NCBI GenBank assembly: GCA_000182565.2
Contig: KQ257450.1
Strand: one strand, 5' to 3'
DNA length: 64,000 bases
Source of the DNA: Spizellomyces punctatus DAOM BR117
Taxonomy: Eukaryota
Shown: positions 1 through 64,000 of the stretch, one piece after another
Numbering within the stretch: position 1 is the first letter of the stretch
How the letters are laid out: every line of letters starts with the position of its first letter
Notes under the pieces: generated by a model
Told to the model about the DNA's origin: nothing
The model's input: only the letters and a program-made list of their open reading frames with translations
Database searches by the model: none
Made by a program: the position numbers and the translations under genes

Positions 1-433
1 GAGGATTTCATGGTCAGCCGCCGTTCCCGTCCCTTCAGGGCCGCCAGTCACACCAATAAACTCTTTGGCAAAGGAAGGGCGGTCACCAGCAGACACCTTG
101 AAGAGACGACGGGATGGGTCGAGAAAGTGACTGACAAGGCGAAAAACGAGGAATGCTTCTATCGCCAAGACCGACAGAATGCCAAAGAAGAGGCCTTTTA
201 TAAACGAGGAAGTACCCGTTGATGTCGCATGCTGAACCGCCTCTTCTGAAAAGAAGCCTTGCAAGGTCATCCTGTACGTCGCCAGCGGCTACCCTCCATC
301 GCAGAGCTTTGGTGCTGCAAATGCAACTGCCGGTCAAAGTCAATCGTGGATTTAAAGCACGTGCTCGGTGAGATTCGCAATATAAACAAAAGCGATGGCT
401 GTTCATTCGCAAATCTCCGGGAGGTACGCAAGT

Positions 434-910
434 NNNNNNNNNNNNNNNNNNNNNNNNNNNNNNNNNNNNNNNNNNNNNNNNNNNNNNNNNNNNNNNNNNN
501 NNNNNNNNNNNNNNNNNNNNNNNNNNNNNNNNNNNNNNNNNNNNNNNNNNNNNNNNNNNNNNNNNNNNNNNNNNNNNNNNNNNNNNNNNNNNNNNNNNNN
601 NNNNNNNNNNNNNNNNNNNNNNNNNNNNNNNNNNNNNNNNNNNNNNNNNNNNNNNNNNNNNNNNNNNNNNNNNNNNNNNNNNNNNNNNNNNNNNNNNNNN
701 NNNNNNNNNNNNNNNNNNNNNNNNNNNNNNNNNNNNNNNNNNNNNNNNNNNNNNNNNNNNNNNNNNNNNNNNNNNNNNNNNNNNNNNNNNNNNNNNNNNN
801 NNNNNNNNNNNNNNNNNNNNNNNNNNNNNNNNNNNNNNNNNNNNNNNNNNNNNNNNNNNNNNNNNNNNNNNNNNNNNNNNNNNNNNNNNNNNNNNNNNNN
901 NNNNNNNNNN
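434..910. other. Assembly gap (N run)
   Basis: Run of N. Confidence 1.
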
Positions 911-1018
911 ATCAGTCTACGATTAGAAACATTAAAAATTGGCAACTTGAGATAAAAAAAACTAAAAACATTAAACTCCAGCATTCTATGCAACTTGTTT
1001 GGCACAGGCACATCCGCC

Positions 1019-4000
1019 TCATAGTCCCAGGGTTTGCCTTCGCAACACCTCCTTCCCACAAAGCTCCATCATTTCAATAAGTGTCTCGGCTTTAAACGGT
1101 TTTGAGATGTGTCCATCCATTCCAGCTCGTATACAAAGATCCTTATCTGTATCCCTGGCATTGGCAGTTAAGGCATAAATGGTTGGTTGGTGAATGTCCG
1201 GGTCGCTACGTATGAGACGTGTTGCCTCAACCCCAGACATAGTAGGCATCTGCATGTCCTGATGAGGTGAGCGAAAAGATCGATGAGTCTTGCGATTTAC
1301 ATGGAGGTCCAGATGTTCGACAATATACCATGAGAATGAGATCGTATTTCTTCTTTTTGCATGCGTCGACTGCTTCCTGACCATTGCCTGCTATGTCAGC
1401 TGTGTAGCCTAACCTCTGAAATAACCAGAACATCATTCAATAGTCGGTCATACAGATACTCATTCACCTTGATCTACCTGTAACATCCGTAGACATAGCT
1501 TTTGATTAACAGGATTGTCTTCCGCCATTAATATACTCATCGGAAACTTCTCGGCCAATCTCGCCGCCTCTCGCTGGACTTTGACTTCCTCCTTTGTGAT
1601 ATTCGCGGACTCTTCCGAACTACAAACTCTCATCTCTAGCGAAAAACAAAACGTACTTCCGTGCCCCTCCCGGCTCTCAACAGTCAGTTTGCCATAGTTG
1701 GGATCCATCATTTGAACCAGTCGTTGCGAAATAGCGAGCCCCAGTCCTGTTCCCCCGTACTTTCGTGATGTCGAGTTATCAATCTGCGAAAATGGTTTAA
1801 ATAGGAGGTGTCGACGATCATCCGGGATACCAATTCCAGTGTCTTTAATCCGAAAGTGGACGAGAAAGCGGCTTGAATCCAAATGATCATAGTCAATGTT
1901 GACTACTACTTCGCCGTGGTTTGTGAATTTCACCTATATTGGCTTTAGTACCAAAGCACCCCACGTTCAATCACACAGGATAATTGTCCAAACGTACTGC
2001 GTTCCCAATGATGTTCATGAGCACTTGTCTCAATCGATTTCCATCCCCCCACAAGAACCTCGGAGTTCCTACCCGAACGCGGCTGTATAATCCGATTCCC
2101 TTCTCGCTCGCCCGCAAATTCAAAAGATAAATGGCGTTGTCAATGCATCCCAGTAAATCGAATGGGCGATTTTCAAGGGCCATCTTATTGGCATCGATTT
2201 TGGAGAAGTCTAACTTTTTGTTCCTTAGCATCAGCACCAAAGTCCTTGAACCCGAAGGCTAAAACCCATTATACTCACTACATCATTGACGATGAGCAAG
2301 AGACCATCCGCGCAATCGCGAATCGATTTTAGGAGGTCTTTTTGATCATGCGTAAGGGGAGTCTCCCAGAGAATGCTGCCGAGACCAATAATGCCGTTCA
2401 GCGGCGTCCTAATAGAGGGGTGCACCGAAGTTAGTGTCAAAATAAACAATACACTGACATGGTGATCCGATGGCACATTTACCTAATTTCGTGCGAAATA
2501 TTAGCGAGGAACTGTGTGGACAAGACAAATTGGAAGATTAGCGGTGAAATGTGATCGCAGAGAGAGCTAACCTCACCTCCGCCTTGCTCTGTGCTGCCGC
2601 CGCCGCCTGCTGCAAAGCTGAATCCAGTTGTCGGTTCCTTTCTACCAGTGTCAGTTCAGCGGTTTTGCGTTCGTGTATATTTGTCATTGATCCTATCTGT
2701 AGAGACGCACTGTGAATGGTAAGGTTCCATCTTGCTTGTCGGAGAAGTGCCTGGGCTTGATTACAGACCAGAGACGTGGGCAAACCATGTTCATCAAACT
2801 TCACCGCCCGTCCCCGACTTAACAACCAACGATAGTCGCCACTTTTGCACTGCACTCGCATCTCTAGTCTAACCTTTTCTAAACGACCGTCAAAAACTTC
2901 TCGCAAGGTTTCTTCTGCTAGTGACACATCTAAAATGACGGATGTTGTCGAATTTCAGTACAATACTGCCGAGAACCATACTCTTAATAACAGACCGTCT
3001 GGATGCAACAGCTTCATGAATTCGGGCACTGTCCCCACAAGACGGCAAAATTCTTCCTTTGTATATCCCAGTTGCTCGTACATACGCAGCGAAAGGGGGT
3101 TGATGATCTGGTTTGAGTAAATTTCATAGATACCTAAAATGCGAGTGCCATTGAAGCGAGTATTGAATATTAATGAACGAATGAAATAACACAAACCATC
3201 GTCAGTGGTGCTCAAGATTAACCCTGTTCGCGCTTCACTTGCTTTGAGAGAATCAATGTATTCCCGTTCTTCGGAAATGTCTCTACATACTGGACAAATA
3301 TCACGGAATCACGATGTCAGATCAGACACACAAGAGCGAAACGGTTTTGTTTCGGCAGCTTACTATACAAATATCTCTCCGTGCCATCCTGATGGCCGAC
3401 ATAACTAGCTGTGAAGACAATATGCCGTATGGACGATCTTGTTCCAGGTTCCGCATTGCTGGTCCAATTACCATCCGCGGTAAGGTGAACCTTTCGACCA
3501 ACCATAAGCTGCCTGAATGTCAGCGATGAATAGGAGATATTTTACCTCGAGATGCATTTCAAATTCCACAGTCTGACCGGTGTCCTTTGATTTCTTGAAA
3601 GCCAAAGCAACCAAATCTGCAATTGTCAACCGTTCACATAAACCGACACTGGGGGAAAGACCTCTGCAACGAGTAAACGCACCGACATCCTCCTGCCTTC
3701 GGTTATAATCTTTCACCATAGACTTTTGAAATATCTCACTTTCATGGGTCGCTCCATCTACATGAAAACCACAGCTCAGTGGCCTGGTGTCGAAGTATCC
3801 TCAGCACGCCCACCTCAAAACCCACAGTGTTTCATGCCCCGCTTATTCAAATGCAGGTGCATCATATCAAAATGGCATCCGCACCCGGGTGACGGTTTAT
3901 GAGGGTACGCCTCGCATTTTACAGTTTCCAGGATGGCGGATATGCCCTATGGGTGTGAAGTCCAGAATGAGCTATAGATCGGTCGCTTTTACCACGATAC

Positions 4001-4296
4001 TTACCATCCAAACTGGACACTCGTCTACAATGATTCGATGTAACTAATTGCAAAACCGGACACACTGTCAGTTCACCCATCACTTCTGTTTAAAGTCATC
4101 ATACGAACAGAACAACCTTTTCCACATCCCTCAAATCCTGCACAAGTCGTTCAGCACGGCTTCTTTTCTGCGACTCCAGTAATAGGCATATGGCACATAC
4201 AACAAGGAGCGCTCTGTCCCACGACCCGAGCAAGTACTGCAAGGGCCAGATGAGAACCGATATCTGAAGAAGGCGGGAATCACTTCCGGAGAGCAT
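1019..4296 (-). CDS. Hybrid sensor histidine kinase (N-terminal hydrophobic segment, PAS/PAC, HisKA, HATPase, receiver); multi-exon
   Basis: Spliced motifs: PAC-like KSGDYRWLLSRG, H-box FLANISHEI|RTPLNGIIG, N-box RLRQVLMNIIGNA..KFT, G-boxes DTGIGI and GGTGLGLAIS, receiver ILMAEDNPVNQ...DMQMPTMSG...ALTANA...MDGHISKP. Start codon approximate. Confidence 0.93.
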
Positions 4297-5104
4297 GATA
4301 CGAAGGGAGAAGGAGTGGCTTGGTCTCACTTCAAATTGCTGATGTTATGGACCGGAAAGATGGGCGGAGTAAGGGCTAGATTGGTTACGATGTAGCAGGG
4401 CAGCAGAATGGCATATGGCATATGTGCCACTACATCCAACCTAAACGATGGGCCGAACTTTGGGGCCACTCAGTTATCGGATAATTAATTCCGACCCTCG
4501 TGAAATAGGGTATACCCTTTGAAAATGCTCGTAGGCCATCTCGTAACCTCTAAATATTTAAGAAGCGACAAGGGTTGTAGCCCTCCAATCTAGGTATTAT
4601 TGATGGATCGAAGATATTCCAGTTCAAGGAAAACGGAGTGGGAGAACATACCTGACAATTAAAGGCCAACTTAAATACAAATGGATGCCCTGGATGACGG
4701 AATGGTTGCAAGTCGAACACGTTAACAAGCTAGGCGAGGACTTCTCCTTTCCATCTATGGGTTCAGGGTATGCGTATGCACGGCGCAGCATCCATCTGGA
4801 TGAAAGCAGCATATGATCGTCCGCCGTGAGCAGCTTTTGCTGAGAACTCAGCAATGGAATAGGCAAGACTCTCCTCAAATTGCTTTGCAGCATCCATCAA
4901 CATGGACGCGATTTATTGCGCTGGTGTTCCATCCTGCGCTCCACCCCAGCGACTACTGCCAACTCTATTACCCACAATTTTACAGGTGACATAAACTTCT
5001 ATCCTTTTACTAGACGACCTCTACTGGGCTGACAACCTCCATGCTTCCTTGGTTCAAAATAATAACGATAATTCGAAAGGCTCTGAATAATTAATCACAA
5101 CATC

Positions 5105-6800
5105 TTAGACCTTGTTCGGCCCATACAGCTGACCCATTGCCGCTCCAATGTCAATATCCTCCACCTTCTTGTCGGGCTCGTCATCCGGCCTACCGGAGAG
5201 CGGCTGCGTCGTCCTTACTTTTAAATCATCTTTGCCAACCTTCTCGCTCAACCTATCTCTAATATCAGAAAAGTCCTCCGTTGATTCAAATTTTGCTTGA
5301 CTGTACAGATTTCGCTGTGGCATGACCGTAAGCATGAGAACCTCCACAATCAGTGTTGCAATTCTGAGAAGCGCCATGGCAGCCACGAGCGCCGTGAGGA
5401 GGGCGATCATGTCGAATTGACCAATTTGGCCAGCTTGGTCGAATACGAGACGTATCCCGTGCCGGTTGAGGTATGTCAGAGACCCGTCGGGGTTATGTTT
5501 TGTTTCAAGAACTTTGAATTCTGTACCGTCAACTACGGTTGAATTGAAGCAAGGTTACTTCAAGAAAGGTTTGCGATAGGGAGAAGGGTGTGGAGCACTC
5601 ACTTTGGGCGGGGATATAACGATATGTTATTTCTTCTGCTTTTCGGAAGTCGCCGCGATTCTGATAAACGATGGGTACTATGTAGAAACCATAAAGTCAA
5701 GAATACCGCCGAATCCACGCGAACGAACCATATGAGTACTTACTGGATATAACAAATCCAGAATTTCGCAAGGTCTCGCCATTTGCCGCCCCATCCGCCG
5801 TAGCTGGTCCCTCCATATCGATCATTGCCCCCGTGTTATCGCAGTTTGCGCTAATAAGCAAATCTCGGATGGAAAAAGTGTCCAGATGATTTGAGGTATT
5901 ACTATCCCTCCGATAATCTTGATCCCAATTTAAATGAGACAAGTAATTCTTGTCATTTCCTGAGCAGCCCTTCAACATTCTTCCTTCCATTTCTTTTGAG
6001 GGTATAGCGCGCGATCCGAGACCTAGCAAGGATGAATCGTAGTGAACCCGGACACCGTGGTCAACCCGAAGGGTCACGTTTTCGACGTTGGCAATGTAAT
6101 AGGTGGAGACGGTAGTGTTTGTTTGCATCAGTAATTCATCATACGTTGGCGGACGACACGCGGTCTCAAAGTCGGTGCACGACATCGCGGACGGAGTGGG
6201 TGTCCGTGCGATTGTGACCCGTGTTGTGAGGAACACACTTTCGAGTTCGCCATCATAGGGAAAGACAATCTGCTGAGCTGTCCATCTCAAACAGTTTTTG
6301 AAAATGTTATTGGTAGTGACCGGAGGTGCAATGTTGCAGTATGAAGGTAAAGGTGCGGACAAATTGACGTCGAGTTTCGCACTCGCCCGAACAAACCCTA
6401 GAGCGTAATTAAGGAGATTATTTGGAAGCACGTAACACTTTGACTGGCAGCCTACCAGCTACAGGTGGAGACTTTTTCAGATACAGTTCTTGCGCAAATA
6501 TGCTATAGATGATATATGCAAAAATGCATATCACAGATGTGTAATATAGGAGTCCCAAATATCTATCTTTGACCTTGACAACCTTGTAAGTCGTATAGCC
6601 TACCATCACAGGAGCATTAGATAAATATCAGATGCATTTGATCTCCATTGCTTCTCATTACGTACCGAAAAGAACATCCGGACTAATTTCATCAGAAGTA
6701 CGATAACAAAACGGCTGGTAAGGGCATGAATCCAATGTACGGAAAGCGAATAATGATTCAACTCTTACTCGACTGTTCGTAAGCGACTAATATAAGAGCC
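5105..6800 (-). CDS. P2X receptor-like trimeric cation channel; multi-exon
   Basis: N-terminal DVLFG-YTTYKVVKVKDRYLG (YxTxK motif) followed by TM1, an ectodomain with several Cys, RHGIRLVF...GQIGQFD, TM2 (IALLTALVAAMALLRIATLIVEVLML) and a YSQAKFE (YxxxK) tail. 5' end uncertain. Confidence 0.85.
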
Positions 6801-7383
6801 CATCCTTCGCTTCTCAGACAATCCCCGAACAAACGCTCAAGGTCGAAGTGGTCATGAAGGAAGGATACGCATCCCCGACGATAGTGCGGCGCAGTCATAG
6901 ATGCATACGTAAGCTCATGATAAGAACGCTAACCTTAACTGCCTTCAGTTGATGTGAACGGATCCTGCTCCTGCTACCATGCTATTCTCATAAGTCACAT
7001 TGGTTATGTCGTTTAAAGTTGCCATGATGTAGGATCCCATCTTCTACCTCTAGCCAGAGTGTGACGCCGTCAGATGAGTCAACGGTCCACTGCACTGCGA
7101 CAACCAAGGTCTTTCCTCCTACATCCAATCAATCTTCTTGTTCTGGAGTTGGTGGACATATGGAGGACGAATGAAATACGATGACAGCCGATCTTTAATA
7201 ACACGATTTCACTAACATAGGATAAACCTCGTTAGCAACCGTTGTAAAAAGACTTTGGTCTTCTTCTGCATGACATGGATATCCCGATAGATCACCGCTA
7301 CTTCACGTGAAGTAGAAGAAAGCTGTATCGTCTCTCCATCAAACAAAACCAAGAGCAGCATTATGCACCACCGTCGCCCCCCC

Positions 7384-7483
7384 NNNNNNNNNNNNNNNNN
7401 NNNNNNNNNNNNNNNNNNNNNNNNNNNNNNNNNNNNNNNNNNNNNNNNNNNNNNNNNNNNNNNNNNNNNNNNNNNNNNNNNNN
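7384..7483. other. Assembly gap (N run)
   Basis: 100 N preceded by a poly-C run. Confidence 1.
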
Positions 7484-8389
7484 TACGAAATGGGAAGAGC
7501 AGAAGAAGCAGGAAAGGCCAATCTTGCCCGATCGTACAGCCTTGTCAATCATATCGATGTGGCAAGAGCAGAGTACATAGAATACGTTGTGCATCCAAGC
7601 TCTCAGCTTGGACATGAATACGGTTTGGTGCTCATCTGTATCACTTTACATATTACATCTGTATTGTCTCAAATATATAGACAATCGGCTCTGTCTGCCA
7701 TCCTTGGAGCTCCGTTCAATCAACGAGGGAGGAGCAGAGGTCTGGCGGAGTCCCCAGCTATGAGATCAACTGCTTACCTAATACCGATCGGGTGCTTACG
7801 AGGCTCATCACCGCCTGCCAAGTAGTTACTAAGATTTACCCTAACGTTTTCTAAACAAGGTCGATTAATCTTTCAGACAAAAGGTAGCTATACGTAACAG
7901 GGCTGGCCTGTTATTTATTACGACCTCGATGTCAGGTAGGAATCAAGCTCAGGACGGAACTTTTGGCTTGCCTTGGTTAGGAGATAACCACAATGGAACA
8001 TCAATTGCAGCTTATTTGTTTTACTTTGTTCTCATCTTTCTTCACGTAGATGGTATAATTTCAGCTGCGCTGCTTTCCATATTAATCATGAAAAGATTCT
8101 ACAAGTTATGCAGCCGCAAATTGAATATATCCATGGACACCGAGGCTGTCTGTCAGGAAAACTCTATGAGTATTTGATTAAAAGAGCTCACTAGCCGAAG
8201 AGCTTTGGTAGATTTATATCAGACAACAAAACATTTTGACGAACGACGCCTCTTGTAGAATGGACAGTACAGTGCTGCCGCGTTCTGATCTACAGTGCCA
8301 TTTATAGCATGTTAGGGGTTTACACTGCGCATGCAAAGTTCTTGGTACATTCTGATACATCTCTAACTAATTCTACCAAAGTACACATT

Positions 8390-9213
8390 NNNNNNNNNNN
8401 NNNNNNNNNNNNNNNNNNNNNNNNNNNNNNNNNNNNNNNNNNNNNNNNNNNNNNNNNNNNNNNNNNNNNNNNNNNNNNNNNNNNNNNNNNNNNNNNNNNN
8501 NNNNNNNNNNNNNNNNNNNNNNNNNNNNNNNNNNNNNNNNNNNNNNNNNNNNNNNNNNNNNNNNNNNNNNNNNNNNNNNNNNNNNNNNNNNNNNNNNNNN
8601 NNNNNNNNNNNNNNNNNNNNNNNNNNNNNNNNNNNNNNNNNNNNNNNNNNNNNNNNNNNNNNNNNNNNNNNNNNNNNNNNNNNNNNNNNNNNNNNNNNNN
8701 NNNNNNNNNNNNNNNNNNNNNNNNNNNNNNNNNNNNNNNNNNNNNNNNNNNNNNNNNNNNNNNNNNNNNNNNNNNNNNNNNNNNNNNNNNNNNNNNNNNN
8801 NNNNNNNNNNNNNNNNNNNNNNNNNNNNNNNNNNNNNNNNNNNNNNNNNNNNNNNNNNNNNNNNNNNNNNNNNNNNNNNNNNNNNNNNNNNNNNNNNNNN
8901 NNNNNNNNNNNNNNNNNNNNNNNNNNNNNNNNNNNNNNNNNNNNNNNNNNNNNNNNNNNNNNNNNNNNNNNNNNNNNNNNNNNNNNNNNNNNNNNNNNNN
9001 NNNNNNNNNNNNNNNNNNNNNNNNNNNNNNNNNNNNNNNNNNNNNNNNNNNNNNNNNNNNNNNNNNNNNNNNNNNNNNNNNNNNNNNNNNNNNNNNNNNN
9101 NNNNNNNNNNNNNNNNNNNNNNNNNNNNNNNNNNNNNNNNNNNNNNNNNNNNNNNNNNNNNNNNNNNNNNNNNNNNNNNNNNNNNNNNNNNNNNNNNNNN
9201 NNNNNNNNNNNNN
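8390..9213. other. Assembly gap (N run)
   Basis: Run of N followed by a poly-C run. Confidence 1.
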
Positions 9214-9426
9214 TTCCCCCCCCCCCCCCCCCAGCCAAGGTCTATTCTATGACAAATTTCCAACGCAAGAGTTTATACATGAGATATCTTTGCAAAAGAA
9301 AAGCGGATGAGAATGCCAAAGTATACATGCTGCATACAAGAGATATGAAAGGTATACGAAGTAGATATACACACATTCCCCAATACGTAAATCGCACAGG
9401 CAGTGGGATATAAATATTCTTTATCT

Positions 9427-10936
9427 TCAAGGAAGTCTACGAGTCGCCGGGCGTCTGATACGACGCGGAGGTAGAGTAGTTGAAGAGGAGGAAGTGGTTG
9501 TTTCGGGATGAACCTGACGTCGACGCTTCGGGTGACGACCGACCGTCTCGTGGGCAGACTCTACTCGGCTTTCTTCAATCTCTTCATCTCGGTGTCGTTT
9601 CTTGCCGCGTGTCAGAGGCGATGGCGATCGGCGAATGCGGGTTGACCGGGCGGTACGACGCGGCAAAGCGATAACGCGTTCAGCAGTATTGCTCGAGGAT
9701 GAGTCCTCATCATCAGCATTATTTTCATCCTCGTTATCCGTATCAGGATCATTACTCAGTTCTTCGTCGCGTTTAGCCATGCGTTGCCGGATGCCTGCAT
9801 TATAGTCTTCGTTTTCCGTCGCGATTTCGTATCGGCAGGACGGGCAGGTACAACTCGTCTTGAGCCAGGTGGAAATACAGCCTCGATGAAAGAGATGATG
9901 GCAGGGCATGCGCAGAATTTCCTCGTCAGGTGGGAGTGGATCCGTAGTAAGGGTGTGGGCGATGAAATCCTCTTGGCAGATGGCGCATAACTTGTGTTTC
10001 TCCCGTCTCCGTTCGGATAAGTATATCACTGGTAAGCCGGAAATTGCAATGTCGCTTGCGGGAGGTTGACCTTGCAAATGAGGTGGGTTGGAGTTTAAGC
10101 GTTCAAGGAGCATGCTCTGCATTATAGGAAAAGACGATCCGATTAGTAATCGCTAAAGAGGACGGCAACACAGAGATGGCAACATGCCAACCTACCAACA
10201 ATAGAATGGGAAGATTTCCTGTCCGATCCTCCTCCTCTTCGTTGACTCCACCTTGTCGTGATGCATTGCGTCTTTCCCGTAGGGAGCGTGGCCAAAATAA
10301 CACCGAATGACCATCCGGTAACCGCCCACCATTTTCCCCCGAGATGTAAAAGGTCAGGGTAAAGGTATGGGGTTGATCCGCTGGAACCTGCCCTGTCTCG
10401 TCCGAAGCGCGGGGTTCACCGGTAGGTGTAGTACTGCTTTCGTTTGGATTGCTCTCATTGTTGGAGGTGCCCTGGTCCGAAAGATGGAGATGAAAGTCGA
10501 AAGTTGGTATGTTATCAGGGGCTGTTTCTTGAGGGTTTACTGCGGAAAGCTCAGGCGGAATAGGCGGAAAATCTGGTGGCAGATTTCGCAGTGTTTCCCG
10601 ACGGCTGGCTCTTTGGGCTCTGGCGCTAGCAGCTGGGTTGCTACGGGCAGTTCCATCTTCCGTCATTGCACCACTCAGAGCGCCCAATCCCGAAAGGCGT
10701 GGAATAGGATGAAAAAGGACGCGAGAGCGAGGCGCTATGGAAATACCGCTGCCAAACGATGTTCTGGAAGGATGTGGACCAGATGTGTTTACCGGAGCAT
10801 CTCCCTCGGCATCCTCAATTTCCCCCCACAAGCGTGCTCTTTCCAACGGCCTACTTGGATTCTCAGAACCTGAGGTGCTGCTGTTACTGCTGTCGTGATT
10901 GTTATCTATATTGTTTACGTGGTTGTTATCCGACAT
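9427..10936 (-). CDS. RING-H2 E3 ubiquitin ligase-like protein; two exons
   Basis: CAICQEDF...MPCHHLFHRGCISTWLKTSCTCPSCRYE, preceded by a PPAS..AI..LP motif. Low-complexity N-terminus and acidic/basic tail. Confidence 0.88.
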
Positions 10937-11450
10937 TTGCGTGCGTGCGTGTGAGTGTGATGAAATGCGAGATTTGATAAGAAACCAAACAAGAGGAATT
11001 CCCAAAGAGAATCCTTTCAAGTTATGTGAAAATGAGAAAGATGGAATGAGACAGAGATGAAAGGGCCGAAGTGGAAGAGCAACCTGCTTTTACGTGAGGA
11101 TTAAACTGGTGAGCAGTTGGCCAATGGGGGGAGCTTTGACTGTTAAAAAGGGCTTCCCGGGTTATCTCCGCCGTCCCCCCCCCACTGTCAAACTCCCCAA
11201 CCACGACACATGACTGCGCCGCCAACATCACGTAATGCACACATTCGTCAGCCATGCTGCGCCACATGACTGCGCAATTGATTTTGAGATGGATTTTGGA
11301 AGGTCTGATTGGGAAGACAGATCTTGATGTGCTTTACCACATAGGTACCTGCTGGACGTTAGGGATTCTGCTTAGAAATGCCCGTTTTCCTGACGGAAGC
11401 CATCAGGTATGGCGCTCATCAAGCTTTTTAAATGGAAAATTGTAAGTAAT

Positions 11451-12464
11451 CTATTCTAATGCGCTCAAGGTCCATCCGTCGGTTCCTCCCTCCAACAATC
11501 TGTTCAAACTTTCATCGCACGGCCTAGCTAGCGTGACTTCCTGGAAAACCTCTGACACTGTCACCTCGTGAAACCCAAGTTTGTCTTTAAACAATACAAG
11601 ACTTGGTGTATTATTTAATGAGATCTTTGCTGTGAATGTCGTGACATGCAACGAAGTAATAGCTGCAAAAGAGGATTAGATGCGTTGAGACAGTTTACAT
11701 TCACGTATTTGCAGCCTACCGTATCGCATCATTAGCATGGCCGCTTCTATGCCCAGCCCTTGTCTACGCGCAGATGGTTCTGTCGGGTGTCGTTAGACGA
11801 CGGGCGAGATCGGCGGAGATGGGGCTTGGCACTCACCAGCAACCATCAATTCCAGCTCCGCACTTTGGGGATCATCGTGGTCGTTAAAGAAAAGGTTGAC
11901 ATCTCCTACCATACCTGAACCATCACAAAAGATTGGGTTACATGTTTGAATGATTGAAACTTGTGAAATCCATGGAACAGACCACCCCATATGCCAGTGC
12001 TTCCAACACGGTTGCCCTCAAACACTGGTGAAAGCAAGATAAAGGTGCATTCTAACGGAAAGATATAAACGGAGGCGTTGATATAGATTTCAAACTCGCT
12101 AGCCAAATACCATATAAAACCCACCAAACTACCCACTTTTTTCATCTTCAAACCAAGACTTTTGCATATCATACTCTTCTTCCAAAGTCAGAGGTTCTGA
12201 TGCCGTCATCTCTGTGTCCTATTTCAGTCAATGCGCGCTCTTATGGCGAGATGCATGGGGCAGCACCCCCTCTCACCTTGCAGAAAAGGATCCGTCATCC
12301 ATGTGTGGTAGATCTCCACATGCTCAGGTTTGTATGGAACGAGAACAACTTTTTGGCCTACGTGACGACGAGTGTGGCATTGTTGTATGTGCTGTTGCAA
12401 GAGCGATGCAGTGGAAGGAAAAGAAAGGATTACCTTTTATGACCACATTGCTGTTTGCCTTCAT
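11451..12464 (-). CDS. NAT9: GNAT acetyltransferase, NAT9-like; multi-exon
   Basis: MKANSNVVIKG|QKVVLVPYKPEHVEIYHTWM..., TASEPLTLEEEYDMQKSW, MVGDVNLF, AELELMVAE, FTAKISLNNTPSLVLFKDKLGF..SEVFQEVTL. Confidence 0.85.
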
Positions 12465-12563
12465 GCTTTGGGTCGCAAGACGGTGCCGATCGCGTCGCGC
12501 GATCTGGGGCTCTTTGACCACTGCTCTGTCCTTTCACACTCTGCGGATTTTCCACCGTTTTTC

Positions 12564-13325
12564 ATGCTGCGAATCTTGTTTTCGAGGCGAGCATTTCTAT
12601 CTCCTGGAATTCGATATACTGCCCACACGTACCAGCCAAGCCTACGCAGCAGCATGTCAAGTCCACCCATCCACCACCCAGAAATTGCCGCCATGCGGAT
12701 AAACTACACCCAACCAACACTAACAGAATCCCAGCTCGATCCCAACCCAATTACTCAGTTTGAACGGTGGTTCAACGAGGTCAAATCCTCTGGAACAATC
12801 CGCGAACCCAACGCAATGGCCCTTGCGACATCGTGTCCGACAACAGGTCGTCCATCCTGTCGTATGGTGCTGTTCAAAGACGTTGACGAGACTGGGTTGG
12901 TCTTTTACACCAATTATGAGTCTCGCAAGGCACGGGAATTGGATGCCAACCCTTTTGCTGCTTGTACGTTCTGGTGGGGTGAGCGATCGGTGCGTGTAGA
13001 GGGTAAAGTAGAGAGAACATCAGCCGACGAGAGTGATACCTATTATAATTCTAGACCAAGGGGCAGTCGACTGGGAGCGTGGGCGTCCCCGCAAAGTAAA
13101 GTGCTAACTGGCGGACGGGCAGAATTGGAGCAACATGAGAAGGACATACAGGAACGGTTCAAGGATGTAGAGGATGTGCCACGACCGGAACATTGGGGTG
13201 GTTATAGAGTGATACCGGATAGAATCGAGTTTTGGGCAGGGAGACCTTGTAGGCTACACGATAGAATCGTGTATACAAGACATTCATCCGATTCAGAATG
13301 GTCGGTCCTTAGATTAGCTCCCTAG
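12564..13325 (+). CDS. PDX3: Pyridoxamine/pyridoxine 5'-phosphate oxidase
   Basis: Single exon with EPNAMALAT, PSCRMVLFK, FYTNYESRK, SRPRGSRLGAWASPQS, RPEHWGGY, IEFWAGRPCRLHDR and RLAP terminus. Confidence 0.97.
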   Translation: MLRILFSRRAFLSPGIRYTAHTYQPSLRSSMSSPPIHHPEIAAMRINYTQPTLTESQLDPNPITQFERWFNEVKSSGTIREPNAMALATSCPTTGRPSCRMVLFKDVDETGLVFYTNYESRKARELDANPFAACTFWWGERSVRVEGKVERTSADESDTYYNSRPRGSRLGAWASPQSKVLTGGRAELEQHEKDIQERFKDVEDVPRPEHWGGYRVIPDRIEFWAGRPCRLHDRIVYTRHSSDSEWSVLRLAP

Positions 13326-14233
13326 TGGGAGAGTTTTCTGGATAGTCAATAGTGTCTGTCGTGAAGGACAGTAATATATATGCCCTTGCAATGCACATGT
13401 GTATCTCTTAAACACAAATAAGAATCGAAGATTATGAAGGTAGAACACCCTCAAAGCAATGAAAGACTGGACATGGATGACATGGATCTCACAAAGATTA
13501 GTCGGCACCTCGATGCAGATTTGGACAAACGTGCCTGGAACGGACCACAGGTGTACGCTACAAGTCCCTTTCCATTAATTTGCAGTTATATGATCGAAAA
13601 GGACGCTCTCGAACAGGCCACAGTAGCGCAGGCGAACCTGACATGCCGACAACAAACTTGTTCGCTATTGACAACGGGCACCACGAGATGAAATGACCAA
13701 CTGTAACACTGGTGTTCTCCTGCTCTCCCGCGTACTTTGCAGACGGCGGTCACTGCCGGCAAGGGAACAGACCAAGTTGACTGCCCCATATCACACGGCC
13801 ACTTGCAACGCAAGGGATAGGGAAGTTGCATGGATCTGATAGGGACGGACTCTGTAGCCAATGGCAGCTCTGCTGCGGGAATTACAAAGATGGATTTGTA
13901 CAATAGATCCATCATGGCCTGGACATGGCAGCAGCGCAGCTTCACAGGCACCAAAAGATAAAAGGCGGGCTTCATTTTTCGAGGGCTACGAAGCAATCAG
14001 ATCGGTGGAGAGCAACAAAGCCACCAGGGGCGTTTGCCAAACCCCGTACTTCATGCTAATGGAAGAGTCGTTAGGGACAATCAACGGTTGTTGTCGTGTT
14101 CCGCTCCTGTGGGGGTTTCAAGAGAACTAGGAACAGTTTGGTTACAATCCTCGTAAAAATAGAAAATGCTGTCAACAACACACACTAGCAACCACGCTAG
14201 CAAATAAACACAAGAGCCTTCTTGACCAAATTC

Positions 14234-16344
14234 TCATTGCAAAACATCACTAAAATACGCCATTGTAAACCTTTTCACTTCATCTAAAACCAGACATACA
14301 AAAAAAAAATCAATACCCCATTCAAAGGAAATACTCGAACAAATGGCCAAAACTCACCATCAATATCCACCAAAGTGGCATCACTTTTCGGAAACACCAT
14401 AAATAACTCTCTATCCTCTGATCGTCGTCCAATCACCCACGCATCCGACGCGGTCTTGATACATAGTTCGTTCGGGTGACCGGCATGCGAGCTGCAATAT
14501 TGTGTGTTTGGACTGTAATCCGTTTTTAAGAATAATGGGGTTTGTTCGGTGACTTACCTCATGAAATCGTCGTGCATCCTGTCGACGCATGTTATTAGGT
14601 CAGGTGTTAAGATGGTGGATTTATACGCTCCAATAGAGGTTTTGAATGCGAGGTTCATGGAGTTGTAGTAGAGGTACCGAAAGTGTTGGTCCGCAAATTC
14701 ACTGTAAAGTGTTAGATGAATGTGCAGTTGACGGGTGCCCTGAAAATGGGATGGGTATTTACCCTAGATGTCGGGCATTTGTCCATCCCTCCGACAGGAC
14801 GCCTGATAGGGATCGCAGCCGGTCATCAAGAAACCCTGCTAAATGGACATAAAACTCTCCGTTCCGGATATCAGTTTCTGGTGGTTTTTTGTCGGTTGGG
14901 TTGACATCTACTGTTGATGATGGGGGTATGAGAAAGACCAATGTGCACTCCTCTTCAAACTAGATTGTAAATGTTTGTTACTACAAAATGGGAGCCGAGT
15001 TGTGAACGAGTCGCTTACCTGATACACAACAAGAAAATGCTCAACAGCGTGGTGTCCAATATACACGCTCCTCATTTCAACGTTTACGCCAGCCATACTG
15101 GGATTCGTTGGTCCCACCAAGTACCCAGAAAACCGCTGTCCTTTTCTCCCTAGCGCCATCTTTGGCTGACGCGGAGCCCGAAGGCCCATTCGACGTGTAG
15201 CTATCACGGGCTGAAAAGGGCGTATCATCAGGATCTCTAAACGCCAAAAAACATCACAACAAAGATGTGCTACGGACCTCGCCTTTTCGTTTGACTTGAT
15301 TGACAATCGGGTCATACACCCGGCCCGTTTCGGGATCTGTCAAAAAATCGTAGACGCTTTTTAAATCTTGAAAGCTTTCGAGCCCGCTCCACACGAGTTG
15401 ATCGTGCCAGAGGAAGCAAACATGACGCAGGATGGGAAACTGGGATTGGAGATCATGGATAAAGGAGGATATCTGTAGGTACGAAGATTTGTCTAGCGAT
15501 GCAAAATGGATACCTTGAAGAAAAGATGAAGATCAGATACGGGGTTTCCAAAGACGGTCAGTTACGAAATCATACCACATAGGGCATTGACCAAGTCCAG
15601 TGATGCAACATCTATTCGTGGTATATAGCTTGTAAAAAACTCTTCCAGAGTCTTTTTGAGTATGATGATGGATTGGGTTTGAGCGACATGATCGAACCCC
15701 TTGTAAAGAAACTTTGGAAAAAGAAACCAGTTCTTTAGCCACATCCTACAGCATACGAATAACGCATAACATCACTACACCTTGAAAAACTCATAACTCC
15801 GCTCCAAAACTCTTTTCAAAATACTATCCTGCAGCTCACTGTCCAAATACTCGATTTTGCTCAGTCGTGCTGATCTCGTCCGCGTTCCAAGTCTTACTTT
15901 CTTCCGACAAAGAAGGATTTAGACAGTATACGAAATGGTGAAGACGGGTGGAGAAGAGAGTACCAATAACATCCAGTATCCGGGCTCGGGTTCGTAAAGA
16001 ATGACACGGTGTTTACGGGTGTGGACGGTCTCGCAGGGGTGGGATGGTGAAAAGGTTCTAACGAGGAATTTGCCGAGGTGTTAGCGGTTGTGAAATTAAA
16101 TGAGACGGCATTCCAGCCCCGCCCAGGTACCACCAAAAAAACAGGCAATGTTGGCGAGAACACACCTCGTAAACTGCACCAAGGCCTGTGCGAGTCCAAC
16201 CTGACGAGACTTTTCATTGAGTGACGTTGATGCTGGATGGAAGAAGCAAATTTGGTCTGCTGATGTTTTCTCTGTTTGTCCAAAGGTGGGGTTGAAGACT
16301 GCAAAGTAGACAAGAGATGCAGGACGGGTTTTGGTCGTATCCAT
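14234..16344 (-). CDS. CCZ1: Vacuolar fusion protein Ccz1 (Mon1-Ccz1 GEF subunit); multi-exon
   Basis: LVYFAVFNPTFG...DQICFFHP...RQVGLAQALVQFT, CETVHTRKHRVILYEPEPGYW and C-terminal KTASDAWVIGRRSEDRELF match the Ccz1/DUF1712 family. Confidence 0.85.
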
Positions 16345-17284
16345 GTTTAGACTATGGTCCAGCCCGTCGCGGGATCTTGGACTAAGGGACGTTTGCAGTG
16401 CGCGTTTTGGTTCACAAGGACTGGTACAGAGTCCAAATGACCAAATAACGAGAAGGGAATGTGCTTTTGGAAATGCCAAAGGCAACTCCAACGCGCTACC
16501 GTTTAGACTTATGCAGCTGGCAAGTGCATCAAAAAGTCGAACAGTCCGCCTTGTAGAGACAGCGGTGGACCAGAATGGAGCGCACCACCATGAGCAGCAC
16601 AGATCTCGTCCATTTAACCATCACCCTGCGACATACTGGACGCAAACCACACCACACAACGACAACACATCTCTCGCCCTCATGAACTTTATCTCTTACT
16701 GTTCTGTTCCATTCCGAAATATCCCACTCCCTTGCAAAGATCCATAAACGATCGCCCCAACAACGGCTGTCAAGACAGCAGAACTTTGTTCTCCTGCGCA
16801 CTTGCACAATAACGATCTGAATTGCAACGCAAGGGAAGGACGACACATACAAGCCATGTCATCCCAGTCCCCAATAGCCAAAAAGAAAACAGCCATTGCA
16901 CATACACACAAATGTCCCAGTTGTTTTCTTCCTTGCAATAAAAGTGCTGGCGACAGCTCGGAAAAAGGGAGCCCAGTCTACCAGCCCAAAAAGCCAAAAA
17001 TTATGCTGCCGATATGTTCTTGATAGCCATACCGCAACGGTAAAAGCTCTTGAGACTTTTCCGTTGTCCCATTTCCAACAATGGAGGGGAGCAACCCTTT
17101 TAAAGAAGAAGACGAAGAAGAAGCAAGTTGCTTTTTATACGCTTTCCCTAATGTGGCTGGATGACGCATCCACATGCTAACCTCGTCCCGGCTCCTTCCG
17201 TTTCCCGTTTTTATAAAAACCAAGCAGATTGCTCAACAAAACAATCTCCATCTTTTCAACCCTCTAAACACACACTTTTCAAAC

Positions 17285-18471
17285 ATGGTATTTATTCTGT
17301 GCACAATCACGAAAAAAGGTCATCATCATCATGTCTTTGGTTCACAGGTCAAAGTCGCAGTCCTCGGAGCCGCTGGCGGTATCGGCCAACCCCTTTCCCT
17401 CCTCCTCAAGGCCAACACAACCATCACAGAGCTAGCTCTCTTTGATATTGCCAACACAGCCGGAGTGGCGGCAGATCTCTCGCACATTAACACGCCCGCA
17501 AAGGTGACTGGATACAAGGGTGATGAGCAATTGGAGGGTGCGCTCAAGGGTGCGGATGTAGTGGTTATTCCCGCTGGTGTGCCTCGGAAGCCTGGTATGA
17601 CCCGTGACGATTTGTTCAAGATCAATGCCGGGATTGTAAAGAACCTTGCTACGGCTGCTGCAAAGTAAGTGATTTCGTAGGCGACGTTTTCAAAAGTTGT
17701 TGTAGATATGTTGTATTGATGGAATGAAAATAGGCACTGCCCCAAGGCATTCATGGCCATCATTTCCAACCCTGTCAACTCGACCGTTCCCATTGTTGCT
17801 GAGGTCTTCAAGGCCCACGGTGTTTACGATGCCAAGAGGTGAGAAAGGGATTATCATGAAACCTCTCGCAGGTGCTAATGTGTTTTATTCTGTCCAGGAT
17901 CTTTGGAGTGACAACATTGGACATTGTCCGTGCCAACACGTTTGTCTCTGAATTGAAAAACACGGAACCCCAGAGCACCAATGTCCCAGTCATTGGTGGA
18001 CACTCTGGTGTGACCATTATCCCCGTTCTCTCTGCGGTATGGTATAAAGTCTTTGTCAGCACCGTGAAAACAAACTAATGTCCTTTATAGACTGGCCACT
18101 CTTTCACGGACGAGCAAGTCGAGCGCCTCACGCAGCGCATCCAGTACGGTGGTGACGAAGTTGTCAAGGCCAAGGACGGCGCCGGTTCCGCGACGCTCTC
18201 CATGGCCTATGCTGGAGCCCGGTTCGTCAACTCCCTCCTCGAAGCGAGTGTCTTGAAAAAGACGGGCGTGACGGAATGCACATATGTCAAGAGCGACGTC
18301 GCTGAAGGCCTCGAGTACTTTTCGACCGTGGTTGAACTTGGACCTGAGGGTGTGAGCAAGATTCACCCCATTCCATCCTTGAATGCCCATGAGAAAAAGT
18401 TGCTGGATGCCGCTGTACCGGAATTGAAGGCGAACATTCAAAAGGGGGTGGACTTTGTCAAGAATGCGTAA
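17285..18471 (+). CDS. MDH: NAD-dependent malate dehydrogenase; multi-exon, first exon is just ATG
   Basis: [74 protein letters not shown]. Confidence 0.98.
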
Positions 18472-18809
18472 GTATGGATTTTGCATTGCTGAAAACCGTG
18501 TGAACTATCAATGACGTTTTGCTTTTTGTTTGTAATTTGCTTTCTGCGTTTTTCTGTGTTTTGGGTAGTTAAGTACGTCGCGTTTGTAATAGATTATCAT
18601 CAATATGGAATAGTGTGTGGGTTGACGACGAATTGCCTGCTACCTATGTGCTGCTTATTGACTTACTTCTGACATCCTGCATAATTTACCGACGACTCGA
18701 CCATCCCAACTTGTCCACTTGCCCCAAATTCCATGACCATGAAATATCCGACATGCAGATCATCCATCCTTGCTGTACAAATCCTCCTCAAATACATACA
18801 CATCCACCG

Positions 18810-19301
18810 TCACGAAACACCGACTTTAGATAATGACACACTCCTTTCCAAAGTCCGCAACTGCACCACACCCTGGGAAATCAACATTGAAATCTTTTCC
18901 TATACAAAAAAGGCAACAAAAACCAGATAAACAAACATGCCCCCCATATTCAAAAATCGAGTACGTTGGCAGTATCTTTTAATAAAACAAAACAACTTAC
19001 ATACCGAATCAACTTCATACCGATACCGCTCAAAATCCGATCTAGCCCAATCTCTTATAAATTTCTTATTTTCCGGATCCAAATCTAAATAGTTCATTAT
19101 TAGAACTCCATCCCATCACCATTACTTGCTTTTATTTGGGAAACGTACGACGGGTAAGACGAAGTATGGACCGATAAAGTCCCAACGCTTTTTGACGGGT
19201 TAAAAACTATATGTGCGTTAATAATGCTTCTATGGTTATTTGCTTGTCGTTTGGGATGGACTTACTTGTGCGAGGGAGGGTGTTGATGGGTGCAGTGGCA
19301 T
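18810..19301 (-). CDS. Small LYR-motif (Complex 1 LYR family) mitochondrial protein; multi-exon
   Basis: Spliced FLTRQKALGLYRSILR...FIRDWARSDFERYR...EKISMLISQG: LYR motif plus downstream Phe. Confidence 0.75.
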
Positions 19302-19492
19302 GAACGTAGGTGCGAATGCAGAAACCAAAAAGGGTTGTGTGTTGGCAAGAAACGGAGGATGAAGCGCTTTGAACAAGACCACGTATATCACGTGACTACA
19401 CGTGGTCAACGGACTGAACTGCATCGAAAGCGGAGACCCAAAAGGGTTGTTCACGGTTATTATTTTGAGTAGTTGATTTAACAGATTAAAAC

Positions 19493-20161
19493 ATGTGGTT
19501 AACGGATACGCAAAGTGAGTTTTTTCTAATGGAATACAGACGTAGTGATTTGTACTTACTCGTTTTTTAGAGATTGGGGTGGGGTTAACGGCGTTTGGGG
19601 TATTGTTCATGTTATTGGGCGTCATGTTGTTTTTTGATGGAGGATTACTAGCAATCGGAAACGTAAGTCCTTTGAAATCACAACATTCCACATGACGTTG
19701 GTAACTAATGGTTGAGACAGATTTTATTTATAGGCGGTTTAACACTCATTATCGGTCTCTCGAAAACAATTGCATTCTTTGCAAGACCGGAAAAGATGCG
19801 GGGAACCATTTGTTTTTTGGGTGGGGTTTGTTTGGTTTTTGCGAGGTGGGCGGTTGTGGGGATTGTGGTTGAGGCGATTGGGTTTGTGAATTTGTTTGGG
19901 TAAGGTTTTTTTTTGTGTTTGTCGAAATATGTTGAAAGTTTTTTTTGTTAATGGTTGGTTTTGGACGATAGGGATTTCTTTCCGGTTGTGATTGGGTTTC
20001 TACGAAAGATGCCCGTTATTGGGTCCGTGTTGAATACGCCGGGGATATCACATGTATGTATTGACCATGTCGTTTTTTCATTCTAGTTGTGATTTGGTGG
20101 TCTAATGTTGGTCTAATACTAGGTCATTGATAAACTCATGGGCTCAAAATTACCCGTATAA
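19493..20161 (+). CDS. GOT1: Got1/Sft2-family vesicle transport protein; multi-exon
   Basis: [17 protein letters not shown]...[38 protein letters not shown]...NLFG|DFFP...RKMP.IG...KLPV. Confidence 0.93.
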
Positions 20162-20330
20162 TAACTATTTGCATTTATGAATGCTTTTTTTGTTGTGTAT
20201 CGCAAAAGGAGAGAAGACAATACCCCCCCAATTATTATATTATTGTATTTTATACTACAAGTTGTGTAATGGCGTAAGGATGTGGTACGAATATATATGT
20301 ACAAAAAGCAAAAAAAGAGCATTGCTTTTT

Positions 20331-21192
20331 TCAATCTGAATCGGTGGAAGGGTGGTAGCCGTTTGTGAGGCCGTTGGGTATACCGTTTGTCGAAGGTAGC
20401 GTAGAATCGCCAGCAGATTCAGATCCAGATTCACCATCGTCATCCTCATTGTCTTGTTGTTCCGCACTGTCATCATCACCATCATCTTCATTATCATCAA
20501 CGGACCCGTCCTCATCGTCATCACACGATACATCCGCCCCATTTTCAAACATGTGCGCAAACTCTTCCATACTGAGTGTACGTATCGCCCGCTCATACGT
20601 CGGCGTAAGATCTAAATCACCATCAACACATGCATGACTCTGGACACACACACAGAAAATCCCACCTTTCAAATACGCAACAACATCCTCCCGCTCCTCT
20701 TCATCCGCAACCTCAATCGGCTACCCATCAAAAATTAGATACAGATCCAATCCCCAAACTCGACAACGCACAACATACCAACTTCCCCTCCCCATTCCGT
20801 CTCTCAACATCCGCACCAAGCTCCACCAAACATTTCGCAACAGCCGCTGTTTCACAGACATGTAACGGTGTATCCCCGTCATCGTCCACGATATCGATTT
20901 GGGCGTGATAGGTGGTGACCAGGAGATGTATGAGGGGAATATGTGCATACGCAGCCGCAGCATGTCTAAAACAAGATAATGTGATCAATATATGAGTAAC
21001 TGAGTTTTAATATGAAGTGTGGTGGGGAACGTACAGAGGGGTGTACCCGGTATCATCCTTTACATTGGGATCCAAAGGAGTTCCACCCGGTCCACCGTGT
21101 TTAAGAAAGTGTTCAACAAGGTCCATACGGCCATCTGAGCATGCTAGCCAGATATTCGTTTCGGCTAGACCGGGGAGTTCCGTCCCAGGCAT
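20331..21192 (-). CDS. Small ankyrin-repeat protein with acidic tail
   Basis: NIWLACSDG, PNVKDDTGYTPL|HAAAAYAH, DDDGDTPLHVCE; D/E-rich C-terminus. Confidence 0.85.
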
Positions 21193-21416
21193 CCTCAAAC
21201 AAAAAGATTTCGTTAAAATGGTTTGGGGATAATTTAGAGTTGCGAAGAGCGCAAATGCTGCAAAAGCGAGAGGTGAGAATGAGTCATTTCACGTGCCAGC
21301 CTTGACAACCTGCGCCATGTCGCTTACGGCATTTCCTTGTCCAGCACGCGTTTTGTCCAAATGGTTTTTGGTTTACGGGTTTTTTGCGTATTGGGGGTCA
21401 TTTTGCTATTACAAAA

Positions 21417-22270
21417 ATGTCGGCACCTACATCCCTCCATCTCTACACGCATCTCCAACCCCCATCACGCACAGAAGACCAATGGACACGAACCCTTTTT
21501 AGCCGGTCAACAGCCTACATGGCCCACCAAACCCCTTCGTCACCATCCCCCCCTCTTCCCACACCGACACCAAGCACACCACCTTCACCACCTGCGAAAT
21601 GGACTGCATTGCCTACGAGTCTTCAACGACCGCTTTCGAGGGAAGAGTTTATGAAAGTTCTTTCGGAGCATGTTTCGAGGAAACGGTCTTTGGAGGATGG
21701 GGAACGGGAGGAAGGGTTGGAGAAGCGGTTAAAGGTGTTGAGTGAGCGGGTTGTTACAGGTATAAAAAAATTGGTTTTTTTTTATCAACCAACCGACGTT
21801 TTCATTTAACAAAATCTATAATAGAAACGACTACTCTTCTTACCACCCACACCCAAACCCTAACAACCCTCCTCGAATCCCATAAAACAAGCCTAGACAC
21901 AACCCGCGAACAAACCAAAACTCTCACAACCCTCCTGCAATCCGAGAAAACCCTACACTCGTCACTCGTCTCCCAAAACGATACACTAGCAACATTGTCC
22001 AATCGATTAAATACCTTGCAAGCCAAACTCTCTACCCTACCCAACACCCCGCATGACGATCATGATGATGATGATGAATCGACACTTCCGGACCGGTTAC
22101 AACAGACAAATGAGCGGATATCGCAGTTGATGCGGATTCGAGATGATGTACTTCGAGACCGGATGCAACGGGAAGCTAAATGTAGGCAGGTCCTTGAAGC
22201 GTGTGTGGGCGGGTGGGAATGGAGTGAGGAGGGTGTGAATGAGGTTTTAGAGTGTCTGGAGGTAGATTAG
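21417..22270 (+). CDS. Hypothetical coiled-coil protein; two exons
   Basis: Two joined ORFs with a P/T-rich N-terminus and heptad-like helices; no recognisable domain. Confidence 0.5.
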
Positions 22271-22615
22271 ATATTTTTTATGGGGGTTTTTTTTTGTTGG
22301 AATAGAGTGGGTTGATGCACTCCACTTGTTTTGGCCAAGTTCATCTTTGTGGATTCGGAGTAAAGTGAAAATGCGAACCAAAAGATGCCCAAGAACAACA
22401 ATGTCGCATTCAATTGTGCAGCAATGTCAAAACAATTACACCCCGAGCAACGGAAGATGGCGCATATGCAGCATTGCCACATCCCAAAAAAACTTGCACA
22501 CCAACTGCAAAGCAACAGCGGTATAAGACTCCACACACCAAAATAAACCCGCCAACAACACAATCTCTATATACAAAATAAACAAAAGACGAAAACCATT
22601 CCAAAAGCGAGCGCC

Positions 22616-23943
22616 CTACTTGATCGGCCCCAAAATATCTACGTCCACCAACACAAAAAAATCGTTAGACGGCTTACCCCCAAGCACACACATGTATTAA
22701 AAAAATACGCACCTAACCCCTCCAAATGCGTATTCGTCAATTTTATCCGCTTATGACTCCTTCGTTTGGATTCCTTTGGCTTATCCTATCCAAAAAAGAC
22801 AAATCAGCACATTGGGTTAGAGTTCTGGGTATGATGCGTACGGAAACGTACGGTGGGTTTAGGTGCTACAAAGACTTCCATGGATTTGAGGCCGGCTATT
22901 GCGAGTGTGTGAGTCACAAAAAAAGGGAAAAGGTCAAGAGGAAAGAGATGTACTGACCTCGTTCGAGTTCTTTGGCAAGATCGGATTCTTTTGGGAGTTG
23001 GATTTCGTGCCAGTAGTTTTGGAATTCTGTAAGCAATAGGGTTTTGTTAATGCATGATCCAACGCACACTTTTGTCCCATCCATCCACTACGCACACACA
23101 CACACACACACACAAACTAGCAAGAATTGCTCCCCACCGCTCACTATTGTATCTACCTATTCGCTCCCAACTCACCTTTTGACATTTCCAAATTCAAACT
23201 CTTATCATTCCAATACACAATCCTCGGTTTCTGGTCTTTTGTTTTCAGCACGAGCACATGTCCCTCCTTTTCCAGCTCTTGAACGGCACCCAAAAGTCCA
23301 CTCCAGGAATCCAAGAGTTCTTTGATTTCCATTCCGCCTTGGGAGGCATGGGATTGGAGGAGGGTGATGAGGTCTTCTTTGGAGCGTATAGTGTATTTTG
23401 GCTAGTGATTAGAGTAGAGGTAAGTTGAGGCCACCGGTACACATTTCCTTTTGGCTCGGTAGTCCTCTGCCCGGGCCCAATCCAAACTCTAACAACCTCG
23501 CTTATACTCGCTACTGCTCAGCCAACTCACCTTGTAACGATAAGTCTTGTCTTGCGGAATAAACTCAATCTTTAAATTATTCCTCAAAATCTCTCTCAAC
23601 CCAGGCGTGCCTCCAATATGAACAGCCGTCAATCTCATAATCTCCTTTTCCGACAATGCCTCGCCCTTTTCTCGCAGTGCGTTAATGATTGTGTATACTT
23701 TGGTGTTTGTTGCCACGTCTGCGTGGATGGCTGGAGGTGGAGGAGCGAGGGCGGGGGGGAGCTTTCTCTTGGCTTGTGATTGTGGTGGTGGTGGGTGAGA
23801 TGCGGTAATGTGTTGTTTTGTGATGGTGGGCGTGGCCAACATGCGCTTTTTGAGCGCTGCCTAACAATATAAAGAGGGCATTGAGCAAGTCTAGTCCCGA
23901 GTATCCATGTGTAAGTGCGTATGCATGCCTTTGATTCCTCCAT
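22616..23943 (-). CDS. TFA2: Transcription initiation factor IIE beta subunit; multi-exon
   Basis: Winged-helix segment TKVYTIINALRE...LRNNLKIEF...YRYK, EFQNYWHEIQLP...L..AGLKSM and basic C-terminal RIKLTNTHL. Start approximate. Confidence 0.8.
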
Positions 23944-24580
23944 TGTCAACAAGGTGATGCAATCCAACCCAGTGCGAAATGACAAGATTCTCCATTGAAC
24001 TTTCCCACACTCTTTCATCATCAATGTCACGTGACCAAACATCTGAATATGTGAATGCCAAATGGAACACTATCATGCAAAAAGAGAGTTGCTATGATGG
24101 CTAATGCTCATATCTAATGCAAATGCAAATGCCTAGATGTCGAGTGTAATGAATGTAAATGATGCATCGTATAATAACCATTCACAAAAAGCAACATAAA
24201 TGCCATGTAGAATTCGATAATAAGCGTTCCTCATGGCAATTCCCCTCCTCCCCATAGTAGAATCCGCAAGTAGAAATCTCACTCTCCCCCTCCAATCCAT
24301 CAGATATCCTTCTCTCGTCCTTCTAGAAGGAATCTTTCAATTAATCCATAAATAGTATATTATACACGTGATATAATCATCTTAATAGAGAGTGGCGTAG
24401 TGGCGTTGGCCGCTGTTATTATTTTCTAATAATCTTTTTTCTCCCACGCAATACGATCACGTGATAATTCATGCACACATAGTCACGTGAACATATTACT
24501 TAATGTATTGCAAATAGTTTCAATGCATTGTTTCATTCCTAGTTATTAGGTTTTTTTTATTTTTTATTTTATTCTTGAGG

Positions 24581-26543
24581 ATGTGTTCTTTTGGCTGAAG
24601 AGGTTTTTGTTCTTCTGCGTTTTTATTCTTTTACGCAGGATTTCTTTTGCATGTCCCATATGTGTGTGTGTGTATAGGCCATGCATGTCCCTCGACCACG
24701 ACTCGTTCTCTTGTTTTTCATCCTAATCCATCTTGTATGTACAGTAGATGGTATTGCATAACTCTTCATTATCCTCATCCCAACGTTTGTTTGTAATAGG
24801 TCCTGGGAATCGTTCTCGTCGTGGGATTCCATCACGATAGTGCTACATGGGCTACCATCGCTTTAGGGGTCTTGTTTGGGATCCTTTGTGTGGTTGGGGC
24901 TTTAGGGATTTGGAAGAGATCAAGGGCCCTGTTGATTTTGGTATGTATTTGGAGTTGGGGTTCGCGTTAGGGTTTTAGGGTTCGGGTTGGGATTGGGATT
25001 GGGGTTGGGCTTAGGGTTAGGGTTGGGATTGGGATTGGGTTGGGGTTGGGGTTCGGGTTAGCGTGTGGGTTCAAGTTGGGTTCGTCTTCGCGTTCAGTTA
25101 GGGTTCGGGTTGCGATTAGCGTGTGGGTTTAGGTTGGGATTGGGTTGGGATCAGGGTCATGACTCGCGAATGCTCGTCAAGGAGATCTGGGGGAGAGTGA
25201 CATGGAAAGGCAGGACTGTGGGCCATGGCTCGCGTACGTTCGTCATGGAGTGCACGCTGGCAGAGCCAGACGTCTTGAAAACTGGATTGCATTCCTTGAT
25301 CAAGAATCCATTCATCTCATTGACGTTTTCTTACCTTCTTTACACTCTTTTATCACACTAGTATGCATGTCTGGGAACAGTCTCTGTCGCATTGGGCATC
25401 GTCCACCTGTTGATGATCACAAACGTCTTTTATCCCTCGGTCATCGATCAAGTCCAGCCCGATCGCGTTCTAATCGTTGGCAAGACAGTGTGTGGGTACT
25501 ATGCTGACCAAGGGTATTCGGCTTGGTATTCGAGTGCGCATGGGAATAGTACATCCATGTCGGGCGGGAATACGACATCCACGTTGCGGCCTCCGATCAT
25601 TGCCAAAAGACAGGCAAACAACGGTACCACGATACCTGGGACCAATGCAACCAGCGGGACACCAAACACCAATGCCACGACCACCGCGACACTGGGAAAA
25701 CCAATGGAAATGCAAGTCGGTATCCCACTCTATGCCGCAAATGTGGCCTTTATCGGTATCGGTATCCTAGGCGCAACCTTTCTCCCCATCTCGCGCCGCC
25801 TGATTCGCTCGTCAAACCTCTTTCACTCGGACCCAGAAGCCAACCACCTCACATCAACTCTCGGATCAGTGGCGGCATCATCGACACCAGGAACACTCCA
25901 AAAACCCAAGAATGCGGACTCGTTGAAACGTAAACCAACGAGCATGACGTCTATTCCAAGTTATTACCATAAAGCTGGGACAAAGGACCTTGAACCCAAT
26001 CTCCGCGTTACGGCTGTTGGTAAAGTTCCGCCTCCCGTCTCATCCAATTCTAGCCGTCAACCCACATCCCCTCAACAACAATCCCCTCAACAACAACAAC
26101 AACAACAACAACTTACTGTACAAACCTCTTCCCGTCCCACCTCACCATCCACCGCACCTCAAACCCGAAAACCAATGAAATCCATTCACAACATTTACAC
26201 CATCCAATGTAAAACCTGCTCCCAAACCCTCCCGCTCACACTCGCATCGTCCCATACCTGCCCCCCCTCTCCCTCCCCTTCTTCTCCGACGTTATCCTCA
26301 GCTTCACCCACAAGCACAACATTCGGCTCTTTGGAACCCCTCTACACCCAACGCGCGAAAAGACCCTACGTCCCCGTTCTTTCTGATGAAATCCGATTGG
26401 AAAGGAATGAACTTGTTCGTGTGTATGAGGTGTATGAGGATGGGTGGGGGGTGGGTGAGAATGAGAGTGGGGAGATGGGTGCGTTTCCGTTGGGGTGTTT
26501 GGACTCGAATCAGATTCGGGATCGGAGGGAGAGTTTACGGTAA
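24581..26543 (+). CDS. Multi-pass membrane protein with S/P/Q-rich cytoplasmic tail and C-terminal SH3 domain
   Basis: Hydrophobic exons at ~24800-24940 and 25362-25800; SH3 motif AKRPYVPVLSDEIRLERNELVRVYEVYEDGWGVGEN..GEMGAFPLGCL. 5' exons uncertain. Confidence 0.7.
24955..25160 (+). repeat. Degenerate telomere-like G-rich tandem array (GGGTTA/GGGTTG/GGGATT/GGGTTC) inside an intron
   Basis: For example ttagggttagggttgggattgggattgggttggggttggggttcgggtta. Confidence 0.8.
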
Positions 26544-26982
26544 GAACGAGGTGGATGGAAGGTATTATCTCTTTTTTTTTTTTTGGTGCGGTTTTATTAT
26601 CAAAAACTGTTTTGTAAATACATGTATAGCTTTTTTTGTGTTTGGCATAGTCTTAATACATTTCTGTATTTCTTTATCTTTTATAAACTTTTTCCCGATT
26701 TAAGTTGGCATAAGCAAAAGTTGAGGATATCCCCAAACGCTCAACAGTGCTTGTAACCTTTATCCACACTTTTCCTACTTGATAAATAAGAAATGCCATC
26801 GTTGAGTTTAACCAGTTGCATAGTCGACAATGACTGTTCTTCCATCCTTTTCGTAAAGCAACCCCGTACATTTGGCAGACCACTAGATGATCATTCAAAA
26901 CAAACGTACTCACGTGACACCACAAAAGCCCCCATTCCGCCCAGCAATTCCAACATACCTCCCTTTTGCCCATTCTTCAACC

Positions 26983-27630
26983 ATGCCTTCAGGTAACCCT
27001 GCACCTGAACACACACACACAGAACAAAGGAAATGCCGTAACTGACATTGTTACCCAATTAGCACCCGACATTTATGCACAGAAAACAACCGTCGTCGCA
27101 ACAGCGCATGACGTGCAAGCCACCAATGTGATTATCGCCGCAAGTGTAAACGAGGAGCCAAAGACAGTTGTATCGACGGACGCTGCGAATTTATCAGAGA
27201 TTACTATGGTGGGTTGTCTTTTTTATGCGTGTTGTGGAATGGGGAATGTAATGTACATTTTTGGGACTTTTTAGGCGACAATGTTGGGTGCAAGTGCAGG
27301 CTTTGCAACCAAAAAGATGGCAAAAACGGGGGGTTTGGTCATCGGGATTGGGTTTATGGGAATACAAGTACGTACCTTATCACCCTCTTCCCAAACAGAA
27401 ACATATTAAAGCTATTGTTAAAGGCCCTCGTACATGCCGATATCCTCAAAGTCAACTGGCCCCGCGTAGAATCCCTTCTTATCGGTAAAATCGACCAAGA
27501 CGGGGACGGAAAATTCACGCATAAAGATATTCAGATTGGTGCTACGAGGATGTTACGGAATCTTACGACGGATTTACCGTCTAGTGCGGGGTTTGCTGCG
27601 GCTTTTGCGGTTGGGTTTCGGTATGGGTGA
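26983..27630 (+). CDS. FUN14: FUN14-family mitochondrial outer membrane protein; multi-exon
   Basis: LGASAGFATKKMAKTGGLVIGIGFMGIQ|ALVHADILKVNW...LPSSAGFAAAFAVGFRYG. Confidence 0.88.
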
Positions 27631-28155
27631 TTGTTGGAATGTTTGTTTTTTTGGATGGGGTAAAAGTTCGATTAGGGTTTGAACAAGCGTGGATTTTTGG
27701 AACAATGAATAGAAGGAGTGTTGTGAGATTTATTTTCTTAACGATGCGGGTGATGGAATAGATGGTAGGGATGTTGTGTCATGTACTCTGTAGCTCATAC
27801 AATAGAAAATCAGATGAGATTTACTAGTGTCACTGATGGGCTTTCGATGCATTGTCTCTACTACCAAGGGATGCCACCATCAGCCAGGCGGATCATCGGT
27901 CGTTATCGGCAAAAACTCAAATCATCCCGAGAATGGACACACACATCTTGGGGTTTAGGAATGTGGCATTTAGTAAAGTAGCCAGGCTATGAGTGACAAG
28001 AGCCGCATCTTTTGTTTTGTTGCACGCCATGATGATTTTGAAAAAAATATCGTATACACTCTATCAATCCTAGCCTTCCACCATAACACCCATTCCACAA
28101 CACACACACAATAGCCATTCCCATAGATTTCATAGAAAAAGCAAAACCGTACGTA

Positions 28156-28781
28156 CTACCGCATAATAATTTCAATCTACAAAAAAATAAACGAAAACCA
28201 TTATAACAAAACATTAATACCCAACCCAAAATATCAACATACATGTAATAACCCTGTTCGCTTCGGATCCTACAAAAAAAAAACATCAGAATCAACAAAA
28301 AACATGGCATCAAAAAACATACGAAAAACGTAAAAACACTAACCACAATCGTCACACCAACAGGCTCATAAACCCTCGTATTCTCATCCTGGATAAACGC
28401 CGCCAATTTCTTGAACGCCTACAAAAACGAAAAACAAATAGTTTCAAATGCCAACATAACCAATATACGAATTCGCATTTCCAAAGTACATACCATCCGA
28501 TACCGCCCATTAGGAAAAAAACTCTCCAAACACCACCCAGTAAGACAACTCCCAACCGTAAAACACACTTGCGAAATTGTTAGTCTATCCGCATCAAGCA
28601 AGATTGTATTTATTGTTTGGATTGTTTTTTCAAATGTTGCTGGTTGGATTCTTGTTGCCAGTTCGGAGGGACATGTTGTGTTGAATTGTGGTGTGTCGCT
28701 GTGCGTGTAGGTTCGGGAAATGTGGAGGGTTGTTGTTGGGGGGGTTTGGTGGAGGGTGTATGGGGGGTAGGCTTCGGGCAT
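28156..28781 (-). CDS. Erf4/Golgin-A7 family palmitoyltransferase accessory subunit; multi-exon
   Basis: HISRTY...PQFNTTCPSELATRI...FEKTIQTINTIL...GSCLTG...FIQDENTRVYEPVGV...DPKRTGLL|IEI. Confidence 0.8.
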
Positions 28782-29096
28782 CTTTGTTGTTGTTATGGGT
28801 GCATGGATGGAAATGTCAAAAGTGTGTAAGTGCTTTGGGGCTTACGTTGGGTTGAGGTGTGGGTCACGTGGAATGGGCAACATGGCAAAAGCCGATACGA
28901 GATGCATATGGTATTTTCATGGGCTAAACCGTTGGGTTTTTTGCAATGATGCGTTCAAGACACGATTTGCAATGCAAGTCGAAGCATTTGAAAAGGGAAA
29001 ACCAATACGATGGACGGACGCAGCCAAAAACTTTTTTATTTACAAAGAAGGACCCAACAATGTTGAAAAAAGCAAGTTATGCTATCACAACTCGAT

Positions 29097-29602
29097 TTAA
29101 AGCACTCGAGGACCCTACACAAAAAAAACAAAACACTCACATCAATAAAACAACACCAAAAAACCATCACAAGAAATCAAAACACACACACCTTCAAATG
29201 CGACTCTGCCCGTTCTGCTTTCTGCACATCCCCTTTATGCAAAGCCCCCTCAGCCTTTAAGCGATGCCCAGTCTGCGTACCGGGCATCGAATGTCCCAAT
29301 GCGCGTTCAGCTTCACCTTCAAGATACGACCCAGTCGTCACACTCGAATGCACACCATGGTCCATGTGGGATTCAGCTTTTTCGGCTTTAACTTCGTTTC
29401 CTTTTTTACGGGCTCCATCGGCTTTGAGTTGGTGGCCCAAGTCTGTGCCGGGGAGCATGTGTCCCATCGTGCGTTCGACTGTGCCTGCGATCCGCTCGCC
29501 CGTGGTTGGGAGGTGTCCGCCTGGAGCGACACCTGCTGCTCCGGGTGCTCCGGTTCCGGCTGTGGTGTTGTACCCAGGAGTGTTGTAAGCTTGCGAAGAC
29601 AT
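29097..29602 (-). CDS. Small G/H/T-rich hydrophilin-like protein with an internal duplication
   Basis: Two similar units, GERIAGTVERTMGHMLPGTDLGHQLKADGARKKG and GSYLEGEAERALGHSMPGTQTGHRLKAEGALHKG; TATA-like element near 29700. Confidence 0.65.
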
Positions 29603-30212
29603 TTGTGTTTTTTAATAAAAGTAGAGTATTTGAAATTCCCGCTTGTTTTAATTTCTCTCAAGACTGTTAAGCAGGGGGCAATTTCGTCTTCCTCTGCCCT
29701 TTTTTATATCTCCCCTCCACTTGTCGCATTCCGCGCCTTCCACATTACAAAATACAAAAAATGACATAACATCCCACTTTATAACATGCCCATGACGACA
29801 TAAAAGGGACCAACAAAATATTTGGGCGTCATTACTTGGCATCCTCTTGCAAACAAAGAAGGCTTGAAAATAGAAAAAGAAAAGTTCCATTTCAAAGATA
29901 TGTCACGCTGTCCCGTTTCCCTTTTCACACCCCGCCCGTCCTTGGATAAGCCACAGTTGATTATGTAATAGTGATGATGTCATGAGTCGCTTGAAGGCAG
30001 TAGGGCCAAGTCCAAATGGGGCATTGTATTGCATGCAATGACGGATTTCCAGAGTGAGGTTTTTATAGATGTCAAATGACAGTGCAAGCATTAAAGCATT
30101 GAAAAAGAATATCAATGATACATTTAGTATTTCAACGATCCAAAATGTAAAAAAAAAAATCCAAAAAAGTAAAAAGCACACAGATAAAAAAAAATATAAG
30201 CATCCATCCAAT

Positions 30213-33052
30213 CTACCCACCAACACCCACAAACTCCCCATACAAATGCCCAACAACAATCGGAACACAAGAGACAACCAACGGCCCCAAAACCAATCCC
30301 AAGGGAAACCCAAACTGGTAATACCCAAGCCAAAACGCTAAACCCGTCAACAACAAATTCGGACCTGTACTCGACACATGATGAGAATCAACAAGATGCC
30401 CCATCTCTTCCTCCAATATCGCAGGATCAATCACCCACGCTACAATCAAGTGGACCATCAAGAGTCCCCCACCTTCCACTACACCCCACCACCCACTCAT
30501 ACGCGTCCATAGGCGGATCGCGGCTGGAATGGCGAAATAGTACGAGGGGACAATGGGGATGAGTGTTGCGAGGCCTGTAATGAATGTAGGGATATAAACG
30601 AGGTCGAGGTGGGTGATGGAGTGGGTGAGGTAGGTAGAGAGCATATGGTAGAGCGTGAGTTTGAGGTTCACGATCAGAGCGGATTGAACGGCATGTTCAA
30701 GAGCGTGCCTGTTTTTTGATTTCCTTCATCAGTATTTTCTTTTTCCAAATAATGTTTGTCAAAATACAAAACATACCGCAACTTTTGTTTCGGATCCACC
30801 AACCCAATCACCCGCCCCGCATGTCCAACCACCCCAACATGCCCCGCAACAAAAGCATACAAACTCGCCAAAAACAAAATCCACTGAAAGAGGACATCAA
30901 ATGCATATGTGACGCCCACAACAAAGAGGACCACCAATGCTACCGCCGCTCCACCCAGGAATTGAGCGGTACGCGCCGCAAATGTCCCCAAAGATGCCGG
31001 CATAGCATTTGCATTCGACAATGTATTCGCATCTTTATCTAATAGTCGGAGAACTGTGTCGAGGAGGTTGAGACCGTGGGATCGGAGTTCGTCGGTTGCG
31101 GGGGGAAGCTGGTCCGCCAAGGACGTCAAATTAAAATTTCCGCGGAAAACTTGGAGTAAAAGGTCCCCCGTCTGTGGTAACATGTCAAAAATACCACGTT
31201 CGGCAGGTGTCGTCCTCGTGGGTGTCGGTCTAGGTTTTTTTTTTCCATCTACAACAGCGTCCGTATCCTTCCTCACCAATGCCAAGTAGTCTATACTCTT
31301 GTGGATCATATCGAATAACTCTTGGGCGGTTAGGTCAGATGGGTTGGCGCTGCTCTTATCGCGTTCCAAATAGGCCACGGTTCGAGCTTCGAGATCAGAG
31401 ACGAAGCGGAGGGCTTGCTCCCGTAGTTCGTCGTTGGCGAGAACAGAGCGGTTGACGAAGCGGATCGTGTCGTCTATGATGAGACCTGTTTCCTGTCCGA
31501 CCTGGAAAGAAAGGAATTTTAACACCTTCATCATAGAAGAACGAGTGCAATAAAATGCACGTACCTTGAACAAGAGAAACCCACCCCCACCGAATGCAGC
31601 CACCAGCGTTGAAATAATCAACAGTCCAGATAATAACCCATTCAAGTTCCTTCGTAACCACCGCTTGCTTCCCACCCGACATTTTTGATAACACCATCCC
31701 AACCCCCACTGTATGCTCCCAATAGCCTGACGGCACAATCCCGTTTGTACAATCCCCGTCGTATCCCGAACCTTTTTCTGCTCTCGGTCATTCACAACGA
31801 CATACCGACGATAAGCCCCTAACCCAACATGCCACACAAAATAACAAACACCCCCACACACAACACCCATCCCAATCGCCGAAAACGCTTTCAAACTCGC
31901 CTCCCATCTCTCAACAACAAATCGAAATAAAGCGTACCGAACCACCCATAAAAACAAAACTTGGAGGTACTGCCCCTTGGGCGCTGTCGTGAACCCCGGT
32001 GTACGAATCCCGAGTGCAGCTGGTAATGACTGTGAAAAAGATCGTTTCCGGGATACCGCTCTCGTACTATCGGGTCTACGAAACGAGACGGGGTGTCGGA
32101 GGGTGGCATGTGGTCGTTGCAAGGGTACATCCTCATCGCTCGCTTCCGATTCCAAGAGAATCATACTGGAGAGTTCGCGTGAGAATTTTTGGAGAGGTTC
32201 CAAAATGGGTTCGTCGCCGGATGTCGTTGACGATGGTGAGGTATCTACCCCATTCCATCGGGTATGGATATCACTTTCGGAAACAGATCGAAAACGCATT
32301 CCTTTCCGTCCTTTTCGACGGCGCACGGTCGTGTGTTTTCGACCCCTTAAAGACTCGTGCTCGGTTTTGGAAAGCGAGGGTGAAGGTTCTGTAGGCTTGG
32401 GCTTTTCTCTTTGCTTACGATTATGTGGTGTCGATATACGGTGGATGAGACGGATACAAACGGTAAACATGGCGGAAAGGAGGTGCCAGAATATACCTAG
32501 AATCATCTAACCCAAAGTCCATGAGCCTTTTTCTGTTACATATATAACTTGTGTGGACGTTACCTTGGTTGGCACTCCTACCATCCACCAAACCACATTC
32601 CTCCATCCCAACCCAGAGCCCGTCGTCCCACCCTCTTGATCATCCTTTAAAAACACTTGCATCCGTTCTGTTAGCGAGACTTTGATCCCATGCAACGGCA
32701 CCGAAAGAACAGCAGCATAAAAAAACGGATTAAAGTACGGTCGAATCAACACTATAAGAAACACAACATTAACCTTAAATAATGATGGTTCCTTCCGACT
32801 CGCCCACAAAACTTACCATAATTCAAATAAACAAGTCCCAAAGCCCCCAACCCCAAGCACCACACCGTAAACCCAATCACCGCTTCCCTCGTCCTTGTCA
32901 TCACCCATTGCCGACCCTCTCTGTCATCTACATCCAAAAAACCCCCAGTCAACACTTGAATGCACAAAACTCGACGACATCGTTTCCATACCATGCGTGA
33001 CGCCACCGACGAGGGACTTTTCGGAATTGGGAACGGGATAGTGAGGAGGCAT
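30213..33052 (-). CDS. TMEM245-like polytopic membrane protein; multi-exon
   Basis: N-terminal LIRPYFNPFFYAAVLSVPLH; C-terminal VYIPT...LATLIP...AIPAA...LTGLAFWLGYYQFG..GLVLGPL resembles TMEM245. Confidence 0.7.
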
Positions 33053-33878
33053 GTATGTATATCGGTAACATAGAAACGTTTCGTTTGGAACTAGGTGGTA
33101 TAACGGGTTGGAGCGAGTAAATGCTCCTTTTTGCTTGCTTTTTCGTTGGAATGCGACGACGAGTGTGGAAAGGTCGGGGATCAAGATGACATATGCCAGG
33201 AAACAAACGCGTTCGATCAGATGAATGTCTGGCAAGCGATGCTCAACGGGTTTATGGAAGGGTTAAAAGTCAAAGCAGCCAGAAGAGAGGGATGCAATTG
33301 TAAAGGTTAAGAAAGGAGCAGGCACTGGGCTACTGAATCGTCATGCCTGTAAGATATCTTGTTCGGGTCCGCCAATGTCTACTGCAAATGAGATGGAATA
33401 TCGATAGGCAAATGTCAGTTGAACTGCAGCCCCACGAGCCGTATACAAGAACCAGCACTCTCTCGAGTGATTTGGTGGATGGTACGTGCAATAACGGTGG
33501 ATATCACCGCAGGAAAAAGGGCTGGTTCTTGTGTTTTCAAACTATTTCACCTGGTAAATGGTGGATTGCTTCCCTTGCAGCAATGTCGGGGCATATGAGC
33601 AGCTACTTTCTCGATACTAGACGTCTATCCAGCAAAGCTATAGACACTTCATGATGGATGGCTTTATGCGCTAACCTCGTCCATCACGGTTCTCGAATAC
33701 AAAGGACATTATCAAGGACTATGAATGTTCAAACTATATGTGCATTCTCTGGATATATTCGTTGTCGACCCTACGCCAACTGCATAAAGACGGCCAAACC
33801 AGACAAACAAGTAACACTACTTTTAGGACTAGACTTAAGGCGGTATAACATCAAGTATGCCCCAAATGGGTAACCCCA

Positions 33879-35292
33879 TCAAGGCATCATCTTCCCCTTC
33901 ACTGCAAACGACTGTCTTCGATCACTAATGGGTGCAGATCTCATGACTGACTCTTGCGGCGTTGCATCCTTTTCTACCGTTTTGCCCATCGGCCAGCAAC
34001 CCAGGAAATCCTTTGCGCAACGCGCCCATCGGTTATCGAGGACAATAAAAAGAACAGGGTTGAAAGCTGAGCTGTTTTTGAGGGTGGTATTAGCATGTGT
34101 GGTGGTGAGTACAACAAGTGTTTGCAAACAACTTACTTTACTATCGCACCCAAGAAGGCTAGACAATCTAATAGCATGGGGACTTGGACACTGCCAATCA
34201 TGGACCAAAGGAAATTGATATCGTAAAGCAACCAGTTGAACGCAAAGACCAGTACGAGGATTAAACTCTTCTTAGCGAGTTTAGCTTCTAATGCATCCAT
34301 TTTTCGTGTGGATGCTGAATTGGGTCGTGTGGAATCGACCACTGGTGGACTAGACATTGATGACGACTCTTCTCCAGTACCTGCTTGGACGTGGGCCCAT
34401 TTCTTGCTGGCCAAGCGGACTTCTCGGTTAATGAAATAGTATGCGACGCCAAACGCTCCAAGGGCGATAGTGACGGTCGCGAGACACATGACGGTGAAAA
34501 AGATGGTCCCTGGCCTTTTACCGGACCAGTCACCAGTCTGTAAAAAACATGTTAGTCAGGCAGTTGGGTAAAAAGGAAAATAGCCCAAATACCTACACAA
34601 TACCTGTCATTAAACACAAAAGATATTAGCATATTGTGGACAACGTGCCATGAACCAGTCTATACTCACAGAAATGAACTTTGCAATCGATACGCATCCC
34701 CTTTCACCATGTACGGTATCGCGCACAGCACCCCACTATATATCCATGTTGCGGCCACGGCCATCATCGCTTGTCTCATTGTCAAAGGCCGGCGCTTAAC
34801 GACTGCCATGTACCGTTCCATGCCGAGGGCCGTGAGACCTAGGAGGGATTGAGACTGGGAGATGGTGAGTCGGTTGTAATGAACGTTTGTGAATGGAACA
34901 TATACCGTACCGAAAACATTACAGTAAAATTCCCATCCAACTACCAAACCAAAAAGCCCATTGTTTAGTTCATGCGCACACATCCCCCAACGAACGATGC
35001 AAAACACAACACTTACAACACATCCAAGCTTGCCTGTGGCATATCCCCCCTTCGACAAGTGAATCGATATCAAACTAAGTCTCTGGACCCCAATACACAA
35101 ATCTGTAAAAGACAAACTAAAGACCAAGGCATTTGCGGCGTTTCGGAGGTATCTGTATCTTGCAAACAGGATAAGAATAAACAGGTTTCCTGCGATGATG
35201 GCTACGGTGATGATGACGAGGACAATGGCGGTGCCGTATGCGAGAGGGGGAAACGGGATCGTTTGTGAAAGGTCGAGGTCGCGGGCTTCCAT
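33879..35292 (-). CDS. Class A (rhodopsin-like) 7TM GPCR, opsin-related; multi-exon
   Basis: TM1 GN, TM2 SLSFTD, Cys at the TM3 start, ERY motif, TM4 W, ECL2 Cys, TM6 FAFNWLLY, TM7 NSAFNPVLF. Confidence 0.88.
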
Positions 35293-37508
35293 TTGGTGAA
35301 AAACTCTATTATGTACTCTAGATCGGTTTTGTCAAAAGAAGGAAATCGTCCTTTTGGTTTTCTTTTTTTTTTCCGTAATATTCTTCCTTTTTGGAGATGA
35401 TTTATTCAGAACTGCTGGTGCACTGGGGTACGGCACCAAACACACATTTTGTTAAATAAGCGTTTCTCCTTCCTTCCATGTTGTCCCCTCCGGCCCGCCC
35501 GCCTCCAACAAATACCCTAAACCCTAGGCACAATGACCCAAGAATAGTCGAAAGATTATCATCAGTAACTCACCTTGACCCCGGCTCACGTTCTGAAAAA
35601 AGGCGGCATATGCATTGCCACAGCGGAGGGTTGCCCCTTCCGGTACCGAACTAAAGAAAGCAAAACATTCGTAGAATGGGTTATTTTTATAACTGGCAGG
35701 AATGTGGTATTTGTTGTTTTAATGTGTGTCCCATTATGAGGCCCGCAATGCCCTAGCAATACGGAGAGTCAAATCCTTCTAGGTGAATCTCGCCCCTCAT
35801 CGTATTGCCACCATTTTGCAGGTAATTAATCGAGGGATTTTGGGGACCCCCATTTTCAGTTGCCATCATTGCTCTTCCTTGGCAAGGGGTTTAACTATTC
35901 CGAGAGCACAATGGCTCGCATGACAGACACACGATGATAAGGGTTATGTGCTTTCGGGGGCCACCATCCTGATGAATTCAAATATCCGCAATTGTTATCC
36001 CTTCACCGAAACGCTATGCTACCAAGTAATGGTAAGCATGTCATTCCACGCCAGTTTCCTAGAGCTGTTAACAAGTAGAAACCACGCTGGCGTGTTTACA
36101 TGTAGATAACTTGAACCTAATGCACTTCCCTTTAACTGCACACAATTTTACATTCAACTACCCTGCTTTTATCGGAGGTCTGCATAATGTGACGATGTCA
36201 ACAATACCATATGTTTGGACAATCGCCAGACCCCAAGGCCACGGCTTGGTATGGAAGCCACATCTGGGCCTATCGCTAACGTATCTTACTAGATGAGCTC
36301 ATGGCTGATCCTTGAAGTGCCAAAAGTGTGTAAAGTCATTTACCGTAGCGTGAAACCCCCCTAAATGCCACACTATCCAAAAATAACAAGCGTCGGTCTT
36401 ACCGCCCATGTATTACACATGATGGATGGGACGAGGGTTCCCGCTCTATCCATAACCATATACCCTACAATCTCAACGTCACCAATGTCTCTGACTTAGG
36501 ACAGTGGCCAGCCAAGCTTTAACAGTTACCCACAAGAGTCTACATCCCTCATCCTGACAAGGCCAACACTTTGTTCTGCATGCAACTAAACAGCCACAGC
36601 CACTTTACCTAGGCATCTAACGAAAAAGTGCATACGGTGGAGTTTATCAGATTGGATTTTTCGTCCTGTTGATGCATCAGATGCGTTGCTATGTTTTCAA
36701 ATGGACAGAGGTTATGCATCCTTTGGTCCTTACCGGTTGATCACGCAAACAGCGTTACTCCTAGGCAGCAGGTATCTGGCCACTTTGGGGATGAAGCAAA
36801 AAATGGGGATCTTGGTCCTTTCTCGTAGGATGTCTCTACTGAAACCTGTGCCCAAAACGTCCCCAACAACATGCCTTAAGTGTTGAAAAAATCATTGATC
36901 GTTTTATAGACCATGTAACCTCTTGCCAGCCTAGTTTAATCAGAACATATCTGTAATGAGACGATGGTGTCCACACTGACGGTCCGAACAATATTCTCAC
37001 AGCTCGACTCCAAAAAAAAATAGCAGGTGCGTACATGGCCTCGCCCATAAACTACTCTGCTTTCACCCAAACGGCACAGCTTTCGTTGGTACGGAATGCC
37101 AACTCCACCAAACCCCCATTGCTCTATGAGGATATCATGAGGGTTACATGGAGAGTTTGTTGAGGGTACGAACGGTGGGTGATAGGGTCGTCGAGACTGA
37201 ATATTGCAGTGAGGGTTTTTACCATGACATCAAATGTGAAGGATCACAATGTGGGGATCAGTTTATTTGAATATCCTATTCTCATCCCTTGAGCAGCGTC
37301 AGATGCCTGCACCCAGGAAAGACATTTGTGTATGCATCAAGTGTCGTTCATGTACTTCCATCCCGGGAATGGGTGTTGTTCGAATGGATACATTCTTGGA
37401 ATATAACATCTGCATGCGAGCTCAGAATAAGAATCCCTTGGGGTCGGTATGAGTTATTAGAGGTCCAGCCAATACTGCATACACCATCCACATATTGGAC
37501 ACAGCCTG

Positions 37509-38264
37509 TCACTCTACTTTCCCATCCACAAATTCCACAACGACTCGTCCCAAACCCCATCTACCGTCCTCCCACACTCTCCCCCCTTTTGAATATGCTA
37601 ATTTATAAATATCGGTCTTGAGACGTCTGTTTGCGCGAATATGGAGAACGAGACCGACGGTTGCGCCGAGGAGGGTCGCCAAGACTGTAAAGGCTGCTAG
37701 AAGGGGGACGCTAAATGTACGGATCAGAATGATGAATTGGGACAGGAAGGAAAACGAGCAGGGAAAGACGTACCCAACCACTCCCACACTCGAACATCCA
37801 TGACTCCGTCCTTCTTTTAAATCCTTATTCCATTTGTAGCATTCACCCACAGCATACTCCCTATCGACTCTACATTTCTCACGCTCCGCATCCTCCCTTT
37901 TCACGCACTCGGTATATGCTTTAGCACGCTCATCCAAACACTCGTACACCATTCCACAATCTCGCTGAAGTATACCGGTACAGCCTGGTCCGTCGCAGGT
38001 CGTTTCGTAGATACTGCAGTTTTGGGGACCGGTGGTCGTGGGAGGGAGGTAGGTTGTTGGACAGTTTGGCTGCGTGGGTCCCAGGTGACCGGTTGTGTGA
38101 AGGACAGAGAGGACGAGGGCGAGGACGAGGAAAAATATGGCGGGTAGGAGAAGGATGGATTTCGGCTGGATGTGCGGTGTGATCGAGGGTGAGAGCTGTG
38201 GTCGTATGTGTGTTTTAGTGCACTGTGCTCCAGATATGCCAGATATGGTGCAAGGCCCCTTCAT
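37509..38264 (-). CDS. Hypothetical two-TM protein with Cys-rich extracellular loop
   Basis: Two hydrophobic stretches flanking about 10 Cys; probable intron near 37710-37770. Confidence 0.5.
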   Translation of the reverse strand: MKGPCTISGISGAQCTKTHIRPQLSPSITPHIQPKSILLLPAIFFLVLALVLSVLHTTGHLGPTQPNCPTTYLPPTTTGPQNCSIYETTCDGPGCTGILQRDCGMVYECLDERAKAYTECVKREDAEREKCRVDREYAVGECYKWNKDLKEGRSHGCSSVGVVGYVFPCSFSFLSQFIILIRTFSVPLLAAFTVLATLLGATVGLVLHIRANRRLKTDIYKLAYSKGGRVWEDGRWGLGRVVVEFVDGKVE

Positions 38265-39381
38265 ACCTTGGTTCCTTTCTCCACAATCACACTTCCATGA
38301 TGAAACCAGCGTCGATGGAATACGTATCGCATCGTATACATTTTATGAGGTTTTTATCTTGTTTTACTGACGATAATGCAGTGGGGAGGGCAGTGAGCAG
38401 AAAAAGAAAAAAGCCCATAGCATAGCTTGTACATGCCGTCTAACCAAAAATTGTGGGTAGTTTTTACAACGCGTTTTGAACACTTTTTGGCAGCTGAACA
38501 CTTTTGGCATTTCTTTACTTTTTGAAAACCACCAGAAACCCCCTGCAGGACAAAAGATGAATATGGAATGGGCCAGGTTGGAGCTCACCATCCTTTTCAG
38601 CATCCAATCTTGTCCTATGACACTCTTTGTAGATTCTATGCCCGGATGGAACACCCATAACATTGCACACCCCATCCAACGACACTGCAATGCCTTCTAG
38701 TCGTGATGTCTTCCCATGAAAAGACTATCTCGCTAACCGTCGATTTGATTACCATGTTCATCAGAAGCAGCCTGATGATTCTTGATGGAGATCAGCGTGG
38801 TTTCCGTCATAAATGATAGCTTGGAAGTTGAAAGTTTTCATTATTTCCGACCACAATCATTGCATTTCTATAAGCGTAGAGAAGCTGGCTTCAGACCATA
38901 AAGTGGCATACCCTGGCCAGACGCACTTGACCACCTGTTCAAGTCGCCCCCAACATTGCTTTTGAGTTCACAGCCGCTTCTTTAGCGATTTGCCTTTAGC
39001 AATTGCCCCTGTTGCCTTTCCTTCTCCTTTGTCTTGGGGCAAATGCAAGTGCATCTATTAATGACTAATGGATCGGGCAGTTACCGTCCTTCACATGTTG
39101 AAGAGCTGAGCACCGTCGAATCTTGTTTACATATTAATATAGCAATGGCCGAGCGGTCAACTTTATAGGATGTTTCTGCTATCCTCGAGGATATATGTAT
39201 CAGTTGTTTACTGAACCTGTTCTTTACATTTTGGTATTCATGTCGTCCATCAGCAATTTGGATAGCAACCGCGGGTAGCAACAGTATGACGCAACCTTGC
39301 GCTTCGCACTGATGACACATCCATGCATCGCTCGGCGGACTTGCCAGCGCTCACTGAACACTCGGTCCCATCTGCTGCACA

Positions 39382-40552
39382 ATGTGTGTGATATTCTTCA
39401 CTTTGGGACATCCAAAGTACAAGCTGTAAGTCTTCCTGCAAGATCGTTCTCTACTGTAGGGCTCTCGTCTGACCAAATATCCCTACTAGCATAATAGCAG
39501 GCAACCGAGACGAGTTTATTGACCGTGTAGCCCAACGTGCGCACTTCTGGTCCGAAATAGGCGCGCCCAATGTCCTCGCCGGAACCGATCAAGGCAAAAT
39601 CCATGTGGGAGTTCCATTGGTTCAATCACCTGACCCTGATGCAGACAAAGTGGGAAAGGTACTAGAGTATTCAGGTGCCAAATACGAAAGGGAAACCATT
39701 ACGAAAGCGACTCCCCAAGTTGCCGCGGAGACGTCGGGCGTTGATCAATCGGATGAAACGAATATAAATAGTAGTTCTGAAGCGCTACCACTTTCCTCCC
39801 CAGACCCATCTAGCGCTCCGCTTCAAACACATGGCACCTGGATGGGTATAAACAAAGCCACTGGACATCTTGGATTCATTACAAATTTTCGGGAACACCC
39901 TTCGCTAGTTAATCCAACTGCTCTAACCAGAGGTTATCTCGTTCGCGATTTCCTTCTTTCATGCGCGGATCCACAGACGTATGCGGAAACAGTAGCCTCA
40001 CAGCAATATCGATACAATGGCTTCAATCTCGTTCTTGGCGCCGTCAATCCAGGAGGGAATGAAGATGTGGTCGGGTGGTATTGTGGAAATAGGGGTCCTG
40101 TGCGGGATGAACCTCCCACATTGTTGAAAAAGGGTGTTATATACGGCATGTCAAACGGTGTGTTGATGGAAAAACGATCAGATTGGCCAAAAGTTGAGAG
40201 GGGGAAAGAGTTACTTGAGCATCTGCTGTCAAATCCGCCGGATGACCACGAAACTCTGATAAACAGTCTTCTTGATGTGCTCCGAGATAAAACCACCTAC
40301 CCCGACTCTGACCTCCCTTCTAACATGTTCAACTACGATTTAGAAAGATCACTATGTCCCATTTGTATTGACAGACACCGGGCGAAAGGGGGGTATGGAA
40401 CACGCACACATACCGTGCTGCTGGTGGATAACGAAAATCGAGGGCGTTTTGTAGAAGTAGATAGGTATCGGCTAGTTGATGGATCATCGGGTAAAAAGGA
40501 GGTGGAAGAAAAAGATGATAGGGTTGATTTTAGCTTCATACTTGGCTCTTAG
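39382..40552 (+). CDS. TANGO2: TANGO2/NRDE (DUF833) family protein; two exons
   Basis: MCVIFF...KL|IIAGNRDEFIDR, GTWMGINK..G....ITNFRE, RGYLVRDFL, YNGFNL, YGMSN, WPKV, YGTRTHTVLLV. Confidence 0.92.
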
Positions 40553-41194
40553 TGCTATGGACTCATGTCTAGGTGGAGATAGTTTTGCTATCTGACTTTT
40601 TTCTTGCGTAAGGGTCTCTATTAATTTAATCAATAACTCCCTATTTTCTTGTCCCATTGGGTGCATAGTCCCGGTTTGAGCCCACGGGTTCCAATATATT
40701 CGCTCTGATAACTAACAAATGCAGGATCCAAACCAGGTGACTGCATATCTGATCGGAGTTGAAGGCCCCTACGAAATTTTCAGGGAGCTTCCACAATTCG
40801 GACATTTTCCTGTCGACTATAACCGCCAAGTGAATCGGACGATTTGGAATATGCGATCATTCCCTCCGAATCCAAAAATAAACAACCACCATCCAACCTT
40901 TTGCCCATTTTGATTCTCCCTGCGTTTGGAAAATCAAAACGTTAACTTGCGTCGATGAGTCCAGCCGCCCGATCTCCCAGCCATAAGAAGACCGATAAAA
41001 TGGTTAAAAAGACCAGTGGGAGTAAAAAGAAGGCTCATGGGATAGGATCGCTTAGACCAAAGAAGGCAGCGTCGATGCCAGAGCTTGGAGAATGTAGCGG
41101 AAATATCAGATCGGGACGAATTTTGAACCTACCAAAAATGTAATTCAGCTTGGGATGTCTGCCTTTTGATCTTTTGATATCCTAAAATCGTGTC

Positions 41195-44100
41195 ATGGTG
41201 GTTGCGACATGTGAGGTTTACCGCTACGGGAGTGGGTGCAGGATGATCAGCTTGGGATTTGATGTATCGTTGAGACTAAACTCACTCCTTTCCCTTTCCA
41301 CAAGCTCAAAGAGCCGAGAAAACTTTTCGTCAAGTGTTAGCCAATCCATCCCAATCACCAATTCGACGACAGGACTCTCATCGCCAGGATGCCTGCGCAT
41401 TCTCGAAAAATTGTCGGAGCTGATAACTAATCCGTGGTCACCCTCACATCCAAATGGTCTACCACCTAGACCTCCTTCATCGACTTCGTCCCGCAGTTCC
41501 GCTTCTACAAAAACGGAAACCGCATCCGTTCGTCGAGCAAGTGACCCGCCATTCACATCAGCCCGATGGAAACACGATAAGCGTAAAACCAGGAGTTACC
41601 CAAATGTTGGCCTGGCACGACGAGGAAGTGACGGGAGTTTGCCCGAGTTGTCGATTGGAAGGCACGGTGTCAGGAGAAGGTCCGGCTCGAGATCGGGTGA
41701 TGATGAAACTGGTGTAGAGGTAGGAGGTTCGAGACTCCGGGACGGCAGTGGTCCGGTGGATGGTCCGCGAAGTGCACCAGGAACACCACCCATTTCTGCT
41801 GACGTGCGGAATAAGATTGGAAAACAGTTCTTGGCCCTGAAGCGTTTGATGGACAAGGAGGGCGTTCATGCCGGTAAGCTACTCCTGCGTAGCATATAAT
41901 TTTTGAAGCCTATCACCTCATCATCTCATCCCCAAAAGATTCACCGCTCCAAAAGACTCTGTTTTCAAAGTCATCCCCAAATATCAGTTTGCTGGTCAAA
42001 TGCCTTCGGGTCAGTGAGAAGTTGCATCACCTCGCAACTGAAGGTCCTTGTTAAAAGTTCCACCGACAGATCCTTCTGGATGTAGACATATGTATCATTA
42101 TAACCAACCTACTGATCCGTCTCACAACGACAACTGACAGCAACGCAAACAACACAGCGTTCATGGCCAAGAAAGGACTGGCCGTTGCACTATTAAAGTG
42201 CTTGCAGAGCCTGCATGGAGAGTACTTGAGCGGTGATATTGGGGTTGGTCCACCAAATCATCATCAGAGAGTGGATGAATTGATGGGAAACCTATTTGTG
42301 CTGGTGGTGAGGGTTGCAAAGTATGGTGAGTGTCGGCTTGTGATCTTGTTCATTTGTAGGCAACAGAGTTTGAACCCCATGCTCTGCTAAATCTTAATCG
42401 TTGTTTTAGATACCAAGATACCCCTTTTGGCACGGTAAAGCATCTTCATACATATGCATATTTTCCAGCAAATTACAATTCTGAAGTGTTCATTGCGCAT
42501 TGACAGTCTACACGGTGCTGTTCCAACCACCATTATGACCATTCGACGCTGGAACGAGCGCAAAGAGTATGGCCTAATGATGCATGGATTTCAGGCTCTT
42601 CGGATATACGCTACCAAGAACGGTATGTGAAAGTTGAACACAAACATACAATTGAGCGTCCCTGACATATATCTAGAAAACAATGTTGTGACAATCATCA
42701 AGAGCAACATTGCGACCCTCATGGCTACAATGATCAAAAGCCCAACGAGTCCAATAAAGTTGGACTGTCTGCTGGACTTGTTGACGATACTAGCTAAATC
42801 AAGTATGGACTTTGTTTTGCATCTTACTCCAAGGGAACAAACTGATAAATGACAACTGTTCTTGAACAGAACCGGGTGCCATTCAAATTTTGTCTTCCTT
42901 TACAATTGCCCATCTCATATCGCTTTTCAAGAACGCATCAACCGACGCGGTCCAACGTGCCGTATTGAAGCTACTGAAGGCAATTGTTGAGACGGGTGTG
43001 TTGGGTGTATGTGGTTGGTCAAAAGGGGCCTATGCTTGAAAAATGCTTGCTAACATCATTTGGCAAATCAGATGAAGGCAAGAAGGCTTTTGTGGAGGAT
43101 AATGGTATTGCTGTTCTGACGGAGGCATTGGATGGGGTCATTCAAGGTATCCCCAACTCTTGTTCTCCCGTCACAAAACGTTTACTGACGCTTCTTTCAC
43201 TGCTAGCATCCGAATCCTCCCCCAGCCAAATTCCAACAGGCCAAAACACCATCCCGACATTACTCGTAACTCTCCTCCGCTCCGCCGTGTCCCAAACTGA
43301 TCTACCTTTCCTGGAGCGCTACCAGTATCTCAGCTTCCCGCTGCCACTAGCTGCAGAAGAAAACGGCGACAACGCAGAGGCAAAAACAGATGTTGATGAC
43401 GATGAGAGTACATCGCTTCGACAGTTCTGTCCCGAGCTTGAGCTCCATGACGGAATACCGTCAATGACCCCATTGCCCATGGGAAACATCCAAGTGCGAC
43501 ATGTCCAGCCGATGAGTGGGCGGCACCTTGTGTCGAGCAAATGCGTAGCGGAAACCGAGGGAACCTACAAGAGACCTATGAATCTAGTTAGGTAGGCTGG
43601 TAATGAGTCCAACTTGTGCTCATTGCAAATAATATTAACTGCTTTTGATCGGATTCTGATTTGCAGGAAGTCCGTTTACGACCAAATGACTCGGGTGCTC
43701 CATCCTAATGCTTCCCAAAATCAACTGATATATGATGTAATGGATGAGACCATTGCAGCGGGTATATCGGGCAAGTATGTACAATGCATCTGCTACCGCC
43801 CAATCAACCCAAACATTGATAGCTTTATATGTAATAGCACACTCCAATTTGAGTCTCGTTTCGAGAGCGGTAATCTACAAATGGCGGTTAAGGTATGGCG
43901 CAACGTTATTTCCTTTGACTTCTCATGTTCTTACTTTGCAGCCGGTTGTAATATATTTTGGTATAGATATCCGACTACGAGTATGATCTCTTGCTTCAAA
44001 CAGATATCAACAGTTCACCAGGGAAGCATAACCAGGTAAACGTCAGAACCTATTCCACTTGTGAAGACCCTACTAATGTTCATCACCTCGCAGTGGTTTT

Positions 44101-46062
44101 ATTTTTGCGTTCAACGCATGGTCCCAAATACGCCGTATAAATTTAACATTGTAAATATGAGTAAACCAAATAGTCAGTTCAATCAAGGTAGGGATCGACC
44201 AAATCTAGACTATAGTCACTTACACCAACATAAAGAAACTTAACCGTTTGTCTTTCCCAACTTTAGGAATGCAACCTGTCATGTTCTCCCGTGAGGAAGG
44301 TTGCTGGAGACGTGTCGGGGACGCTATCTATTATTACAAGTGAGGAACTCTTCAATTACGCACCCATCACTGACCAGGTTGCTAAACTATTCTTATTCTT
44401 AGAAACCATTATGCATTTCCCACACAATACGAGTCAGAATATACATTCGCTACCCTGACATTCACCATAACGTTCTCATATGCAGGGGACAGCTGTTATT
44501 TTGCATATCACTATCCATACACTTATTCAGACCTTCAGGTAATTAACTTTTTCACTACAAGAGGCATTGTGAAGCGGAGCTGATTTGGTTGTGCGCAGCG
44601 GTCCCTGTTCCATCTTCAGCTCTCCTCGACCTTTGGCGAGCGATGCAGGAGACAAACCTTGTGCAGAACATTGGGTGGGAATGAGTGTCCTCTGCTTACT
44701 GTTACAGATTTTAGCCCTGGTATGTTTTCATTTGGTTGCTTTGGAGCATCATGGGCGTCCCTCATTCATTTTCATGTAGCTTCCACGGCAACAAACCCAA
44801 TATCAGAGCGAGTATATGTTCTCCTCAGTGCACGGGTAAGACGCAATGCGTGTTCGTATACGTCAATTCAACTGTAGTCCAACCTGATCATCTTCAGGTC
44901 CACCCCGGCGAATCCAACTCCTCCCATATAATGCACGGCTTACTAAACTACCTGCTGTCCGATGCGGAAACGGCGATCGACTTGCGAAAACGCTGCGTGT
45001 TCAAGATTGTTCCCATGCTGAATCCAGATGGGGTTGTCAATGGAAGGTAGGCCACAATATATTTTGACCAAAAGAATATGCTGTTTTTGAGATAATGATG
45101 GTATCCTTTTCTTCAATAGTCACCGATGCTCGCTTGCGGGAGTAGATCTGAATCGCCAATGGAAACGTCCAGACCGGAGGAGGGCGCCAACTATCTGGTG
45201 GGTAAAAAGGCTGTGGAAGTTCTTGGTAGATGAAGGAAAGCGGGTTTTGGTAAGTGCAAGCGTTTTCTCGATTCGTCAATCCAAGTTCCAGGATTGGAGG
45301 ACTGGAAGATTGGAAGATTGGAAGAATGGAGTGCACTATGGCCGTCATTCTTATCAAAGCTCTCCTACTCAACAGCTTACGTGCGACTTTCACGGTCACT
45401 CGCGGCGCAAAAATATGTTTATCTTTGGCTGCGAAAATACTCCAGGCAGCGACGTGGAAAATCTGGAAAAGGTACAATAGAGCGTAATCCGAGTCATCTG
45501 TAAATATGCGAGTACGCTTATACCTTTCCCGCGGGCGCCCGCAATAGACCTTCCCAACTCTGCTCTCGACGTTATCACCAACGTTTGATATGTCACTCAC
45601 TCGCTTTGATGTGACACCGTCCAAGGAAACCACAGCTCGAGTGGTTCTGTGGCGCGAAATGGGCATCTTAAACTCGTTCACATTGGAGAGTAGTTATTGC
45701 GGGGGGGATTTCGGCGAGAAAAAGGTAAATCAACAGATCCACTGAGTTACCCCTCAATTTAGCATCACCTTTTCTCATGGTGCTTTTTGCAGGGACTCCA
45801 ATTTCAACCCGCCGATCTGCGTCAAGCCGGAATAGATTTCTGTCGAGCATTACGGGCTTTTCTTGATATTCCTCCTTGGAACTCTAGCTCTCCGTTCCCG
45901 ACCGCAGCGCCTTTGGTACCTTCTGTCCGCTCTGCATCGGCTAGTGTAGTTAAAACTTCTGTCGTTGTAGAGTCTGAAGTAGGGCAGGTGGAAGCTGAGG
46001 TCCACCTAGAGGTTTCCGCGGAGATATCCGTGGGAGAAGAACAAGGAAATACGCTTGCATAA
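41195..46062 (+). CDS. Cytosolic carboxypeptidase (M14, CCP1/AGTPBP1-like tubulin deglutamylase) with N-terminal helical region; many exons
   Basis: [51 protein letters not shown]...[18 protein letters not shown]. Start uncertain (40955 or 41195/41242). Confidence 0.92.
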
Positions 46063-46433
46063 TCTACTCCGTCTTTGACTGCAGCAATTTAAAGGAATTG
46101 TAAATAGTTGATCTTTGTCGATATAATAAAGCTGAAATATTTAACGACCTAACCGTCCATGGCGCGCTCTAATATATTACAGGTCTTAACAAAAGCCAAT
46201 CTATCTACATAAAAGTCGAACGACCAATCCTATTCTGCCAAAGAGAGGGTACCTCGCTTAAGCTGCTGCTTCAATTCCCATACGTCCGCACGATGTTTGG
46301 GTGGGGATGATGAGGTATTCATAAGAAAATCGAGATAATTGATGGCAGAGGAATCCGTTGGCCATGGAGATACTGTTGCATCAGACAGTTAATTGAATTC
46401 ACTACTGGTTAAACATGCGTGACTATTATCATA

Positions 46434-46931
46434 CTAACACTTTCGAGACTGCCTCGATTTGATCTTGACTGTTGCGTCCAGGTTTTGGCTGCTATCTTCT
46501 TGGTCCAATTTGAACCGAACGTGTTTCTGCAGGTTCTGAGGCCGTGAGTGTGTTCCGGGACGTTGTAAGATAGACGGTGGGGATGTTGAATTGGGACACA
46601 ACGATGGAGGCGGTAGGGTCATCGCTCCAAATGTAGGGTTTGGAGAACTTGATTCTGTGACATCGCTCACATTACTGCTATCACTGCTACTAGATTCAGA
46701 ATCCAATAGCCTAAACTTGGCAGGTCCCACTCGTGACAAGACGACAACGTTCTCTGATCGAACATGAATAGGCAGGAATTCGCTCTGATCCTCCAGATCC
46801 ACATCATCTGTGGGCACTTTGATTCTTTCCCAGCTTTCCCATAGCGAGGTCGCAGACCCATGAGGCGGCAATGGAGGCAGAGCTGGCAGAGAAACTCGAG
46901 AGTCCTCCTCTTGTTCATTCGATGAGAGCAT
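46434..46931 (-). CDS. Hypothetical low-complexity protein (probably continues in a further exon)
   Basis: S/P/acidic ORF with a KHVRF (RVxF-like) motif; no recognisable domain. Confidence 0.35.
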   Translation of the reverse strand: MLSSNEQEEDSRVSLPALPPLPPHGSATSLWESWERIKVPTDDVDLEDQSEFLPIHVRSENVVVLSRVGPAKFRLLDSESSSSDSSNVSDVTESSSPNPTFGAMTLPPPSLCPNSTSPPSILQRPGTHSRPQNLQKHVRFKLDQEDSSQNLDATVKIKSRQSRKC

Positions 46932-47617
46932 AATTTGTTGCGAAGACTTTGGATTATTCGAGCCGACAAACGACGACCCCCACCACCAGAAACCACCTAC
47001 ACAGTCGGAAAACAGCATAATGAGGTCAAGAATTTAGAATGAAATTGGGGGGAAGATGAGGAAAGACGACGGCGGAAATGCCAAGGTGGAAGGCGGCTAA
47101 ATTGGAGGGAAGGAAAGCAACCTGTCGAAAATCCATGCAGCGGGCTCTTTTAAGGTGCCCTCCACAAGTCTCCGAATGCAGTACACATGTGAAAATTGCG
47201 ATACTAGATATTATTTCTTTATCCTCCCCTATCTGATAGATGTCCTTTGGGGGGTTATTTTCCATCACAATCCTTTAAACCTTGCTCTCGTGCTCTCCAC
47301 AAAACTGGCTGCGCACGGGCTTTTCCCCCCTACCCCTCTATGGCCGCGTGCAACTAGGCGTGTGCAGGGCGATAACTCATTCACGTGACTATAAGTTGAT
47401 GAACAGCTCCCCATGCACAGACTACAGCATTAAAGTGCTTTCAACTTTATAAAATGATGTGCAATTCCACGTGCGTAAGATGGGCATGCGATAAACTCAA
47501 AGGCTGGAAGGTTCTCCCGGCAAGAGCTCGAGCATTCCTCCATGGGTTTGACTCCTACATATCCTTGCCCGCGAGCAGCGGTCCACAAGCATGTGCCTTG
47601 GACAAATTTAATTTCCA

Positions 47618-47647
47618 TAGTACGGAGCCGGTGGGTATTGGCACTAG
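47618..47647 (+). repeat. Left terminal inverted repeat (including terminal TA)
   Basis: TAGTACGGAGCCGGTGGGTATTGGCACTAG is the reverse complement of 49825-49854 with one mismatch. Confidence 0.97.
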
Positions 47648-47807
47648 TACATAGATTCCAATCAATTTAATCATAATTTTACTCGATTTAGACTTATGGT
47701 TCAATGCACAAAAGATGCACCACCCATTGAAAAACGGGTCCAATATGTGCGGCATCTATGAGGATTGAGGAATTTTCGCAGTTGCGGCGAGTGAGTTGCC
47801 ACATTTC

Positions 47808-47815
47808 TATATAAA
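47808..47815 (+). promoter_or_regulatory. TATA box of the Fanzor gene
   Basis: TATATAAA ending 66 nt upstream of the ATG, followed by a pyrimidine-rich leader. Confidence 0.6.
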
Positions 47816-47881
47816 CCCCTCCACTATCGTTCTCTCCCTGCCCATTTTCCCAGGCTTTCATCTTTTCCCACAGATATCATC

Positions 47882-49765
47882 ATGCCACCAAAGAAGCAAA
47901 GGCTCGAAAAACTCGACAAACCCACCTTAGTGACCTTACACACCTGCAACAAGACGTCCTTTGCAAAAGCTTTCCTGCCAAACGAGATCTACCACCAACG
48001 GCTTCTAGATTACATCGCCATCATTCATGAACTTGCTGACCACGCTTCCCACGCTCTCAAATTCTACATCCTATCTGCACCATCCTTTCCCATGGTAGAT
48101 CAAGATACAATCGAAGCGATTCTCTATCTTCTCAACAAGGGGGAGGCTTGGCATCCAAGAAAGGAAGCAAAGAAGGCATGGCGGGATTGTTTGCTGCCAT
48201 ATGTTCAACGGTACTGCCAAATCGTCGGCTTTGTTCACCCCAATCTACGAGGCGAGCAGCAATCAGTCAATTACCTGACAGCGAGTATGATGACGAACCT
48301 GAAAGTCAACATTCAAGAACATTTCATGACGATGCTGCTCCGCTATATCAATCTACGGCTCGACGTGAGGGGACGGAAAGGGCCTCCAAAGAGTGAAGCA
48401 CGGAAAGCTTTCTTTGCTCGGCTACGCTACTTGAAGTCAATTTTCCTTTTCGATATCGTGCCCGAATTGCTGGATGACTTGACTGCTGAAGAGAGTGAAC
48501 TTCTAGAAGAGATTTGGTCACTCGATCGGCCTTTTCTTGTTGACAATCCACTCGCCTACGCAGTTGTCGTCAATCCAATGTCCTTTTTCCCTGCGTACTG
48601 TCGGTTGTCAAGCCTATATGAAAAGCATGGATTTCGACAGTTCAGCGCGATACCTCTGCGCCGCTCTCTCATCCAAAGCCATGTGCGGATCGACACCATC
48701 ATTCTCTACCAGCATATCCTTTGCATCGCACGAAGAGAAGCGGAAACTGTTGAAAAGGTCGATTTATGGTTGCGCGTCTGTAATCTGCGGAACAAGGCTT
48801 TTAGATCTCGTCGTGGAATGTGTTTTGAAGGCTCGATCACGACGGACGGTACCTCGGTGTCAGTTTACTTGAAACATCCTGAAGCCGACAAGTATGGAAA
48901 GCGTGGCGGTGGGAAAAAGTCGGCAAAGACCTTAGAAGCTGAGGTGAAGGCAGTATATGTGGAGAACAACTTGCCTGCTTGTCGAGCAGCAGAGAACTTT
49001 GTCGTTATCGACCCAAACAAGCGCGATCTTCTCTACTGCCAAGACAACAAGGGCACCATCTTCCGTTACACCGCCAATCAACGCTGCAAGGAGACTGGAA
49101 GCCGTCGATTTGCAAAAGAGCGGCAGCGGATGAAAGCTGGCGGTATTGACCTCATAGAATCACGTATCCCAAGCCACAAGACGATGAACCTCATGGACTT
49201 TACTCGCTACCTTCTTGTTCGCCGCGCAGATTCGGATCGTCGCAAGGAATTCTACTCCCACCCTGCCCACACGCGATGGAAATGGCACGCATTCATAAAC
49301 CGTCAGAAGAGCGAATCAGACCTCATATCCAACATGCACAACAAGTTTGGGAACTTTACCATTGTGATGGGAGATTGGAGCGATGCCGGTCGAACTGCGA
49401 GATTTCAGACCTCATCAAAGACGAAAGGCTGGCGCACCCTCTTTAAGCGCAACAGGATCAACTGCTTCCTTCTCGACGAGTACAAGACCTCATCTGTTTG
49501 CCCTTGCTGTTCCTCTGACGTTGAAAAAGGCTTCCAAACACGACCTCATTCAAGACCTTATCGACGACGAGAAGGCAAGATTGAAAAAGTCCACGGATTG
49601 CTGGGTTGTACCAACCCTAACTGTTTGCAGCAAGCCTGGACATCGGGAATGCGCTACTGGAATCGAGATACGCTGTCAACCTGCAACATGCTGATGATCG
49701 TGCAATCAATGTTGGATGGACATGGTAGACCAGAGGTGTTCAGCAGGAGCCGTAGCGTAGCGTAG
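47882..49765 (+). CDS. Fz1: Fanzor1 RNA-guided DNA endonuclease (eukaryotic TnpB/Cas12 homolog), 627 aa
   Basis: N-terminal NLS-like PPKKQR; ITTDGTSVSV; RuvC-I VVIDPNKRD (D377); VMGDWS; RuvC-II LLDEYKTS (E533); Zn-finger CPCC...CTNPNC; RuvC-III WNRD (D596). From memory, closely resembles S. punctatus SpuFz1. Confidence 0.96.
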   Translation: MPPKKQRLEKLDKPTLVTLHTCNKTSFAKAFLPNEIYHQRLLDYIAIIHELADHASHALKFYILSAPSFPMVDQDTIEAILYLLNKGEAWHPRKEAKKAWRDCLLPYVQRYCQIVGFVHPNLRGEQQSVNYLTASMMTNLKVNIQEHFMTMLLRYINLRLDVRGRKGPPKSEARKAFFARLRYLKSIFLFDIVPELLDDLTAEESELLEEIWSLDRPFLVDNPLAYAVVVNPMSFFPAYCRLSSLYEKHGFRQFSAIPLRRSLIQSHVRIDTIILYQHILCIARREAETVEKVDLWLRVCNLRNKAFRSRRGMCFEGSITTDGTSVSVYLKHPEADKYGKRGGGKKSAKTLEAEVKAVYVENNLPACRAAENFVVIDPNKRDLLYCQDNKGTIFRYTANQRCKETGSRRFAKERQRMKAGGIDLIESRIPSHKTMNLMDFTRYLLVRRADSDRRKEFYSHPAHTRWKWHAFINRQKSESDLISNMHNKFGNFTIVMGDWSDAGRTARFQTSSKTKGWRTLFKRNRINCFLLDEYKTSSVCPCCSSDVEKGFQTRPHSRPYRRREGKIEKVHGLLGCTNPNCLQQAWTSGMRYWNRDTLSTCNMLMIVQSMLDGHGRPEVFSRSRSVA

Positions 49766-49779
49766 ATTGGTTAGATTAG

Positions 49780-49870
49780 GTTTTCCGAACCGGTTGTCGC
49801 GCGGTTCAATCCCTGGTGCGGGTGCTAGTGCCAATACCCACCGGCTCCGCACTATCAATATAAAGGTAAT
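49780..49870 (+). ncRNA. omegaRNA: ~75-nt scaffold (49780-49854) plus ~15-nt guide from the flank
   Basis: GTTTTCCGAACCGGTTGTCGCGCGGTTCAATCCCTGGTGCGGGTGCTAGTGCCAATACCCACCGGCTCCGCACTA lies just after the stop codon, ends at the element boundary and has self-complementary stems. It matches the recalled SpuFz1 omegaRNA layout. Confidence 0.88.
49825..49854 (+). repeat. Right terminal inverted repeat (including terminal TA)
   Basis: CTAGTGCCAATACCCACCGGCTCCGCACTA. Confidence 0.97.
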
Positions 49871-49895
49871 TAGAATTTACTATCTACAGAAATAT

Positions 49896-51421
49896 CTACT
49901 TTTTTTCATGGTCCCCCTCGAGGATCCGGCGTTTTCTACGGGGATACCGATCAAGTACGGTAACGCCCGCTGTCTTTTTTGGGCGCCTCGGCTGTGGGGC
50001 CTCCTCACGTTTACCCTCTAGCACAATATTCGACTTGTTCTCTACAGATGATACCAATCGATGTTCAAATTGGCGCAGGTCGGCGGTAAATAGCACCTGC
50101 GTGCGCTGATGAGTACATGACAGCAAAGGTTCCATTTTCAAAGTCACTTACTGAATGCGCCCATCCAGCGTGTGTCCCAAAGATCGTTCGAAAGCGATCC
50201 CCGATCGCTAAGTAGTTCTTTTGCGTGAGAGTTTTTGAAGCGAGGCCGGACAACTTGTAGTCTCTTTTCGCAATCTAGTGCGCAACTGTAATGTTTAGCT
50301 TCTGTCTCAAACTAATATCGACCCAAGATCACATTGCATACCTGCCATACATGCGTATCAACGGGTATCGCTCCTGGCTTATCCATGCTATACGTATCTA
50401 TCAACAAATGCAGACTACGAAACAAATATTCAAACCTCCGCATATACCTCATTAAACAGACACAGTCTGCAACCTTTGGTCCCACTAAATAAAATTTCAA
50501 ATTCAAGAATAGTTATTGTCCATCATCTACCTGTAAGCTCGACTCGACTACTGCTTAGCTTACCACCAGCCAGCTTCAACAACTCATCCCTGCATTCTTC
50601 ATATGGCAAATTTCTCAATCCTCTTAACCAGGTTTCGTCATGGTGCTCCATGATGTACCTCGCCGTTTGCGATATGTATTTTGCACGGTAGCCGAAACCA
50701 AGCTGCCGCAACTCGTTTTCCACATTTTCTTGTGCAAGACGCGCCACCGTCGGAAAGCTATAGAAGGGCTTCGATATCTCATCAACAGTACCGATCTCGG
50801 TTCCATAATGTTGACATAGTTTGCTAACCTAAAGATGGCACATAAATGACGGGAAGCTTTATGAAAGGGAAAACTGGCTATTGTAATACCATTGTAGTGA
50901 TTCGCTGAATGTTGTTGTTTGAGGTACAAATGAACGTGAACAAATTTTCTACCGGATCTTGCCTTCAAGCGAAAGCATGTCAAAATATATATATATATTT
51001 GTGGCGAGAATCGGATGTCGAGGTCTGCATACCTTAATATCCGGATGCCCATAAACCGTCCCGCCTTTTTCTCAAAGTTGGCATCCGTCCGCCATTGTTT
51101 ATACAGTTCCCCAAGATCTACATCAAGCTGAAAATAGTCTCTCAATAACTCCGCAACATCGCCGACATTATCGCCCGGTGTGCGATACAATATGTCGTCA
51201 TCTACCTTGTCTCACTGGTCAATACATGCAGAAACTGCCTGCCTATTTCTCGAAACGACAATATGCTCACCAGTCTGACGCAACGTTATTATGCGCCCCG
51301 ACAATACACTCGTCCACTGATTATCTCCTGTGTTCACCCATCGGAAGCTTTGCCCACAGTTGAGGGTCGTGTCAAGACGGAGCTCTTCTGGTTTTACAGA
51401 AAGGCAATGCCAGGTGGTCAT
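49896..51421 (-). CDS. OGG1: 8-oxoguanine DNA glycosylase/AP lyase; multi-exon
   Basis: [37 protein letters not shown], Hh[50 protein letters not shown]. Confidence 0.96.
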
Positions 51422-51898
51422 GGGGCGTACCGACAGACTGCGAGCAAGCCACGGCTTCAGACAATAAAGTGTAGGGCGAAAATGAGCCACGGTAGGAAGT
51501 CACACTGATACAATCCTGAACGAAAATGGTGGATCGCTGGAAGTCATCGCTTGAAGCCCTGCATCTGTTGGTAGCACGTGATGCTTCAATTTATCTTTTT
51601 CCGGTTAAATTGCGTTCGGACCTCCTCCGACCACCGATTTTCCCAAGCTCTCAACGCAGCGACCACGACGGGCCGAGACAACGAGAAAGGAAGGAAAAGC
51701 AGCACTGGATCGAGATAGATAGCCAAATCTCTGGTGCATGCGATTTTTAGAATCTTCCAAAGGGTACGTGTGTTCTGAATGACACGGTCATGTTCAACAT
51801 AAAACTGAGGAACTTTTTTCGATATCGGGCTTTTGGCTGGAACAGGCTTTTGGTACCCTTTCTTGAGCCTTTTCGTTCGCCAATAGTCTGACCTGACC

Positions 51899-54356
51899 AT
51901 GCCAAATCCACGCGATATCGGGTTCAAACAACTGGTCCTTGACTTTTCGGCAAAACCAGGGAAGATGCCGCCTTCCTCTGAGAACGAAAAGAAGCAAGAA
52001 AAGAAGCAATCTCCACTTTCATCTTCGTCTTCCCTGGTGGACAGGACGGCTGCCTCCCCAACGTCTCGCTTTTCTCCATATGTGTCAAGGATACCCCCAA
52101 CTATCTCTGGAGGTGCATTGGAGCACCGCGGACGAAATGCTTCTCTGGGCTTGAAGAAAAGCGCGAGTGGGTCAAAAATGGTCATTGATTTAACGGGCGA
52201 TGAAAATCGGCATACAGATCCTCTGCTTTCTGTGCAGTACAGCAGCAACATTCCAGGAGAGGGTGCTGGGACTCTCGTTAATTTAACGACTGAAGGACTG
52301 ACAGCTTCCGTCATTCCATCAAAGCCAGATTTGGCTGCATACAAATATGCACCCTCAAACGCTACATCTATGTCCTCCGGGTGGTCGCAATCAACTTCAA
52401 CCACCGTAGCTAGCACGACAATGACCCGTCTTATTGGTGCGAGCACTGCTGCCTCCTCGTCATCGAGATTCAAGCACCGCGAAGTAGAGCTCTCAAAGCA
52501 TTTTTTAAAGAATACATTGGGTCAGGATGGTAGGACCAGATTAAACGTGGCATCAACAGCAAAGAGCACGATCCAGTTGTCAGAGGAGCAGGAAAATGTG
52601 GCGAAGCTGGTAGTTGATGGCCAAGAGAGTATATTCTTTACAGGGAGTGCCGGTAAGTGACTTAATATAGTTAAACGTTTTGAAAGATGTTCAACCTTCA
52701 AGGGCAATGACACAATTGATGATGCAGGAACGGGGAAGAGTGTACTGCTTCGAGAATTGATAAAACGTCTGCAGAGTAAATACGCAAAGGAGGAAATAGC
52801 AATTACAGGTGACAGTAACAGGTACACCAGTTCTCGCATTCTCTTGCTGACCCAATTGTAGCCTCTACAGGGATCGCTGCTTGCAACATTGGTGGCATTA
52901 CCTTGCATTCCTTTTCTGGTTGTGGTATAGCAAAAGGTATACACGCACTGTCGTCACTGGATGAATCAAACCACCCATTCTCTTCTCTGCATCCAGAGAC
53001 GGCAGCAGTGCTCGCACAACGTGTCATAGCCAATAATCGGTCCAGTACACGGTGGCGAAGCACCAAGGTTCTAATAATCGATGAGGGTGAGGACTAGAAA
53101 CATATTTGGTTTTATTCGTGATGAAGCGTGTTCTTTGTCTCGAACTAATGATTATGATGTAGTATCGATGGTTGAAGGAGACTTTTTTGATAAACTGGAA
53201 TACGTTGCCCGCTCAGTACGTCGCAGTCAGAAGCCATTTGGAGGAGTCCAGGTAGATAACATGGCCACTCAGCTACAACTCATCAACGACGGTGGCTTTG
53301 CTCACATCGCTTCAGCTTGTTATTTGTGGGGATTTCCTGCAACTTCCTCCAGGTGCGTTGAATGGTTATTGGCGCCCTTGATTTCCATTGCCCAATGCAG
53401 GCAGCACTCATATCCCCACATAGTCTCCAAAAACGCTAGATACGCTTTTGAAGCCACGAGCTGGGGAAACTGCGTAAAGCGAACAATACAGGTAGCTTAA
53501 CTGCGGCAAGAAACTCTATCATCGCAGCTAACATGTAAGGCTCGCTAAATAGCTGAACCACGTGTTTCGGCAACGGGATTCCACCTTTGTCAATCTCTTA
53601 AACGAGATGCGCATCGGAGTAGTATCACCAGAATCAGAAAAGGTGTTGAGGAACCTATCCAGGGAGTTGAGATTTGAAGACGGATTGGAGGCAACCCAAT
53701 TGTAAGTCAATTGGCTGATATGGTGTCCTGTACAAGAAAACATTCTCTGACATGCATCTGCTCGCTTAAGGTTTGCGCTCCGCAATCAAGTCGACCAGGC
53801 GAACGCTGCCCGCTTAGCCAACCTCCCTGGTCAAAGCAAGATATTCAAAGCTCAGGACCATGCCAAAACTGAGGCGGACCGAGCAAAGTTAAAAGATTTC
53901 ATGGCGCCCGCCGTCCTCGAACTCAAACTAGGCGCCCAAGTGATGTTAATCAAAAATCTTGATGAAAAGCTTGTCAATGGATCGTTGGGCCGTGTCGCCT
54001 CGTTTGAAGAGAAGACTGGATATCCGGTGATTGAGTTCATAATCAACGGGAGCCCCAAGTACATGGAGATTACGAATGATGACTGGACGCTGGAGGTACC
54101 GGGTCAAGGTGTTGTGGCATCTCGAAACCAGGTACCCTTAATTTTGGCCTATAGTATGAGTATACATAAGAGTCAAGGGCAAACGCTTGAGAGGGTCAAG
54201 GTGGACTTGGGCAGAGTGTTTGAAAATGGGCAGGCTTATGTTGCCCTTTCGAGGGCTACCAGTTTGGAGGGATTGCAGGTTTTGAACTACTCCCGAAATA
54301 AAGTCAGGGTTGATCGGAGGGTTGTAGAATTTCATAAAAAGTTAGGAACGGTTTAG
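51899..54356 (+). CDS. PIF1: Pif1-family 5'-3' DNA helicase; multi-exon
   Basis: LSEEQ, IFFTGSAG|TGKS, TA|STGIAACNIGGITLHSFSG, LIIDE|VSMV, PFGGVQ, GDFLQLPP, VFRQRD, QVPLILAYSMSIHKSQGQTL, GQAYVALSRA. Confidence 0.97.
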
Positions 54357-54528
54357 AGGTTCAAGACCTGTCCACTTAATAGGAATATTAGAGTCACTTG
54401 CTTTGTTGTTTCTCAAATTATTCTTATTTAGACATTGTCTTTGCTAGATCATTATGAACAGTAACGGCATTATTATTAAATCAATTGTAGTATCATAATC
54501 ATATTTTGCAATGCAACGTTGTCTGATG

Positions 54529-56050
54529 TCACTCATATGCCCTCCTTGGTGGAGTCGGTCCAATGACTTCTTCTTCATCCCTAAAAGGAGTTGCCGAGAC
54601 ATGGGTCACGTCTCCGGTCGAAGGTGCGTGAATTCCTCTGCGCTGAGGCTGTGGAGAAGATGGCAAGACTTCATCGTCGTCATCGGCGTCAGGTTCTTGT
54701 GTTGGATGCGACTGCTGTTGTTGGGTTGGATATTGCTGTGAGGGTATGGCTTGCTGTGACGTTCGCATTGATGCGCCACCACTCGTTCCCAAGTCGTCGT
54801 CTTCTTCATCGGGAGGACGGAGAGAGGCCAGGACAAAGTCGGCAGTGAATACATCCGGAGGCTGGGTTATGGTGAATATGATTGGGCTAGCGCATATACT
54901 ACGCGTGAGTATCGTTCGTTCTTCCACGTCCACAAGACTGGGTTGCTTACCTTCCAGCATGATCAAAATACGCCGAGACTGGTTGATTCATTGCATCAGC
55001 AAAGGACAAGACTGTCTACATGAATCATTCATCAGTCTCGTATAACCTGTACCACTAGGAGTGCCTACCTTAAAGTCCTTGAGGCTGATAGTAAGATGCA
55101 CATCATGCTGAACGGAAAAAAGGTCAAAATCGTTTGTATCCACTTGAAGTTCGGTTTGAAGGGATCGGGATGTTGGGTCTAACCACATCATATGCATAGC
55201 AGGAGGCGATTGATACATAACAGGCCCGAATAAAACGAACTTCAAAGCACACTCTTACCTTCAGCTTGAGCGTCCTCTGAGAAGCTTTTCAAACGCATAT
55301 AATCACGTCCACAGCCCAGGGTAATCTCTTCCAATCTATGCCAGAAGCAATTTACCCAATCATGAGACAATTTCGACGAAATGGTCCATTTGTTTCTACA
55401 AGCGTTCTTTGTATACAGGGCGGTCAGAGGATCGGTCGGTGCGTAATGAAGCTTGTGAGTTTTAGTAATGCCGTGTTTACAATGCAGGGTAATGATAAGA
55501 CGGTCCTGGTCAGTCGCTGTAGATGTGATGGCTGTGGGAAGACTTAGGCGACAGCTTTCAATAGTCGTTGTGCTCGCTTTGGCGCGGAAGATGTTCAAGA
55601 GCGGCTAGTAAACCAGGATGCATAAGACATACAAAACGAAGAAGAGGCATTCGATAATTGTCCCTATACTGACCTTTAGTAACACATGGCACCTGATAGG
55701 TCCCTGATCGTCCGCATTTCGCTTGGCAGAGTATGAGTCGAAGAAGGCTGGCTGGAGAGTGACGAGAACAAATGCGGAACGGGAGGCGTTGACTGTCGAA
55801 AGAACCAACTGGTTTGCACGAGTGAGAATGTGTTGTAAGTTGGCTGCCCCGTACACTGCCTACCTTGTTAACCCGGGCTTGTATGTAGAGGTCTTCACCA
55901 ACTTTGTTCAACGTTTGAAGGATTTTTGCAAATGCTGCAGACGCGATGTTTCTGAAAGCGTTAGAGAGATGGTCTTCTGCATGCTGCGGTTAAAAAAGCA
56001 AGGAATGAATACGTACGTTTGAGTGCAGCTGCGGACAGGATGGCCTCCAT
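54529..56050 (-). CDS. RAD9: Checkpoint clamp (9-1-1) subunit Rad9; multi-exon
   Basis: KILQTLNKVGEDLY, LVLSTVNASRSAF....LQPAFFDSY, LHCKHGITKTHKL, ISLKDFK, ADFVLAS; acidic tail. Confidence 0.88.
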
Positions 56051-56219
56051 CGGTGGACGAGCGAGCAAAATGCTGGCAGCTAGGGCTAGCACATCCATTA
56101 ACCCCAAATGAGACAAATGAGATCGAACACGTGATACTCCAACGTATGTAATTGGCAAGGTTTGCCAACGATCAGCAAGTTTAACTTGCTTTCCATCCAA
56201 CAACGAGAGATCCTACGTT

Positions 56220-57549
56220 ATGCAAGCACTAACCCTCGCTAAGCCAGTGACGTCGACGTCTCCGAAATATGATCCTCTTGAATTGAAAACTCTCCCTGTG
56301 CCGACTCCCAGTGCTTCAGAAACCCTCGTCCGCATTCACGCGGCCGCATTAAATCATCGAGATGTGTTTATCCGCCAGGGATTATATCCGAAGATAAAGT
56401 ATGGAAGCATTCTGGGGAGCGACGGAGCGGGTGTTGAAGTTGAGAGCGGGAAGAGGGTTTTGGTATGGTATCGGGCTCTCATTCAGTCTTTGCTTTTCGA
56501 GCACTTTCGTTGAGCATACTAGTGTGTCTTTTGTAGATCAACCCCTCCATGAATTGGGCGTCAGACCCGAGGGGTCCTGAACAACCTGAAAAGTATGGAA
56601 TGCTCGGCCTTTTACCTTTTCCAGGTACACCTGCAGTTACTGCGAGTCCACACTTCTTTGGTTTAATATCGATGGGAATTGCTATCAGGAACATTTGCGG
56701 AATACATATGCATACCAAAAACTCAAGTCCATCCGATTCCTGCACATTTGACTTTTACTCAGGCAGCAGCCCTTCCTCTAGCGGGCCTAACCGCTTGGCG
56801 AGCCACTATGACTAAGGGTCAAGTGCAACCCCACTCCACGGTATTGATTACCGGGGTTGGAGGCGGTGTGGCCCTTTTTGCAATGCAATTTGCTGTGGCA
56901 GCTGGAGCAAAGGTATTCGTTACAAGCTCCGACCCCGCCAAGATTGAGAAGGCAATCGAAATGGGGGCAACGGGAGGCGTCAATTATCGTGAAGGTGGGC
57001 AGATGGCTTAAATTGAAGCAGCCGTCCTTGCGCAACGCGCTTATCCTCATATTTTACATTCCGCGGTATTCTCAGAGAATTGGGCGAAAACCCTTCTAAC
57101 CCTCACCGGAGGGCAAGTTGACACAGTCATCGACAGCGCGGGTGGAGAAGCTTCTCTAGCGGCATATCTGAAGCTTCTTTGCGTAGGCGGCAAGCTCGTA
57201 ACTTATGGCGCAACGGTCTCGCCCACAGCTTCCCTCCTATTACCCACTGTTTTTCTAAAACAGATTTCCATACTCGGCACTACAATGGGCAACCAGGACG
57301 AATTCAAAGCGATGTTGGAATTTGTGGAACGTCATCGAATCGTACCAGTCGTAAGCGACGTGTGGGAGGGCTTGTCGGAAGGGGAGGGCGCGTTTGAGTG
57401 TATGAGGTAAGAGGAAGCATCTCGAGTTGAGTCTTATTGACCAACTTAAGTAAGATACTTCTTTGTCGATTTTCAGAAAAGCAAAGCAATTTGGAAAGCT
57501 CGTTATACGCGTCCGTCCGGACGATGATTCCAATGGGCCAAAGCTTTGA
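56220..57549 (+). CDS. MDR-family NAD(P)H quinone oxidoreductase / zinc-type ADH-like; multi-exon
   Basis: AAALNHRD, LGSDGAG, GTFAEY, AAALPLAGLTAWRA, VLITGVGGGVA, GTTMG, QFGKLVI; ends in PKL. Confidence 0.92.
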
Positions 57550-57982
57550 GCTGCCAAAGCAGCAGGAATTGTATCCTTCTGCAGAGTTTGTCACCATCAA
57601 AGATCCTTAATTGTCTCCCGTTAGTAGAGCATCGTGGAGTATAGATGTTGGCAGCAAGACATCCAAATTATGGCATCAATTATATTATTGGAGTGAAACC
57701 TGTTATGAGATTGGGTATTCGCCCTTAAAACTATTTGGAGCATTACTTTAGTGCATGCTACAAGGAAAAACTGTCAATTACAATAGTGGTATAGTCAATA
57801 CTGGTATACGAGTGAAAACCCAGTGAGGTAAAAACAGGGTCGATCTCCAACCACTTCGTGACGCTGCGTGGTGGTGAGTAGATCACGTGCTTAGGACACT
57901 CAGGGAACAGGTTGGCAAGATCAGTTCTTGCCAATCTTCCAACATCTGCAAGTACCATCCTCTATCGCTGGACTTTCCTACA

Positions 57983-58569
57983 ATGGCCACTTCTTCTAGC
58001 AAGCCTGCTGTTGAAAAACGGCCCTCGGACCAAGAAATTGTTGCTCAGGTGGGTTTGCGTGATATGAGAGCAAAGGCTGGACCTAATTGGATTGGCTTAC
58101 GTGCACCTAATAACGACCTTGTAGATCAACAGTATGAAGCAAGAAATGAACGCCATCGCCCAAAAACTCGGTGAACTTGAAATGGAAAAGGACGAGCACC
58201 AGTAAGTTGCTCGCTTCTCGCTCCAGTTTAGCGCAGGCCCGCAGTCGATGAAAAGCTGCGACCTATTAGGCTTGTTGTGGATACAATCAGTCCACTGGAA
58301 CCCGAACGTAAATGCTTTAGACTTGTCGGAGGAGTATTGGTGGAGCGAACAGTTCAGGACGTGCTACCAGCTGTGAAGACGAATATGGACGGGGTGAGTG
58401 AGATAAGGAACGCAGGTCCACGCAGCCCTTCTCTAGTATAACCCCTACATATTTCCCATCACGCAAGATCCAAAATATCATTCAACAACTCGTTGCCCAA
58501 TACAAGAAGAAGGAGCAGGATATGGAGGCATATCAAAAGAAGTGGAATGTACAGATCCGGGACCAATAG
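57983..58569 (+). CDS. GIM4: Prefoldin subunit 2; multi-exon
   Basis: IAQKLGELEMEKDEH..LVVDTI..LEPERKCFRLVGGVLVERTVQDVLP. Confidence 0.93.
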
Positions 58570-58879
58570 ACGAGGTTTTTTGTGAGGGTCATTTCCATCG
58601 CGCTGTGGTGTGATTTGCGCAAATAGCATTGCGAGAGGTCACCCGGCGCAGGCTGCATCTCAGCTTTAGTGTATTGATACTTGTCGCGATCAACTAATAT
58701 AGTGTATATATGGTACTTGCCGTCCTTAATTGCGGCTTGCCTTGTGCGTTCTGTATACCATGTGCATTCAGCAATGCCGTAATATGAACCAGTGTCCAAA
58801 TCTCCTACTGCAATTGATCAAGAAGGAGACATTCAATCTATTTACAATTAATAGCGCCGGGCACAAGGAGATATGTCCA

Positions 58880-59799
58880 TCATGACAAATCCATGGCTTC
58901 TACGCGACGCTCGCTTAATTCGTCCTCCATGAGGACACCTTCTTCCTCTTCTTCCTGTACAGATGGTGTAGGAGCTTCTTCGTTTAGCTTCTCTTCCATA
59001 GCCCTTTCTTCCTCTTCTTCATGATCTTCCGTAATGGTATCTTGAAGCTCGTGAATCGCCGTAATGATAGTCAAGAGCTGCTTTCTGCGGAGATCACGTT
59101 TTATCCGTGTGCTCTGCGTATCCGCTTTCAATCGCTCGATTTTAGTCCGTAGTTTCAACGCATTTCTGAACCATTAGGTTCAACAAAGTGACGACGTTTT
59201 GTTGTTGCGTGTGAAAAAACCAACTCACTCTATACTTCTATTACGTGAAGGCAACTCGTTGATCTTTTGTGCTACCTCATCGTATTCCAACTTGTTGGCG
59301 CGAATTCTCTGGACTTCCATGAGCCGCGCTTTCAGCAAGACTATTTCCTCTCTGCCTTTTCCAATTTCTTGCTCTGATCAAAAATAATGTGAGGCTCCGG
59401 CAGATATCAGATTCTAAACCAATGTATCTACCAATACGTGTCTTTTCCTCTTCATACAGCTGGATCTCTCGATTATTCATATCATGTATCAGCTGGTGTT
59501 TCTGTAAGCCGACTTCGAGTTGCGACAGGTCCGTGAGCACCTGATTACTGGATGGAGCGGTTTAGAGGAGCCGAACAAGGGCAATCGCTCAAGCTGGATT
59601 CTTACACTTCGCTGTCCTTGCCAGATGCATTTTGCGAAACATAGCGGAGAAAGCACTTTTTGAATGCCCGGTTGTCGAGCAGAATACGATTTCGTACTAT
59701 GGTGTCTGAGGAAAGCAGATCAGCTGTCAGTCATGACAACTCACAGATAAAAACATGTTACCAAAGCAGTAAGACCATACCTTCTGAGACGGTGGTCAT
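58880..59799 (-). CDS. THOC7: THO complex subunit 7-like (Thoc7/Mft1); multi-exon
   Basis: DTIVRNRILLD, NNREIQLY, RIRANKLEYDEVAQKINELPSR, LRRKQL..IITAIHELQ; acidic tail. Confidence 0.8.
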
Positions 59800-60311
59800 G
59801 ATAGATCCAGTTGACGAGCTTTCGTCAACGTTGTCGCTGAGAGGCTTAGTGCATCCACCTGGCGATGTGGCGTGGATGTGGCTGCCTGCGCTTACATACA
59901 GCACCAAGCGACATTTAATGTCAGCCAGCCGTCTTTTGGCACTATCGTAACATGATATTATCCACTGCTCTAACACACATAAGGCTTTGTTATGATATGC
60001 CAGAGCGTCAAACGAGCTGACTACGTAATTTCTGAACATCGTTCAGGACGGTCCCAAAGTTGCTGCGAGCAAAGGTACGAGCTCAAATCTCTCAACTGGC
60101 GTGTGCTGAGCTCGTCAACATTGGGCGATGGTCTTTTATGGTTCAGCTGGCCCTTCTGTAAATAATCATTTATATCGTTGTTACTGGCATCTGCTCACAG
60201 TCCAATGCTGATGTGGCTGGTACAGGATGAACAGGTGACATCTTTTCTGTGCTTAGTCGCGCGGTTGTGGTTGACGCTCGATCGCCCACCTTTCTTCCTA
60301 CAGTGTGGGCC

Positions 60312-62232
60312 ATGTCATTCACCCCCGTTGCATTCCCACCAGAGATTGACACTATCCTCCGAGCGAATTACTCTGATGCAACATGGATAGCAATCTGCAA
60401 AGCATTAGCTGTACCACCCCGCACTACTTTTTGTCGCGTTAATACGCTACGTTGCACCAGAGAGCAGGCTAGAGAACAACTGCAGGACTTTGTTGACATG
60501 GTACGAAATTACAGAAATTACTGCTGATTCACATATATCCTTCTCTGTTTCTAAAAATCTTCATTTTTTGCCAATTCCAAAAGCAATGTAAGCAGAAAAA
60601 CTGGCCGCAATGGATTGTGTATGAGCACCCTGTTGTGCCTGATGTCCTATATATGGACGTGCAAGGACCGCTTCACGTGGATCCTGTGCAAAAAGGTGAG
60701 ACTGATACTCACCGTCGCCTTCTTAATGAGTACTTACTTGCTTGCAATAGAGGTAATCATAGATACGATGTGTGGTAACGCTGTTTTGCGCGGTGCGGAT
60801 ATTTTTGCGGTAAGTCGAATCTTCATCTTATGGAGACCGGAAGTTGAGCATCTATGCCATTTCTTCAGACGGGTGTTCTAGCGGCCGAATCTGCCAGTAA
60901 GCACCACCTCTTGGGCCATGAATGCTACGGGATCGCTGTGATCTGAACTACCAATGGTTTTCGATAGCGAAGCCGGGAGATAAAGTGGCGGTATATGTCG
61001 ATCTTGATGGGGCATGCTTGCGTGGCCAATCGAAGAAGTACACGGGAAGGAAGGCTTTTGTCGGAAATGGCATTGCCATGATGGTATGTGCACAGTAATG
61101 CAATGCGATGCTGACACAATGTTAACTTGGATTCCAATTCCAAGGGCCGAGAAACCCTTTACACATGCTCTGCAAAGCAACTGCGAGGAAAAGGTGTTGG
61201 CGTACAAATGGTGGAGCCAATATATAAGTCGCCATCACTGGGAGATATGTTTGCGAAAGGGGTCATTCTGCAAAATCTACCAAGTGTGCTTGTTGGACAC
61301 GTTTTGGCACCACGGCCTGGAGAGTTGGTGTTGGATATGTGTGCAGGTAGGCCCCGTCACTTATGCGACGCTAGGAATACACGTAACATGGGACGTCTTT
61401 GGCAGCACCGGGGGGCAAAACGACACATTTAGCTGCGCTTATGCGGGATCAAGTGAGTGGTTTATTTAAATCCACATTTTATCACCATTACCAATTATAG
61501 GAGATTAGGGAACAATCATTGCGTTGGACCGTTCGCATCAGAAGGTAGACCGCTTGGTAAATTACATCCGTGAGCAAGAACTGGTCTCGGTAAAGGCATA
61601 TTGTTGTGACGCCACAAGCTGCGTCATGTCGGAACAAGAGACCAAGGAATTTCTAGCTACTCCCGTTTGGTGGTCACCAGGAAGCAAAATTCAGGCTCTT
61701 CCGCGCGAATGTTTTGATCGAGTACTTTTGGACGGGCCATGTTCTGCCATGGGTACGTACATCGCCACATCTCATAGTCTATAGTTTCAAATAGCCCTTT
61801 AACCTCCTTCGCATGATGTGCCTCGATCCAAAAGGTCAGCGACCAAACTTCAAGCCAGATATAACTGTCGGCGTTCTTCATCATTATCCAGCCTATCAGC
61901 GCTCCCTTCTGCACGCCGCTCATAAGCTCCTTCGTCCAGGAGGTGTTCTCGTTTACAGTACTTGTACAATTAACGCCGCCGAGAACGAGCACAATGTAGC
62001 CTACGCACTTGCCACATTCCCGGACCTGGAGATCATGGCAATACCGCCAGAATTCGAGGGGTTGAGCCAGGCAGGATTGACCGGTGTGGAAGCGCTGACC
62101 GAGGTGGCCAGACAACGATGTTATCGGTTTGAACCAGGTCAGATGTGTGGGGTAGGAGTGGATGGCAAGGTGCTAGAAAGTATTGGGTTCTTTTTTGCAG
62201 CTTTTCGAAAAAAAGAGGCAAACAGCCATTAA
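60312..62232 (+). CDS. NSUN6: NSUN6-like RNA cytosine-C5 methyltransferase with PUA domain; multi-exon
   Basis: PP..T..RVN, CGNAVLRGADIFA (PUA), LQNLPS...LDMCA|APGGKT, FDRVLLDGPCSAMG|QRP, LVYSTCTI...ENE. Confidence 0.9.
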
Positions 62233-62716
62233 GTATTTCTGGAACTGCCACAGATGACTTGAGTTTACTCAACCTTTTTCGGTTGCAAACTTTTTCCTGT
62301 GTGAGTTGGACTATGTTAGATTGCAATGTAGAAGGGACGACAGGATCAAGTCTTTACCCATATCAGGACTGCAAAGATCAGGCTTACTTACAGTCAGTCT
62401 GCTCCAGTTGACGATCAGTTGATAGGCTATTATTGTATTTCATAAAGCTGGCGAGATATCTATGTGATTTTTGGTTGAACGCAACTATAGAGAATAGCAG
62501 GTGCTGTCAACCCTCAAGACATTAAGTCTTCCTGGTCCACATTAGGAAGAACTATCACCACAGTTTAGTACGTCTGGAGGATCAAGCGACATAACTCAGG
62601 AATTTAGATGTTAAGACTTGGTTATTTCTCCAAATAAAGTTTGGTTATCATATGACTTACGATGATCCTCCTGTTCTCCATCAATTAAAAAGGCCCTTTT
62701 GTGAAAACTTCACGAA

Positions 62717-62747
<31 letters not shown>

Positions 62748-63037
62748 ACACACACTGGATTTCCTGTAGTTAATAAGAATAGGGTATCTCCTGCTAGGAG
62801 CAAAGCATATTGTAGTCCCTTATGTTTGTGTCTGGTTGTTCTGGTTGATCTTCGTTCATTGTCACATCTTGGTACATCAATATGTAAGTTTTGCCCGTTC
62901 ATGAGGTTTAGTGAGATGCATCTCGGTATCGGTGAAAAGGGAAACATCATGACGATCCACTCCTGGTAGGTCTATACTCTCGCTTTTAGTGAAAAGCCAA
63001 TTTGACATTTACATGGAGATATTTTGGCTGACAGCGA

Positions 63038-63700
63038 TGCATTTACATCCGTGTTCTTCTCTCCTTCTTCTTTTAGGATTCTGTCTGGCTCTCTCTCTCG
63101 ATGCAAATCTCAAACCTCAGTCTTCGAGGACCACAAAAGTGGTCAAGTGCATGTGCAAAGATTCCGAAAGCCTCTTATGCATATGGCAGACATTCAACTG
63201 TTGGTGATAAGCAGTTCACAGGTACGGACCTTAATATCACAAAATTTGGTTGATATACCATTGTTGTCTGGAGCTACCACTGCCTAGAGCTTACCGTCAA
63301 CGAATTGCTGAACTCTGACATAATCTTGAAATACCGATACTATAACGACAGTTGCAACAGATACATCGATATTCCCTGTTGCCCGCAGGGATGGATAATG
63401 CTACCGGGCCCCACGATTTGCAGCGGTACACTGGGGGAATCCTTCTTATATGCTCTGTCAGTTCCCCTTTTTCTGCAGAAACCCTTCATTTACCTTACTG
63501 CTGATAGTGGAGCACATCTTCCTTCAATTCAGCTTCTATTGCCTGGACGGCATTTTCTACAGGCTAGAGTTTCTATGTATTGGCATCTCAAGTGCAGTTT
63601 GATTGATCTGAATACCAGTTCAAAAGCACCGGAATACTTTTCTTTTCGCTGGAAGCAACTGTAATGAACAGTCTTTATTTTCTAACATTTGCCGGATTTG
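63038..63700 (+). CDS. Possible secreted Cys-containing protein with short exons
   Basis: Signal-peptide-like MHLHPCSSLLLLLGFCLALS followed by short Cys-rich segments bounded by GT/AG; structure unresolved. Confidence 0.25.
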
Positions 63701-64000
63701 CGGGTTGCAATGCTATTTGGATAGTTTCTTGCACATTCGTTCTCGTCAAAGTATACCCCTATGACGACTCCTCCACTATTCAAATCAGAAATGAGATACT
63801 TCCCGGAGAAGTTGGTATCATCTGTATTTTTATACCCTGTTGAGGCCGCTAATGTCTACTTTCGTTCCAAGACAAGCATCGACAAACATCGCGACGGGAT
63901 TGATAACGTAAGCAGACGGACCACTTGTCGCTTTCCCTCAACCCGATTTCTATTCTTCCGTAACACTAGTCAATCCCCACATTTTTCCCCGCAAACGCAC

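What the first reader, a model, noticed from the sequence alone, without database searches (positions are those of the whole stretch)
47612..47625. TAM and target can be read from the junctions: the empty site is CATA + TCAATATAAAGGTAAT
Seen: left junction ...ATTTC-CATA|GTACGG and right junction CCGCAC|TA-TCAATATAAAGG. Removing the element and one TA gives ...TTCCATATCAATATAAAGGTAATTAG, placing CATA directly 5' of the guide-matching sequence. Known: the SpuFz1 TAM is 5'-CATA. Inference: the nuclease cuts only the element-free allele or precise excision site, not the occupied locus. That would promote restoration or homing by recombination, with insertion preference matched to the TAM.
Basis: partly seen in the sequence, partly recalled or inferred. 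Interest (0 to 1): 0.8.

Follow-up and report, generated by a model that had tools for sequence, protein, structure and literature searches.

The report
Fanzor transposon junction encodes its target
The junctions of this fungal jumping gene do show that its RNA-guided nuclease is set up to recognise the same site without the insertion, but this layout is already published for this element family, so the case is correct and ordinary.

Summary
Window 47620-49852 is a full-length SPu-1 (Fanzor1) element. It has 31-nt inverted ends (29 of 31 alike), TA on each side (47618-19, 49853-54) and CA just before the left TA.

Its single ORF (47882-49765) matches the solved SpuFz1 (8GKH; E=0, about 85% identity). 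All three RuvC catalytic residues and all six published TAM-contact residues are kept.

Eleven nucleotide identities published for the SpuFz1 omegaRNA fit only one 75-nt frame, 49780-49854, which ends on the right TA. Collapsing the TA duplication puts CATA directly before the guide match. The occupied locus has ACTA there.

The parts are already in print: TA duplication (Bao & Jurka 2013), conserved CA and CATA TAM (Saito 2023), duplication inside the scaffold (Yoon 2023), and the 5' duplication as part of the TAM plus "restorative homing" (2026 review).

Cleavage of the empty site and homing remain untested. I found no empty allele and no second copy to tabulate. "Precise excision" is doubtful for an element that duplicates TA.

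The parts
47616..47619 (+). CATA at the end of the left flank: CA plus the left TA. It would act as the TAM once the TA duplication is collapsed.
   Evidence: Published TAM 5'-CATA and conserved CA upstream of the 5' repeat: Saito 2023.
47618..47619 (.). Left copy of the putative TA target-site duplication.
   Evidence: TA is the only direct repeat at the junctions. Bao & Jurka 2013 report 'putative TA TSDs' for SPu-1.
47620..47650 (+). Left terminal inverted repeat, 31 nt.
47882..49765 (+). Fanzor1 ORF of 627 aa, a paralog of SpuFz1. RuvC D-E-D is intact and all six TAM-contact residues are kept.
49780..49854 (+). Predicted 75-nt omegaRNA scaffold with two stems. It ends with the right TA, which pairs into stem 2.
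   Evidence: 11 of 11 published nucleotide identities fit only at this offset; fold. Saito sections 7 and 10.
49822..49852 (-). Right terminal inverted repeat, 31 nt. It forms most of scaffold stem 2.
49853..49854 (.). Right copy of the TA duplication, read as scaffold positions 74-75 and not as guide.
   Evidence: Same principle in Yoon 2023 and the 2026 review.
49855..49869 (+). Predicted 15-nt guide and its genomic match (TCAATATAAAGGTAA). It is preceded by ACTA in the occupied locus.
   Evidence: Unique in the window at 0 mismatches. Guide length of 14-15 nt from Saito.
49870..49875 (.). Zone where SpuFz1-type cuts would fall on an empty site: non-target strand after base 16/17, target strand after base 20/21. 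Inferred, not observed.
   Evidence: Cut positions from Saito section 8, applied to the coordinates.

Best explanation
Window 47620-49852 is a full-length, apparently intact, non-autonomous SPu-1 transposon, most likely of Spizellomyces punctatus. It carries one gene, a Fanzor1 RNA-guided nuclease paralogous to SpuFz1.

The element inserted at a TA that is now duplicated on both sides, and that TA was preceded by CA. The omegaRNA is read from the 75 bases before and through the right end. Its scaffold includes the right TA, and its 15-nt guide is a copy of the next 15 bases of flank (49855-49869).

The locus therefore specifies one natural target: the same site without the element, where CATA sits directly 5' of the guide match. 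At the occupied locus the tetramer is ACTA, so the element should spare itself.

Shown here: the anatomy, the scaffold/guide boundary, and conservation of the catalytic and TAM-reading residues.

Inferred: this paralog uses CATA. It cuts an unoccupied copy of the site (a naive homologue or sister chromatid) 16-21 bp into the right flank. Repair from the occupied copy then copies the element in. I rate homing into never-occupied sites as more likely than restoration after excision.

The confidence given (0.75) is for the anatomy and the predicted target specificity. For the homing step alone I would give about 0.4.
For: - Junctions, inverted ends and TA-only direct repeat.
- Protein: 8gkh_P (SpuFz1), E=0, 1222.6 bits over residues 2-623. 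My hand count on the printed alignment gives about 85% identity.
- Residues kept in the window's protein: D383, E541, D606, and the TAM contacts R96, Q129, Q130, N133, R291, Y345.
- Among the 21 closest relatives: Q129, Q130 and N133 are kept in 18 of the 18 that have the region. R96 is R in 16 of 18 and K in 2. R291 is kept in 20 of 21 and Y345 in 20 of 21.
- Among the 20 more distant relatives: the N133 position is N in 1 of 16 with a residue, and the R291 position is R in 3 of 20. This fits a family-specific TAM.
- Scaffold frame 49780-49854 fits U5, C6, C7, U16, G17, U18, C19, G20, G22, C40 and G70 of the published structure: 11 of 11, against at most 4 of 11 at 20 other offsets (identities from Saito section 10).
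- The minimum-energy fold has two stems, pairs U35-A75 and G36-U74, and leaves bases 76-90 unpaired.
- A contig of another copy, in run X12, stops resembling the window at 49855, within one base of the TA (table 7).
- Literature: SPu-1 with putative TA TSDs. 30-nt repeats with conserved CA upstream, CATA TAM, 75-nt scaffold plus 14-15-nt guide. The legend of Extended Data Fig. 3a draws 'TAM regions' in the locus scheme. TSD folded into Fanzor1 scaffolds. The 5' TSD as part of the TAM, the 3' TSD in the scaffold, and restorative homing.
Against: - One locus only. CA before a TA occurs by chance at 7.9%.
- I could not tabulate other copies. No genome is held, and scans of metagenome, viral and prokaryote contigs gave 0 hits.
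- No empty allele was seen. None of the 15 listed joints in four laid runs spans the element, and 2 more joints were not shown. These are contigs, and X3 proved to be spliced cDNA, so this is no evidence either way.
- The fold is not strongly better than shuffles: z = -1.80, with 10 of 200 shuffles at least as good.
- No Rfam family matches.
I saw no single-base TAM tests for SpuFz1 in the passages read.
- No transposase is known for SPu-1 (Saito discussion), and none appeared among the 10 of 23 long ORFs I scanned in the window.
- A DDE excision makes its own break, so the benefit of a homing nuclease is unclear. The 2026 review raises the same point.
- The host's ploidy and sexual cycle, which decide whether an empty homologue ever meets an occupied one, were not examined.
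Confidence: 0.75

Rival explanations
1. The CA-TA context reflects the target preference of the unknown cut-and-paste transposase, for instance a Tc1-like, roughly palindromic YA-TA-TR preference (recalled, not from a call). The Fanzor TAM merely matches that preference, or evolved to. The nuclease's real role would lie elsewhere, for example acting in trans with the many ghost-locus guides.
For: - The reconstructed target is 5 of 6 palindromic around the TA, with ATA on both sides when the right flank is read in reverse complement.
- Saito's discussion proposes help in trans and notes 134 ghost loci that have an omegaRNA but no protein.
Against: - Saito reports conserved CA only upstream of the 5' repeat and describes the 3' extensions as variable. 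A symmetric transposase preference should also mark the right flank.
- Here the right flank reads TC, not TG.
- This rival does not exclude homing. It only changes why CA is conserved.
Confidence: 0.2
2. Restoration after excision. The transposase excises the element, the donor site reseals to the exact pre-insertion sequence, and Fanzor then cuts it so that repair from a sister copy puts the element back.
For: - This is the demonstrated role of TnpB in IS200/IS605, as summarised in the 2026 review and the Meers et al. preprint abstract.
- The collapsed site would carry CATA plus the target.
Against: - Scarless excision is a property of HUH and serine enzymes.
- This element has inverted ends and a TA duplication and encodes no such enzyme.
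- DDE excision leaves a break. From recalled knowledge of Tc1/mariner, it also leaves a scar keeping both TAs. The tetramer before the target would then end in the right TA preceded by end-derived bases, as in the occupied ACTA.
Confidence: 0.1
3. TA is the outermost part of the inverted repeat and not a duplication, as in Saito's 30-nt repeat definition. The true empty site then lacks it, the tetramer before the target would be TCCA, and the left-end CATA has another meaning.
For: - Saito's '30-nt IR with CA upstream' fits this locus only if the repeat starts at the TA, 47618.
- No empty site has been seen.
Against: - An element with inverted ends and no duplication would be unusual.
- Bao & Jurka read TA as the duplication.
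- The experimentally found TAM is exactly CA plus TA, which this rival would leave as coincidence.
Confidence: 0.05

Closest known systems
SPu-1 elements and SpuFz1 of Spizellomyces punctatus DAOM BR117 (Bao & Jurka 2013, PMC3627910; Saito et al. 2023, PMC10432273; PDB 8GKH)
   Same: About 2.2 kb with a single Fanzor1 ORF, roughly 30-nt inverted ends, TA on both sides and CA before the left TA. The 75-nt scaffold has identical bases at all 11 checkable positions. Catalytic and TAM-contact residues are identical. The nearest named proteins are all from that strain, and two of them share the same longest-contig length as this protein.
   Different: It is a paralog of the crystallised protein, not the same copy: about 85% identity and 627 aa. 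Its guide is its own flank. Nothing else differs.
ISDra2 and other IS200/IS605 TnpB-omegaRNA systems (homing to vacated sites)
   Same: The guide is transcribed across the right end into the flank. The TAM is the motif at the left junction. The occupied locus lacks the TAM next to the target, while the empty site has it.
   Different: No TnpA and no single-strand 'peel and paste' transposition. This element has inverted ends and a 2-bp duplication, the duplication is absorbed into the scaffold, and scarless excision is not expected.
Fanzor1 of Spodoptera frugiperda ascovirus 1a and related insect-virus elements (Yoon et al. 2023, PMC10711439)
   Same: A non-autonomous element with inverted ends that encodes only Fanzor1. 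The RNA extends about 15 nt beyond the duplication, and the duplication is predicted to be part of the scaffold.
   Different: A different duplication (TTAN in a TTTAN site, per the preprint), a three-stem RNA, and a viral host.
IS607 TnpB of ISXfa1 (Yoon et al. 2023)
   Same: A fixed flank nucleotide imposed by the transposase is taken into the RNA scaffold, so the guide stays free. The TAM matches the insertion site and differs from the motif beside the guide in the intact element.
   Different: A serine recombinase system with no inverted ends or duplication, a GGG TAM, and a bacterial host.

Membership tests
SPu-1 / SpuFz1 Fanzor1 element | Fanzor1 nuclease with an intact RuvC D-E-D triad | tested here: met
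   8gkh_P E=0. D383, E541 and D606 equivalents are present.
SPu-1 / SpuFz1 Fanzor1 element | Terminal inverted repeats of about 30-33 nt around a roughly 2.1-kb single-ORF element | tested here: met
   31 nt, or 33 with TA, with 29 of 31 alike. The element is 2233 bp with one long ORF.
SPu-1 / SpuFz1 Fanzor1 element | TA on both sides (putative duplication) and CA upstream of the left one | tested here: met
   This was tested at one locus only; other copies were not retrievable.
SPu-1 / SpuFz1 Fanzor1 element | [quoted passage not shown] | tested here: met
   11 of 11 published base identities fit at offset 0 only. The fold has two stems and a free 3' tail. No Rfam model exists for comparison.
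SPu-1 / SpuFz1 Fanzor1 element | omegaRNA actually expressed with a 3' end 14-15 nt past the scaffold | not testable with these tools
   The laid runs are contigs, which cannot show RNA ends.
SPu-1 / SpuFz1 Fanzor1 element | CATA TAM for this paralog | not testable with these tools
   Indirect support only: 6 of 6 TAM-contact residues are identical to SpuFz1.
IS200/IS605-type OMEGA homing system | HUH TnpA (or serine recombinase) giving scarless excision, with no duplication | tested here: not met
   A single ORF, inverted ends and a TA repeat. It may work like such a system but is not a member.
IS200/IS605-type OMEGA homing system | The empty site carries TAM plus guide match, and the occupied site does not | tested here: met
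   CATA versus ACTA. The empty site is reconstructed, not observed.
Tc1/mariner superfamily (non-autonomous member) | TA duplication | tested here: met
Tc1/mariner superfamily (non-autonomous member) | DD(E/D) transposase, or ends matching an autonomous mariner | tested here: inconclusive
   No transposase lies in the element. None appeared among the 10 of 23 long window ORFs scanned. Saito found none flanked by these repeats in the genome. The ends were not compared with known mariners.

The most novel reading that the evidence does not exclude
CA is conserved only on the left side of a TA-duplicating, presumably DDE-mobilised element. This would be the footprint of Fanzor activity in vivo: insertions persist and spread only where the site happens to read CATA. 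There the new copy's own guide can cut the still-empty homologous site (homologue, or sister chromatid after replication) and copy itself in. That would make SPu-1 a true RNA-guided homing or drive element in a eukaryote. It would act on never-occupied sites rather than on excision scars, and the natural target of every copy could be read from its junctions.
Probability: 0.3. Interest if true: 0.55.

Novelty: already known. Interest (0 to 1): 0.2.

Why it matters
What Fanzors do for their transposons in eukaryotes is still open; Saito's discussion says the biological roles remain unknown. A locus where TAM, guide and self-avoidance can be read base by base gives a concrete substrate set (empty, filled, scarred) for a direct test of homing.

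The layout itself adds nothing to what is in print for this family. The two useful additions are small. First, it reconciles the 2013 'TA duplication' description with the 2023 'CA upstream of a 30-nt repeat' description into one register, checked against the published RNA numbering. Second, typical cut-and-paste scars would not recreate the TAM, which favours homing into naive sites over post-excision restoration.

Tried and rejected
**Other copies for a flank table**
- No whole genome is held.
- The 21-nt repeat core gave 0 hits in metagenome, viral and prokaryote-genome contigs.
- A protein-seeded scan of metagenome contigs gave 23 pattern matches, none confirmed.
- Within the window there is no second copy: repeat patterns at up to 3 mismatches, blastn-short of both ends, tblastn of the protein, and a window-wide inverted-repeat scan. 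In that scan, the pair at 52437/52996 shares only GTGCG with the element's end, lies in a coding region, and was rejected as a ghost element.

**Empty allele**
- Four runs (X3, X10, X11, X12) were laid on 45500-52000 at 85% likeness.
- No listed joint spans the element (15 listed, 2 not shown).
- X3 carries spliced joints, so it is cDNA. X10 covers only part of the right-hand gene. X11 has one 380-nt piece inside the ORF.
- This is no evidence for or against an empty allele.

**Database and literature searches**
- Rfam: no family at E up to 1.
- The local Pfam copy gave no family for the protein, although the protein database lists PF26935.1 for it.
- Earlier findings of this scan: nothing for this genome or this sequence.
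- Literature: 0 papers in the searchable library hold both 'SpuFz1' and 'target site duplication'. The exact SpuFz1-specific sentence may therefore not be in print, but its parts are.

**Closed or missing sources**
- The supplements of Saito et al. (locus lists) are closed, and the image of Extended Data Fig. 3a is not held. Either may already show exactly this.

**Off-target check**
- Four sites in the window match the guide with 3 mismatches. None is preceded by CATA.

Full report
**1. What is in the sequence**

The left flank ends ...AATTTCCATA at 47619 and the element starts GTACGG at 47620. The element ends ...CCGCAC at 49852, followed by TA (49853-54) and then TCAATATAAAGG from 49855.

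The ends form a 31-nt terminal inverted repeat, 47620-47650 and 49822-49852, with 29 of 31 positions alike. The 24-nt core occurs exactly twice in the 64-kb window, once per strand. None of 100 shuffles gave a match.

The only direct repeat across the junctions is TA. Repeat lengths 3 to 8 fail. The one alternative register, shifted by one base to give AT, yields the same reconstructed empty site.

Given a TA, CA precedes it in 7.9% of cases in this window, 496 of 6259. This locus alone is therefore suggestive, not significant.

**2. What the element is**

Between the repeats lies one long ORF, 47882-49765 on the + strand, 627 aa. It matches the solved SpuFz1 fusion protein 8GKH with E=0 and 1222.6 bits over residues 2-623. 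My hand count of the printed alignment gives about 85% identity.

A search of the large protein collection returned 41 relatives. The closest named ones are all 'Spizellomyces punctatus DAOM BR117' proteins at 79-89% identity. Two of them have the same longest-contig length (2,242,449) as the window's own protein. I infer that the window comes from that genome and that this is one of its SPu-1 paralogs. Saito et al. report 19 full-length loci sharing about 82% protein identity (section 7, read whole).

From the numbering in the printed alignment, the catalytic D383, E541 and D606 are present. So are all six residues that Saito et al. describe as reading the CATA TAM or starting unwinding: R96, Q129, Q130, N133, R291 and Y345 (residue roles from passages of section 10).

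| Position | 21 closest relatives | 20 more distant relatives |
|---|---|---|
| Q129, Q130, N133 | kept in 18 of the 18 that have the region | N133 position is N in 1 of 16 with a residue |
| R96 | R in 16 of 18, K in 2 | not counted |
| R291 | kept in 20 of 21 | R in 3 of 20 |
| Y345 | kept in 20 of 21 | not counted |

The pattern fits a TAM specificity that belongs to this family and that this copy shares.

**3. Where the guide starts**

If the guide began at the TA, the tetramer before the target in the empty site would be TCCA, not CATA.

Saito et al. give a 75-nt scaffold plus a 14-15-nt guide. They also name individual scaffold bases: U5, C6, C7, U16, G17, U18, C19, G20, G22, C40 and G70. 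A 75-nt frame at 49780-49854 satisfies 11 of 11 of these. The 20 other offsets from -10 to +10 satisfy at most 4 of 11. That frame ends on the right TA.

The minimum-energy fold of 49780-49869 has two stems, pairs U35-A75 and G36-U74, and leaves bases 76-90 unpaired. The fold energy itself is only modestly better than shuffles (z = -1.80). The numbering carries the weight here, not the fold.

A contig of a different copy, in run X12, stops resembling the window at 49855, within one base of the TA (table 7).

Saito's '30-nt IR with CA upstream' fits this locus only if that repeat starts at the TA (47618). This reconciles it with Bao & Jurka's description of SPu-1 as flanked by 'putative TA target site duplications' (passages).

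**4. What follows**

Collapsing the TA duplication joins the left flank ending in CATA (47616-47619) directly to 49855. That gives a TAM plus a perfect 15-nt match. In the occupied locus the tetramer before the same 15 bases is ACTA.

Using the published cut positions (non-target strand after base 16/17, target strand after base 20/21), a break would fall at about 49870-49875 in the right flank.

The guide has no second exact match in the window. Its four 3-mismatch matches are not preceded by CATA.

All of this is geometry. I found no data on cleavage of native sites.

**5. How it most likely works, and the weak point**

The best reading is the published OMEGA logic applied to an element that duplicates TA. 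The RNA-protein complex ignores its own locus and can cut the same site when it is unoccupied. Repair from the occupied copy then copies the element in.

I think that is the weaker half, for three reasons:
- The element has inverted ends and a duplication, and encodes no HUH or serine enzyme.
- The 2026 review points out that DDE excision itself makes the break, and that scarless excision belongs to IS605 and IS607 (section 6.2, read whole).
- From recalled knowledge of Tc1/mariner, scars keep both TAs plus end-derived bases. That would again place a non-CATA tetramer before the target.

Homing into never-occupied copies (a homologue, or a sister chromatid after a new insertion) fits better. 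It also matches Saito's 'sister chromosome' remark.

A further open point is why CA is conserved. It could reflect transposase preference: the site here is 5 of 6 palindromic around TA. Or it could reflect Fanzor-dependent retention. Saito mentions conservation only on the left and variable 3' extensions, which favours retention. I could not check the right flanks of other copies.

**6. Surroundings**

The element sits in an intergenic gap. Spliced transcript contigs of run X3 end at 47320 on the left (a minus-strand gene whose first long ORF is 46434-47018) and start at 49928 on the right (a minus-strand gene with CT..AC introns). About 370 bp of original spacer remain.

No transposase was seen among the 10 of 23 long ORFs of the window that I scanned. 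These gave RING finger, PNP oxidase, SH3 and TANGO2 hits, and six gave nothing. The ORFs overlapping N runs and the element's own ORF were left out.

**7. What is already known**

Every component is in print:
- TA duplication and inverted ends of SPu-1 (Bao & Jurka 2013; passages).
- Conserved CA upstream of the 5' repeat in Fz and ghost loci, the CATA TAM, and the 75-nt scaffold plus 14-15-nt guide (Saito 2023; sections 7 and 11 read whole, other passages).
- A figure legend that marks 'TAM regions' in the locus scheme (the figure itself is not held).
- The duplication being absorbed into Fanzor1 scaffolds (Yoon 2023; passages).
- The TAM aligning with the insertion site (Jiang 2023 preprint; passages).
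- The explicit statements that the 5' duplication is read as part of the TAM, that the 3' duplication sits in the scaffold, and that OMEGA systems do 'transposon restorative homing' (2026 review).

A search for papers holding both 'SpuFz1' and 'target site duplication' found none. The SpuFz1-specific sentence may therefore be unwritten, but it is a direct combination of published facts. Saito's supplementary locus tables, which I could not open, may show it outright.

Two earlier notes of this scan, on giant-virus Fanzor elements in other genomes, reached the same 'guide starts after the duplication' reading. I did not test them.

**8. Verdict**

Novelty: already known. Interest is low (0.2), apart from offering a clean substrate set for the still-missing test of Fanzor homing.

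Noticed in passing
window 45500-52000 (run X3): Run X3 is labelled 'DNA?' but its contigs carry short GT..AG and CT..AC joints of 55-97 nt, for example 45722>45791, 46372>46439 and 51201>51271. It is therefore spliced cDNA. It gives intron positions for the neighbouring genes, but no DNA-level evidence on excision.
   Followed up: partly
window 47320-49928: The element lies in an intergenic gap. On one side is the 5' end of a minus-strand gene, whose transcript contig ends at 47320. On the other is the 3' end of another minus-strand gene, whose contig starts at 49928. The guide target lies about 60 bp beyond that 3' end.
   Followed up: partly
window 47617-47619 and 49853-49855: The flanks are symmetric one base beyond the TA: ATA on the left and TAT on the right. 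The reconstructed target is therefore 5 of 6 palindromic. This may hint at a palindromic transposase target preference.
   Followed up: no
window 30674-32506 (-): A 610-aa stop-free frame with no Pfam family at E up to 0.001. It is the longest open frame in the window after the Fanzor gene, and its nature is unknown.
   Followed up: no
window 434-910, 7384-7483, 8390-9213: Three runs of N, 1401 bases in all. Several long 'ORFs' listed there are artefacts of the Ns.
   Followed up: no
window 47882-49765: The local Pfam copy returns no family for this Fanzor, while the protein collection lists a precomputed PF26935.1 for it and for all 40 relatives. The local library appears to lack that newer model.
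   Followed up: no
proteins P0022-P0041: In relatives at 30-55% identity, including ones named from Phlyctochytrium arcticum and Clydaea vesicula, the catalytic residues are kept. The positions equivalent to N133, R291 and Y345 vary widely. This suggests different TAMs in other chytrid Fanzor1 lineages.
   Followed up: partly
window 49855 (run X12, table 7): A contig from a differently labelled organism matches the right end up to 49855 and then continues unlike the window for 255 letters. This is a second copy or relative whose right boundary falls at the same place.
   Followed up: no

What the first reader, a model, noticed from the sequence alone, without database searches (positions are those of the whole stretch)
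47618..49874. Complete eukaryotic RNA-guided nuclease system (Fanzor1 + omegaRNA) inside a TIR-bounded, transposase-less element
Seen: an intronless 627-aa ORF in an otherwise intron-rich window. It carries an NLS-like N-terminus, a full RuvC triad (D377 in VIDPN, E533 in LDEYKTS, D596 in WNRD) and a Cys4-type Zn finger. It is enclosed by 30-bp TIRs and has its own TATA box and a structured RNA running to the right end. Known: Fanzors are eukaryotic TnpB/Cas12-related nucleases guided by an omegaRNA from the element's right end (SpuFz1, Saito et al. 2023). Inference: this is an intact, potentially active and programmable copy. The family is described, but from memory this protein differs from reference SpuFz1 in length and many residues, so it may be an uncharacterised variant.
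Basis: partly seen in the sequence, partly recalled or inferred. Interest (0 to 1): 0.95.

Follow-up and report, generated by a model that had tools for sequence, protein, structure and literature searches.

The report
Known Fanzor1 transposon copy in Spizellomyces

Summary
A 627-aa intronless ORF (47882-49765, +) lies between 30-nt inverted repeats (47618-47647 and 49825-49854, 1 mismatch, none expected by chance). The protein is 86.5% identical (539 of 623 aligned positions) to SpuFz1, the Fanzor1 solved in PDB 8GKH. It keeps the catalytic residues (D377, N379, E533, D596) and 6 of 6 TAM-reading residues. The 75 nt at 49780-49854 match all 16 omegaRNA scaffold nucleotides named by position in the published structure; no other register within ±12 nt matches more than 6. 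They fold into the published two-hairpin shape. CA plus the repeat's TA makes the published CATA TAM at the left end.

The exact protein is already in NCBI and UniRef, and its paralogues are named S. punctatus DAOM BR117. Bao & Jurka (2013) defined SPu-1 as the founding Fanzor element. Saito et al. (2023) catalogued 42 Fz loci (19 full-length) and 134 ghost loci in this genome, with the same repeats, CA motif, omegaRNA and lack of a transposase.

Activity of this particular paralogue is untested. Four of 24 published RNA-contact residues differ from SpuFz1. Interest is low.

The parts
47616..47619 (+). CATA: the conserved CA just outside the left repeat plus the repeat's first TA. It equals the published SpuFz1 TAM (5'-CATA).
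   Evidence: Sequence read (left flank ends ...TTTCCA, repeat starts TAGTAC). The CA motif and the CATA TAM are stated in PMC10432273.
47618..47647 (+). Left 30-nt inverted repeat (left end). Bao & Jurka instead count the terminal TA as a target-site duplication and a 33-bp TIR starting at 47620.
   Evidence: exact match, 0 expected by chance; for the alternative reading.
47808..47815 (+). TATATAAA, a TATA-like motif inside the element, 67-74 nt upstream of the ATG.
   Evidence: only occurrence in the window. Function is inferred, not shown.
47882..49765 (+). Fanzor1 ORF, 627 aa, a paralogue of SpuFz1. Catalytic D377/N379/E533/D596; zinc-finger C540, C543, C576, C581.
49780..49854 (+). 75-nt omegaRNA scaffold: stem-loop 1 (nt 8-28), 6-nt linker (29-34), stem 2 (35-75) with an 8-nt apical loop. 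It starts 14 nt after the stop codon and includes the right repeat.
   Evidence: 16 of 16 nucleotides named by position in the published structure text match in this register; the 24 other registers give at most 6. for the fold. for the published description.
49825..49854 (-). Right 30-nt inverted repeat (right end), 1 mismatch to the left repeat.
   Evidence: In one search a contig of another copy (run X1) matches up to 49854 and then runs on unlike, so homology between copies stops at this base.
49855..49869 (+). Predicted 15-nt guide (TCAATATAAAGGTAA), flanking DNA outside the element. It is found once in the window, at this place only.
   Evidence: The guide length of 14-15 nt comes from PMC10432273 section 7. 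The position is an inference from the scaffold register.

Best explanation
This is one full-length copy of the non-autonomous SPu-1 (Spu-1) DNA element of Spizellomyces punctatus DAOM BR117. It encodes an intact paralogue of the RNA-guided dsDNA endonuclease SpuFz1 (Fanzor1).

Shown for the reference paralogue, inferred for this copy: transcription from the element yields the nuclease mRNA and an RNA of about 90 nt, made of the 75-nt scaffold (49780-49854) plus about 15 nt of flanking DNA (49855-49869). The protein binds the scaffold, reads a 5'-CATA TAM, pairs the guide with the adjacent DNA and cuts both strands with its RuvC site (D377/E533/D596).

My inference from the sequence: if the terminal TA is a target-site duplication, the vacant site would read ...CCA-TA-TCAATATAAAGGTAA. 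That is CATA followed by the guide's match. In the occupied locus the guide's match is preceded by ACTA, and the CATA is followed by the repeat. The locus would then spare itself and cut only an empty allele, which is the homing logic shown for bacterial TnpB. Mobilisation must come in trans from an unidentified transposase.
For: Identity:
- The best PDB match is 8GKH (SpuFz1), E = 0, 1222.6 bits over residues 2-623.
- P0003 (SPPG_07727, 638 aa) is identical to the 8GKH chain over residues 2-638. The window protein shares 539 of 623 aligned positions with it. BLASTP gives 84% and MAFFT 87%.
- The exact 627-aa sequence is held by NCBI, UniRef, nr and EukProt on a 2,242,449-bp contig.
- 16 of the 42 hits are named S. 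punctatus DAOM BR117, and two of them lie on a contig of that same length.

Functional residues, using the positions the paper names mapped:
- 4 of 4 metal-site residues are the same.
- 6 of 6 TAM-contact residues are the same.
- 12 of 13 heteroduplex backbone contacts are the same.
- 20 of 24 omegaRNA contacts are the same.

RNA: 16 of 16 named scaffold nucleotides match in register. The fold has the published 6-nt linker and 8-nt stem-2 loop.

Element: 30-nt repeats, CA upstream and a single ORF, as in PMC10432273 section 7. About 2.1 kb, TIRs and a putative TA duplication, as in PMC3627910.

Selection: of the 40 best-supported substitutions between this ORF and laid contigs of other copies or relatives (40 of 94; the other 54 were not shown), 24 are at third codon positions. 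23 are synonymous, against 22% expected for random changes.
Against: - No expression or activity data exist for this copy. All laid runs are assembled contigs that fragment on this repeat family, and none spans the stretch.
- Four published RNA-contact residues differ: R419 to E413, R550 to C542 (inside the CPxC of the zinc finger), K562 to Q552, and M607 to T597. One DNA-backbone contact also differs, R260 to Q253.
- The protein is 11 aa shorter than the reference, with 15 gap positions.
- Local Pfam-A and NCBIfam scans give no hit, and Rfam gives none for the RNA. These libraries may simply lack the families. The collection's precomputed label for 41 of the 42 proteins is PF26935.1, whose name the tool does not show.
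- The homing reading needs the TA to be a duplication. Saito et al. count it inside the repeat, and if there is no duplication the vacant site would lack CATA.
- The selection count is crude: only contigs at least 90% alike were laid, and only 40 of 94 sites were listed.
Confidence: 0.8

Rival explanations
1. The copy is a recently immobilised, intact-looking relic. The ORF is still open, but the protein is impaired in omegaRNA binding or zinc-finger folding, so the locus contributes at most an omegaRNA used in trans by other paralogues.
For: 4 of 24 omegaRNA-contact residues are changed, including R550 to C inside the CPxC motif. There are 15 gap positions against the reference. Saito et al. 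report RNA-only 'ghost' loci whose omegaRNAs work with SpuFz1, so RNA-only contribution has a precedent. No expression evidence could be obtained here.
Against: There is no stop or frameshift in 627 codons. All catalytic and TAM residues are kept. Most differences from the reference are shared with other paralogues or with the family consensus, for example Y559 with P0005 and P0006. Substitutions among copies are biased to synonymous sites.
Confidence: 0.15
2. The locus has been co-opted by the host. Its guide or its transcript acts on the neighbouring gene. The element sits about 40 bp from where a minus-strand open frame ends (49896), below exons of an OGG1-like glycosylase gene, in convergent orientation.
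For: The OGG_N Pfam hit at 50627-51211 (-) and the minus-strand frames running down to 49896 place the guide region in or near that gene's 3' end.
Against: SpuFz1 cleaves only dsDNA, not RNA (figure legend passage). The insertion has the generic architecture of all copies. Nothing links the two genes except position.
Confidence: 0.03
3. The Fanzor protein is itself the transposase of the element.
For: It is the only ORF in the element, and no transposase was found within Spu-1 repeats (Saito et al. discussion).
Against: Bao & Jurka argue that TnpB/Fanzor are not DDE transposases and that TnpB is dispensable for transposition. The reference protein is an RNA-guided nuclease.
Confidence: 0.02

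Closest known systems
SpuFz1 (S. punctatus Fanzor1, SPPG_07727; PDB 8GKH, 9CEU-9CEZ) with its omegaRNA
   Same: Same genome and same element family. 86.5% identical over the whole length, with identical catalytic and TAM-reading residues. The omegaRNA scaffold matches at all 16 nucleotides that the structure paper names. Same 30-nt repeats and CATA at the left end.
   Different: 627 versus 638 aa, with 84 substitutions and 19 gap positions. R419E, R550C, K562Q and M607T at RNA contacts, and R260Q at a DNA contact. It naturally carries R303 where the engineered SpuFz1-v2 has C310R; R is the family majority, 6 of 10 aligned sequences. The guide differs (TCAATATAAAGGTAA). No biochemistry exists for this copy.
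SPu-1 element and SPu-1-1p (Bao & Jurka 2013), the prototype Fanzor1 element
   Same: About 2.1-2.2 kb, a single ORF of about 630 aa, terminal inverted repeats, TA at both ends, no transposase, multi-copy.
   Different: Bao & Jurka describe a 633-aa consensus-type protein and 33-bp TIRs with a TA duplication. Here the match is 30 nt if the TA is counted, and it extends imperfectly to 43 nt. Whether this copy is one of their 17 full-length copies, 9 of them intact, cannot be told without their additional files.
IS200/IS605-IS607 TnpB with its omegaRNA (e.g. ISDra2)
   Same: RuvC plus zinc-finger nuclease. The guide RNA is made from the element's right end with the guide taken from flanking DNA. 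The TAM matches the left-end junction. Homing logic against vacant sites (search-listing abstract of 10.1101/2023.11.20.567912; Saito discussion).
   Different: The host is a eukaryote. The N-terminal/REC region is larger. The omegaRNA does not overlap the ORF here (it starts 14 nt after the stop) and lacks the TnpB pseudoknot (legend passage). The element has inverted repeats and no TnpA. Sequence similarity to bacterial TnpB was not tested here.

Membership tests
Fanzor1 (SpuFz1 group) | Full-length sequence homology to a characterised Fanzor1 | tested here: met
   8GKH chain: E = 0, 1222.6 bits, residues 2-623. Also PpFz1 at 6.7e-53 and GtFz1 at 3.9e-07.
Fanzor1 (SpuFz1 group) | RuvC catalytic residues (SpuFz1 D383, E541, D606, plus N385) | tested here: met
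   D377, E533, D596 and N379 align to them. The residue list comes from PMC10432273.
Fanzor/TnpB | Bao & Jurka motif D-X(125,275)-[TS]-[TS]-X-X-[C4 zinc finger]-X(5,50)-RD | tested here: met
   D377, then 158 residues, then T536 S537 S538 V539, then C540/C543/C576/C581, then 13 residues, then R595 D596 (positions; motif).
Fanzor1 (SpuFz1 group) | RuvC/WED/REC/NUC fold | tested here: inconclusive
   The AlphaFold2 model from the 10-sequence alignment has mean pLDDT 45.5 and pTM 0.37, too poor to search with. The fold is inferred from 86.5% identity to the cryo-EM structure.
Fanzor1 (SpuFz1 group) | omegaRNA scaffold at the right end, ending at the repeat's last base | tested here: met
   16 of 16 named nucleotides match in register; the 24 other registers give at most 6. 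Two-hairpin fold with a 6-nt linker and an 8-nt loop.
Fanzor1 (SpuFz1 group) | omegaRNA expressed and bound by the protein | not testable with these tools
   Only assembled contigs of public runs could be laid. The paper's supplementary data are closed.
Fanzor1 (SpuFz1 group) | TAM- and guide-dependent dsDNA cleavage | not testable with these tools
   This needs a bench experiment. 6 of 6 TAM-contact residues are conserved.
SPu-1 / Spu-1 element | About 2.1-kb element, single ORF, 30-33-nt terminal inverted repeats, CA upstream of the left repeat, TA termini, no transposase | tested here: met
   against the descriptions read.
Pfam OrfB_Zn_ribbon (PF07282) / curated HMM families | Hit above the gathering score | tested here: not met
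   0 families in local Pfam-A at E up to 1 and 0 in NCBIfam. The collection's precomputed label is PF26935.1, name not shown. The depositor's molecule name for 8GKH includes 'OrfB_Zn_ribbon domain-containing protein'.

The most novel reading that the evidence does not exclude
This natural paralogue may be functionally different from reference SpuFz1, for example more active or with a shifted omegaRNA preference. It naturally carries arginine at the site of the activity-raising C310R change, and it has four altered omegaRNA contacts, including an extra cysteine in the zinc finger. In addition, its locus layout (CATA at the left junction, guide match at the right junction, ACTA before the guide match in the occupied state) would make it a directly testable case of Fanzor homing against its own vacant site in a eukaryote.
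Probability: 0.1. Interest if true: 0.4.

Novelty: already known. Interest (0 to 1): 0.1.

Why it matters
It matters little as a discovery. The element family, the nuclease, its RNA, its TAM, its structure and the census of its copies in this very genome are all published. Three things have some value:

- It is a positive control showing that a sequence-only reader can recognise a Fanzor system and place its omegaRNA to the base.
- It gives a residue-level statement of how this paralogue differs from the engineered reference. Natural paralogue variation is a cheap source of variants for engineering.
- The junction sequences of this locus fit a self-sparing, vacant-site-cutting (homing) scheme. 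Saito et al. raise a comparable role only as a possibility, and it remains untested in any eukaryote as far as the texts I read go (discussion passages).

Tried and rejected
- Whole-genome search of the window's own assembly: no genome is held. Other copies' DNA, and therefore a covariation test of the omegaRNA, could not be obtained.
- Metagenome scan for relatives' loci: 3 loci, L001-L003, from 42 pattern matches. None includes DNA downstream of the ORF, so they were useless for the RNA or the right repeat.
- Laying public runs: all four runs are assembled contigs that break up on this repeat family (232, 341, 9 and 1 pieces laid), and no piece spans the stretch.
- One 221-nt contig from a metatranscriptomic library (X14) is identical to 48489-48709. 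The tool itself warns that this does not show transcription, and I do not count it as evidence.
- Small-share runs (X10-X17) were not used for any habitat or strain statement.
- Structure prediction: mean pLDDT 45.5, too poor, so no fold search was run.
- Pfam, NCBIfam and Rfam: no hits.
- Looking for the omegaRNA sequence in the main text of two papers: absent. I used the position-named nucleotides instead.
- PMC10711439 holds none of my search terms.
- Literature search was badly posed (any of two terms). It served only to surface PMC13434818, which engineers the reference protein and ghost omegaRNAs; the passages I saw do not mention testing other full-length paralogues.
- Supplementary files (Saito Supplementary Data 1-2, Extended Data Fig. 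3; Bao & Jurka additional files) were not available. They would say whether this exact locus is listed and whether it is one of the four loci with small-RNA reads.
Full report
**What is in the sequence**

A single uninterrupted ORF runs from the ATG at 47882 to the TAG at 49763-49765 on the + strand and encodes 627 aa. The only other frames of 80 aa or more inside the element are two short ones nested in it. The 30-nt word at 47618-47647 occurs exactly once more in the 64-kb window. That second copy is reverse-complemented at 49825-49854 with one mismatch, and none of 100 dinucleotide shuffles gave a match. An ungapped extension gives arms of 43 nt at 86% complementarity. The element is therefore 2237 bp from repeat end to repeat end, of which 1884 bp are ORF. 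That leaves 234 bp upstream of the ATG and 89 bp downstream of the stop. TATATAAA occurs once in the window, at 47808-47815.

**What the protein is**

Against all PDB chains the best match is 8GKH, the MBP fusion of Spizellomyces punctatus Fanzor1 (E = 0, 1222.6 bits, query residues 2-623). It is followed by Parasitella parasitica Fz1 (6.7e-53) and Guillardia theta Fz1 (3.9e-07).

The exact 627-aa sequence is already in NCBI, UniRef, nr and EukProt, on a contig of 2,242,449 bp. A search of the large protein collection returned 42 proteins at E up to 1e-10, out of 8000 candidates scored. Sixteen of them are named S. punctatus DAOM BR117 (SPPG_ tags). Two of those lie on a contig of the same length as the window's. 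The window is therefore the S. punctatus DAOM BR117 assembly.

P0003 (SPPG_07727, 638 aa) is identical to the 8GKH chain over residues 2-638, so it is the reference SpuFz1. The window protein shares 539 of 623 aligned positions with it (86.5%), with 15 gap positions in the window protein and 4 in the reference. BLASTP gives 84% and MAFFT 87%.

**Functional residues**

I took the residue numbers from the passages of Saito et al. 2023 that I read (PMC10432273) and mapped them through alignment A1.

| Class of SpuFz1 residue | Same in the window protein | Changed |
|---|---|---|
| Metal site (D383, N385, E541, D606) | 4 of 4 (D377, N379, E533, D596) | none |
| TAM contacts (R96, Q129, Q130, N133, R291, Y345) | 6 of 6 | none |
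| Heteroduplex backbone contacts | 12 of 13 | R260 to Q253 |
| omegaRNA contacts | 20 of 24 | R419 to E413, R550 to C542, K562 to Q552, M607 to T597 |

R550C puts a fifth cysteine inside the CPxC of the zinc finger (CPCC). The Bao & Jurka motif D-X(125,275)-[TS][TS]-X-X-C4-X(5,50)-RD is met, with spacings of 158 and 13 residues.

The window protein naturally has R303 at the position of C310. C310R is one of the three substitutions of the engineered SpuFz1-v2. R is the majority residue there, in 6 of the 10 aligned sequences.

**The RNA**

Saito et al. [quoted passage not shown] It is followed by a variable 14-15-nt guide, giving an RNA of 88-90 nt. Their structure text names 16 scaffold nucleotides by position: C7, U16, G17, U18, C19, G20, G22, A29, C32, C34, U35, G37, C40, G70, A72 and A75.

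With nucleotide 1 set at 49780, the window matches 16 of 16. The 24 other registers from -12 to +12 match 0 to 6.

Folded alone, 49780-49854 gives two hairpins (8-28 and 35-75) joined by a 6-nt linker, and stem 2 has an 8-nt apical loop. The energy is -28.9 kcal/mol, z -2.19, and 6 of 200 shuffles fold at least as well. The linker and the loop agree with the paper's description. With the 14 nt before it and the guide added, the fold is not better than shuffles (z -0.90, 40 of 200). The energy alone is therefore weak evidence, and the register match is the strong evidence. Rfam 15 has no family for it.

The predicted guide is 49855-49869 (TCAATATAAAGGTAA) and is unique in the window.

**Element ends and likely working**

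The left flank ends in CA and the repeat begins with TA, which makes CATA (47616-47619). That is the TAM determined for SpuFz1, and the paper reports that mutating any of its bases abolished cleavage. Saito et al. note the conserved CA upstream of the left repeat. Bao & Jurka read the TA at both ends as a target-site duplication.

If it is a duplication, the vacant site would read CATA followed by exactly the 15 nt that the locus's own omegaRNA carries as its guide. In the occupied locus that sequence is preceded by ACTA, and the CATA is followed by the repeat. The locus would then spare itself and cut only an empty allele.

This is my inference from the sequence and from the TnpB homing model (abstract in the listing; Saito discussion). 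It has not been shown. It fails if the TA is not duplicated.

No transposase lies within the repeats here. Saito et al. found none in any Spu-1 element, so mobilisation must be in trans and its agent is unknown.

**Constraint on the family**

Laying four public runs gave only fragmented contigs, as expected for a multi-copy family. One contig of another copy in run X1 matches up to 49854 and then continues with unlike sequence, which places the family's right boundary at the last base of the repeat.

The tool listed the 40 best-supported substitutions out of 94. Of these, 24 fall at third codon positions. Twenty-three are synonymous, against 22% expected for random single-base changes in this ORF. 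That suggests purifying selection on the protein. The count is crude because of ascertainment at 90% likeness and because only part of the list was shown.

**Comparison with what is known**

Bao & Jurka (2013) discovered Fanzor in exactly this element family. They describe SPu-1 as about 2,100 bp with a single ORF (SPu-1-1p, 633 aa), 33-bp TIRs, a putative TA duplication and 17 full-length copies, nine of them intact.

Saito et al. (2023) counted 42 Fz loci (19 full-length) and 134 ghost loci in DAOM BR117. They reported about 82% identity among the proteins with catalytic sites kept. They also described the 30-nt repeats, the CA motif, the omegaRNA, the CATA TAM, dsDNA cleavage, genome editing and the cryo-EM structure. 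Further structures followed in 2024 (PMC11423790, passages), and engineering of the reference protein in 2026 (PMC13434818, passages).

This locus fits that description in every respect, so it is an already-known kind in an already-catalogued genome. Without the closed supplements I could not verify that this very locus is on the published list, or whether it is one of the four loci with native small-RNA reads. I found no passage reporting biochemistry on a full-length paralogue other than the reference (main texts only).

**Verdict**

- Observation: confirmed.
- Interpretation: supported.
- Novelty: none beyond residue-level differences of one paralogue.
- Interest: 0.1.

Noticed in passing
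window 434-910, 7384-7483, 8390-9213: Runs of N (477, 100 and 824 bases), that is, assembly gaps. They explain the low-GC bins and the six-frame 'open' stretches there.
   Followed up: yes
window 49896-51211 (- strand): A multi-exon OGG1-like 8-oxoguanine DNA glycosylase gene lies convergent with the Fanzor ORF. The Pfam OGG_N hit is at 50627-51211 (7.2e-12). Further minus-strand open frames run down to a stop at 49896, about 40 bp from the element's right end. The predicted guide may therefore lie in or next to that gene's 3' end. The exon structure was not worked out.
   Followed up: partly
window 53751-54353 (+): An open frame with a Pif1 2B-domain hit (5.4e-11) and a weak helicase hit. It could be the cellular Pif1 or the helicase part of a Helitron-type element.
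   Followed up: no
window 39473-40549 (+) and 25362-26540 (+): A TANGO2-family frame (7.1e-51, matched in two stretches) and a frame with an SH3 domain. These are ordinary host genes and show that the element sits in gene-dense DNA.
   Followed up: no
window residue R303 of the ORF (codon at 48788-48790): This paralogue naturally has arginine where the engineered SpuFz1-v2 carries C310R. R is the majority residue among the 10 aligned sequences (6 R, 2 C, 2 Q), so that engineered change restores the family consensus.
   Followed up: partly
window 49801: In run X2, 3 contigs (all of the depth there) lack one base at 49801. This is G22, the bulged base of stem-loop 1 in the predicted fold and one of the bases the paper lists as contacting the protein. 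In run X1 none of the depth lacks it. It may be variation between copies or strains in the omegaRNA.
   Followed up: no
P0008, P0017, P0021-P0035: Many relatives at 37-73% identity come from environmental or run assemblies on contigs of only about 2.0-2.9 kb, roughly the size of a whole element. This is what a multi-copy repeat gives when assembled. P0028 is named Phlyctochytrium arcticum, so the family extends to other chytrids.
   Followed up: no

Follow-up and report, generated by a model that had tools for sequence, protein, structure and literature searches.

A full-length Spu-1 element of Spizellomyces punctatus very probably combining a Fanzor1 gene with its own omegaRNA gene

The closest described systems are the Spu-1 elements of Spizellomyces punctatus itself, in which Saito et al. 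(2023, PMC10432273) counted 42 Fanzor loci (19 full-length) and 134 ghost elements. As described there, Spu-1 elements are bounded by 30-nt inverted repeats, the 5' one of which is preceded by a conserved CA, and the associated ncRNAs of 88-90 nt are comprised of a 75-nt scaffold and a 14-15-nt guide, with variable extensions; native ncRNA was detected at only four loci. The encoded nuclease, SpuFz1, cuts double-stranded DNA in an RNA-guided manner next to a 5'-CATA motif (the TAM), any mutation of which abolishes cutting, and the parts of that paper drawn upon here report no cleavage of RNA. Its cryo-EM text names the scaffold nucleotides U5, C6, C7, U16-G20, G22, the linker A29-C34, U35 and G37, and further a dispensable segment C40-G70, A72 and A75, with position 76 being the first guide nucleotide. 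The relevant sections of a 2026 review (PMC13565253) read the 5' TSD as part of the TAM and place the 3' TSD within the scaffold. In TnpB systems, cutting of the empty site is held to restore the element (discussion of PMC10432273; PMC13565253).

Analysis of a 64-kb stretch of S. punctatus DNA (the window, by which we mean this entire stretch) indicated with high confidence that positions 47618-49854 represent one full-length Spu-1 element, with a Fanzor1 gene and an omegaRNA gene of its own (Table 1). The locus is another copy of the published S. punctatus Fanzor1 element, and the joint design of scaffold, right end and flank-derived guide is already known from the study of Saito et al. The inverted repeats differ at a single position within the terminal 30 nt (29 of 30 identical), and are identical at 31 of 33 when 47618-47650 is compared with 49822-49854. 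Two exact copies of their 24-nt core are present in the window, against an expectation of zero (shuffled sequences give none), and blastn and tblastn searches with the element found no second copy of it in these 64 kb. A CA lies directly upstream of the left repeat at 47616-47617, so that both hallmarks of Spu-1 ends, the 30-nt repeat and the upstream CA, are present. The CATA thus formed at the left end is the published SpuFz1 TAM, and the occurrence of TA at both element ends fits the TSD placement of the above review, 5' in the TAM and 3' in the scaffold. Behind the right end the base composition shifts sharply, with G+C falling from 0.61 across the 75-nt scaffold to 0.20 in the following 50 nt. 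An earlier sequence-only reading had placed the 75-nt segment correctly, behind the TAG at 49763-49765 and a 14-nt spacer, and was equally right in regarding its last 30 nt as the TIR and in describing an abrupt transition to AT-rich flank. Inside the element, a TATA-like run (tatataaa, 47808-47815) precedes the Fanzor ATG by about 70 nt and may be a promoter belonging to the Fanzor gene itself. Assembly gaps in the window comprise three runs of N (434-910, 7384-7483 and 8390-9213), amounting to 1401 N in total.

Table 1. Features of the Spu-1 element and its junctions (window coordinates)
Feature	Position	Strand	Remarks and basis
TAM-like CATA	47616..47619	+	CA from the flank, TA from the start of the left inverted repeat
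Left inverted repeat	47618..47650	+	30-nt core 47618-47647; similarity until 47650
Fanzor1 gene, intact, 627 aa, SpuFz1 paralogue	47882..49765	+	open reading frame, stop TAG 49763-49765
Spacer between stop codon and scaffold, 14 nt	49766..49779	+	sequence; RNA reads from other copies start matching at 49772-49781
omegaRNA scaffold, 75 nt	49780..49854	+	18/18 published nucleotides; match of covariance model R2
Stem-loop 1 (SL1), nt 8-28, conserved protein-binding hairpin	49787..49807	+	minimum-energy fold; pair probabilities; covariation; cryo-EM contacts
Linker, 6 nt, A29-C34	49808..49813	+	published linker; unpaired in predicted folds
Stem-loop 2 (SL2), nt 35-75, 8-nt loop	49814..49854	+	minimum-energy fold; 8-nt hairpin loop and dispensable C40-G70 of PMC10432273
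Right inverted repeat, TA-terminated	49825..49854	+	similarity from 49822; inverted-repeat match, copy boundaries
Predicted guide, 14-15 nt of flank	49855..49869	+	length after PMC10432273

The register of the scaffold could be fixed against the published RNA. When numbering starts at 49780, the window agrees with the cryo-EM description of SpuFz1 at each of the 18 scaffold nucleotides specified there, as against only 3-6 in registers shifted by 1-4 nt (-4 to +4); the comparison concerns these 18 named nucleotides and not the full-length RNA. A search of 47000-50500 against Rfam gave no match at E up to 1. An assignment to the TnpB omegaRNAs of IS200/IS605 type was considered and rejected, given this Rfam result, the presence of inverted repeats and the start of the scaffold 14 nt past the stop codon.

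The protein encoded by the element is closely related to SpuFz1. Comparison with PDB sequences at E up to 10 returned three sequences, all of them Fanzor1 structures: 8GKH, i.e. S. punctatus Fanzor 1 fused to MBP, was matched over query residues 2-623 (E=0, 1222.6 bits), and 9CF0 (6.7e-53) and 9CER (3.9e-07) more weakly. In a search of a large protein collection, 42 proteins among 8000 candidates were recovered at E<=0.001, the top named relatives being other proteins of S. punctatus DAOM BR117 with 79-89% identity; identity to both SPPG_06926 and SPPG_07727 is 84%. To express positions in SpuFz1 numbering we used the 638-aa protein P0003, which carries all 31 residues numbered in the portions of PMC10432273 considered here. 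The window protein retains 29 of these 31 published functional residues (catalytic, TAM and RNA-contact), including the RuvC triad D383, E541 and D606 along with N385, and all six TAM readers, namely R96, Q129, Q130, N133, R291 and Y345. The two differences, R419E at a linker phosphate contact and W570Y at the residue that stacks on U5, both lie at RNA contacts. The gene adjacent to the scaffold encodes a Fanzor1 protein with both the RuvC D-E-D triad and the zinc finger, as in Spu-1 elements. A local Pfam-A scan of the protein recovered no families at E up to 0.1; a precomputed annotation, PF26935, is attached to it and to 40 of the 41 other matches in the large collection. Position 419 is E or Q in six of the eight sequences that were compared.

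Evidence on the limits of the repeated unit and on its transcription came from public sequencing runs. None of the 24 listed runs contained at least half of the sampled words and 15 contained some part of them; four were aligned to 49400-50000 at 80% likeness. In run X1, consisting of DNA-type contigs, depth reaches 1329 and 1301 across 49820-49861 and falls to 0 across 49862-49924, and in X2, likewise of DNA-type contigs, it drops from 112 to 2.7 across the element end. Three X1 contigs depart from the window sequence at 49854, 49856 and 49860, each continuing into a sequence unrelated to the others, and a single 381-nt X2 contig, which covers 49826-50000 with no differences, represents the window copy's own junction. 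In the contigs of these two runs conservation among copies stops at the element end, with variable flank beyond, which is where the sequence-only reading had held that it should cease. Read together with the RNA reads described below, multi-copy similarity sets in where the scaffold begins and extends up to the end of the element. Run X10 was uninformative, its single contig being less than 90% alike and confined to coding sequence.

The fourth run, X23, is an ordinary paired RNA-seq library and not a small-RNA library, and about 6 in 100 of its reads were read. Depth in the + orientation over five bins spanning 49757-49861 is 263, 1048, 741, 114 and 53, the peak of 1048 lying in the bin 49778-49798, and in this fraction of an ordinary library no + orientation read falls in any bin from 49862 on, i.e. 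none over the flank that would form the window copy's own guide. Among the matches listed, loose ends accumulate before 49772 (419 reads), 49776 (294) and 49781 (70), behind 49818 at the start of SL2 (238 reads) and behind 49855 (129 reads, with a median of 17 nt and an agreement of 0.48). The last set comes from other copies and has mixed tails: transcripts from these copies extend into their own differing flanks, in line with the flank-derived 3' segment that had been anticipated for the RNA. Among the variants listed for X23, 545 of 851 reads have C in place of G at 49780, and 508 of 611 have T in place of C at 49807, the latter converting G8-C28 into a G-U pair; A>T at 49809 and C>T at 49841 are also seen, and none is listed at 49789. 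Most of the scaffold RNA depth comes from such variant copies, and many reads derive from copies whose SL2 is different, as would fit ghost elements; the abundant variants and the exits at 49818 fit the report in PMC10432273 that ghost omegaRNAs exceed those of gene-bearing loci in abundance. The scaffold reads share their orientation with the Fanzor coding reads and are opposite to those from the tail of the neighboring minus-strand gene, strand being judged here by orientation only. Taken together, the 18/18 register match, the ending of copies at 49854-49860, the heterogeneous RNA tails and the published description support the proposal that one sequence serves both as the right transposon end and as the 3' half of the omegaRNA scaffold, with the adjoining flank as the guide. 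This had been put forward from the raw sequence and is sustained here, having already been published for this organism.

We considered whether the window copy might nevertheless be a silent relic, with an intact-looking sequence but producing neither omegaRNA nor active RNP. The lack of + orientation reads beyond 49861 in X23 would be consistent with this, as would the detection of native ncRNA at only four loci in the published survey and the substitutions R419E and W570Y at RNA-contact positions. However, the reading frame is open over 627 aa with its catalytic and TAM-reading residues kept, the named scaffold nucleotides agree throughout, and the inverted repeats have remained nearly identical. 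Moreover, X23, read to about 6%, is a library unsuited to RNAs of 90 nt. We accordingly regard a relic as rather unlikely, and infer that the window copy is an expressed and active element.

To place the scaffold among its relatives, a metagenome scan based on an alignment of 16 proteins yielded 205 pattern matches, of which 88 were confirmed and 80 kept, corresponding to 79 loci (numbered with the prefix L). A covariance model built from the window alone (R1) detected only L007 among these loci under default filters; with filters off it located sites in L007, L009 and L005, in each case at the 3' end of Fanzor, and also matched L002 at 4640-4698. Further filters-off matches were judged spurious by their place or strand (window 61981-62055, 45985-46041 and 27257-27310; L019 40-121; L002 6435-6472). 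A second model, R2, was made from L007, L009 and L005 only, and recovers exactly 49780-49854 as its sole match in the window (31.7 bits, E 9.6e-5), while adding L023, L008 (= L057), L017, L036 and L040. All ten R2 matches lie on the Fanzor strand, and eight of them begin no more than about 50 nt from the stop codon or from where the protein match ends; those in L036 and L040 begin about 260-290 nt downstream of the protein-match end.

Across nine distinct Fanzor-linked rows aligned to the model, 92.0% of the cells in predicted pairs are indeed paired, against 65.5% in shuffled alignments (0 of 500 reach the observed value) and 25.7-52.9% in slid controls, figures to be read in light of an alignment fitted to the model, of R2 seeds picked by R1 and of five rows that are weak matches (E 0.04-1.7). 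Changes on both sides of a pair are seen in 13 of 15 pairs overall and in six of eight in SL1 alone, where 90.1% of the cells are paired; at the base of the SL2 stem they affect all seven pairs, again in an alignment fitted to the model. MAFFT alignments of the scaffold were set aside, as they misaligned the hairpin strands, and the covariance-model alignments were counted instead. What this adds to the published picture is small, namely that SL1 and its UCC leader are recognizable and covary in uncultured metagenome relatives, with SL2 and the ends varying. The constancy of SL1 and variability of SL2 in these relatives agree with what the relevant part of a study of other Fanzor1 RNAs (Xu et al. 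2024, PMC11423790) describes.

These observations bear on a further alternative, that the conserved 75 nt are an end bound by a transposase and nothing else, the RNA being incidental read-through of the Fanzor mRNA. Such an explanation would accommodate the fact that 30 of the 75 nt belong to the inverted repeat, and that no Rfam family matches; but SL1 and the linker lie outside the repeat and are yet the most conserved parts, covarying in relatives with different ends, and the pull-down, structure and cleavage data in the sections of PMC10432273 used here show that the RNA is bound and guides cuts. It is thus very improbable, and the dual role of the segment as element end and omegaRNA scaffold is retained in what follows.

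Several of the metagenomic loci are of note in their own right. In L002 and L003 there is an SL1-like hairpin 13 nt past the stop codon; inverted repeats and SL2 could not be defined in these two loci (fold z -0.13), and neither R1 nor R2 aligned the hairpin site. L009 contains, at 2467-3037, an internally deleted Fanzor element in which the last ~150 aa of the gene are left; it has inverted repeats at 2469-2494 and 3010-3035, CA plus TAG at its left end, and a two-hairpin scaffold (fold z -4.41) whose final seven letters are those of the window scaffold. It represents a non-autonomous derivative in another, uncultured organism. SL1 shares sequence with the end of the Fanzor ORF (final codons or stop codon) in L005 (3190-3242), L007 (2255-2308), L008 (4348-4449) and L017 (3777-3843), and in the window and L002 it lies downstream of the stop codon. 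Within the clade, where the scaffold begins with respect to the end of the ORF is therefore not constant.

The minimum-energy fold predicted for the 75-mer (-28.9 kcal/mol) is comprised of SL1, the 6-nt linker and SL2 with its 8-nt loop, the SL2 loop and 3' strand falling within the right inverted repeat. In the ensemble the SL1 pairs have probabilities of 0.99-1.0. The stability of the fold is modest, with a z-score of -2.19 (6 of 200 shuffled sequences are equally good), or -1.66 when 20 nt of flank are added (95 nt). On this prediction the scaffold consists of two local hairpins, SL1 and SL2, as in the cryo-EM text. The sequence-only reading had instead proposed two other helices. The first, between GAACCGGT (49787-49794) and ACCGGCTC (49840-49847), stands as a stretch of complementarity with one A-C mismatch, but fails as a helix of the scaffold; when the 75-mer is shuffled, 43% of 500 randomized sequences contain a helix of 8 nt having no more than one mismatch. 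The second, between GGTGCGGGTG (49815-49824) and TACCCACC (49835-49842), requires a 2-nt bulge. As both make use of ACC at 49840-49842 (nt 61-63), they could not form in full together, and every pair of either has a probability near 0 in the ensemble; forcing one or the other gives -18.2 or -18.3 against -28.9 kcal/mol, a cost of about 10.6 kcal/mol.

The mismatched A49789 had been taken for a copy-specific mutation that might affect activity and be corrected by restoring G. In the two-hairpin fold this base, nt 10, pairs with U26 in SL1, and the pair 10-26 covaries among the relatives (AU in four rows, GC in four, UA in one, unpaired in none). The same A is found in contigs of other copies, a loose-end consensus of two X1 contigs agreeing with the window along the 5' strand of SL1. 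Since it pairs with U26 and occurs in other copies, A49789 is neither a stem mismatch nor copy-specific, and the idea of restoring G there is mistaken, the base belonging to a normal covarying pair. Folding and covariation among relatives favor the two hairpins: when positioned by distance from the 3' end, the helix has 39 of 72 cells paired in nine rows against 64 of 72 for SL1, and 32 of 64 against 56 of 64 once the window row is removed. That this helix closes the scaffold and bears a copy-specific defect is accordingly scarcely credible, for in favor of it are seven complementary pairs out of eight, and against it are the energetic cost (10.7 kcal/mol) and the negligible pair probability, the SL1, linker A29-C34 and single SL2 with distal C40-G70 of the cryo-EM text, the poor pairing in relatives, the covarying partner of nt 10 and the shared A of other copies.

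With the scaffold thus read as SL1, linker and SL2, a mechanism may be outlined. Transcription or processing would extend 14-15 nt beyond the element end, so that the guide would be whatever flank adjoins the insertion, and SL1 would provide the conserved protein handle of the omegaRNA. The resulting RNP would cut DNA bearing CATA and a match to the guide. An empty site, reconstructed as the left-flank CA, one TA and the right flank, would present both the TAM and the guide match and should be cuttable, and an occupied site would present ACTA before the guide match and be spared. A search for guide targets in the window returned the occupied site as the sole match, with two mismatches, both in the motif (ACTA vs CATA); given that ACTA replaces CATA there, the occupied site should be immune. 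Because the consulted parts of PMC10432273 know of no transposase for Spu-1, the role of cutting the empty site is something that we infer.

Tail to tail with the element lies a minus-strand gene of several exons (50065-51490) for an OGG1-like 8-oxoguanine DNA glycosylase. Its product matches OGG_N (E 4e-13) and, weakly and below Pfam's cut-off, HhH-GPD (E 0.0011). X23 reads opposite in orientation to the Fanzor reads are present over 49862-50000 at a depth of 6-19 and run into the element end, and the guide region may overlap the 3' UTR of the OGG1-like gene. If the opposite reads do represent this 3' UTR, the guide, together with any read-through product, would form a perfect antisense match to a host mRNA. 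It is conceivable, though we consider it highly doubtful, that by such pairing of a putative omegaRNA guide or read-through product with the OGG1-like mRNA a Fanzor insertion affects a DNA-repair gene; if true, this would be an RNA-pairing effect on such a gene beyond the cutting of DNA.

The value of these results lies mainly in serving as a check, in that a reading of raw sequence recovered the architecture of an RNA-guided nuclease locus, including its 75-nt scaffold and inverted-repeat boundary, which had been published for S. punctatus in 2023 and solved by cryo-EM. Useful corrections to that reading are the two-local-hairpin fold and the recognition of the supposed defect at 49789 as a normal covarying pair.

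Among known systems, the published SpuFz1 Spu-1 element (PMC10432273; PDB 8GKH) has, as far as the portions used here describe it, the same layout of CA plus 30-nt inverted repeat, Fz1 ORF, 75-nt scaffold and flank-derived guide, and the fold predicted for the window scaffold has the same SL1, 6-nt linker and SL2 with 8-nt loop; the window copy differs in being a paralogous locus with its own flank as the guide. Ghost Spu-1 elements, described in the same source as being of about 550 nt with an omegaRNA and without a Fanzor gene, share SL1 and the inverted-repeat logic with it, but they have a 3-nt bulge and inverted repeats that are different at seven positions, whereas the window copy has the gene and an SL2 with an 8-nt loop. 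The TnpB omegaRNAs or reRNAs (IS200/IS605 ISDra2, IS607), in the accounts drawn on here, likewise derive a guide RNA from the right end, with a flank-derived guide and a TAM at the left end; in contrast, their scaffolds contain a pseudoknot and partly coincide with the tnpB ORF, while the SpuFz1 RNA is described as being without one (PMC10432273), and the inverted repeats with TA at both ends set the window element apart from IS605 and IS607 (PMC13565253). Finally, the omegaRNAs of GtFz1 and PpFz1, as presented in the relevant part of PMC11423790, have in common the SL1 handle and the 3' guide and are variable beyond SL1: that of GtFz1 has extra stem-loops and an overlap with 17 aa of the ORF, that of PpFz1 a 4-bp SL2, and that of SpuFz1 only SL1 and one SL2, the part beyond SL1 being probably unconstrained.
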